The position numbers were made by a program, and so were the translations under genes. A stretch of 64,000 nt of DNA from the human T2T-CHM13v2.0 reference genome, Homo sapiens. This document shows positions 1-64,000 of the stretch, piece by piece. Under the pieces are notes generated by a model. The model searched no databases, had not been told where the DNA came from, and saw only the letters and a list, made by a program, of their open reading frames with translations. The number at the start of each line of letters is the position of its first letter. Within the stretch, counting starts at the first letter, position 1. The stretch lies in assembly GCF_009914755.1 (NCBI RefSeq), contig NC_060927.1; one strand, 5' to 3'.

Positions 1-770
1 TATAGAATGTTTAAGTAACCCACAAGAAGGCAGAAAAACGTAAACAGAAACAAAAAAGAGAACAAAGGAAAACAAAAAATTAAATGGCAAACTTAAGATC
101 TAACATAATAATTACATTAAATGTAAATAGTCTAAACATGTTAAAGACATATTGACAGCATAGATTTAAAAACATGACCCCAACATATACTATCTACATG
201 TAACTCATGTCAAATATTACAAGGTTGTATTTGAATATAGGCAGGTTGAAAGTAAAAGAAAATGGTAGATAGTAGAAAGTAAAAGAAAGTGGTAGATAGT
301 AGATGATAGATAATCATGTAAACATTAATAAAAAGAAAGCAGAGTGGCTATATTATTAGACAGAGAAGACATCAAAGTAAAGAAAATTACTAAAGATAGA
401 GAGAAACATTATGTAATGACAAAAAGGGTCAATTTACCAAAAGACATAGTAATCCTATATGTATATGTGCCAAACAACAGGGACATAAAATAATTGAAGC
501 AAAATCTGATAGAAATGAAAAGATAAATAGACAAATCCACAATTTTACTGGAAAACTTTAACACCTCTCTCTCAACAATTGATAGAATAACTGGACAGAA
601 GATCAGCAAGGATATAAAACTCAGTAGCACCACCGACCAACCATATCTAATAAAGATTTATAGGATGCTTCCCACAACAACAGCAAAATACATATTCTTT
701 GCAAGTGCCAATGGCACAAATATAAAGAAAGATCATCTCCTGGGCAAACAAATTATACAAATCACAACAA

Positions 771-1542
771 ATTTAAAATGACTGAAGTCATACCAAGTAT
801 ATTATCTGAGGACAATGGAATAAAACTACAAATCAGTAGCAGAAAGATAATAGTCTCCAAACACCCAGAGCCTAAACAACATGCATTTAAATAATTTATG
901 GGATAAAGCAGGAGCTACAAGATAAATTTTAAAAATACACTAAGCTGAATAAAAATAAAAATGAACAACTCAAACTTTGTGGAACACAGTGAAAGCATGC
1001 TGAAATGAAAATTTTTAGCACTAAAAAAGAAAAAAATCTCAAATCAATCTAATCTCGCACCTCAAGAATCTAGAAAAAGAAGAGTGAAATAAACCCAAAA
1101 CAAGCAGAAGAAAGATAATAAGAAAGATGAAGACAGAAATTTATAAAATTGAAAACAGAAAAATAGTAGAGCAAATCAGTGAAACAAAGAGAAGTTTCTT
1201 AAAAAAAAATCAATAAATATCTAAAAGCCTCTAGCAAGAGTGACAAAGAAATAAAAAGAAGACACAAATTACCAGTAACAGGAATGAAACAGAAGATATT
1301 ACTACAGACATCAAAAGGATAATAAGGGAATATTCTGAATAACTCCACATACAGAAATTTGACAATTTAGAGATTATAGATTAATTCCTCAGAAAACTCA
1401 AACTACCACAACTCACCCAATATGAAATAGATCATTTAAATAGCCCCACAACTATTAAGGAAATTGAATTAATAATTTTTTAAACCCACCAAAAGGAACA
1501 CCCCAGGACAAGAAAGCTTCAACAGGTAATTCTATTCAACAT
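771..1542 (+). repeat. Left arm of 770-bp inverted repeat (partner 3037-3806)
   Basis: Manual alignment to the reverse complement of 3037-3806 shows 4 substitutions and a 2-nt poly-A length difference. Confidence 0.97.
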
Positions 1543-2250
1543 TTAAAGAAGAAATAATGTTCATTCTACATAATCTTTTTCCAGAAAATAGTAGTGAATA
1601 CTTTTTTGTTCATTTTATGAAGCTACTATTACCCTGATTCTAAAACATGAAAAAAAAAACACAAAAAAGAAAAGCACAGATCAAAATTCCTGATGAACAC
1701 AGAAACAAAAATTCTCAACAAAATATTAGCAAATAGAATCTAGCAATACATGAAAAGAATTACATGCCATGACCAAGTAGAGATTATTCTAAGGATGTAA
1801 ATCTGCTTTAGTATTCAAAAATCAATCAATGTAATCCACCATTTGAACAAACTAAAGAAAAAAAATCACATGCTTATATAAATTGAAGGAGAGAGATTGG
1901 TTTATACAACTCAACACCTATTAATGATATTTTTTAAATCTCCCAGCAAAGAATAGAGAACATTCTTAACTTCATAGAGAGCATCTACCAAAAAACCTTA
2001 CAGTTAACATTATACTTAATGATGAAAAATTGAATGTTTTCCCTTAATGTTTGGAGCAAAATAAGGATGTCCACTATCATCACTTTTATTCAACATAAAA
2101 GTTCTAGCCAGTGAAACAAGATAAGTAAAAGAAATAAAAGATGCACAGAGTAGAAAGGAAGAAATAAAAAATGTTCTTATTTTCATATTGTCAGTGTTGA
2201 AAATCCAAAATAATCTTTAAAAAGAAAAAAAAAAGAAGAAATGAAACTAA

Positions 2251-2962
<712 letters not shown>

Positions 2963-3036
2963 ATATATAAATGCAATGGTATTTACAATCACTAAAAAAT
3001 TTAAGTGCTTAGGTATAAATTTAATAAAACATGTAC

Positions 3037-3806
3037 ATGTTGGATAGAATTACCCATTGAAGCTTTCTTGTCCTGGGGTGTTCCTTTTGGTGGGTTTAAA
3101 AAATTATTAATTCAATTTCCTTAATAGTTGTGGGGCTATTTAAATGATCTATTTCATATTGGGTGAGTTGTGGTAGTTTGAGTTTTCTGAGGAATTAATC
3201 TATAATCTCTAAATTGTCAAATTTCTGTATGTGGAGTTATTCAGAATATTCCCTTATTATCCTTTTGATGTCTGTAGTAATATCTTCTGTTTCATTCCTG
3301 ATACTGGTAATTTGTGTCTTCTTTTTATTTCTTTGTCACTCTTGCTAGAGGCTTTTAGATATTTATTGATTTTTTTAAGAAACTTCTCTTTGTTTCACTG
3401 ATTTGCTCTACTATTTTTCTGTTTTCAATTTTATAAATTTCTGTCTTCATCTTTCTTATTATCTTTCTTCTGCTTGTTTTGGGTTTATTTCACTCTTCTT
3501 TTTCTAGATTCTTGAGGTGCGAGATTAGATTGATTTGAGATTTTTTTCTTTTTTAGTGCTAAAAATTTTCATTTCAGCATGCTTTCACTGTGTTCCACAA
3601 AGTTTGAGTTGTTCATTTTTATTTTTATTCAGCTTAGTGTATTTTTAAAATTTATCTTGTAGCTCCTGCTTTATCCCATAAATTATTTAAATGCATGTTG
3701 TTTAGGCTCTGGGTGTTTGGAGACTATTATCTTTCTGCTACTGATTTGTAGTTTTATTCCATTGTCCTCAGATAATATACTTGGTATGACTTCAGTCATT
3801 TTAAAT
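3037..3806 (-). repeat. Right arm of 770-bp inverted repeat (inverted copy of 771-1542)
   Basis: Direct reverse-complement match: 3806 pairs with 771 and 3037 with 1542. Confidence 0.97.
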
Positions 3807-3811
3807 GGTGG

Positions 3812-4293
3812 GTTTACATTCCCACGAGCAGTGTAGAAGTGTTCCCTGATCACCGCATCTATGCCAACATCTACTGTTTTTCAATTCTTTGATTATGGCC
3901 ATTCTTACAGGAGTAAGGTGGTATCGCATTGAATACTACTCAGCATAAAAAGGAATGAATTAACAGCATTTGCAGTGACCTGGATGAGATTAGAGACTAT
4001 TATTCTAAGTGAAATAACTCAGGAATGGAAAACCAAACATCAGATGTTCTCACTGATACCTGGGAGCTAAGCTGTGAGGACACAAATGCATAAGAATGAT
4101 ACAATACACTTTGGGAACTTGGGGTAAAGAGTGGGAGGGGGTTGAGAGCCAAAAGACAACAAATATGGTGCAGTGTATACTGCTCGGGTGATGGGTGCAC
4201 CAAAATCTCACAAATCTCCACTAAACAACTTATGTAACCAAATACGACCTGTACCCCAATAACTTATGGAAAAATAAATTTTTTTAAAAAATA
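3812..4293 (+). mobile_element. 5'-truncated, 5'-inverted (twin-primed) L1PB1-like element
   Basis: 3812-3931 is antisense ORF2 3' sequence (gtttacattcccacgagcagtgtagaag...gtatcgcattg). 3931-4293 is the sense L1PB1-type 3' end (ctcactgatacctgggagctaagc; cctgtaccccaataacttatggaaaaataaa). Confidence 0.85.
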
Positions 4294-4295
4294 AT

Positions 4296-4713
4296 ATTTC
4301 AGCTTGCAGCTCAACCACACAAATGTTTTTCCTCAAAATAACCACACTTTATGGGAATAAATTTCCTGTTTCCTCACATAGGGTATTAAAGTCATGTACT
4401 CAAGGGTTGAGATATAATAAAATTAATAGTTATATGGCTGCATAAAGAATATTCTCAATAAAATTGGATTTCTTTTCTGTAGGGTATAGCAGTGAAGAAT
4501 ATAGTACACTATTTACACAATACAAGTACAATTGTGTCCCACAGCCTTGACTCCCGCTGAGACACCAGCAATTTTATCCACCATTGCAGATGTCAAAACA
4601 ACAAAGAAGATGAGTGATATCTCAGTATTATCTTGAAAGTAGTTTTGACCTTGCAAATCCCTAAAGGGTCTGGGAGACCATCAGGTGTGCAGGGACTACT
4701 CCTTGAGAATTGT
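4296..4713. mobile_element. hAT-Charlie (Charlie1-like) DNA transposon terminal fragment
   Basis: End motif tcagtattatcttgaaagtagttttgacc...aaagggtctgggagacc...ttgagaattg resembles the recalled Charlie1 terminus. Confidence 0.6.
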
Positions 4714-6263
4714 GGCACTTTGGCATTGTGATTTAAAATGTACTACAAGATGGGATAATAATATGTTTACAACGGATATAAGGAAAGTAGACAGGATGGT
4801 ATTCTTACAGCCATGTTCCCACCAGGGTCAAGAGAAAAGAACAAAGCCTAGTACATGCCAGGGCCATCCCTTCCAAATGGGCCACAAATGCCCCTCTGGA
4901 GGCTGCTGACCTGGAGACCTGCAATGGACACATCTTGCCAGCTCTCCTTCCTCTTTCTCCAGAGGCCTGCCCAGCCTTGCTAGCTATATATTACACCCAA
5001 CAGAGCAGAGCGATACTGGAAAATAATCAAATGTTTCCCCTTTTAAAGTGTGGTTGACAGGGACCTTTTAGAATTTCTAAATGGTCATGTAAAATGTATT
5101 CATTTTAAGACAAATGATATTTGATTCCTATGAAGCAGCTAAGGATTTTTTCCTATCTCAGATTATTATAAAAAGTATCTGCCTAGGAAAAAAGTAAACT
5201 TCTAGAGATCTTAAATCTGAAATTATTTCTAAATGGAGAAAAAAATGAATTTTTCCAGGGGGAGTAAAATATCTATGTATTTCCAAATGATACTGCTTTT
5301 CTTCACCTAAAGTTAGTCAGACTATGGCTCCATGTAAGTGAAAACGGTTAAAAAAAAATGGGGCTTAGTTCAAAACTGACATTGTCTTTTTTATTTGTTT
5401 TTTAAAACAATTTATTGAGATGAAGCTTTGATAAAAATTTCTTGAAGGAAAAATTCAATTGATTCTGATATACATTTTAATTTCAGTTTTAGAAAGTCAG
5501 GTCCTCATTATACTGACCATTTTTGGGCCTTTCAAAACACAAAGTTTTAAGGCTTAATTTTAACGAAATGTCAAAACTCAGAGTAAGGCAACAGCTATCA
5601 ATAAATTATCTCTTTTTATCAAAAAATATATAGGACATTCATACTGAAAATGAAAAAAATAGAAGAAAGAAATCAATGATCTAAATAAGTAGAGAGATAC
5701 ACTGTTCTTATGAATTGAAAGATTTAACATGGTCATAAGATTAAGTTCCTCAAACTGATATACAGGATTAATTTAATTCCTATCAATATCTTCACAAGAT
5801 CTTTTGTGGATATAGATGAGATAATGGGAAAATGTATATTGAAAGCCATAGAAGGTAGAATAGCTAAAACAAACTTTTTTTGGAAAAAAAAAAGTGAGAG
5901 AAATCAGTCTACCTGATTTTATGACTGATTATATAGCTGTAGTAATTAAACTGTGTGGTATTGGCAGAGGAATAAACACGTAGATCAATGGAACAGAATT
6001 GAAAACGCAGAAATAGAGCTACACAAAATTACCCAACTAATTTTTGACAAAATTACAATTGCAGTTGGTTGGAGGAAGGATAGTCATTTTAGCAAATAAC
6101 ATTGGAGCCTGTGTCTGTTTCACCATTGGTTGGATAGTCATATAACTAGCATGCAAACAGCAGTAACACAGCATCTTAAAATCTTAAAAATGATTTCTAA
6201 ATTTTGATACAGATTTAAATTTTGAAAATATTATACTAAACTTTTATGGATTAAAACATAGGG

Positions 6264-6560
6264 GGCCGAGCACAGTGGCTCACACCTGTAATCCCAGCAT
6301 TTTGGGAGGCAGAGGCGGGAGGAACGCTCAAGCTCAGGAGTTCAAGATCAGCCTGGGCAACATAGCAAAACCCTGTCTCTACTAAAATTACAAAAAAATT
6401 AGCCAGGCATGGTGGCATGTGTCTGTGGTCCCAGCCACTCAGGAGAGTGAGGTGGGAGGATTGTTTGAGCCAGGGGGGTTGAGGCCACAGTGAGCCAAGA
6501 CTGCACCACTGCACTCCAGCCTTGGCAACAGGGGTAGACCCCGTCTCAAAAAAAAAAAAG
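6264..6560 (+). mobile_element. AluJ element
   Basis: AluJ-type gggaggattgtttgagccagg motif; A-tail. Confidence 0.9.
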
Positions 6561-6570
6561 AAGTCTCATT

Positions 6571-6889
6571 GGCTGGACACAGTGGCTCACCTCTATAATC
6601 CCACCACTTTGGGAGGACGAGGCTGGCAGATGACTTGAGGTCAGGAGTTCGAGACCAGCCTGGCCAACATAGTGAAACCCCAGCTCTACTAAAAATATAA
6701 AAATTAGCCAGGCATTGTGGTGCACACCTGTAATCCCAGCTATTCGGGAGGCTGAAGTAGGAGAATCATTTGAATCTGGGAGGTGGAGGTTGCATTGAGC
6801 TAAGATGGTGCCACTTCACTCCAGCCTGAGAGACAGCGAGACTGCATCTCAAAAATAAATAAATAATTAAATATTAAATAAAATAAAAA
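6571..6889 (+). mobile_element. AluS element in tandem behind the AluJ
   Basis: Full dimer with (aaat)n tail. Confidence 0.92.
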
Positions 6890-7933
6890 TGTAGGATAGT
6901 TGCACCATAAATTTTGAATAACCCTTTTAAAATATACTCATAAATATTTGGGAGAAAAATGTTTAAATAATAATTAGGTTCTGAAAACTACGTTATTATT
7001 CTCAAGTTAATTTAAAGTACAAGGAAATGTTACTAATCATGCTTTTAGAATTTTTTTTAAAATGGTATTTGAATAATTGAACATCCATAGGCAAAAAGAA
7101 AAAACAAAAAACAAACAAACAAAAAACCTTTACCTGGACCTCATACCTTATACAAAAGTTCATTCAAAATGTATTACAGACTTAAATATAAAACACAAAA
7201 CTATAAAACTTAGAAAAAATAAACAGTTCTTAGATGTAATACCAGAAAGCATAATCTACTGAAGAAAAAAAAACTTTTCTTTAAATCGGACTTCCTCAAA
7301 ATTTAAAACTTTTGCTCTGTGAAAGACCCTGTGAAGAGAATGAAAAGATAACCTATAGTCTGGGAGAAAATATTTGCAAACCAGATATCCAACAAAAGAC
7401 TACCATCTAGAGTATATAAAGAACATTCAAAATTCAACAGTAAAAAATAAATCCAAATAGAAAATGGTCAAAAGACATAAAAGGACATTTCACTTAACAG
7501 GCTATAAAGATGGCAAATAAGCACATGAAAAGATGTTCGATATTGTTAGTCAATAGAAAAACACAAATTAAAACCAAGTGAGATATCACTACATACCTAT
7601 CAGAATAGCTAAAAATTTTTAAATAATAACAACACCATAGACAGTCAAGGATGTGGAGAAACTGGATTACTGATACACTGCTAGTGAAAATGTAAAATGG
7701 CATACCCACTCTGGAAAACAGTTTGGCAGTTTCTTTAAAAACCAAATATACAACTGCCATATAATCCAGCAATTGCATCCCTGGGTACTCATTCCAAAAA
7801 ATAAAATAAAATAAAATCTTATATTCACACAAACCTGTACATGAATGTATATGCTTCTTTTTTTGTAATATCCAAATACTGAAAACAACCAGATGTCCAT
7901 TAATGGGTTTACAGTTAAGCAAACTATGATACA

Positions 7934-10900
7934 AGAGTAACATTCAAAAAATGGTCAAATAGGAAGTCTCAGGCTCCATTCTCCCCCATAGAAAGTTCAA
8001 CTAGCAAACATGCACAGACTAAAACATTCTTCCAACACCTAGAAACAATGCTGAGACACTTGTGTGGTATGCAGAATTGAACAAAATCCAAATTTTGGAT
8101 TTTGATTTAAGATTTTGGATTTAAGAAAATTCCACAAGATACCAGAGAATATGGGTAGACAGTTCAACAAAATCAGGGAAACAATTTATGATGTAAATGG
8201 GAAATTCAACAAAGAAATAAATAACATAAGATATAAATCCTGAGTTGAAGACTTCAGCGAATAACATAAAAGATACAATTGAGAACTTCAACAGCATATT
8301 AGATTAAGCAAAAGAAATTTATTAACTTGAAGACAGATCTTTTGAAATAGACAGAAAAAAATATTAAAATGAGTGAAAAAAGATGAGACTTATGGGACAC
8401 TATTAAGAAAACAAATTTTCACATTATGGGAATTATAGAGAAGGAAGCTCAGAGAAAGGCACATAAAGCTTATTTAATAAGCTGACAAATTGTAGGACAG
8501 ATATGGATGTCCATTTCCATGAAGCTCAAAGCCCGCAATTAAATTCAATCCAAAGTAGTCCTTGCTGAGGCATGTTAAAATTCAACTATTGAAAGTCAAA
8601 GACAGAGATAATTCTAAAAGCAGCAAGAGAAAAGCATCCAGTCGTGTATAAAACAATCTCCATTAGACTATCAGTAGATTTCTCAGCAGGCCAGGAGAGA
8701 ATGCAATGATATATTTAAAGTGCTGGAAAAAAAATTATTCAACCAAGAATACTATACCCAGAAAAACTATCCTTTGGAAATGAAGGGAAAATAAAGTATT
8801 TTCCAGGCAAGCAAAAGCTGATGTAATTCATTACGATTAGACCAGTCTTACAATAAATGCTGAAGAAAGTGGTCCAACTGGAAGCAAAAGGAAATTAATT
8901 ACTGCCATGAAAACATATGAAAGTATAAAACTCACTGGTAGAGGTAAGCCCATAAGCAAATTCAGGATAATCATTTACTGGAATAGTAGTATATAATCTT
9001 TTGGATCTCTAATGTAAATGTTAAAAGTCAAAATGATCAATGATAGCCATAGCTGCAATAAGTTGTTAAGGAATATACAGTAAAGAAATATATAAATTAA
9101 GGCATCAAATTGTAAACTGTGGGGGAGAAAGTAGAAGTCTAAAATATTTCTGTGTGAGCAAAGTTAAGTTGTTATCAGCTTAAAAGAGTCTATAACTACA
9201 AGATTTTGTAAATGCAAGCCCCAGAGTAACAAAGAAAAAATAACAAATATGCAAATTAGAAAGAGATGGGAATAAAAGCTAATGACTACAGAAAACCACC
9301 AAATCACAAAGGTAAACAACAAGAGAGAGAAAGGAACAAAATATTTACACAATATCAACACCTGTGAAAAAAAATTTTTTAATCTACAAAGTAACCAGAA
9401 AACAACTAACACAATGGCAAAAGTAAGTTCTGCCTCATCAACAATAATCTTGAATGTAAATTGATTAAATTATCCAATAAAACATATAGGGTAGTTGAAT
9501 GAATACAAGAACAAGACCCAACTATATCCTGCCTGCAAAAGACTCACTCACACACTGGGGAAAGAACAGTCTCTTTAATAAATAGTGCTGGATAAACTGG
9601 ATATCTACATGCAGAAGAATGAAGCTTCCCATCTCTTCCCATAGACAAAATCAACTAAAAATGGATTAAAGACTTAGATGTAAGACCCAAAACTATAAAA
9701 CTACTGGAAGAAAACCTAGGGAAAATGCTTAATGACATTGATCTGGGAACAAATTATTTTTTATAAGAACTCAAAAATACAGGCAACACAAGCAAAATGA
9801 GACAAGTGGGATGACATTAAACTAAAAACCTTCTATATGATAAAAAAATCAACAGAGTAAAGTGACAACTCACAAAATGGAAGAAAATATTTGCAAACTA
9901 TGGATCTCAGAAGGGGTTAATATACAGAATATATGAGGAACTCAACACAATAGCAAAAAGACAATCTGATTTTAAAATGGGCAGAAGACCAGAATAGACA
10001 TTTCTCAAAAGAAGGCAAAGAGCCAACATGTATATGAAAAAATGCTCAACATCACTAATCACCAAAGAAATGCAAATCAAAACCACAGTGAGATGTTAAC
10101 TCACTCCAATTAGAATGGCTGTTACCAAAAAAAACACAAAACAACAAATGGTGGTATGATTCTGGGAAAACAGGAACCCTTTTCTTATTTAATAGAAATG
10201 TAAATTAGTAGGGTCATTATGAAAAAAAACAGCATGAAGATTTCTCAAAATTTTTTTTAAAAAAAGAACTACCATATGATCCAGCAATTTCACTACCAGG
10301 TATTTACCCAAAGGAAATTAAATCAGTATATTGAAGAGATATCTGCACACCCATGCTTATTGCAGCACTGTTCATAATAGCCAAGATATGGAATGACACA
10401 AGTGTCATCAGATAAATGGATAAAGAAAAATGTAATATATATACACAATGAGATACTATTCCACCATAAAAAAGAATGAGATTCTGTCATTTGTGGAAAC
10501 ATGGGTGAACCTGGAGGACGTATGTGAAGTGAAATAAGCTGGGCCCAGAAAGAAAAATAACATATGCTCTCACTCATTTGTGGAATCTAAAAAAGCTGAT
10601 CTCACATAACTAGAGAGTAGAATAGTGATTACAAGAGAATAGAGAAGGTAAGGGAAATGGGGCATGAGGAAACTTTTATCAATAAGTAAGAAAATTACAG
10701 TTAGATAGGAGGAATAAGTTCTGGCGTTCTATCTCACAGTAGGGTGACTATAGCTAACAATATTGTATTGTGTTTCTCAAAATAAGTAGAAGAGAGAATT
10801 TTGAATACTCTCACAAGAAAATAGTAAATGTTTTAGGTGATGGGTATGTTTAACACCCTGATTTGATCATTACACAATGTATACATGTATCAAAACATCA

Positions 10901-10960
10901 CAATGTACCTCACAGATCTGTAAAATTATTATGTGTCAAATAGAAATAGAATAATACTTT
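7934..10960 (+). mobile_element. L1MA (L1MA4/5-like) element with both ends but large internal deletions
   Basis: 5' start gagtaacattcaaaaaatggtcaaataggaagtc; ORF1 remnants ~8130-8910. ORF2 start ~9413 jumps at ~9550 to late ORF2 (cactggggaaagaacagtctc). L1MA-type 3' end gatcattacacaatgtatacatgtatcaaaacatcac. Confidence 0.8.
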
Positions 10961-11066
10961 TAAGAAAGTAAAAAGAGAATAGAGCTTCTTCCACCTAGCA
11001 GTTTAAAATATAAGTAATATATAAATATGTATGAATAATTAAAGACCAAAGATAAAGTGTTAAAAA

Positions 11067-11292
11067 AAATTGTGATACATTTATACTATGGAATATTATT
11101 CAGCAATAAAAGGGTATGAAGTATTGTTATAAGCAACGAGCTGGATAGATTGTCAGAGAAATACTGGGTTTAAAAAAGGCATTCCCAAAATGTTACATTC
11201 TGTTACACAAATTACTTCATTAATATGAAATAACCAAATTATAAAGATGGAGAACGGACTAGTGATTGCTAGGGGCTAAAGAGCAGGCATGA
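11067..11292 (+). mobile_element. L1MD-like 3' UTR, part 1 (part 2 at 34528-34765)
   Basis: tgtgatacatttatactatggaatattattcagc...atggagaacggactagtgattgctaggggc continues the element interrupted at 7933. Confidence 0.75.
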
Positions 11293-12984
11293 GGTTTCTG
11301 GTTTCCAGTCCAGCATACAATAAATTGGCAAGTTGCCACTCCATCTTAACAACAAGTAAAAACCTGTACAAACTGGAAAATCAACAACTCTTAGATTCGT
11401 TAAAGTGGTGTCACAGGGCAAACTGCTGACCCCAAAATTAGAGAGACTGACCGAGGAATAGAGAGAATCACAACTGGAAGGAGCAGAAACTGCTATGGGA
11501 ACTGGTGCTGAGGTAAGAAAGCATGAGCTGCAATTGATGAATTGCTGGAGGCTCAGTGTGAAAAATCCTGAGAGATTAAAAACTCCAGAGGGAACCAGTC
11601 ATGACCAGTGAGGGGTCCCCAAACTTCGGTGAGTTTTACTTTCTAAACCTCTACAAGGTTCTCATGGCAATATCAGAGAAAAATCTCCTCATGTCCAGGA
11701 GGGAGACAAGAAAATGAACCATTTAAAAATATGCCAAAGCATTCTGTTCTTCTTAACAAAGTCTGCCTTCCGGAGAAACTATTTTACTACAGCCTAACCT
11801 GCTGGGGTTTTGTCAGAGCCTAAGTGACCTGGGAAAAAGGAAATACCAAATTACAGCCCACTCTAGCTATCCTCTGTCATCTAAGGCAGGGCCGGGGGTG
11901 GGGTTAAGAATCACAGGTGAAGTTCACAGTCCCCAAGCACAAGCTCACTAAAAGACGGAGACCTAATCAGAGGACTACACAACAATTCTCTTCTCTATGC
12001 ACCTTTCCACATTGCAAATGGCCTATTCAGAGCAGTTCCTTTTACCCAATAAATTGGGTCTGGCTATTAAAAAAAAATCACAAGACATACTAAAGAGTAA
12101 AAACAGTTTGAAGAGACAGAGAAAGCATCAAAAGCAGACTCAGATATGACTATGGCAGAGATGTTGGAATTAACATACAGAAAATTTACAACTTTGATTA
12201 AGATGCTAAGGGCTATCATGGATAAACTAGACTGCAGGCAAGAACAGAGAGATGGAAATTCTAAGGTAAGCAGAGAGATGGAAATTCTAAGAAATAATAA
12301 AAAAGAAATGTTAGAGATCAAAAACACTGTAAGAGGAATGTGGAATACCTTTTATGGGCTTAATGGTAGACTGAATGTGGCTGAGGAGGATCTCCAAGTT
12401 TTAGGATATCTCAATAGAAGTCTCCCCAAGTGAAAAGCAAAGAGAAAAACAACTAAATTAAAAGAACAGAATATCCAGGAAGTACAAAAGGTGCAACATA
12501 TATGTAATGGAAATGTGAGAAGGATTAAAAAAGAGAGAGAAAAAAAATGAACAGAAGAAATACTTGGAAAAATGACTGAGAATTTCCCCTGAATTAATGT
12601 AAAACACCAAACCACAGATTCAGGAAGCTCAGAGAATACCAAACAAAATGAATGCCAGAAAAACAATACTTCAGCTCATCATTTTCAAACTACAGAAAGT
12701 CAAAAATAAAAAAATTCTGAAAGTAACTATGGCAGTCAAAAACAAATGACCTATAGAGAAGCAAAGATTAGAATTATATGACTTGTTAAAAAAAACATGT
12801 AAGCAAGAAGACAGTAGAGTGAAAAATTTTAAGTAATCAGAGAAAAAACAATAACCTAGAATTCTATACCCTGGAAAATTATCCTTCAAAAGTAAAGAAA
12901 TAAGAACTTTTTCAGAAAAACACAATTTGAGTGAATTTGTTGCCAGTATACCTGCCTGGAGAGAAATGTTAAAAGAAATTCTTT

Positions 12985-13134
12985 AGGGAGATATACCTAA
13001 TGCTAGATGACAAGTTAGTGGGTGCAGCGCACCAGCATGGCACATGTATACGTATGTAACTAACCTGCACATTGTGCACATGTACCCTAAAACTTAAAGT
13101 ATAATAATAATAAATAAAATAAAATAAAATAAAG
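12985..13134 (+). mobile_element. Short 5'-truncated young L1 (L1PA2/L1PA3-type) 3' end
   Basis: gggagatatacctaatgctagatgacaagttagtgggtgcagcgcaccagcatggcac...aaacttaaagtataataa plus tail. Exact 13-bp TSD aaagaaattcttt at 12972-12984 / 13135-13147. Confidence 0.93.
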
Positions 13135-14023
13135 AAAGAAATTCTTTTGGGAAAAGGAAAATTGTCTAAGTCAGAGACTAGGATTTACAAAAAGAAAGGA
13201 AAAATATCACAGAAGGTAAAATAAAAACTTTTCTTTTTCTTATTTTTAATTGATCTAACAAATAACAGTTTCTTCAAAATAACAGCAACAATAGATTATA
13301 TATGCACATGTAAATATATATATGTGTTTAAATGTAAGTGAAATGAATGATTGCAACAACACAAGGAATGGAAGGAAAAATTGAGATTGTGTTGTTATTA
13401 TAACATACTCACATTACCTGTGCAGCAGTATAGTGTCATTTATTTATTTATTTTCTTTCAATACGTTTTTGGTGAATAGGTGGTGTTTGGTTATCTAGTG
13501 GTAATTTCTGAGATTTTGGTGCACTCATTGCTCGAGCAGTGTACACTGTACCCAATGTGTAGTCTTTTATCCCTTACCCCCTCCCACTCTTTCCCTCAAG
13601 TTTCCAAAGTCCATTGTATAATTCTTATGCCTTTGCATCCTCGTAGCTTAGCTCCCACTTATGAGTGAAAATATATGATGTTTGGTTTTCTATTCCTGAG
13701 TTACTTCACTTAGAATAATGATCCCCAATTTCATCCAGGTTGCTGTACATGCCATTATTTTGTTGCTTTTTATGGCTGAGTGGTATTCCATGGTGTGTGT
13801 GTATATATATATAAATATATATCTCACAGTTTTTCATCCAATCATTGATTGATGGGCATTTGGGCTGGTTCCATATTTTTGCAATCACAAATTGTGCTGC
13901 TATAAACATGCGTGTGCAAGTGTGTTTTTCATTTAACGATTTTTTTTTTCTTATGGATAGATACCCAGTAGTGGGATTGCTGGATCAAATGGTAGTTCTA
14001 CTTTTAGTTTTTTAAGCAATCTC

Positions 14024-14195
14024 CACATTGTTTTCCATAATGGTTGTTTTCCATAATGGTTGTTTCCATAATGGTTGTTTCCATAATGGTTTTCCATAAT
14101 GGTTGTACACTAATGCTTTCCATAATGGTTGTACTCCACATTGTTTTCCATAATGGTTGTACTGATGGGAATGTACTAGTTTACATTCCCATCAG
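14024..14195. repeat. Complex local repeat: seven copies of ttccataatggtt plus a 14-bp inverted repeat
   Basis: Read directly. ctgatgggaatgta (14162-14175) is the reverse complement of tacattcccatcag (14182-14195). Confidence 0.92.
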
Positions 14196-14203
14196 CATTG
14201 TAA

Positions 14204-14455
<252 letters not shown>

Positions 14456-14600
14456 TAAACACATGCCATGGTGGTTTGCTGCACCCATCAACCCATCATA
14501 TTAGGTATTTCTCCTAATGCTATCCTTCCCTAGTCCCCCACCCCCCCGACAGGCCCTGGTGTGTGATGTTCTCCTACCTGTGTCCATGTGTTCTCATTGT

Positions 14601-17600
14601 TCAACTCTTACTTACGAGTGAGAACATGAGATGTTTGGTTTTCAGTTCCTGTGTTAGTTTGCTGAGAATGATGGTTTCCAGCTTCATCCATGTCTCTGCA
14701 AAAGACATGAACTCATCCTTTTCTATGGCCACATAGTATTCCATGATGTATATGTGCCATATTTTTTTATCCAGTCTATCACTGATGGGCATTTGGGTTG
14801 GTTCCAAGTCTTTGCTATTGTAAACAGTGCTACAATAAACATATGTGTGCAAGTGTCTTTATAGTAGAATGATTTATAATCCTTTGGGTGTGTACCCAGT
14901 AATGGGATTGCTGGGTCAAATGGTATTTCTGGTTCTAGATCCTTGAGGAATAGCCACACTGTCTTCCACAATAGTTGAACTAATTTACACTCTCACCAAC
15001 AGTGTAACAGCATTCCTTTCTCTCCACATCCTCTTCAGCATCTGTTGTTTCCTGACTTTTTGATGATTGCCATTCTAATTGGCATGAGATGGTATCTCAT
15101 TGTGGTTTTGATTTGCATACCTCTAATGACCAGTGATGATGAGCTTTTCTTCATATGTTTGTTGGCTGCATAAATGTCTTCTTTTGAGAAGTGTCTGTTC
15201 ATATACTTTGCCCACTTTTTGATGGGGTTGCTTTTTTCTTGTAAATTTAAGTTCCTTGTAGATTCTGGATATTAGTTTAAGTTCCTTGTAGATTCTGGAT
15301 ATTAGCCCTTTGTCAGATGGATAGATTGCAAAAATTTTCTCCCATTCTGTAGGTTTTCTTTTCACTCTGATGATAGATTCTTTTGCTGTACCAAAGCTCT
15401 TTAGTTTAATTAGATCCCATTTGTCAATTTTGGCTTTTGTTGCCATTTCTTTTGGTGTTTTAGTCATGAAGTCTTTGCCCATGCCTACGTCCTGAATGGT
15501 ATTGCCTAGGTTTTCTACTGGGGTTTTTATGGTTTTAGATCTCATGTTTAAATCTTTAATCCATCTTGCGTTAATTTTTGTATAAGGTATAAAGAAGGGA
15601 TCCAGTTTCAGTTTTCTGCATATGGCTAGCCAGTATCCCCCACACCATTTATTAAATAGGGAACCCTTTCCCCGTTGCTTGTTTTTGTTAGGTTTGTCAA
15701 AGATCAGATGGTTGTTGATGTGTGGTGTTATTTCTGAGGCCTCTGTTCTGTTCCAGTGGTCTATATATCTGTTTGGTACCAGTACCATGCTGTTTTGGTT
15801 ACCGTAGCCTTGTAGTATAGTTTAAAGTCAGGTAGCATTAAGCCTCCAGCTTTGTACTTTTTGCTTTGTTTTTGCTTATGATTGTCTTGACTATACAGGC
15901 TCTTTTTTGGTTCCATATGAAATTTAAAGTAGTTTTTTATAATTCTGTGAAGAATGTCAATGGTAACTTGATGGGGACAGCATTGAATCTATAAATTACT
16001 TTGGGTGGTATGGCCATTTTCACAATATTGATTCTTCCTATCCATGAGCATGGAATGTTTATCCACTTGTTTTTGTCCTCTCTTATTTCCTTGAGCAGTG
16101 GTTTGTAGTTCTCCTTGAAGAGGTCCTTCACATCCCTTGTAAGTTGTATTCCTAGGTATTTCATTCTCTTTGTAGCAATTGTAAATGGGAGTTCACTCAT
16201 GATTTGGCTCTCTGTTTGTCTACTATTGGTGTATAGGCATGCTTGTGGTTTTTGCACTTGATTTTGCATCCTGAGACTTTGCTGAAGTTGCTTATCAGCT
16301 TAAGGAGATTTTGGGCTGAGATGATGGGGTTTTCTAAATATACGATCATGTCATCTGCAAACAGGGACAATTTGACTTCCTCTCTTCCTATTTGAATACA
16401 CTTTATTTCTTTCTCTTGCCTGATTGCCCTGGCCAGAACTTCCAATAGTATGTTGAATAGGAGTGGTGAGAGAAGGAATCCTTGTCTTATGCCAGTTTTC
16501 AAAGGGAGTGCTTCCAGCTTTTGCCTATTCAGTATGATATTGGCTGTGGGTTTGTCATATATAGCTCTTATTATTTTGAGATACATTCCATCAATACCTA
16601 GTTTATTGAGAGTTTTTAGCATGAAGGGTTCTTGAATTTTATTGAAGGCTGCTTCTGCATATATTGAGATAATCATGTGGTTTTTATTATTGGTTCTGTT
16701 TATATGATGGATTACATTTATTGATTTGCATTTGTTGAACCAGCCTTGCATCCCAGGGATGGAGCCAATTTGATCATGGTGGATAAGCTTTTTGATGTGC
16801 TGCTGGATTTGCTTTGCCGGTATTTTACTGAGGATTTTCGCATCCATGCACGTTCATTAGAGATATTGGCTTGAAATTTTTTGTTGTTGTTGTGTCTCTG
16901 CCAGGTTTTGGTTTCAGGATGATGCTGGACTCATAAAATGAGTTAGGGAGGAGTCCCTCTTTTACTGTTGTTTGGAATAGTTTCACAAGGAATGGTACCA
17001 GCTCCTCCTTGTACCTCTGGTAGAATTTGGCTGTGAATCCATCTGGTCCTGAGCTTTTTGTGATGGGTGGGCTATTAATTACCACCTAATTTTCAGACCT
17101 TGTTACTGGTCTACTCAGGAATTTGACTTCTTCCTGGTTTAGTCTTCGGAGGGTGTATGTGTCCAGGAATTCATCCATTTCTTCAAGGTTTTCTAGTTTA
17201 TTTGCGTAGAGATTTTTATAGGATTCTCTGACGGTGGTTTGTATTTCTGTGGGATCAGTGGTGATATCCCCTTTATCATTTTTAATTGTGTCTATTTGAT
17301 TCTTCTCTCTTTTCTTCTCCAATAGTGTGGCTAGCAGTCTATCTATTTTGTTAATCTTTTCAAAAAACCAGCTCCTGGATTCATTGATTTTTGTGAAGGG
17401 TTATTCATGTCTCTATGTCCTTCAGTTCTGCTCTGATCTTAGTTATTTCATGTCTTCTGCTAGCTTTTGAATTTATTTGCTCTTGCTTTTCTAGTTCTTT
17501 TAATTATGATGTTAGGGTGTTGATTTTAGATCTTTCCCACTTTCCCCTGTGGGCATTTAGTGCTATAAATTTTTCTCTAAACACTGCTTTAGCTGTGTCC

Positions 17601-18457
17601 CAGAGATTCTGGTACATTGTGTCTTTGTTCTCATTGGTTTTAAAGAACTTACTTATTTCTCCCTTAATTTCATTATTTACCCAGTAGTCATTCAGGAGCA
17701 GGTTGTTCAGTTTCCATGCACTTGTATGGTTTTGAGTGAGTTTCTTAACCCTGAGTTCTAATTTGACTGTGCTGTGGTCTAAGAGGCTGTTTGTTATGAT
17801 TTCCATTCTTTTGCATTTGCTGAGGAGTGTTTTACTTCCAATTATGTTGTCGATTTTAGAGTAAGTGCTGTCTGGTGCTAAGAAGAATGTGTATTCTGTT
17901 GATTTGGGGTAGAGTAGATGTCTACCAGGTCCACTTGGTCCAGAGCTGAGTTCAAGTCCTGAATATCCTTGTTAATTTTCTATCTCGTTGATCTGTCTAA
18001 TGTTGACAGTGGGATGTTAAAGTCTCCTACTATTATTGTGTGGGAGTCTAAGCCTCTTTGTAGGTCTCTAAGAGCTTGCTTTATGAATCTCGGTGCTCCT
18101 GTATTGGGTGCATATATATTTAGCATAGTTAGCTCTTCTTGTTGCATTGATCCCTTTACCATTATGTAATGGCCTTCTTTGTCTCTTTTGATCTTTGTTG
18201 GTATAAAGTCTGTTTTATCAGCAACTAGGATTGCAACCCTTGCTTTTTTTTTGCTTTCCATTTTCTTGGTAAATCTTCCTCCATCCCTTTATTTTGAGCC
18301 TATGTGTGTCTTTGCAAATGAGATGGGTCTCCTGAATACAGCACACCGACGGGTCTTGACTCTTTATCCAATTTGCCAGCCTGTGTCTTTTCATTGGGGA
18401 ATTTAGCCCATGTACATTTAAGGTTAATATTGTTAGGTGTGAATTTGATCCTGTCAT
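14601..18457 (-). pseudogene. Disrupted L1 ORF2 (endonuclease / reverse transcriptase)
   Basis: Track fragments MTGSNSHLTILTLNVHGLNSP..., [30 protein letters not shown], and C-terminal WMKLETIILSKLTQ. Split across frames by stops and frameshifts. Confidence 0.93.
15246..15305. repeat. Perfect 30-bp tandem duplication inside L1PA7 ORF2
   Basis: tttaagttccttgtagattctggatattag x2; translates as [10 protein letters not shown] twice. Confidence 0.95.
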
Positions 18458-18520
18458 TATGATGCCAGCTGGTTATTTTGCCCATTAGTTGATGCAGTTT
18501 CTTCTTAGTGTCGATGGTCT

Positions 18521-19572
18521 TTACATTTTGGTATGTTTTTGCAGTGGCTGATATTGGTTTTTCCTTTCCATATTTAGTGCTTCCTTCAGAAGCTGTTGTA
18601 AGGCAGTCCTGATGGGGACAAAATCTCTCAGCATTTGGTGGTCTGTATTTCTCCTTCACTTACGAAGGAGAAGGATTGTATTTCTCCTTTGCTTATGAAG
18701 CTTAGTTTGGCTGGGTATGAAATTCTGGGTTGAAAATTCTTTTCTTTAAGACTGTTGAATATTGGCCCCCCAGTCTCTTCTGGCTTGTAGGGTTTCTGCA
18801 GAGATATTTGCTGTTAGTCTGATGGGCTTCCCTTTGTGGGTAACCCAGCCTTTCTCTCTGGCTGCCCTTAACATTTTTTCCATCATTTCAACCTTGGTGA
18901 ATCTGATGATTGTATGTCTTGGGGTTGCTCTTCTCGAGGAGTATCTTTTTGGTGTTCTCGGTATTTCCTGAATTTGAATGTTGGCCTGCCTTGCTAGGTT
19001 GTGGAAGTTCTGCTGGATCAAATCCTGAAGACTGTTTTCCAACTTGGTTCCATTCTCCCCCTCACTTTCAGGTACACTAATCAAATGTAGGTTTGGTCTT
19101 TTCACATAGTTCCATATTTCTTGGAGGCTTTGTTCGTTCCTTTTCATTCTTCTTTTTTTCTAATCTTGTCTTCATGCTTTATTTTATTAAGTTGATCTTC
19201 AATCACAGACATCCTTTCTTCCTGTTGATCAATTCAGCTATTGATACTTACGTATGCTTCATGAAGTTTTCATGCTGTGTTTTTCAGCTCCATCAGGTCA
19301 TTTATGTTCTTCTCTAAACTGGTTATTCTAGTTAGCCATTTTTCTAACCTTTTTTTAAAGGTTCTTAGCTTCCTTGAATTGAATTAGAACATGCTCCTTT
19401 AGCTCAGAGGAATTTGTTATTACCTACCTTCTGAAGCCTACTTCTGTCAATTTGTCAAACTCATTCTCCATCCAGTTTTGTTTCCAACTGGCAAGGAGTT
19501 GTGATCCTTTGGAGGAGAAGAGGCATCCTAGTTTTTGGCATTTTCAGCCTTTTTGCGCTGGTTTTTCCTCAT
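18521..19572 (-). pseudogene. Disrupted L1 ORF1 (RNA-binding chaperone)
   Basis: ATG at 19572 (rc atgaggaaaaaccagcgc); fragment MKRNEQSLQEIWNYVKRPNL...RATPRHTIIRFTKVEM; frameshifted. Confidence 0.88.
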
Positions 19573-20907
19573 CTCCATGGATTTATCTACCTTTGTTCTT
19601 TGATGTTGGTAACCTTCAGATGGAGTTTTGTGTGGACATCCTTTTTTTGATGTTGATGCTATTGCTTTCTGTTTGTTAGTTTTCCTTCTAACAGTCAGGC
19701 CTCTCTGCTACAGGTCTGCTGGAGTTTGCTGGAGGTCCACTCCAGACCCTGTTTACCTAGGTGTCACCAGCAGAGGCTGCAGAACAGCAAAGATGGCTGC
19801 CTGTTCCTTCCTCTGGAAGCTTTGTCCCAGAGGGGCACCCGCCAGATGTCAGCCAGAGCTCTCCTGTATGAGGTGTCTGTCGACCTCTGCTGTGAGGTTT
19901 CTCCCAGTCAGGAGGCACAGGGGTCAGGGACCCACTTGAAGAGGCAGTCTGTCCCTTAGCAGAGCTCAAGAGCTGTGTTGGGAGATCCACTGCTCTCTTC
20001 AGAGCCAGCAGGCAGGAACGTTGAAGTCTGCTGAAGCTGCGCACACAGCTGCCCCTTCCCCCAGGTGTTCTGTCCCAAGGAGATGGAAGTTTTATCTATA
20101 AGCCCCTGACTGGGGCTGCTGCCTTTCTTTCAGAGATGCCCTGCCCAGAAAGAAGAATCTGGAGAGGCAGTCTGGCTACAGTGACTTTCCAGAGCTGCAG
20201 TGGGCTCCACCCAGTTCAAACTTCCCAGCAGCTTTGTTTACACTGTGAGGGGAAAACCACCTACTCAAGCCTCAGTAATAGCAGCTGCCCCTCCCTCCAC
20301 CAAGCTCGAGCATCCCAGGTCAACTGCAAGCTGCTGTGCTGGCAGTGAAAATTTCTATCCAGTGGATCTTAGCTTGCTGGGTTCCATGGGGGTGGGATCC
20401 ACTGAGCTAGACCACTTGGCTCCCTAGCTTCAGCCCCCTTTCCAGGGGACTGAATGGTTCTGTCTCATTGGCATTCCAGGTGCCACTGGGGTATGAAAAA
20501 TAACTCATGCAGCTAGCTGGGTGTCTGCCCAAACAGCCGCCCAGTTTTGTGCTTGAAGCCCAGGGCCCTGGTGGTACAGGCACCTGAGGGAATCTCCTGG
20601 TCTGTGAGTTGAAAGGACCACAGGAAAAGAATAGTCTCTGGGCCAGAATGCACTGTTCCTAATGGCATAGTCCCTCACAGCTTCCCTTGGCTAGGGGAGG
20701 GAGTTCCCCAACCCCTTACACTTCCCAGGTGAGGTGATGCCACACCCTGCTTTGGCTCACCCTCTGTGGGCTGCACCCACTGTCTAACCACTCCCAATGA
20801 GATGAGCCTGGTACCTCACTTGAAATGCAGAAATCACCCACCTTCTGTTTTGATCTCGCTGGGAGCTGCAGACTGGAGCTCTTCCTATTCAGCCATCTTC
20901 CCAGCCA

Positions 20908-21043
20908 CTAATTTTGCATTTTTAGTAGAGATGGTGTTTCACTTTGTTGGTCAGGCTGGTCTCAAACTCCTGACCTCAGGTGATCCACTTACCTTGGCCT
21001 TCCAAAGTGCTAAGATTACTGGCATGAGCCACTGCGCCTGGCC
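20908..21043 (-). mobile_element. Left monomer of the AluS split by L1PA7
   Basis: ctaattttgcatttttagtagagatgg...gagccactgcgcctggcc, after which L1PB sequence resumes. Confidence 0.92.
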
Positions 21044-22592
21044 TATTTTTTGATCATGGCCATTCTTGCAAGAGTAAGATGGTACCACATTGTGATTTTG
21101 ATTTGCATGTCCCTGGTCATTAGTGATGTTGAGCATTTCTTCATATGTTTGTTAGCCATTTGTATATCTTCTTCTGAGAATTGTCTATACATGTCCTTAG
21201 CTCACTTCTTGATGGGATTGTTTGTTTTTATCTTGCTGATTTCTTTGAGTTCCTTGTAGATTCTGGATATTAGTCCTTCGTTGGATGTAGAGATTGCCAA
21301 GATATTCTCCCAGTCTGTGAGTTGTCTGTTTACTCTGCTGATTGGTCCTTTTGCTGTACAGAAGTTTTCAGTTTTATTAAGTCCCATCTATTTATCTTTT
21401 GGTTGCATTTGCTTTTGTGTTCTTGGTCATCAACTCCTTGCCTAAGCCAATGTCTAGAAGGGTTTTTCTGATGTCATTTTCTAGAATTTTTATGGTTTCA
21501 GGTCTTAGATTTAAGTCTTTGATCCATCTTGGGTTGATTTTTGTATAAGGTGAGAGATGATCCAGTTTCATTCTTCTACATGTGGCTTGCCAATTATCCC
21601 AGCACCATATGTTGAATAGAATGTCCTATCCCCACTTTATGTTTTTGTTTGCTTTGTCAAAGATCAGTTAGCTATAAGTATTTGGCTTTATATCTGGGTT
21701 CTCTATTCTGTTCCATTGGTCTACGTGCTTATTTTTACACCAATATCATGCTGTTTTGGTGACTATGGCCTTATGGTATAGTTTGAGGTTGGGTAATGTG
21801 ACGCCTCCAGATTTCTTTCTTTCTTTTTTTTTTTTTTTTTTTTTTTTTTGCTCTGTCTTGCTTTGGCTATGCAGGCTCTTTTTGGGTTTCATATGAATTT
21901 TAGGATTTTTTTTCTAGTTCTCTGAAGAATGATGATAGTATTTTGGTAGAAATAGCATTGAATTTGTAGATAGCTTTTGGCAGTATGATTATTTTTACAA
22001 TATTGATTCTACGCATCCATTAGCATGGGATGTGTTTCCATTTGTTTGTGACATCTATGATTTCTTTCAGCAGTGTTTTGTAGTTTACTTTGTAGAGATC
22101 TTTCACCTCCTTTGTTAGGTATATTCCTAAGTATTTTTTTTTTTTTTTGCAGATGTTGTAAAAGGGATTGAGTTCTTGATTTGATTCTCAGCTTGGTCAT
22201 TGTTCGTGTATAGCAGAGCTACTAATTTGTGGACATTAATTTTGTATCCTGAAACTTTGCTGAATTCATTTATTTCTAGGAGCTTTATGGAGAAATCTTT
22301 AGGATTTTTTAGGTATACAATCATATCATCAGCAAACAGTGACAGTTTGACTTCCTCTCTACCAATTTGGATGCTCTTTATTCTTTCTCTTGTCTGATGG
22401 CTCTGGCTAGGACTTCCAGTACTATTATGAAGACAAGTGGTAGAAATGGGCATCCTCATCTTGTTCCAGTTCTCAGGGGGAATGCTTTCAACTTATCCCC
22501 ATTCAGTATTATGTTGGCTGTGGGTTTGTCATAGATGGTTTTTACTACCTTGACATAGAAGGTATGTTTCTTCTATGTCAATTTTGCTAAGC

Positions 22593-22665
22593 GTTTTAAC
22601 TATAAAGGGATGCTGGATTTAATCATAAAGGGATGCTGGGTTTTAATCATAAAGGGATGCTAGAT
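22593..22665. repeat. Imperfect triplication of ~22 bp (tttaatcataaagggatgctgg) in L1PB ORF2
   Basis: Three ataaagggatgct cores read directly. Confidence 0.88.
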
Positions 22666-23126
22666 GCATTTATTGAGATGATCATGTGATTTTGTTTTTA
22701 ATTCTGTTTATGTGGTGTATTCCATTTACTGATTTCGTATGTTGAACCATTTCTTAATACCTGATAGGAAACCCACTTGATCATAGTTGATTATCCTTTT
22801 GATATGCTATTGGATTCAGGGTTTTTGTTTTTGTATTTTGTTGAAGATTTTGGTGTCTATATTTATCAGGGATATTGTTCTCTTTTTTTCTTTTTTTGTT
22901 ATATCCTTTTTTGGTTTTGGTATCAGGGCGATACTGGCTTCATAGAATGACTTAGAAAGGATTCCCTCTTTCTCTATCTTTTGGAATAGTGTCAATAGGA
23001 TTGCTACCAACTCTTCTTTGAATGTCTGATAGAATTCAGCTGTGAATTCATCTGGTCCTGGACTGTTTTTTGTTGCTGGCAATTTTATATTACCACTTCA
23101 ATCTCGCCGTTTGTTATTGGTCTGTC

Positions 23127-23629
23127 TAAGGCAGGGAAATGGGGCCTGGAGACAGGGAACATAAGGCCAATCCACAATGAATTCCTAGAACTAAATCAAA
23201 TGAAAGCACTTCAGCAATGACAGGAATATGAATGGCTTTGTAACTTCACTTCATCCTCTCCATTCATGCCATTTACACTTTGTAACTTCACATTCATCCT
23301 CTCCGTTTACATAGATCACACACACCAAATAACATCCTCTCAATTTATAATAGGACACATTCTGAGTAAATGATCTGTGACTTCACTTCATTCTCTTTGT
23401 TTATACAGAATATACACCAAGTAACCAATGGGAAATGTCTAGAGTATTGAAACCCCAGAAAATTCTGTAAGTGGGGCTCTTGAGCCCCCCTACACTCAGG
23501 TCACTCCCACACTGTGGAGTGTACTTTCATTCTCAATAAATCCCTGCTTTTGCTTTCCTCGTTTTTTTCTGCATTTTGACCAATTCTTCATTGAGATGCC
23601 AAGAACCTGGACACCTTCTACCAGTAACA
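23127..23629 (+). mobile_element. Solo ERV1-class LTR (MER83/MER84-like)
   Basis: Starts taaggcagggaaatggggcctggagacagggaacataaggcc; aataaa near 23535; ends caagaacctggacacc...taaca. 4-bp TSD tgtc/tgtt within L1PB. Confidence 0.8.
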
Positions 23630-24966
23630 TGTTCAGAGTTTCTATTTATTCTTGGTTTAATCTAGGATGGTTGTATATTTCCAGTAATTTATCCATCATT
23701 TCTAGGTTTTCTAGTTTATGCACCTAAATGCATTCATAGTAGCCTTGAATGATCTCTTGTATTTCTGTAGTATCAGTCGTAATATCTCCTGTTTTCTTTC
23801 TAATTGAGCTCATTTGGATCTTCTCTCTTCTTGGTTAATCTCACTAATGGTCTATCAATTTTATTTATCTTTTCAAAGAACCAGCTTTTTGTTAAATTTA
23901 TCTTTCGTATTTTTTTTTGTTTCTGTTTCATTTAGTTCTGCTCTGATCATTGTTATTTCTTTTCTTCTGTTGGGTTTGGGTTTGGTTTATTCTTGTTTCT
24001 CTAGTTTCTTGAGGTGTGTCCTTAGATTGTCTATTTGTACTCTTTCAGACTTTTTGATGTAGGCATTTAAGGGTTTGAACTTTCCTCTTAGCACTGGCTT
24101 TGCTGTATTTCAGAGGTTTTGTTAAGTTCTGTCACAATTTACTTTCAGTTCAAATAATTTTTTAATTTCCATCTTAATTTCATTGTTGAGCCAATGATCA
24201 TTCAGAAGCAGGTTATTTAATTTCCATGTATTTGCATAGTTTTAAGCATTTCCTTTGGAGTTGACTTCCAATTTTATTCCTCTATGGTCTGAGAGAGTAC
24301 TTGATATAATTTCAATTTTCTTAAATTTGTTGAGACTTGTTTTGTAGCCTATCGTATAGTCTATCTTGAAGAATGTTGCATGTGTGGATGAATAGAATGT
24401 ATACACCGCAGTTGTGGGGTAGAATGTTCTGAAACAAAAAATCCATTGTTTTGTTGTTGACTTTCTGTCTTGATGACCTGTCTACTGCCTCCAATGGAGT
24501 ACTGAAGTCCCCCACTATTATTGTGTTTCTGTCTATCTTATTTCTTAAGTCTAGTAGTAATTGTTTTATAAATCTGGGAGCTCCAGTGTTAGGTACATAT
24601 ATATTTAGGATTGTGATATTTTCCTATTGGACAAGTCCTTTTATCATTATATAATGTCCCTCTTTGTGTTTTTTAACTGCTGTTGCTTTAAAGTTTGCTT
24701 TGTCTGATATATGAATAGCTACTCCTGCTCACTTCTGGCATCTACTTGCATGGAATATATTTTTCCACCCCTTTATCTTAAGTTAAGTGAGACATTACGT
24801 GTTAGATGAGTCTCTTGAAGGTAGCAGATACTTGGTTAGTGAATTCTTATCCGTTCTGCCATTCAGTATCTTTTAAGTTGAGCATTTAGGCCATTTACAT
24901 TCAATGTTAGTATTCAGATGTGAATTACTATTCTATTCATCATGCTATTTGTTGCCTGAATACCTT

Positions 24967-24969
<3 letters not shown>

Positions 24970-25010
<41 letters not shown>
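24970..25010. repeat. (GT)20 microsatellite
   Basis: Perfect dinucleotide run. Confidence 0.98.
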
Positions 25011-25012
<2 letters not shown>

Positions 25013-25781
25013 CTTTTATTGGCCCTGTGATATTTATGCTTTAAGAAGGTTCTATTTTGCTGTATTTCAAGGATTTGTGTCAAGATTTAGAGCTCCTTTT
25101 AGCAGTTCTTATAATGCTGACTTGGTTGTGGTAAATTCTCTTAGCATTTGTTTGTCTAAAAAATACTGTATCTTTCCTTCATTTATGAAGCTTAGTTTCA
25201 CTGGATACAAAATTCTTGGCTGAAAATAGGAGGCTAAAGATAGGGCCCCAATCCCTTCTAGCTTGTAAGGTTTCTGCTGAGAAATTTGCTGTTAATCTGA
25301 TGGGTTTTCCCTTATAGGTTACCTGGTGCCTTTACCTCCAAGCTCTTAAGATTCTTTCCTTCATCTTGACTTTAGATAACCTGATGACTATGTGCCTAGG
25401 TGATCTTTTTGTGATAAATTTCCCAGGTGTTCTCTGAGCTTCTTGTATTTTGATGTCTGGATATCTAGCAAGGTCAGGGAAGTTTTCCTCAATTATTTCC
25501 TCAAATATGTTTTCCAAACTTTTAGATTTCTCTTCTTCTTCAGGAACACCAATTATGCTTAGGTTTCATCATTTAACATATTCCCAGACTTCTTGGAGGC
25601 TTTGTTCTTTTTTTATTCTTTTTTCTTCAACTTTGTTGGATTGGGTTAATTTGAAAACCTTGTCTTTGAGCTCTGAAGTTCTTTCTTCTGCTTTTTCGAT
25701 TCTATAAGTGAGACTTTCCAGTGTATTTTGCATTTCTCTAAGTGTGTCCTTCATTTCCAGAAGTTGTGATTGTTTTTATTT

Positions 25782-25896
25782 ATTCTATTTATTTCACCGA
25801 AGATTTTTCCCTTCAGATCTTGTATCTTTTTTATTTCTTCTATTTATTTCACCAAAGATTTTTCCCTTCATATCTTGTATCTTTTTTTTATTTCAT
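25782..25896. repeat. Imperfect ~55-bp tandem duplication in L1PB ORF1
   Basis: ttctatttatttcacc(g/a)aagatttttcccttca(g/t)atcttgtatctttttt x2. Confidence 0.88.
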
Positions 25897-27645
25897 TAAA
25901 TTGGACCACACCTTTCTCTGATGCTGCCTTGATTAGCTTAATAATTGACTTTCTGAATTCTTTTTCTCGCATTTAGGGATTTCTTCTTGGTTTGGATCCA
26001 TTGCTGCTGACCTACTGTAATCTCTTGGGAGTGTTAAAGAACCTTGCTTTGTAATATTACCAGAATTTCTCTTCTTGTTCCTTCTCATTTGAACAGACTA
26101 TTTCAGAAGGAAGATCTGGGGCTCAAGGCTGCTGTTCAGATTCTTTTGTCCCACGTGGTGCTCCCTTGATGTAGTTCTCTCTTCCTTCCCCTAGGGATGG
26201 GGCTTCCTGAGAGCCAAACTGCAGTGATTGTTATTTTTCTTCTGGATTTAGCCACCAAGCAGAGCTACTGGGCTCCAGGCTGGTACTGGGGAGTGTCTGC
26301 ACAGAGTCCTGTGATGTGCACTGTCTTCAGATCTCTCAGCCACGGATACCAGCACCTGCTCCAGTGGAGGTGGTAGGGGACTGAAATGGAATCTGTGAAG
26401 GTCCTTAGTTGTAATTTTGTTTATTGCACTAGTTTTGCATTGGTTGGCCTCCAGCCAGGAGGTGGTGCTTTCAAGAGAGCATCAGCTGCTGTGATATAGG
26501 GAGAATCGGGTGATGGGCAGAGACCTAGAGCTCTGATGAGATTGTGTCCCTTGTTTTTGGCTACCATGGGAGATAGAGAAGGACCCTCAGGTCGAGGCAG
26601 GGTTATGAATATCTGAGCTCACTCTACTTGGGTGGAGCTTGTTGCAGCTGCTGTGGGGGATGTGGGTGTGTTCCTCAGGCCAATGTTATGTTCCCAGGGG
26701 GATTATGGCTGCCTTTGCTGTGTCATGCAGGTTGACAGGGAAATAGGGGGAGCCAGCAGTTACCAGCCTCATCTAGCTCCCACACAGCCCAAGAGGCTGG
26801 TCTCATTCCCACCATGCCCCACCAACAGCACCAAGTTTATGTCCAGGCAGCTAGTGAGCAGGGCTGAGAACTTGCCCCAGGCTACCAGCCTCCCAGCTGA
26901 GAAAGCAAGCAGGGCTGTCAGGTTTCAGGCCTCCCCTCCTGCCATGGCTTCTGTGCTATGTCTGCTCTCTTGATTCACCCTTTCCCCCAGTTTCTATCCA
27001 GGAAACTTCACATTCAATCAAAACTGTTACAAAGTTCAGCTGGAAGTTTCTCTCTGTGGTCTATTCCTAGTTCTTCTGGCAGCCCTCCCCAGTGACCTCT
27101 GTGAGACAAAGTCAGAAATGGCTTCCCTGGGGATGGCTCTTCCTGCTGCTTCTTCTACCCCTGTATTTCACTCGGCTCTCTAAAATTGTCTCAGCTCCAG
27201 GTAAGGTCAAATCCTTTTCTTGTGATCTGGATCTTCAGGTTCCCCAGTGAAGGTGTGAGCTCGGGGGTAGATAATCCCCCTTTCACTTTGAGAACTCACA
27301 GTTTTCGGGCTGTCTCCCAAGGCCTGCAGGAGCAACCTGCTTCCTTCAAAGGTCTGTGGATTCTCTCAGCTTTCCTGGTATGTTCCTGGGATAGTTCTTG
27401 GAAAAAAAGTTTACGATATGAGTCTCCACACATTGCTCTGTCCATCCAAGTGGGAGCTACAAGTTAGCCCTGCCTCCTGTCTGCCATTTTCCTTCTGTTT
27501 AGTATAGTGTTATTTAAAAGTGAACTTGGATTAGTTGTAAACAGATATTGTAAATTCTAGGGCAATCATTAAAAAAATGAAAAGAGAACTACACTGACAT
27601 GCTAAAAAGAAAAAAATATTGGAATCATGTAAGATGCTCAATTAA

Positions 27646-28155
<510 letters not shown>

Positions 28156-28411
28156 TTAAAACCACAAAAGACGGGAAGACAGTGAAAGACAAAAATAAGA
28201 GTAAAGTAAGACACCAAATAGAAAACAGTAACAAATATGTTAGATATTAATCCAACTATATCAGTAATCACTTTGAACATCCATGGTCTAAATGCACCAA
28301 TCAAAAGACAGAGATTGTCAGAGTGGATCAAAAAACAAGACCAAATTATATGTTGTCTACAAGAAACTCACTTGAAATATAAAGAAACATACAGATTAAA
28401 AGTAAATGGAT

Positions 28412-28697
28412 GGCTGGGCACAGGGGCTCATGCCTGTAATCCCAACACTTTGGGAGGCTGAGACAGGAGAATTGCTTGAGCACAGGAATTTGAAAACAGC
28501 CTGGGAAACATGGCAAGACCTAGCCTCTACAAAAAATTAGCTGGGTGTGCTAGTGTGTGCCCGTGGTCCCAACTACTCTAAAGCCAGAGGCAGGAGGATC
28601 ACTTGAACTCAGGAATTCAAGGCTGCAGTGATTGTTCTACTGTACTCCAGCTTGCATGACAGAGTAAGATGCTGTCTCAAAACAAAAAGAGAAAGAA
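28412..28697 (+). mobile_element. AluJ element
   Basis: Diverged dimer; degenerate TSD aaaagtaaat(gg/aa)atg. Confidence 0.88.
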
Positions 28698-28981
28698 AAA
28701 GTAAATAAATGAAGAAATACATACCATGCTAACACTAATCAGAAGAAAGCTATATTAATTTCAGACAGTGAACTTCAGAGCAAGGAAAATTATCAGGAAT
28801 AAAAAGGGGCACTGCATAATGGTAAAGGGCCAATTATCCAAGAAGACACAACAATTCTTAACATGTATGACCTAACAACAGAACATCAAAATATGTGAGG
28901 CAAAACTGATAGAACTGCAAGAATAAAGAGATGAATCCATTATTATTAGAGATTTTAACACACCTGTATCAGGAATGGTCA

Positions 28982-29245
28982 GGATCAGGCACAGTGGCTC
29001 ACACCTGTAATCCCAGCACTTTGGGGGGTCAAGGTGAGAAGACTGCTTGAGCCCAGGAGTTTGAGACCAGCTTAGGCAATATGGCAAGACCCCATCTCAA
29101 CAAAAAATTTAAAACTTAGGTAGGCATGGTGGTGTGCACCTACAATCCCAGCTACTCAGTGGGCTGAGGTGGTGAGCTGTGATTGCACCACTGTACTCCA
29201 GTCTGGGTGACAGAGCAAGACCTTGTCACAAAAAAATTTAAAAAG
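28982..29245 (+). mobile_element. AluJ element with a deletion in the right arm
   Basis: gcttgagcccaggagtttgagacc motif; right arm jumps gctgaggtg|gtgagctgtg. Confidence 0.85.
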
Positions 29246-29247
29246 GA

Positions 29248-29589
<342 letters not shown>

Positions 29590-31520
29590 CTACACCATCA
29601 GTCAGTAGGATATAATGGATATCTATAGACTATTTCATCCAACAACATCAGCAGCACATTCTTCCAAGTTCATATGGAACACTCATCAAGACAGACTATA
29701 TTCTAGGTCATAAAGCACACTTTAACAAATTTAAAAAAATAAAAATTATGCAATGCCTGCCCTTTGACCACAATGGAATTGAATAAGAAATCAATAACAG
29801 AAAGGTATTTTAGAATGTAAAATACTAAATACTAAAATACTTGGAGATTAAATAACACACTTCTAAATAACACATGGGTCAAAGAAGAGATCTCAAGAGA
29901 AATTTAAAAATATTTTAACCAAATGAAAGCGAAAACATTTATCAAAATTTCTGAGATGTTGCAAAAGCAGTGCTTACAGAGAATTTATAGCATTGATTGC
30001 ATATACAAAGAAGAGTAAAGATCTAAAATTAATCATTTAAGCTTCCACCTTAGGAAAGTACAAAGAAAGGTCAAATTAAATCTAAAGTAAGAGGAAGAAA
30101 AGAAATAATGAAAATTAGAGCATAAATCAATACAATTGAAAACAGGATTCCAATAGAAAAGAATCAACCAAACCAAAAGCTGTTTTTTTAAGATCAATAA
30201 AATTGATAAGCCTCTAGTCAGGCTGAGGAACTAAAAGAAAGAACAAAATTATTCATATCACAAATGAAAAAGGGACTTCACTACAGATTCTGTGGAAATT
30301 AAAAAGATATGCAAGGAATACTATGCACAACTCTATGCTCACAAATTTGATGGCCTAGATGAAATGAATCAATTCCTTGAAAAACACAATCTACCAAAAC
30401 TCACACAAGAAGAAATAGACAATTCAAATAGGTCTATATCTACTAAATAAATTGAATCAAAAATTAATAAGCTTTCAAAACAGAAAGTACCAGGCCCAGA
30501 TGTATTCACTTGTGAATCCTCCCAAACATTTAAGGAATATCTTATACCAATTATCTACAATATCTTCCAGAAGATAGAAACAAGAGGGAATTTTCCTAAC
30601 TCATTTGATAGGGCCAGTATTACCATAATATCAAAACCAGAAAGGTATTATGAGAGAAAAAAAATATCAGACCAATATCTCTCATGAAAATAGATGCAAT
30701 AATCCTCAACAAAATATTAGTAAATTAAATCTAACAATGTATAAAAAGAATTATACACCATGACCAAGTGGTATTTATCCCAAGTATGCAAAGCTGTTTC
30801 AGCATTCAAAAATCAATTAATGTACTCTATCACATGAATAGGCTAAAAATGAAAAGTCACATGAACATACAACTAAATGCAAAATAAAGCATTTCACAAA
30901 ATCCAATATTCATCCATGATTAAAAAAAGAAACCCTCAGTAAACTAGGAACAGAGGAGAATTTCCTCAATTGATGAGGAGTATCTACAAAAATCCACAGT
31001 CAATTTCAAACTTAATGGAGAGAAACTGGAAGCTTCCCCACTAAGATAAAAAAAACAAGGCAGGGTTGTCCCCTGTCACTACTGATTTTCAACACTATAC
31101 TGGAAGTACTAGAAAATGCAATAAGACAAGAAAAGAAAGCAAAGAGTATACAGATGAGGAAAAAAGAAAACGTCCTTTGTTCACAGATGACATGATTGTC
31201 TATGCAGAATAGCCTAAAGAACCAACAACAAAAAACCCCTGGAACTATAAGTGATTATAGTAAGGTTGCAGGATATGAGGTTAATATGCAAAGTCAATCA
31301 CTTTTCTACATCCCAGCAATGAACAAGTGTGATTTAAAATTTAAAACATAATATCATTTACATTAGCACCCCCAAAATTGAAATACTTAGGTATAAATCT
31401 AACAAAATATAAACAATGTCTATATGAGGGAAACTATAAATCTCTGCTGAATTAAAGTAAACAAGAACTAAATAAATGGAAATATATTTCATGTTCATGG
31501 ATAGGAAGACCCCATATTGT

Positions 31521-31875
31521 TGTATTAGTAAATTCAGACTACTATAACAAATTATCATAGACTGGGTGGCTAAAAAAAACATATAATGCTCACAGTTCTG
31601 GAGGCTGGGAAGTCCAAGATCAAGGTGTCAGCAGACTCAGTGTCTGATGAGAGCCCACTTTCTGGTTTGCAGATTGATGTCTTCTGGTTGTGTCCTTATA
31701 TGCTGGAGAGCAGAGACAGGAAGCAATCATTCATGTCTTTTCTCATAAGGGCACTAATCCCACTTCTGAAGGCTCTACCCTAAGACCTAATTACCTCCCA
31801 AAGTCTCCACCTTCTAAAACTACCGCATTGGGGTTAGGATTTCAACATATGAATTCTGGGGGCACACAACCAAAC
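31521..31875 (-). mobile_element. MaLR LTR (MLT1A-like)
   Basis: tgtattagt...agactgggtggct...ctcacagttctggaggctgggaagtccaagatcaaggtg...tttcaacatatgaatt. Confidence 0.85.
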
Positions 31876-33788
31876 CAAAAAAATTATCAAGATGTCTGTT
31901 CTTCCCAGCTTGATCTATAAATTCAATGCAATTCCAATCAAAATCCCAGTAAGTTATTTTGTGAATCTTGACAAACTGATTCTAAAGTTTATATGGAGAG
32001 GCAAAAAAAAGAAAGAAAAGAAAAAACAGAATAGCCACACAATATTGAAGAACAAAGTTGAAGAACTGAAACTACCCAACCTCAAGACTTATTGTAAAAG
32101 CAACAGTAATCAAGACAGTGCGGAACTGGTGGAAGAATAGGCAAATAGATCAATGGAACAAAATAGAGAGCCCATAAATAAGTCCACATAGTCAACTGAT
32201 CTTTGACAAAGGGACAAAGGAAATAAAATAAAAAATATAATCTTTTCAACAAACTGTACTGCAACAAATGGACATCCACATGCAAAAAAAATTAATCTAG
32301 ACACAGAGCTTACGTCCTTCACAAAAGTTAACTCAAAATAGATCATAGACTTAAATGTAAAACACAAAACTATAAAACCCCTAGAGGATAATGTACAAGA
32401 TCCTTCACTGAGGCATTATTTATAATACTGAAATATTCAAGGCAAACTGAATGAACATAAGGATTGATAAAATACTGTACAATAATGAAAATCATGTTAA
32501 TAATATTGAATGACATATTTAAATGCTTAAAATATATTGTTAAATGGAAAGTATACATTATAAAAGAATATTTATAGAATGTCCAATTTTAAAAAACAAA
32601 TATCTATTATTTTTACAGACCTACTATCTTTGATCTTTGTAGGAGTCATGTTAGAGATTGCAAATGATTTTTATTTTTCTGTATTATCTAAATTTAGTAA
32701 AATATTATAAACTCTAATTATTTACATAGAAAATAATTACATAGGAGAAAATCTAGACATGACTTTGAGTTACACAGTAACTTGTTAGATACAACACCAA
32801 AAGCACAATCCATGAAAGAAAGAATTGATAAGCTGGACTTCATTAAAATTAAAAATGTTATGTGAAAGACACTGTTAAGAGAATGAGAAGACAACAGATA
32901 GGGAGAAAATATTTGCTAAACAAATACCTGATAAAGAACTATGATCCCAAATATACAAAGAACTCATAAAAATCAATAATAAGAACACAAACAACCCAAT
33001 TTAAAAAATGGGCCAGAGACCTTAACAAACACCTCACCAAAGAAAATATACAGATGGCAAACAAGCATGTTGAAGAGAGGATTCACATCATATGTCATCA
33101 TGGAAATGCAAATTAAAGCAACAATGACATACCACTCACACCTATTAAACTGGCAAAATCCGGAACACTGACAACACCAAATGCTGATGAGGATACAAAT
33201 AAACTCACTTATTGCTGGTGGGAATGCAAAATAGTACAACCACCCTGGAAGACAGTTTGGCAGTTTCTAATAAGTAAATATACTCTTACCATATGATTCA
33301 GCAATGGTTCTCCTTGGTATTACCCAAAAGAATTGAAAACTTATGTCCACACAAAAACCTGCACATGAAGGTTTATGGCAGTTTTATTCATAAATGCCAC
33401 AACTTGGAAGCAACCAAGATAGCCTTCAGTAGGAGAGTGGATGAATAAACCATGGTACTTCCAGACAATAAAATGTTATTCAGCACTAAAAAGAAATGAC
33501 CTATCAAGCCATGAAAAGATCTGGAGTAAACTTAAACGCATATTATTAAGTGAAAGAAGCCAATCTGAAAAGGCTACACACTGTATGATTCCAACTATAT
33601 AACATTGTAGAAAAGACAAAATTATGAAGACAATAAAATGATCAGTGGTTGCCAGGGGTCAGAAGTAGGGGAGAGGGAGGGGTGAACCGGCAGAACACAG
33701 AAAATTTTTAGGGAAGTGAAACTACTCTGTATGATACTATAATGGTGAAACATGTCATTACATATTTGTCCAAACCCATAGAATATAC

Positions 33789-34294
33789 TGATACAGGATA
33801 GGTGAGCTTCAAATTGGGGCTTAGCCTACAAGGGTTCTTGGCTTTGCCTGGGAAAGAATTCAAGGGCAAGCTGGTGATAGGGTAGAAAAAAAAACGGCTT
33901 TATTGAAGCAGCAGTGTTACAGCTCTGGCAGTGTTACAGCTCTGTGGCTGCTCCTACAAAGCAGGGATATTCCATAGGCAGCTGCTACTGAGAGTAGCAG
34001 CTCGGGGCAGCTATGCAGTCATATTTATACTTACTTTTTAATTACATGTAGATTGAGAAATGGTTTATGCAAAAATTTCTGGGAAAAGGGTAATAACGTT
34101 TGGGTTGTCAGGTCATTGCCATGGAAAAGGGCAGTAACTCCCAGATGTTGCCATGGCAATGGTAAACTAATATGGCATACCAGTGAGCATGTCTTATGGA
34201 AAGCTGCTTTTGCCCAGTCTCTGTTTTAGCTAGTCCCCAATTTGGTCCAGTGTCCAATCCTCACCTCTGGAGTAAAGACCCAACTCCTAACTCG
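33789..34294 (-). mobile_element. Solo ERV LTR (ERV1-type by its 4-bp TSD; family not confidently named)
   Basis: Begins tgatacagg; tttatt (minus-strand poly(A) signal) near 33900; TSD atac/gtac; splits the L1MC1 3' UTR cleanly. Confidence 0.8.
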
Positions 34295-34527
34295 GTACAA
34301 CACCAAGAATAAACCCTAATGTAAACTAAAAACTTTATGTGATAAAAATGTATCAATATGGGTCCTTCAGTTGTAGCAAATATACCACTCTGGTGGGGGC
34401 TGTCGGTAATGGGGGAAGCTGTGCATGTCAGTGGGGGCAGGGGGCATATGGGAAATGTCTGTACCCTCTGTTCAATTTTGCTATGAACCTAAAACTGCTC
34501 TAAAAAATAAAGCCTATTTTTTAAAAA

Positions 34528-34765
34528 GAGGCAGCGGGTGTGATGAAAGTGGATGTGGCTAGAAAAGAGCAACTGAGAGATTTATTTCCTTGTAGTGATT
34601 GACTGTACCATTGTCCATATCCTGGTTGTAATAGTGTACTGTATTTTTATAAGATGTACCTATTGGGGGAAACTCGGTAAAATGTACACAAGGGCCCTCT
34701 GTATTATTTCTTACAACAGTATATGAATCTAAAATTATGTCAAAATGAAAATTTTAACTTAGAAA
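34528..34765 (+). mobile_element. L1MD-like 3' UTR, part 2 (terminal)
   Basis: gaaagtggatgtggctagaaaagagcaac...ctctgtattatttcttacaac...gaatctaaaattatgtcaaaatgaaaa follows on from 11292. Confidence 0.75.
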
Positions 34766-36130
34766 ATGGACTACTAATACTATTAATACTCTTAACAACA
34801 TGAGTGAATCTCTAAATGATCATGGTGAGTGAAAGAAGCCTAGCACAAAAGAATACATATTGTAAGATACCAATTGCTGCTGCATTTCTACACATGATAC
34901 TATTGTTAGAGCAGAATGATACTGTACCTAACACCTGGCATGCATTATTAATCCAACATATACTTTCAATCAAAACAAACAAAAGCAGAATCAGTTTGTT
35001 TTTGCATAGACATGCAATGTCTGCATATATATGCATGGTTTAAGTTTCTCACAGGGTAAGGCAAGTCTGCTTTCTTTCATAGTATGTTCTGGAGAGAATT
35101 TATTGTCTTGATATTATGCAGTGAATGAGAAAAAAAATGACTTTTTCTCACTAAACCTGATTTTGTTATTCTCTAATTCTGAGGTTACCAACAGAAGATA
35201 TCAAATCTAAGCCCAGAGCAGAGGCAAACTTCCCCTGGATGGGGTCTACAAAACATTAGGTGGCAAGTAGATTACATTGGACCTCTTCCAACATGATCAA
35301 GATGAAGCAATTTATTCTCCAAAAAAAAAAAAGGTACATTTTAAAGATATAACTTTTCTTCTTCCACAGTTCTTCTGCTAGCATCATTTGTTGACTTAGA
35401 AAGTGACTCATTCCTTTAGTAGTCCACAGTGTCTATTATTCTCATATTGTGTCCATGTGTGCTCAGTGTTTAGCTCCCACTTAACACTGAGGTACGTGGG
35501 GGCTGGACATTGAGCACATACGGACATAATATGCTAAACTCAAGCTAAACTTGAGGTATTTGGTTTTCTGTTCCTGTGTTAATTCACTTAAGATTATGGC
35601 CACTAGCTACATCCATGCTGCTGCAAAGTTTATGTGTGGGAGGCTGGTGGGGAGGATGAGTTAGAAAACTACCTATCAGGTGCTATGCTCACTACCTGGG
35701 TGACAAGATCCATACTCCAAACCTCGGAATCATTTAACATTCCCATATAACAAACCTGCACATGTACTCCTTGTTTCGAAAATAAAAATGAAAATAAAAA
35801 CAAAATTAAAAAAATAAATACCTGAAAAAAAAAAAAGAATACATACTGGATGATTCCATTTTCATAAAATGCAACTTGTTTTAGTTTAAGTTTCAGAAAA
35901 TACAAACCATTTATAGTGACAAAAGAAAAAAAAAAGACAGTGGTTGTGTGGGCCCAGAGGTAAGGTGGGATGGAATGCAAAGAGGCAAAAAAAATGATGC
36001 AAGTGGCTTTTGTCTTGATCGTGATGCTGGTTTTATAAGTGCAAATAACTGACGAAACTCATTGAATTGTATGCTTTAAATAGATGTGGTTTATCTCACA
36101 GAAATTATTTCTCAACAAAGTTGATAAGCA
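34766..36130 (+). mobile_element. Older L1ME-like 3' end split by an insertion at 34873-35832
   Basis: acaacatgagtgaatctc...gtgagtgaaagaagcc...aaaagaatacata resumes at 35833 with tgattccatttt...actcattgaattgtatgctttaaa. Confidence 0.65.
35414..35832 (+). mobile_element. Twin-primed (5'-inverted) old L1PA (L1PA16-like) 3' fragment
   Basis: 35414-35628 is antisense 3'-end sequence. 35636-35832 is sense (aaaactacctatcaggtgctatgctcactacctgggtgac...aacaaacctgcacatgtac) with an A-rich tail. Confidence 0.8.
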
Positions 36131-36269
36131 AAATAAGTAACTTCACGGTCCTGAAACCAAGGTCTGCAGGTAATGACATTATATAAATGTAAAGCCCTCA
36201 GCCCAGCCAGGGAGGACTTGTTACGGCACACCAGTGTTTTAAGAGCAAAGGTACTAATTAATCAACAAA

Positions 36270-36925
36270 TTTTTTTATTTCAATTTTTATTTTTAGTTCT
36301 GGGGTGCACATGCAGGACGTGCAGGTTTGTTACATAGTTAGACATGTGCCATGGTGGTTTGCTGTACCTATCAACCCATCAACTAGGTATTAAGACCAGC
36401 ATGCGTTAGTTATTTTTCCTAATGCTCTCCCTCCCCACAATAGGCCCCAGTATGTGTTTTGTTCCCCTCCCTGTGTCTATGTATTCTCATCGTTCAGCTC
36501 CCACTTATAAGTGAGAACATGCAGTGTTTGGTTTTCTGTTCCTATATTAGTTTGCTGAGGATAATGGCTTCTAGCTTCATCCATGTCCATGCAAAGGACA
36601 TGATCTCATTCGTTTTTATGGCTACATAGTATTCCATGGTATATATGTACCATATATTCTTTATCCAGTCTATCATTGATGGGCATTTGGGTTGGTTCCA
36701 TGTCTTTGCTATTGTGAATAGTGCTGCAGTGAATATATGTGTGCACATATCTTTGTAATAGAATGATTTCTATTCTTTATATACTGTATTACCCAGTAAT
36801 GGGATTGCTGGGTCAAATAGTACTTCTGGTTCTAGATCTTTGAGGAATCGCCACACTGTCTTCCACAATGATTGAACTAATTTACATTCCCACCGACAGT
36901 GTAAAAGCGTTCCTATTTCTCTGTG
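36270..36925 (-). mobile_element. 5'-truncated L1PA (approx. L1PA8A-PA11) 3' fragment
   Basis: gttctggggtgcacatgcaggacgtgcaggtttgttacatag...aggtattaagaccagcatgc; track ORF 36542-36748 is the ORF2 C-terminus. Confidence 0.9.
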
Positions 36926-37480
36926 ACAAACATTTAAAAATTCCCTTTACATACGAAAAACACACATGGACCTCTATACAGTAACCAATACAGCACAGTC
37001 CTTGAAGACATGGAAATCATCATCTGATTAGAGAGATGTAGCACACTTGAGGAATGGAGACTCTGCCAGGCAGGGAACAACTGTGAGCCCAAAACAACTC
37101 AGGGAGGAGAGAGAAGCAGGAGCAGGAGCCCAGAGGCAAGCCCAGTGAGGACAGAAGTGAGCTAGAGGTGGTTGCCTTTGCAGAGGTAGAAAAGGAAAAA
37201 GTGAAGAATCCTCCTTCCCATTAATGTGAGTATCACCACATGTGCTATCCTCACCTATACCTAAAACATCAGTCATGTTTGCTTCCTCCTTCAGCCCCTA
37301 CCCAGTCATATAGGGACTCCTCGCAGATCGCCTCATTCTAATGTCTCTGGCACCTCTCTCATTCTTTCTCTTCTCACTGCCACTTCCCCAGGTCATAGCC
37401 TTATTGTGTGCCTGAACCATGGCAGAGCCTCCTACCCTGTCTCCTTAGCACTAGGTCCTCACATTTCTGTGCATAATAAC

Positions 37481-38236
<756 letters not shown>

Positions 38237-39877
38237 GTGGCCTTCCCAACAAACATATCTGATTGCATCACATCTTTGATTAAAACTGTCAGATGATTCC
38301 AACTGCACTGAGCTGAGGTAGGAGGTGCATAGACCAAATTTTCTCCATCTAAATGTAAGACCACCACGACAATCAGATCCAAGTCAAATCAGCCTTCCTA
38401 ATGTCTCTCTGCCCCTCCCACTTACTCTTCCTCTCCTTCTCATCCACAGGGATGAAGTAGGCTATTGAGTAGAAGCAATCACCCGGATAATTCCCTTTCC
38501 TAATTCATTTATTTTAGAGTGTTAGAGGTGGCATGCTCTAGATTGCCTGTTATGGGTTGATCAAACAAAGCTGACAAGAGCATCCCCTCCTCTGTCACTT
38601 TGGCTCTGAAGATGCTGTCACCGAGGCCCTGTTTTCTTGCCTCCAGCTCTGAGGGGCTTAGAGAAGGTGACCTAGCATGTGGGTAGACTGTCAGGCTGCC
38701 AAGCGTGACATCCCAGCCCAATGCTCTTTTATCCCACATGTTTAATTGGGCTTCTTCATGATCACAGTCTTCTTAGGAGGGCAAGAGTGAATGCAGTCTG
38801 TGGAAATTAGAAGGTGCTGTCAGCTCTGTCTCTGGGGGTTTCAGGACCATGTCAACATGCTAATCTCAGACAAAGACACAGCCTTACATGGGGATGTCAG
38901 ACTAGAAGCAGAGACAAGTGTCAGCGAAGCAGAGCTACCATAAAGATGACAGCATGCTACACACAAAAGTGTCTGTGCCCTGTGTCAGGATGAAAGACCT
39001 ATCCCCAGGAAGTGACAGAGTCCACTGGGAGGGTGGAAGAGAAAGGGGCTTCTTTGTGCAGCTTCAGGATAGAGAGAAGGAAGGCTAGGAGGGGCCACAG
39101 AGGGCAGACTGCACCTGGTGATATATTCATAGGGTGGAAGACACCAGAGCCAAACAGGTAGGATGGCTAGCAGAAAGAAATGCCAGGAGCCATGAGGTGG
39201 TGCCAGGTGGGAAGGGGCTTTGAAGGAAAGGCAAGAGTCTTTGATGGCATCCAGAATCTTTGAAGGGGGAGATATTTACCACTGCTCTTTTTCCATCACC
39301 TAGCACAGTACCTAGTATCCAGAAGACAGTGTAAATGAATAAATTCATAGAAAGTGCTGGAAATACAGATAAAGGCGTGGCTGCCATAAGTTATCCTGCT
39401 GATAGCCAACCCCACTTATTACACCACTTGCAGGAGAAAATTCTGCTCCAAACAAGGCAGAATCAGGCTGTCACTCCTCTAAACCATCAGGCCTGTTCTG
39501 AGTCAGAGCCTAGGCCAGCTGCTGGGGGTCCTGTAGGCTGACTCCTACCTCCCTTAATGAGGTGTGATTGCTAAAGGGAAGCAGCTAATTGCATAATGTT
39601 TTATTAATCCTTTCTCCATAAAATATTAATTGTGAGCCTTCACAAATACAAAGATCTGTCTGCTTTTTAATGGCGTGGGTTGTGGTCTCTCCAGATAAAT
39701 AGTTGAAGGTTTTCTGTTGAGGGACCAAGATGACAAGCATGATAGCAGATCCTGTGAAAGAAAGAGCAGCTGACAGCCCAAAATACACCAGCACGTCAAA
39801 AATGCCTCCCTTAGTTAGCTGCTCTGCCCAGAAGCCAAGAATATAAACATCAAATGTTTTATTTTATCCAACTATAC

Positions 39878-40029
39878 CTGTGATTCTCAAACTTTAATGT
39901 ACTTATGAATCCCTAGGGGATTCTGTTCAAATGCAGATGCTGACTCAGCAGGTCTGGGCTGAGGGCAGAGATTCTGCTTTTCTGACAAGCCAAGGCTGCT
40001 GGTTTGCAGACCGCACTTGCAGTAGCAAG
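39878..40029. mobile_element. MER5A-like hAT-Charlie MITE
   Basis: gattctcaaactt...aaatgcagatgctgactcagcaggtctgggc...ctgctggtttgcagaccgcactt. Confidence 0.8.
39938..39950. promoter_or_regulatory. Perfect palindromic MAF recognition element (T-MARE) TGCTGACTCAGCA; function unproven
   Basis: Exact 13-bp motif match only. Confidence 0.35.
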
Positions 40030-41004
40030 AAAGGCTCCTTTGTGGGATCTCCTGTTCTCCCTTGTGGCTCTGTAAACATGGTCTTTGTCCTATTCCATAA
40101 CTTTCTAACACTGTCAGGTTCTACTCATTCAGGAAGTCAAAGCTTGTTCCTGTTCATTGTTGAAAAAACTTCATTCAAATTTTTGGAACAATTCTTTTTC
40201 TCCAGTGTAGGCTAGAGCTGCCTTTTAGATTAAGGAGGGAGGATGTAGTCTTGTCCTGAGATACAACCCTATCTAAAGTGCATCTCATCAGGGGTTTGGG
40301 GACAGGGAAGATAAAAACAATAGAAATAACACACTTTCTAGGATCAGCCTTTCTCAAATTGATAAAGGGAAAAAAAGTGGGTCTTAGGGAATGTTGAACT
40401 TGTCTAGGAGCCTTCCTGATGCCCAGTGCTTTCATCCTGTTCCTCCAGCAGAGGCTGTCCTGCATCAAACCCCCACAGAGCCACCAGGTGGTCACAAGGC
40501 TGTATTCTGCACAACTCTGGAGTACCATGGTCTGAATCAACATAGCAGCCCTGCTTCACCCTCCTGGAAGCCTGTGCTCTCCTAACACTCACCCTTGTAA
40601 AAACCAAAGAGCAAAATTAGTAACAGAATAAGAGCACTAAACCGTATTTCTCAGCTCAGGTTTTGCTCCCATAAAAAACAGCAGGCCCTTCAGCCTCCTT
40701 TCACAGCACCCACCAACGGTGTCTCACACATGTGCATGAATAGTGTTCTCGGCCACCAGAGTCAGTCGTGTTGTTCCTCTCTGTTCCTGTTCCCCATAGT
40801 GCTCCCTGTAAACACAGAACACAGCAGTTCCCCATGTTCAGTGGAACTGCATTGGAGGTTTTCACTGACACTGTAACCTGGGCACAGCCTGCCAGGAAGA
40901 GGGCAAAGGACAATCAAGATTGCAGATCCTGGGGTATTCCTCAATCACCTCAACCAGAAATTTCTTCTCAAAAGATGCATTGCTTATATCTCTATGTACC
41001 TACA

Positions 41005-41847
<843 letters not shown>

Positions 41848-41879
41848 TATACGTATGCCCACACAGACGTATATACATA

Positions 41880-42850
41880 TATATTTGATTAATGTTCTTC
41901 TCCCCCACTAGATGGTAAACTCTAAAGGAGTGAGATTATTTTTCTTTGGTTCATTATTGTTATTCAGCACCAAGCACATTGCCTGACACACGGTAGGGTT
42001 TAACCAATTCTTGAGTGAATAAACAGATAAGTGAATTTGTTGACTAAGTAACTTTCCACATTCAGCAAGTCTCATCCACTCTGAACCTCCATTTCCTTAT
42101 GTGGAAAGAGATCAGAGTTTCTATTTCAGATGGTTGCCAGGAAGCTAACCTCTGTCTATAAATGTGCCTAACATGGGACTTTGTACCGAGCAGACTTTCA
42201 AAAAATATTTGTTTTCCTGTTGTCTATATAATGATGGTAAAGTGAAATTAATTGCAAATCTTACATAGTGTTTATTAAATGCCAACTAGGACCTAAACAA
42301 GCACTTTTTTCTCTTAGTCTGCACAATTCAGCAAATGTCACCTCCTCTGTGATGCCTTCCCCAGCCAGAGCCCCATTCTCAGGCACCATTATTTTTACAT
42401 CCTCAATGCTACCTGGGAGCTTGATGAACACCTCTGCTAGAGCACTTATCACATCCTCCTATACCCAGATCTTTATGACTGTGACCTCCCTGAGGACAGG
42501 GCCTTATCCTTTGTACCTCTGCAGGCCCGATAACTTGAGCAAATGAATGAATGACTAGATGAATAAAGAGTCCCATGTCTCTTCTCTGCTCTCTTTTCCA
42601 CTAACTTTTCAGGCTGAGAAACATGCTTACTCATTTTGAGCAAGGGCTTTGATATCCTACAGTCCTGAACTTGAACCTAGGACCAAATCATTACTATTTA
42701 ATGACTTTAGACAGTTTCTTAACCACTCTACACCACCACTTTCTTGTATGTAATGTGGGATGAATAACACCTCTCAGAGAGGTTTGGGAAATTCAGTTTG
42801 ATAATGAGTAAGTGGTGAAAACCATGTTGGTCACTTATTAAAAACTCCAT
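41880..42850. mobile_element. Cluster of L2 3' ends and MIR fragments
   Basis: ccactagatggtaaactc...cagcaccaagcacattgcctgacac; tctgaacctccatttcctta; aaatgtcacctcctctgtgatgccttcc; tgaatgaatga ends. Confidence 0.65.
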
Positions 42851-43365
42851 CATATGTAAAAACAGTATTATTTTTACCTCAAATACCAATGTATACTAAG
42901 ATGTGAATGGTAAGGGAGTTGTCATTTTGCTTTCACTCCCAGAGTATTTATAAAATTCACCTGAGATATCCTGATGTGTTTATCCTGAATTAAATGTTTC
43001 CTTAGTCTTTACAAATAAATCAAGAATAGTGAAATTAAAGATACTTAAAGTATTTTGGAACCGTGGCCTTGGTGAAACATCCATGAATATCACTAACACT
43101 TTTTATGCTGGCAATAGTGTTAATGTACTCATCAACAAGTGTTGTCAAAGCCCATACTTCACCAGTAAAGAAGGAGTTGAGGGGGGTGAGGGATGGATAC
43201 AAAGATTCAGGCAATGTGATTCTGGCCTTCAAGGAGGTTTAAGGGAAGATAGAAGACCAACACCAATAGATTCATTTCACATCTCAGGCATACTAACCCA
43301 GCCATTCACCCAGCCGCTTCCTCTTCTGAGCTCCCATAGTGCTAGTGTATATATCAATTACATCA

Positions 43366-43930
<565 letters not shown>

Positions 43931-44395
43931 CCTTTGCCTACACAGCTGCCACTTCTGATAAATGTTGATGACAATGATGATGATGATATTAATAACACAT
44001 GACAAACTCCTCATAGGCAACAAGTCTTAATGAAGACTTTTAGATGTTCTCAGCATTGAAAAGATAATGATGTCTCCATCTCTAGCCATCATTAAAATTA
44101 AAAATTACAGTACTTAATGAAAATATATCACAAAAATTTCATGTATACTGAAATTAAAATAGCTTTTCTCCAGATGTTATGATTGCAAAATTCTGGAGGA
44201 CTTTATCCAAGCTGAATATTTTGCAACATTTTTTCCATGCTACTACCTGGCTAAGGACCTAAATACTTGTTTTGTCTAAGATGCCTCTCAACCCTGGGGA
44301 CAGGAGTCCACTTTTTAGGGCCCAATAAAGGGCCTCACATGTTCCTTCTCTACAAAGATTTGTTGAATGAATGCTTAACTATTTCTTTCTCTATT

Positions 44396-44531
44396 TGGCT
44401 TACCAGATAAAATTCAGACTTCCTAATTAAATTAGACATTCAAATAAACAATGAATAATGTTTTAGTATGTGTCCTGTGTAATATTTAACTGGGTATCCT
44501 GTATTTTTATTAGCTAAATCTGGCAATCCTA
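44396..44531. mobile_element. MER53-like palindromic hAT MITE, internally deleted
   Basis: ccagataaaattcag...aaataaacaatgaataat...tcctgtatttttattagctaaatctggcaatcct. Confidence 0.7.
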
Positions 44532-45419
44532 CCCTCTAAATATAAGAGGAATTCAGAGAAGGGAGAGAAAGTGTGGCTTGTAATAGAAAAAGAGGCTGTC
44601 ATGGAAGACAGAGAAATTGAACCAACTCAAGAAGGGAACATAAAATACATGCTAATGCGCCCCCAGTTGCACAATTGCAGCAGATGAATGCCTAGCAGAT
44701 GGCGGGCATTCATAGCAGGAAAGCCAGCATGAGTAAAGGCCTAGAGGCTGAAGTGAGGTGGCAGAGTAGAAGACAGTGAGAAGGACAGCTGCCCAGACGC
44801 ATATAATCCAATATTTCCAAACATCTTCCAGTTCCACAATGGCCATGCCCCTCCATGCTCTCATGACCATTGAGCCTTTCTGCATGCAGGTCCCTCTGCC
44901 TGGAACTCCTTCCCCTCCTCTCTGTCTGGCTACCTCCTAGTGCACTAGAGTTCTGGTATGTCAGCTGACTCACCTCCACACCAAATCCTTATGTGTTGAT
45001 CTTAACAAACCTTTAAATGCTTGTGTGTCTTTCCTATAACCTTCTAGCATGTCTCCACTGATAGTTAAAGGAAGTTGAAGATGAATTTGTGATAAATACA
45101 TTTGGCCATCCTTTGGGGTTCTGCCCCCCCCATGGGAAATACCCTAACTCCATGTCTGCCTTGTAGAGCTGTGGTCAGAAGTCATCTACTGGCAGGATAT
45201 CTCTGTCCTCCAGACATGAAACAGGGCAATGGGCTTCAGTACCATCCTGGGAATTCTTCAAAAATGTCTCCTCCCATGTGGGTTTAATAAGCCCAAGATC
45301 TGATTCACCCTGGTAAATGCTATCCTGAAGCATTCTGACTGAGCTATTTTTAAATTCATGCCCACTTCCCTCAAGAGGCCCTTCGTACTACCCCACAGTC
45401 ATGCCTTCCCTCCAAGCTG

Positions 45420-47137
45420 GTCTCTCTCAATCTCCTAGACCACCTCATCCCTTCTCTCCACCCACAACTTTATCACCTCCTCCCCATCCCCATGCTCAGA
45501 TGAGGACCCAGCTGCTCACTTCACTGAGAAACGTAAAGCCATCAGAGGAGAACTCCTGCACTGCACACCCCAAAGCCACCCACCCACCTGCCCTCCTGTT
45601 GCAGGAATGAGCTATTCCTACTCCTGTCCACTGGCTGTGGGATTTCATGCCTCTCACCTGCTAAGGCCATCATCCCTGCAGTTGTCACTCCCACTGGCAC
45701 CATTGCTTTCCCTCTCTACTAAATGATGCCCATAAACATGTTGCTTTTCTCTCATCTGGGAAATGTCCTCCCTTGACCCCACTTTCCCTACCAACTATAG
45801 GCTCATCTCTCTGCCCCTCTTTGTGGCACAACTCCATGGAAGAGGTGACTCCATAGCCATTCTCCACTTCCCTCCTCTCATCCTCTCTGGGCCCATCCTA
45901 TCAGCCTTTGGACCCATCACTCCATCAAACCTACTGCGACAGGGTTATCAGTGACCTCTGGTCTTTGCACCATTGACCTCTCAGCAGCATTTGACAGAGG
46001 TGGTCATTTCCTCCTCTTTGAAATGCTTGCTTGGCTTCCAGGGCAGCACACACTGCTTATTTTTTCTACCTCTCTGGCTGCACCCTCCCAACCTCCTTTG
46101 CAGGATCCTTCTCATCTCCCCAACTTCTAAGCAAGGAGGCCCCCCAGCTTCATCCCTCAGCCCTTATCTATTCTATCTTTAGAGTCCCCCACTTGCTGAT
46201 CAATCTGTCTCACGGCTTTAAATAACAACTCCCAAACACTCCCTTGAAATCCAGGCTTGTATGATGATCTGCCTACGTGAAATCTCCACTTGAATGATAG
46301 CCAGGCATAACAAACTTAACATATTTTTGCTCCCCAAAACCTGTTCTTTTTGAAGCTTTTCCCATCTCAATTAATGACAAATCTGTTTTATCAGTGACTT
46401 AGAACAAAATCCTTTCAGTGATCATTGACCCCTTTCTTCTCTCACACCCGCATCCAAGTCATCAGCAAACCTATCCATTCTATCTTGTATGTATATCCAG
46501 AATCCTGCCACTTCCCATGCTTCCACCATAGCAAGCCACCACCATCTCTTGCCTGAACCATTGCAATAGCCTCCTTATTGACCTCCTTCATTATTGATCT
46601 TGCCCCTCTACTGTCATATCTCGACACAGCAGCTCTTAAATGTAAACCTTGCCATGGGGACAGAAACTCCACAACTTTATCCACTTCTGCTCTCCTCCTT
46701 GAGCTCTCATCACCTGGCCTTTCTGCAGTTCCTTGAACACACCTAGCACACTTCTTCCAAGAAACCTTTGCTCTAGTTGTGCTCTTTGCCTAGAGTGCTG
46801 CTCCCCTCCCCAGAAAGCCACATCGCACTCTTTTCATCAGTTCTTGCTCAAATATCACCTCAGCAGAGAAACCCAGACCACCCTATTTAAAATAGTGTAT
46901 ACCCACACACACATACAAGAACACATATTCTATCACTTTACTCTGCTATTTTTTCCATAGCACCTAACATATTATCTATTTTTGTTTATTTATTTGTTCT
47001 CTGCCCATCCCTACTAGAATGCAAGCTCCATGACAGCAAGTGCTTTGCCTATTTGGCTTACAGCTGAATCCACACAGCGCAGAACACTGTTTGGATACTA
47101 GAACTTCCCAAGAAATATTTACTGATTGAACAAATAT
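45420..47137 (+). mobile_element. Long L2 (L2a-like) LINE fragment
   Basis: ttgacctctcagcagcatttgacagag; tctccacttgaatg; tagaatgcaagctccatgacagca; 3' end aaatatttactgattgaa. Confidence 0.85.
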
Positions 47138-49265
47138 ATTAATTTCTTGTGTATGCTGGTGGTGGCAGCCAAAGTCAGCCAAGAACCTTAAAGTGCCTGG
47201 CAGCTTCCCAGAGCAAACAGAGGTACCCTCAACAGGCTTGGGAAGGATAAAGAACATCTCCACTCATACTTCTGGTCTCAGTTTGTATGTCATTTCTTTT
47301 CTGATGCCCTCCTCCCCTCAATAATTTAAAGAAACCTCTCTGTTAGAAATAGAGGATGCTATGCTCATATTTATTGTAATTTCTTCTTAATTGTCCTCCT
47401 TATGAGGCTGTATATTTTCTGAGGATGCATATGGAATTCTCAATAAATACCTGTCGAATGAATAAATGAATGAAGTTGAGTGAGCCGTGCATGGCATGAA
47501 GCTGTAACTAGGGGGGCTGAGCTTGGCGTCAAGGAAGAGGATAAATTAAAAGGAGAAGGAAGGGGTCATAAGTTTATAATATTATTTTATAATAAGGAAG
47601 GAGGAAGAGGAAAGGGAGGAGGAAGCTTGGTTTTATCTCCCTGCCAAATCTTGGCAAACTAACTTTGGCCCTAGAAGTATCTGCACACACAACCTAGCTG
47701 GCACAATGTAGTCAAATGACTTTATTGGTGTAGCCTATAGGACCTGCCTGTCCAGCTTTATTGCATTATTCACTTTTCACCTTCCTTGTGATGAGTTCCT
47801 ATGGGAATTCTCTTCCTCTAGGCAAGGTGTCCCCAGAGGGGAATGAAATTGATATCAGATGGAGCCTGGAAGGGTGAAAAAGTACACAGCAAGAGGCTCT
47901 TGCCTGTTCTGTGGTTCTGCTAGCTACTTCCAAGCCTCTTTTCTTGTATTTATTCACTGCTTATCTAACCTCATTTTTCTCATGCAATATATACCCTACA
48001 TTGGGAAATGTACCCTGTCCCACCTCTCTAAAGCCTTTCCACCAATAAGGCTCAACACAGGCCCGACTTCTATAGGGACTTTACTCCAGCCAGTACATAT
48101 CTTTTCTTTCTCTAACCTTGTTGGCATTTATTTTAAAATACATTCTATGAATAATTTCTTAGTATATTCTATTGGTATGCATATAGTAAATGCTAGATAA
48201 ACAATAGCTATTAGCATCAAAATCATGCTGTTAGTATTCTAACAAACAGTAGGCTCATCAAGAGTAGGAATCATAAGTTTTCTTCCTTTCATACACCCCA
48301 GAGAACTTACCCCAGGGCTGTGCAGATACTAAGTGTCCAGAAAACACTTCTCCAAATATGTACTGTCTATAAAAGTTATTGTTGTAGAGTGAAACCAAGG
48401 AGCCATAGAAATGGTTTCCCTGTTGTAACAGCTATCTCAAAGATGTCTTTAAAATGCTGTCCGTTGCCCTGGCCCTATCTGAGGAGCACATACTTTATTC
48501 CAGGAGAGATGCTGTAATGGATGGAAGGTATGTTTCTGCTGAGTTAAGGGTTATAATGTTCCCTGCATCGAGGCACCAGATTGATGGGATATGCCTCTAT
48601 GATTTATAATACATTAATCTCACTGGAGAGTGAAGCACAATTAATCTTAGAATCTTGCAGCTTGCACTTAACAACTTTAGAACCTTCCCTACGTACTCAG
48701 CCTGCATAGCAAATGTCTGTGCCTCCCCCAGACACTAGGACAACTGGGCATTGAGAACACAAAAACACCCTTCTCTGCAGTAGGATGCTGTGGCAAATGT
48801 CTTCTTTACACTTTCTACAATATTTACGATAAAACAAATTATATAGTAGGAACATTTTATAGTCACAATGTTACAAGTCCAATAATATCATTAAGCACAT
48901 ATAAAATCAAAACTAAATACACATTTGATGTCTCAGAAATGTAAGTAATCAGCTTCCTTTCCTAATCAGAGTGCTGCTGAGATCCAAGAAGCAGCAGATT
49001 CCCAAGCAACTGAAACAGATATTACAAGGTCTGAGCACTGATTATCATCCTAATTGTGGGAGAGTCCCTCATGTTATGCCCAAAGTATATTTGCTTTTAC
49101 TTTGTATATAATTCCAGCAATCTTTGTTGTCTAAATTCTGAGACTTCACTAAATTCAAAGGACTACAACAAGCAAACACATTAATAGCTATAATAAAGGG
49201 TGACTAAAGAAAACCTACTCAAAAAAAAGAGAGAAATAAAAAACTATGTATGACCAAAAAAGTGA

Positions 49266-49681
<416 letters not shown>

Positions 49682-50413
49682 GTTCATTCTTTAAGCACCA
49701 AGAAAGCAAGAAGTATGTTAATATTTAGGATTTTCTTCTAAAGTGGTTCAAATGGAAAGGTCTGGTGCTTAAAGTTTTAACTCAGAGCTAGCTAAAATAA
49801 TTCTTTAACTTTCTGCATAGCCAAAGTCAGGTGCGGTTTGTTTGTTTTTGTAATCTGTAATCTATTTTACTATTAAGTGGGGTAAGAACTCTTCTAAGGA
49901 CTCTCAAACCTTCACTGTTTCACAACAGTAAAAACCCAATATGATAGATAACCTTAAAATCATCTTAGGGGCTTCTGGTATGTACATGGCTGCACATATC
50001 AGCTTATTTATCCATTTTCTCTATAAAAAACACATAAAAGGAGTAAGAAGAAATGAAAAAGAATCCAGAAACTGCATTTTCAGTGAAACAAGAAGAAAAA
50101 TATAGTCTGCAGCCTCCAAAATATGCTTAAGAGTTGATTAAAAAAAAAAAAAAGCAACTGAAATCAGACAGAAACCACACAGGAAGAAAAAGAAAGGAAG
50201 TAAGACTGAGTTGCAAGAGAACTTAGTGATGGCAGAGCTGAAAAGCCGGGTTGGGCAGGGAACTCCTGAAGGCAAGTGGCTCACCCTGAAGTGCATAAAT
50301 GACATATCCTATTTGCAACAAAGTGCAGGAGCTGAAGGAAACAATTCACAGGTGAAGCCCCTGAAGTTCAGAAAAACAGAGGAGGAAGAGCAACACAAAG
50401 AATGATACAGATG

Positions 50414-50850
<437 letters not shown>

Positions 50851-51303
50851 TTAATAATAAGTGATTTTTTTAGTGAACTAACATAGCATATATACAAAGT
50901 AACTATTAGTTGAAAATTCAAAAAGAGTTACAAAATTTACCAAAATACGAACAACATTCATCCAAAAAAAAATGCTGCTAAAAGCAAAAAAAAAAAAAAA
51001 ATTACACATTAACATTTCACCATGAATTTTTAAATGCCAGAATTCAGGGAATTTGTAGCAAGAAAATAGGAGGAAATGAACTATGAGCCAGCAGAACTCT
51101 AGCAAAAAGTAGAAAACCATCAGAGAAATAAAGACAAAATTGGAAAGTATATAAGGTAGACTAAACATTGTAGAAAGACAGTAATATTGAGGACAGATAA
51201 AGAAATACAATCAAAAGGAACTGAAATAAAGATAGAATTAAAGTGAATTAGAGAGAAAATGACAGCTACAATAGCAAAGGAGATCAAACATACTTATAAT
51301 TAG

Positions 51304-51626
<323 letters not shown>

Positions 51627-51807
51627 CAGCTCTACATATTAAAAGGGCACAACATGGGCCAGAGAAAATTGAGTCAGAATAGTCAACGAGACACATCCTG
51701 TGAAGCTGGAGACAAACAAAGAGAGAGAAAGCACAGGGAAGAGACAGAGTGAGTGTGCAAGGGATGAAAGAAGGGAGGGAGAGAAAGAATTCTCTCTGGG
51801 AATGGAA

Positions 51808-51956
51808 ACCAGTGCAGTGGTGGCACATGCCTGTAAACCCAGCTAATTAGATGGATGAGGTGGGAGGATTGCCTGAGCCCAGGAGTTTGAGGCTCACGTG
51901 AACTGTGATGGTACCACTGCACTCCAGCCTGGGCAACAGAGCAAGACCCTGTCTCA
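51808..51956 (+). mobile_element. Alu right monomer (FRAM/AluJ-like)
   Basis: gggaggattgcctgagcccaggagtttgaggct...gcaagaccctgtctc. Confidence 0.85.
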
Positions 51957-52008
51957 GGAAAAGAAAGAAAGAGAGAGATAGAGAGAAAGAGAAAGAGAGA
52001 GAGAGAGA

Positions 52009-52042
<34 letters not shown>

Positions 52043-52112
52043 GAAAGGGAAAGGGAAAGGGAAGGAAAGGAAAGGAAAGAAGGAAGGAAGGAAGGAAGGA
52101 AGGAAGGAAAGA
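51957..52112 (+). repeat. Compound polypurine microsatellite: (GAAA)n, (GA)n, (GGGAAA)n, (GGAA)7
   Basis: About 155 nt of purines with a single T; derived from the Alu tail. Confidence 0.95.
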
Positions 52113-53970
52113 GTTTTCTCTGAACATCCAAACAAAGAAATAAGCCATTAAATAAGGAAAAGATTCAAACACATCTTATATTTTTCCAAAGCAACATTCA
52201 AAATAAGAAGATTATGTAATTTACATCTACAAGATAGCCAAAAAAAAAGGAGACTTGTGAGGCAAGGATTTTATAGCCAGCAAAAAAAATTCATCTCAAA
52301 AGCAAACTAACAATTGTGAAATGTTTGAGCTTAAGTAATATGGTCCCATGATCCTTTCCTGAAGAATCTATAAGAGGTCAAACAATCGCCAACCAGGAGA
52401 TAATAGTGGAAACAAACTGTAGCAAAAAAAGAGGTGGTGAGCACTGTATACCGCAACTGCAAGATTAAGATTAAACAAAGCTGGAGATTGGGACAACAGA
52501 TAGAATGTAAAGGTTATATGCTCTGACAATGTATAAATGATACAACTAATGAAAAATGGAAGGGAGAAAAGGTAGGGAAGGTGAAAAGTCGAGTAGGTTT
52601 GCAGATTATTGAATTTGTAATAGTGGAAGCAAAAGAAAAGATTTGATTGAAAGCTGTCAAACCAAGTAAGAACTATATGTAAACATCTTTAAAAAGACAG
52701 TGGTAAACATTGAGGTAACTAGAATTGGGTGGTGGAAGAGAGAGGGGAGGTTAGCAAAATGAGGCACATTCGTTGTACAATTATTCATACAAAAGAATTA
52801 GCCAATACCATCTAGAAAAATAGAACACTAGCAATATTATACAAAGTTATATTGTCATGAGAACAAAAATATAAAACTTTCTAAATATCAGAAGTGCAAT
52901 TGTTTTAAAAGGCAAAGAAAACTCATTATGTAAATAAAGACTTGCTAAAACACAGTAAAAGAGAAAACATTAAATATTATGCCATACTGAGATCAAATAC
53001 ATCTGTTATATTAATAAATGTAAATGGGCTTTACCTACGTATTATAAATATATTTCAGGTTAAATTACAAAGCAAAACTAAACCCTCAGTTATATAGAAG
53101 AGAAATGCAAAACAAAGTGATTCAGAAAATTTGTAAATAAAAGTATGGGCAAAGATAACAGGAAAATACAAACAAATAGCAAAAAAAAAATAAGCAGAGG
53201 GCATTATCTAAATATCAGACAAGGTTACATTCAGGACATAACAGCATTAAACAATACAAAGGGCAATTTTTACAAGGCTAAAGGGCGCAACTCTCAATGA
53301 CTAGGAATAGTGCTAAATATCTATGCAATAAGACATAGAAGCAACAGTCAAAAAACAGTGATTATAGCAGTTATAAGGAAAAATAGGCTTTAATAAAAAC
53401 AGACTGGCAGTAGGGAGATTTTAATTCCTCTCTCCCAATCTATGACAGATAAAGTAGATAAAATTATTAAGTCAGGGTATAGATTATCTAAATAACATAG
53501 ATATGCAGCAGATCTTACTGATATCTGTTAAGCGCTGTACCCTGAAATGCTTTTGGAATATACATAAAAACAATAATTTAAGTCACAAAAGAAATTGCAC
53601 CAGATTTTAACACATAGAAATGAACAAACAATATTCTCTGGTCACAATATGATAGAACTAGAAATAACAAAATCAGAAAACAAGAGATTGAGATTTTTTA
53701 AAATTAACTCTTAATCCCTAATTCAATGAGAGAATTAATGTTCTGAATGTTCTGAATTTCTAAAAAACAAAATGTAAAAAATCTTTACATATCAGCACCT
53801 ATGGGACAGAACTAAAACAGTACTCAGAAGAATATACAAATATTTAAATACAATAAATATTAAAATATATATATTTGTATTTATAAAATATATGTATAAT
53901 ATATAAAATAAATATAAAAAACAAAAAGGTGAGATTAATAGAAATAAGCTAAAATTAAATTTATAAAGAC

Positions 53971-54100
53971 GGCCAGGCACGGTGGCTTATGTGTGTAATC
54001 CCAGCATTTGGAAGGCCAAGGCAGGAGGATTGCTTGAGTCTTGGAGTTCAAAACCAGCCTGGGCAATATAGTAAGACTCTATTTCTATAAAAAATAAAAT
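53971..54100 (+). mobile_element. FLAM_C / Alu left monomer
   Basis: ggccaggcacggtggc...ggaggattgcttgag...cctgggcaatatagtaagac, then A-rich. Confidence 0.85.
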
Positions 54101-54164
54101 AATTTTTTTAAAAAATTAAAAAGAGAAAATCAGATCTAAGAAATGAATTCAAAAGCTATATATG

Positions 54165-55735
<1,571 letters not shown>

Positions 55736-55800
55736 AATAGTATGGAGCCTGGAAGTGGGGATGCTGTAGCAGTATTTTCCATCTCAATGAGACTACTTTT

Positions 55801-56126
<326 letters not shown>

Positions 56127-56614
56127 TAAATTGTTTGAAGTCATCAAAACATTACAAAAATAGTGGAATCACTAACATTGGCTCACAAATCAACCAGAAT
56201 AGAGGTTTAATAAAGAAATGTGAGAAGTCAGGGGAATGGGAACAACCTATTTTTAGCCTGATGCTGAACATGGGATATTGTTTTACTCTTACATTCTCAG
56301 TTACTTGACTCAAACTAATATTAAAATAATTTTGGCGCCCCATCACAGCAACTGGCCCAATGAGCGAGCTTAGATTTGACACTGTCTGGAGATAATCCTC
56401 AGACAATGTGATTGGAAATTCACTCAACAATCAAGTTAAAATCACTGGAGGATAAAGATGGAGTTTATTGACCAGTCAGGGGGTCTGGATGAGCCCACAT
56501 CATGTATCGTTTTCAACAAATGACCTCCTTCGTGGAAAAGTTTTGTTAATCAAAGTTGGGAGAAAGAGGAAAAAAGAGAGAGGGAGAAGTGTAGAGAAAA
56601 CCATCTGATCCAGA

Positions 56615-56660
56615 GATGTAGGTGTTCCAGCAAGACGGATGTAGGTGTTCCAGCAAGACG
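56615..56660. repeat. Perfect 23-bp tandem duplication
   Basis: gatgtaggtgttccagcaagacg x2. Confidence 0.96.
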
Positions 56661-59037
56661 GGCAACATGGTATGTTTTCCTGTCTCTGACCTCCCCACTG
56701 TGCCCTACCCCAGCCCCAGCCCCTCTTCACTGCTCCCTTTCCCCTGCTTCTTCTGAATACTCACCTACTGGTTGGTGGCTGGAAAAAATAAAATAATGTC
56801 CCATCCTACACCATTTGTATTTTCCCAGATGTCTTTGAAAGACACCAAAGTTCTGGAGAGCCAGAGTAATGAATTCCCAATGTACATTTCCTAACCCCTT
56901 GGCCAGCAGTTGGGAAAAGAGGGTTCCTAAGCCTGTGTCTCATGCCCATAGAGATCACTCAGAGGCCCCATGCCCTCTGCCTTCTCCCTGGGCTGAGCGT
57001 AACAAATTCACAAAATATTTGCCCAGTGCTGTTTTCATGTCTGTTACCTGTTCCCTGAGGAAGAGGAACACATCTTTCATCTCTATATTCCTAGTGCCAA
57101 GAAAACAAGTCTTAACAATTGCCTTATAAATGAATGTGTTAGTTAACGCACGCAAGTTTTAGATCATTTGGGGGTTTTTTGTGCTTCATGCTCAAGAGAC
57201 ATCTATTGGATCTCAGGGAAGTATGGTAGGAAAAGTGCAGGGCTGCTATTCAGGCAGTGCACTGCAGGCCATCCAGCCTGTTGATGAGATGGAGAAAGGC
57301 CTGGAGCCCAGCTCTCCTGATGTCCGGTGTAAAGCTTTTCTCATTTCACTATGCTGCTTGCCCAGATGACAAAGCTCAAATGAAATGTAGGAACAGGACA
57401 CAGTGCAACAGGTCAGAGGGGGCCAAGAGATTCCTCCATGAGCCAACAACCTATGTAGGGAGCCAACGAGCACCTGCTTGAGCCCTGACCCCAGCCCTTT
57501 TTGAGGAACTCTCCCTTATGCAAGTCGCATCCCCTCCCTAAACCTCAGTTTCTCCATCTGTACAATGTGTGTATAGGACCAGAGGATCTCAGAGATTTCT
57601 GTCTGCTCTAATTGTTTCCAATACAGTGACTGACTAGAAAAAAGCAATTATAATCAACAGGACAACCTCTCATTAGCCCCTGTAGATAATCCAAAATGCT
57701 TGGTGCAAGCGGTTGGCTGGGTAAGATACTAGAGGGAACCTCCTTAGCAAAGAGAAGAGAGAAATGTGTCACTAGTTGGCACTGCCTGATGCCATGTCAT
57801 TTTTGTCTCAAATGGAAAAGAAAAGGGAAAAAAGTTGCATTCAGTTACAGGATAGACTGCCCATCTATCCATTCCTGGGAGGTTTGCTGCAGAGGAGTTC
57901 ACACCAGCACAGCAGACCAGGACCTTGGTGGTAATACAAATTCAGGGATTAATTCTGATCAGGGGTTCTTTGAGTACACGTCACCTGTCAAAACTGAGAA
58001 GCTGCCCTGTGGTCAGAAAAAGGGAAAAGGCCCTGAAAGCCTACTTGACTAACTCCTGGAGATACCATGGTCCACCAGAATCAGGAATTCCTCCATGATT
58101 TTTAGTGGAAATGGGCCACCAGACACTGAGTCATTCTACAGATCTCCTCCTAGCTCTGCCCAGGATCTCCACAGACAATTAAAGATGTTCCAGGCACAAG
58201 AACCCCAAATCCTTTGAGCCTATGGAGACAGACGGGGCCACATAAACAGGAATGCCTCAAAGTTCACTGGCTCCTGTTACCCCCAGCCTACTCACTCAGA
58301 AACTCCAAACCCCTGCAAAGTTACCCTTGAGTGGGTCTGGTGCTCTCAGGGGCTGTATTCTATGTGTTCCCCAACACCAGGTAGCCGGCTGTAGGCACAT
58401 GTCACTGCTGCACTGCAGACATCCACCAGACACATGCCAGCTATCCACCAGCTAGCACAGCACAAGCAGGGAAACAAGGGTCCAGCTCATGCCTGGCTGC
58501 TTCTTTTCTTAGATAAATTCCTTCCAGCTAATTTCTCCATTATCCACGTGGTCAAAGGCTAACAAAGTGCAACCTGCAACAAATGGATCTCAACTAGATA
58601 CTCTTCTCAAGCTCACATGTCATGGGATTCCACAGTCAGTCCTCTTCTAGTGCCAAGTCTGTCCAACCAGGGCTTTCATGATTTTGCTGTCCTCTTCCTA
58701 TGTCTTATCCATTGGGAAATGGCAGAAGGGAAACAATAGGACAATGAGATGTAGACATCATGGATATGGCACTACGCAGGACTCCTGAGGCTTGCAGGAC
58801 TTCAGGAGTATGTTCCTGGTGCTGACCCTCACATCCATTGACCTAGTGCCTCGCACCTCTCTGAACCTCTGCTTCCTTGTTGGTAAGTGAAAAATGATAT
58901 CACATTGCATCTGCCCATTGTGAGGATGACATGAGATAATATATGTTAAGTCATCAGAAGACAGATTATGGAAAACCTCATGTCCTAGATGTGTGCTGAC
59001 AATGGTAATATAATGTAAGCCACATACGTAATTTTAG

Positions 59038-59346
<309 letters not shown>

Positions 59347-59374
59347 AGTAATTCTAGATTTTCTGATAGCCATG

Positions 59375-59937
59375 TGTGGTGGTTAATTTTATGTGTCAAC
59401 TTGGCTGGGTTAAGGGATAACCAGAAAGCTGCTGAAACATTATTTCTGGGAATGTCTGTGAGAGTGTTTCCAGAAGAGATTAGCAGTTGAATCAGTAGAC
59501 TGAGTAAAAAGGATACATCCTCACCAACGTAGGCAGGCATCACCAATTCACTGAGGGCCCAGAGAGAACAAAAGAGGCAAAGGAAGAATTCACTCTCTCT
59601 TCTGGGGCTGGGACATCCACCTTCTCCTGCCCTCAGACATCAGAACTCCAGGCTAAGAGGCCTTCAGATACTGGAACTTACACCAGCAGCCCCCCAGTTT
59701 CTTAGGCCTTTGGCCTCAGATTGAGAGTTGCACTATCAACTCTCCTGCTTCCCGGGCCTTCAGATTTGGACCGAATTACCCCACCAGCTTCCCTGGTGCT
59801 TCAGCTTGCAGATGGCATGTCATGAGACTTCTTAGCCCCCATAATCATGTGAGACAATTCAAAAAATAAATCCTCCAATATATCTATATCTATCTATCGA
59901 TCCTACTGATTCTATTTCTCTGGAAAACCTTTATATA
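59375..59937 (+). mobile_element. MLT2 (ERVL) solo LTR, MLT2B-like
   Basis: tgtggtggttaattttatgtgtcaacttggctggg...gtgtttccagaagagattagc...; 5-bp TSD ccatg at 59370-59374 / 59938-59942. Confidence 0.9.
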
Positions 59938-61821
59938 CCATGTTAAATTTTTAAGTAAAAAAAGTATTAATTTTAACAATATTTTCTTTAACCCAATATA
60001 TAAATTATGATTTTGACATGCAATTAAATAAAATTAATGATTTTTTTTTATTTTGTGCTAGCTCTTAGAAATCCTGTATTTATTGTACACTTATCACACA
60101 TCTTAATTTAGACTGGCCACATTTCAAACACTCAATAGCCACATGCGACCAGAGGCTGTGGTATTGGACAGCTTTAGACTGAAGTTAGACTTCATTCCAT
60201 GAACAATGGAGAGCCATGATGGATTTTTCCCAGAGGAGTGAAATGCACAGCAAGCCAGTTTAAGGAGCATTCATCTGGCCTTGGGCTCCGGGCAGAGCTG
60301 TTCTGCCTCAGTGGTCCAGTCACTAGACCGAGAGACAGCAGCTCTATTTTCTGTCTCCCTGGCACCTACACAGGGTCTGACAGAGAGTCCTTGGTAATTT
60401 GATTGGATGAAACAATCAATCAACAAATCAGCAGGCACTGCCTGGATCTGTAAGGCAAGTTAAAGTGAAGGGTCAAGATAAGTCTGAAGGTCGGAGCCTG
60501 GGATAGAGGAAGAAAGACAGGGCAGGAGGATGAGAAATAAACAGGCTGAATGAGGAACTGAGAGTAGAGGGCTGGATGACTTTCAATTTAGACCTGTAGT
60601 GCTAAACATGGCAGGTGGCCACTGAGACTTAATGACTGGTTTAGGGAGAATGCAGAACTGGAGCTCAGAAGATGCAAGTCACTCAGCAATCTCCGGGTAG
60701 CTTGGAGGCACCAGGCATGCTCTGAGCCACAGAGAATGAAGCTGACATAGTGAAGAAATGAGATGACAGTGGTTTAAATGGATGTGACAGCTAGAGAAAA
60801 AAAATTCAAATTTACATGGACACTCCAGGTCTCAGACACTTGGACTGGCTGGGAGGGTGCAGCTGGAGATGGGGAAGACCATTTGGAGAAGCTGTGAGGA
60901 GCCAGGCTTTAAATGGCCCCATATTTGCTGAAGCAGGCAGGGCATCCTCGACCAGCAGAGCCCTGGTCAAAGAGTCTGCACTTCATTATCCAATTGCATT
61001 CTCGGGGGATCTGAGGGTGCGACTGCTCTGCAAAAGCAGCTGCTTTCACTTTAAACAGTTTTAGCTCAAAGCCTGAGGCATACAAGTTCTCTGTGTGACA
61101 CTGTTAATGAAGAAGAAAGTCTCCCAGGAGCTCAAGAAAATAAAAATAATGAAAATAAAAGGCTTTGACACTCATCCAAAAAAAGCTTTGCTCCTCAATA
61201 TTTGCAACATCTATGAGAAAAAGTGTCAAGGACAGGAAAGGTCAGGGTAATGAGTGAAAGGAGCACACATTCCAGGATTTGAGCATGCTCAGAGAACCAC
61301 CCATGACAGGCACCATGGCCTTCCAACCCAAACTAACAATTTCCTAAATTATGCAGCCCAGTTGCTCATGCTAACTCCAGAAATCCTCCTTGGGGAAAAG
61401 CAGAAGTAAACTGCATATTGCTGACTAAGAGATAAAAGGTGCACATTGTCATGATCACAAAGATGGACCTCAAAGAAGTTCTGTGGGCATTCTCTCCTTC
61501 GAGTCTCATAAGAACACCTTAAATCACACAGGTTAAACATCACTAACCAGATTGGACAGATGAGAAAATTGAGGCTCAGAGGGAGTTAAATAACTTGCTC
61601 AATATATTTGTTCTGCTGCAAGTGAAGTAAACCAAGCCCCCAAAAAGAAGAAATAGATTAACAGGCATAATCAGGAAGGGAAGGGAAAACTGGGCTTAAG
61701 AGCAACTGAACCCAGGGATTCTACCACCATCAGGACTCCCTCATTCTCTGCCTCTTGTTTCTGCTTTTCTGGCTTTGTTATCTCAGGCCAGCTGCCTCAG
61801 AAGCTCCAAGCCAAAACCCTT

Positions 61822-62170
61822 TGTATTAGTCTGTTTTCACATGGCTATAAAGAAATACCCTAGACTGGGTAATTTATAAAGAAAAAAGGTTTAATTGATT
61901 TGCAATTCTGCATGGCTAGGGAGGCCTCAGGAAACTTAAAACCATGGTAGAAGGGGAAGCAGGCACCTCTTACATGGTGGCAGGTGAGAGAGAGAAGCCC
62001 AGGGGAAACTGCCATTTATTAAACCATCAGATCTCCTGAGAACTCACTCACTAGCATGAGAACATCATGGGGGAAACTGCCCCCATAATCCAATCACCTC
62101 CCTCCCTTGACATGTGGGGATTACAATTTAAGATGAGATTTGGGTGAAGACACAGAACCAAACCCTATCA
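61822..62170 (-). mobile_element. THE1D/MST-like MaLR solo LTR
   Basis: tgtattagtctgttttcac...gaggcctcaggaaactta...gatgagatttgggtg...tatca; 5-bp TSD ccctt at 61817-61821 / 62171-62175. Confidence 0.92.
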
Positions 62171-62444
62171 CCCTTATAGCCTCACAAATAACAAGAAAAG
62201 AAAGTCTTTCTGCCAGCTCCAAGTAGCAGAACCTTGGAGAGCATTCTAGTTGACCAGACTGGACCACCACTGTGGCTATAGGCATGGGAAACTATCACTG
62301 GCCCTGGATGTGTTTCTAGACCAAGTAAGGGGGATGGGGACCAGGCAACCAAAAACAGTAGCCTCTATAGTCACTGTTAGGAAGGCCACAACAAACAGAC
62401 CAGGAGGCAGACCTTCCAACCTGGACCTCATCCATTGTTACTGA

Positions 62445-63930
62445 CTCAATGAGTGCATGTATATTGCAGTAGATACCTAGCAAGGACCAAAACAGATGTG
62501 GTCCCTGCCCTTATGTCACAAAATCTAATGAGAGAGGCAGAAGATAAACAGGTAAAGAGACAGAACAGTAACTGCTAATTGTAACAAGTGCCATGAAGGA
62601 AGGCAACAGGGTGAAGTGAAAAAATTAGGCAGCTGTTCAAATGAGATGTTTAGAAAAGCTCAGAAGAGGGGCCATTTGAGTTGTGATCTAAGACTTAAAA
62701 GAAGCCAGCCAAAGAGAGTGAGGGGAAAACTGTTCCAGCCTCAGTGAAGGAGCTCTGTGTGCAGAGGCCTTGAAACAGGAAAGACCCTGGCCCCACGCTG
62801 GGAAATAAATAGAAAAACAGGATGCAACATACCTGTGAGAGGAGAGTGGAAAGATCTGCACCTGGGGAGCAGGCAAGATCCAATCACATAGTGCATGGCA
62901 TGCCTCGGAAAGGAGTTGATATTTTACTCTAAGGCAATGCAAAGCCACTTGAAGATCTTTAAGCCTCAGAGTACAATGAAATTATTTGTACTTTTAAAAA
63001 TTTATATGTGAAGAATAATTTGGAGGGGAGCAAGGGTGGAAAGAGAGGGACTGGATAAGAGGCTGTGATTGCTGTAATCCAGCAAGAGTTGATGTGGCTG
63101 AAACTACAGTAGTGGCTGTGGAAGTGGAAAGACTGAGAAGATGAGAAGTACACTTAGCAGGAGCAAAGAGACAGGGCTTGTAGAATCAGATGCTTGGTTT
63201 GAGGGAGAAAAAAGAATAAGAGAGGACTCTCTGTACTGAGCAGGTGGCTGAATGGTGAGGTCATTTCCTGAGAGAGAGAAAACTGAAGTTAAACAGTTTG
63301 AATAGGGAAGAGATGGAGATCTCAGCCTGCGATAACTAATTTTGAGTTGAATGTGAGATATGAAAGTGGTGAGGAGGCATTTACATATTTAAGTTTGGAG
63401 TTCATCCGAAACTTGAGCTGGAGATGGAAATTTAGAAGATATCAAAATATAAATGATAATCAAAGCTGAAGGCATCAATGAGATTACTTATGGAGTGACT
63501 ATGGAGAGAAATAAGAGTAAGACCTAAGACTGAATTATAAGAAACTGCAAAACATAAAGGTAAAAGAGGAGATCCAATAGAAGAGACTGAAGATGATCAA
63601 AGAGATAGGAGGGAAAGTGAGAATGATTCCATGGAGATCAAAGAGGAGCGTGTCTCACTGAAGAGGAAATAGCTGTGTCAAAGTTTCTGAGAGGTCAAGA
63701 ACAACGAGAACAGAAGAGCGCCATTGAACTTGTCAACACAGAGGTCCTTGAGAGCAGTTTTGATGGAGGATAGGAATGACACCCAGACAGAAGTGGGTTG
63801 GAGAAGGAGCGAGGAGTGTAGAGAATAAAGACAGCATGTGACACGCCCTTCCCAGTTTTGTGAGAGAAGTGAGAAGTGAAATGGTAGTTGGAAAAAGATT
63901 GGGGATTGAGAAAATTTTGTAAAGAACTAG
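62445..63930 (-). mobile_element. Long antisense L2 LINE fragment
   Basis: acagatgtggtccctgccctta; aaggagttgatattttactctaaggcaatg; tttggagttca; aaatgataatcaaagc; gaggtccttgagagcagttt. Confidence 0.82.
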
Positions 63931-64000
63931 AGGTAGTTACAAAGAAGCCGTTACTGTGTCTGCTATATAAATTGGATGACTGTTAAACAGTTCTCAGTTA

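What the first reader, a model, noticed from the sequence alone, without database searches (positions are those of the whole stretch)
3026..5632. One composite L1-mediated insertion: copied target DNA + twin-primed L1PB1 + ~1.3-kb 3' transduction
Seen: the host L1 stops at aaaacatgtaca (3026-3037) and resumes after aaaaaatatata (5621-5632), a degenerate 12-bp TSD (9/12 match). Between them, in order: the inverted copy of upstream target DNA (3037-3806), an inverted L1PB1 piece (3812-3931), the sense L1PB1 3' end (3931-4293), a truncated Charlie-like fragment plus non-repeat DNA (4296-5620), AATAAA at 5600-5605 and an A-run 15 nt later. Established: L1 read-through gives 3' transductions ending in a downstream poly(A) signal, and twin priming gives 5' inversions. 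Inference: the second-strand target end snapped back on upstream DNA (catgtacatg palindrome at 3030-3039), copied 770 nt, then primed on L1 RNA. Retrotransposition itself would then have built the inverted repeat.
Basis: partly seen in the sequence, partly recalled or inferred. Interest (0 to 1): 0.75.

Follow-up and report, generated by a model that had tools for sequence, protein, structure and literature searches.

The report
Old L1 insertion, self-correcting inverted repeat
An old jumping-gene (L1) insertion on human chromosome 3 carries a 1.3-kb copy of chromosome 21 DNA and starts with a 770-base mirror copy of nearby DNA, which the insertion likely made itself and which was likely re-copied much later, because the mirror copy is still 99% identical to its source while the chromosome 21 copy has drifted 9%.

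Summary
The anatomy is real. The host L1 is contiguous across 3037/5633 in 12 of 19 family copies. The insert holds an inverted copy of 771-1545, an inverted L1 ORF2 piece and a sense L1 3' end. Then comes 4287-5619, whose only full-length paralogue found is on chr21 (9.3% diverged), has a longer transposon copy and runs on past the AATAAA. Transduction and twin priming are therefore well supported. The inner 19 nt carry 3 differences where the copy keeps the family base and starts at the TSD end, so the fold-back junction is likely old and insertion-made, and the rest was likely overwritten within the last ~3 My. Either the whole arm is old and homogenised (0.5) or a short old seed was recently extended (0.33). 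No source L1 sits at the chr21 donor, only a possible 27-nt stub. The palindrome snap-back is unsupported, and the 'A-run' is the TSD itself. Fold-back plus twin priming is known but rare in somatic L1 insertions (52-220 nt). This is a longer germline fossil, a new variant of a known kind. Ape orthologues would decide.

The parts
1..3037 (+). Host old L1 (ORF2 region), left part, with two Alus inside
   Evidence: 527-778 matches L1 ORF2p endonuclease aa 136-212; family copies are 67-74% identical
771..1545 (+). Template arm of the inverted repeat (original host DNA)
   Evidence: host unbroken across 771 in 38 of 38 other copies and across 1545; holds the non-family base at 1278, 1523, 1524, 1536
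1546..3033 (+). 1488-nt spacer, in the host's orientation, with two Alus (about 2254-2548 and 2667-2950)
3026..3037 (+). 5' target-site duplication; starts at an A-run
   Evidence: identical to the family sequence in two copies printed; 9/12 to 5621-5632
3034..3806 (-). Copied arm (inverted duplicate of 771-1545); 3034-3037 overlaps the TSD with 3/4 microhomology
   Evidence: junction with the L1 piece found nowhere else among 40 hits
3038..3056 (-). Diverged inner edge of the copied arm; 3 differences, all keeping the family base
   Evidence: family base in 7/9, 7/9 and 8/9 copies; clustering P about 0.002-0.004 under a uniform clock, 0.05 if it is one cluster mutation
3799..3811 (+). Junction of arm and inverted L1: 6/8 microhomology to the L1 antisense, then an 8-nt deletion
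   Evidence: family antisense sequences printed
3807..3931 (-). Inverted L1 piece (twin-priming product), ORF2 aa ~1109-1150
   Evidence: maps upstream of the sense piece in 16 of 24 family copies; internal deletion ~220 nt
3928..4293 (+). Sense L1 3' end (ORF2 C-terminus and 3' UTR); 3928-3931 shared with the inverted piece (3/4 microhomology)
   Evidence: best family copies 89-90% identical; 17 of 334 conserved columns differ
4268..4287 (+). L1 terminus with a T7 run that resembles a donor-specific 27-nt insertion on chr21 (possible source-L1 stub)
   Evidence: 17/20 match, score 25 vs 12-19 for 23 family ends; 1 of 2052 null windows; post hoc
4287..5619 (+). 3' transduction from chr21:38,790,048-38,791,732 (T2T); first ~420 nt is the truncated end of an old interspersed repeat (Charlie-like, label recalled)
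5600..5605 (+). AATAAA poly(A) signal; homology to the donor ends 14 nt later
5621..5632 (+). 3' target-site duplication, decayed; it is also the only A-run
5633..6110 (+). Host L1 resumes

Best explanation
An L1 insertion carrying 1.3 kb of chr21 DNA and an inverted L1 piece sits in an older L1, and its 5' end likely folded back and copied ~770 nt of upstream DNA during the insertion, making an inverted repeat that was likely re-homogenised in the last few million years. Steps: (1) Shown: the TSD, the order of parts, the chr21 donor and 9.3% drift. (2) Inferred: about 35-45 My ago (rate recalled) a read-through RNA from an L1 then at the chr21 site, since lost or deleted, was reverse-transcribed from a nick at the A-run at 3026. 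(3) Inferred: the other end (3' end at 3037) annealed 0.9-1.5 kb upstream, on the resected top strand or on a local sense transcript, and copied 1545 to 771. It then switched by 6/8 microhomology onto the L1 RNA (twin priming) and joined the first cDNA at 3928-3931. (4) Inferred: later intra-strand fold-back copying or gene conversion overwrote the arms. Such copying primes inside the inner end and runs outward, which would leave an old inner edge and a sharp outer edge, as seen.
For: The arm begins at the TSD end with no host loss. At all 4 differing sites inside the arm the copy has the family base (7/9, 7/9, 7/9, 8/9), so the copy predates those changes. Three of the 4 lie in the inner 19 nt, as expected for 9% drift (P>=3 in 22 nt is 0.34) and not for a uniform young clock (P 0.002-0.004). 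The transduction drifted on both sides (16 chr3-derived, 13 chr21-derived, 8 unresolved of 37) and lacks the donor's Alu, so the insertion is old. Fold-back plus twin priming in one L1 insertion is documented (PMC10191854: fold-back 3 cases, both 1 case), as are 1.6-kb and 6.3-kb fold-backs at L1 cuts (PMC11702581). The two spacer Alus share a rare triplet (2 of 34 Alus), a hint of local conversion. Polymorphic inversions between 654- and 755-nt repeats with 1.7-3.6-kb spacers exist (PMC13629690 Table S1).
Against: No orthologue or second haplotype was seen, so the age of the outer 750 nt is not shown. The arm is much longer and further away than reported templated pieces (52-220 nt; typically <250 nt within 15 nt). 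The ~220-nt internal L1 deletion is far above the 14.5-nt median. There is no mismatch in the outer 430 nt; short-tract conversion would leave an outer edge too (chance of a clean 20 nt is 0.14). Inner microhomology is only 3/4. The edge cluster could be a single multi-nucleotide mutation (P 0.05). No separate poly(A) tail survives, all 3 TSD changes are in one copy, and no source L1 is at the donor. The locus was not found in the inversion tables searched.
Confidence: 0.5

Rival explanations
1. Two steps. The old L1 insertion left only a short templated copy (19 to ~200 nt) at its 5' junction. A recent replication template switch primed in that seed, copied out to 771 and returned by microhomology inside the inverted L1 piece, deleting ~200 nt of it.
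For: Explains the old inner edge, the perfect outer edge, the unusually long ~220-nt L1 gap and the usual short size of templated pieces. Template switches that perfect imperfect inverted repeats are described in apes, at shorter range (PMC7954356 passages).
Against: Needs a second rare complex event seeded by a short, diverged repeat 1.5 kb away, whose return point happens to leave a normal twin-priming order. The outer microhomology fits twin priming equally well.
Confidence: 0.33
2. The whole arm is a recent, L1-independent inverted duplication with deletion that happened to land on an old L1 insertion.
For: Simplest reading of 99% identity. All three substitution events on one arm has P = 0.25, so it is not excluded by direction alone.
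Against: It must start within 4 nt of the TSD end with no host loss, and its few differences cluster at that end with family bases in the copy.
Confidence: 0.06
3. Independent of the arm question: 4287-5619 is not a true transduction. Reverse transcription began on a chr21-derived poly(A) RNA and switched to an L1 RNA at a short match to the L1 3' end, so no full L1 ever sat on chr21.
For: No L1 3' end upstream of the donor within 17.5 kb. The donor has 20 nt resembling the L1 terminus just upstream of the shared block.
Against: Transductions are common (PMC9311842 passages), and loss of unfixed source elements is expected (recalled). An endonuclease-like TT|AAGA lies at the start of the shared block (0.8-3.8% by chance). 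The 20-nt match is also explained as a stub of a deleted source.
Confidence: 0.12

Closest known systems
Somatic L1 insertions with 5' fold-back inverted duplication plus twin priming (PMC10191854, passages seen)
   Same: Inverted copy of upstream target DNA at the 5' junction together with an internal L1 inversion.
   Different: There 52-220 nt, somatic, 1 case with both features. Here ~770 nt from 0.9-1.5 kb away, germline, tens of My old, with a 1.3-kb transduction and later homogenisation.
Templated insertions in tumour L1s (bioRxiv 10.1101/2024.08.27.596794, passages and section 4 part 1 seen); L1-end fold-backs and locally templated insertions in cell clones (PMC11702581, passages and section 7 seen)
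   Same: Local genomic DNA copied into the L1 junction; fold-back after kilobase-scale resection of the reciprocal end.
   Different: Templates are typically <250 nt within 15 nt of the site; the kilobase fold-backs are chromosome-scale rearrangements and not completed insertions with a TSD.
L1 3' transduction (PMC9311842, passages seen)
   Same: L1 3' end followed by a foreign segment that ends just after a poly(A) signal; interchromosomal donor.
   Different: No source L1 at the human donor, no surviving poly(A) tail, and it is longer than the 7-997 nt reported there for polymorphic copies.
Short inverted repeats that mediate polymorphic inversions, e.g. HsInv0040, HsInv0061 (PMC13629690 Table S1 part 1, PMC6748972 passages)
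   Same: 650-760-nt arms with a spacer of 1.7-3.6 kb.
   Different: This locus was not found in those tables and its spacer is in the ancestral orientation in CHM13; inversion is untested.

Membership tests
L1 TPRT insertion | Target-site duplication in an otherwise contiguous host | tested here: met
   9/12 match; host contiguous in 12 of 19 copies
L1 TPRT insertion | Endonuclease-type site at the start of the TSD | tested here: met
   TSD begins AT|AAAA; the consensus motif is recalled
L1 TPRT insertion | Poly(A) tail before the 3' TSD | tested here: inconclusive
   the only A-run is the TSD; tail absent or decayed
Twin-primed (5'-inverted) L1 | Antisense L1 piece from upstream of the sense piece, then the sense 3' end | tested here: met
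   ORF2 aa 1109-1148 inverted, aa 1234-1274 sense; 16 of 24 copies
Twin-primed (5'-inverted) L1 | Microhomology at both junctions | tested here: met
   6/8 at 3799-3806 and 3/4 at 3928-3931; short, no null computed
Twin-primed (5'-inverted) L1 | Short internal deletion or duplication (typical, not strict) | tested here: inconclusive
   ~220 nt vs median 14.5 nt; the tail of the distribution was not seen
L1 3' transduction | Donor paralogue elsewhere that extends beyond both ends of the copy | tested here: met
   chr21; 8 of 9 repeat-family copies span the donor breakpoint
L1 3' transduction | Copy ends shortly after a poly(A) signal | tested here: met
   homology ends at 5619, 14 nt after AATAAA
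L1 3' transduction | Source L1 upstream of the donor (often lost for old events) | tested here: inconclusive
   no intact L1 3' end in CHM13; possible 27-nt stub; other primates not available
L1 fold-back inverted duplication | Inverted upstream target DNA starting at the 5' TSD end | tested here: met
L1 fold-back inverted duplication | Same age as the L1 insertion | tested here: inconclusive
   inner 19 nt look old, outer 750 nt look young
Concertedly evolving inverted repeat / recurrent inversion | Arms shared across species with higher identity within than between species; both spacer orientations exist | not testable with these tools
   only one human genome held; not found in the tables searched
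L1PB1 / L1MD / Charlie1 subfamilies | Diagnostic positions of the Dfam or Repbase consensus | not testable with these tools
   no repeat library; labels recalled

The most novel reading that the evidence does not exclude
A single germline L1 insertion created a 770-nt inverted repeat that has been kept nearly identical for ~40 My by inner-primed fold-back copying. L1 fold-backs would then be a birth route for the short, near-perfect inverted repeats behind recurrent human inversions, recognisable by an old inner edge at a TSD and a sharp outer edge. The chr21 stub would also record the almost complete deletion of the once-active source L1.
Probability: 0.3. Interest if true: 0.65.

Novelty: new variant of a known kind. 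Interest (0 to 1): 0.43.

Why it matters
It links two fields: rare fold-back junctions seen in somatic L1 insertions and the short near-identical inverted repeats that drive recurrent inversions. The locus has an internal clock (9.3% for the transduction, 0.13% for most of the arm), so one alignment with ape and monkey genomes would show whether a 770-nt repeat can stay homogenised for tens of My or was rebuilt recently. It also shows that arm identity can misdate a duplication. No gene is annotated in the window and no functional effect is claimed.

Tried and rejected
Palindrome snap-back priming: rejected. Source L1 on chr21: none found upstream; one search shows no hit bin at L009 7200-7600, and one hit cluster ~16 kb upstream (L010 600-1000) was not identified. 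Sibling transductions: none (searches score only the best candidates). A hypermutation burst in the chr3 copy, which would make the insertion young: not supported, changes fall on both lineages. Assembly artefact: unlikely, since the arms differ at sites where the copy has family bases; not tested with reads. Pfam scan of 7 frames: 0 families; PDB searches of 5728-5913 and 664-891 gave no significant match. Listing as a known inversion: not found by coordinate-prefix search in the supplements of PMC13629690, PMC12229492, PMC12350158 (file cut when stored), PMC13721702, PMC2603318 and PMC1270012. These negatives are weak: hg38, hg19 and hg18 positions were estimated from a recalled TRIM42 position, and comma-formatted numbers could not be searched. 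Three papers asked for by id were not held; bioRxiv supplements are closed and may list the locus. Text searches listed no paper on this locus; only listings were seen for most hits. Earlier scan findings were not available.

Full report
Observation. The stretch 3034-3806 is the reverse complement of 771-1545 with 768 matches, 5 mismatches and one 2-nt gap in an A-run; one mismatch (3036) lies inside the TSD overlap. It is the only inverted match of 88% or more (E<=1e-10) in the window plus 10 kb upstream. The host L1 runs through 771 in all 38 other copies listed, so 771-1545 is the original. Left flank end 3037 and right flank start 5633 map within 6 nt of each other in 12 of 19 family copies; 2 more were off by 8-9 nt and 5 were uninformative. 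The TSD copies match 9/12, which 0.16% of window 12-mers reach. The A-run after AATAAA is the 3' TSD, so no separate tail remains.

L1 part. The inverted piece matches L1 ORF2p aa 1109-1148 and the sense piece aa 1234-1274. In 16 of 24 family copies the inverted piece lies upstream of the sense piece. The missing stretch is 217-294 nt in 10 of the 12 copies where both anchors were found, and 500-526 nt in two. The arm's last 8 nt match the L1 antisense at 6 of 8, followed by 5 nt of L1 and an 8-nt deletion; the inner L1 junction shares 3 of 4 nt. This is twin-priming order, but the gap is long against a median of 14.5 nt in tumours (10.1101/2024.08.27.596794, section 4 part 1). Subfamily names are recalled.

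Transduction. 4287-5619 matches chr21:38,790,048-38,791,732 in two blocks at 89% and 87%, split by an Alu found only on chr21. No other full-length match was returned. The donor's old repeat continues upstream, and 8 of 9 family copies align across the breakpoint. The donor also continues past the poly(A) site, so chr3 is the copy. Divergence is 122 of 1309 sites (9.3%, K2P 0.10), shared between lineages (16 vs 13, 8 unresolved). With a recalled primate rate this is about 35-45 My. No L1 3' end lies upstream of the donor within 17.5 kb. Two post hoc signals compete for the lost source. One is an endonuclease-like TT|AAGA at the start of the shared block (0.8-3.8% by chance). The other is a 27-nt donor insertion absent from those 8 copies, 20 nt of which match the chr3 L1 terminus at 17/20, including a T6-7 run that 23 family ends lack (1 of 2052 null windows, 0 of 855 AT-rich windows, 0.4% of shuffles). 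I put the stub reading at about 40%, since it is low-complexity and needs an extra ~11-nt deletion on chr3.

The age conflict. If the arm had drifted like the transduction, 1 substitution in 750 nt would have P about 1e-30. The upper 95% limit puts the last copying at under 8-10% of the insertion's age. Yet the inner 19 nt carry three differences, and at these and at 1278 the copy has the family base (7/9, 7/9, 8/9, 7/9 copies). A young copy with junction errors would carry the non-family bases. Under a uniform clock the clustering has P 0.002-0.004, or 0.05 if the three changes are one cluster mutation. Together with the start at the TSD end, this makes the fold-back junction likely old and insertion-made (about 0.85 for the best model and rival 1 together), and most of the arm recently rewritten.

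Mechanism. Inferred order: nick at 3026; cDNA from the read-through RNA (1693 nt); the other end anneals upstream at 1542-1545 (3/4 match), copies outward, switches to the L1 RNA, and joins the first cDNA. The template could be the resected top strand or a local sense RNA; the sequence cannot tell. The palindrome at 3028-3041 is a by-product: the free end has no predicted fold. Later copying primed inside the inner end would explain an old inner and a sharp outer edge. Whether it rewrote a full-length old arm (0.5) or extended a short seed while deleting ~200 nt of L1 (0.33) cannot be decided from one genome. The long L1 gap and the short size of known templated pieces favour the second; the higher rate of exchange between long repeats (inference) favours the first. 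These odds are judgement, not computed.

Known work. PMC10191854 (passages) reports fold-back inverted duplications upstream of the target in 3 somatic insertions and fold-back plus internal inversion in 1, with 52-220 nt of extra synthesis. PMC11702581 (passages and section 7) reports locally templated insertions and kilobase fold-backs at L1 cuts. PMC6748972 and PMC3961182 (passages) report recurrent inversions between near-identical inverted repeats in humans and apes. PMC7954356 (passages) describes template switches that perfect inverted repeats. So each step is known. I found no report of this locus or of this combination in the germline in nine text searches and six supplement searches; these negatives are weak for the reasons given under Tried and rejected.

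Verdict. A real, old composite L1 insertion with a demonstrated donor, plus an inverted repeat that looks much younger than the insertion that likely started it. New variant of a known kind; interest 0.43.

Noticed in passing
window 2449-2462 and 2865-2878: The two spacer Alus (about 84% identical overall) share an identical ~23-nt tract with a TAT triplet seen in only these 2 of 34 Alus scored; likely a local Alu-to-Alu gene conversion.
   Followed up: partly
L009:7510-7537 (chr21 ~38,790,010-38,790,036): A 27-nt insertion absent from 8 family copies, resembling the chr3 L1 terminus; either a stub of the source L1 or local slippage (a 5-nt motif occurs three times).
   Followed up: partly
window 4296-5619 vs L009:7558-9233: Transversion excess between the paralogues (57 transitions, 65 transversions; P 0.003 against L1 family copies) and a cluster at 4830-4940 where chr21 has G/C and chr3 A/T 12 to 1; perhaps GC-biased conversion at the donor. 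Unexplained; window chosen after seeing the data.
   Followed up: partly
L009:8369-8713: An Alu in reverse orientation inserted in the donor after the transduction; gives a minimum age.
   Followed up: partly
window 245-303: 27-nt tandem duplication at 93-96% identity inside the host L1.
   Followed up: no
L012:1967-2343 and 3923-4298: Two ~380-nt direct copies at 89% identity upstream of the window; not identified.
   Followed up: no
G000:C13:26267330-26267923 (L053): Another member of the same L1 family shows adjacent opposite-strand matches to the 3' end, possibly another inverted copy.
   Followed up: no
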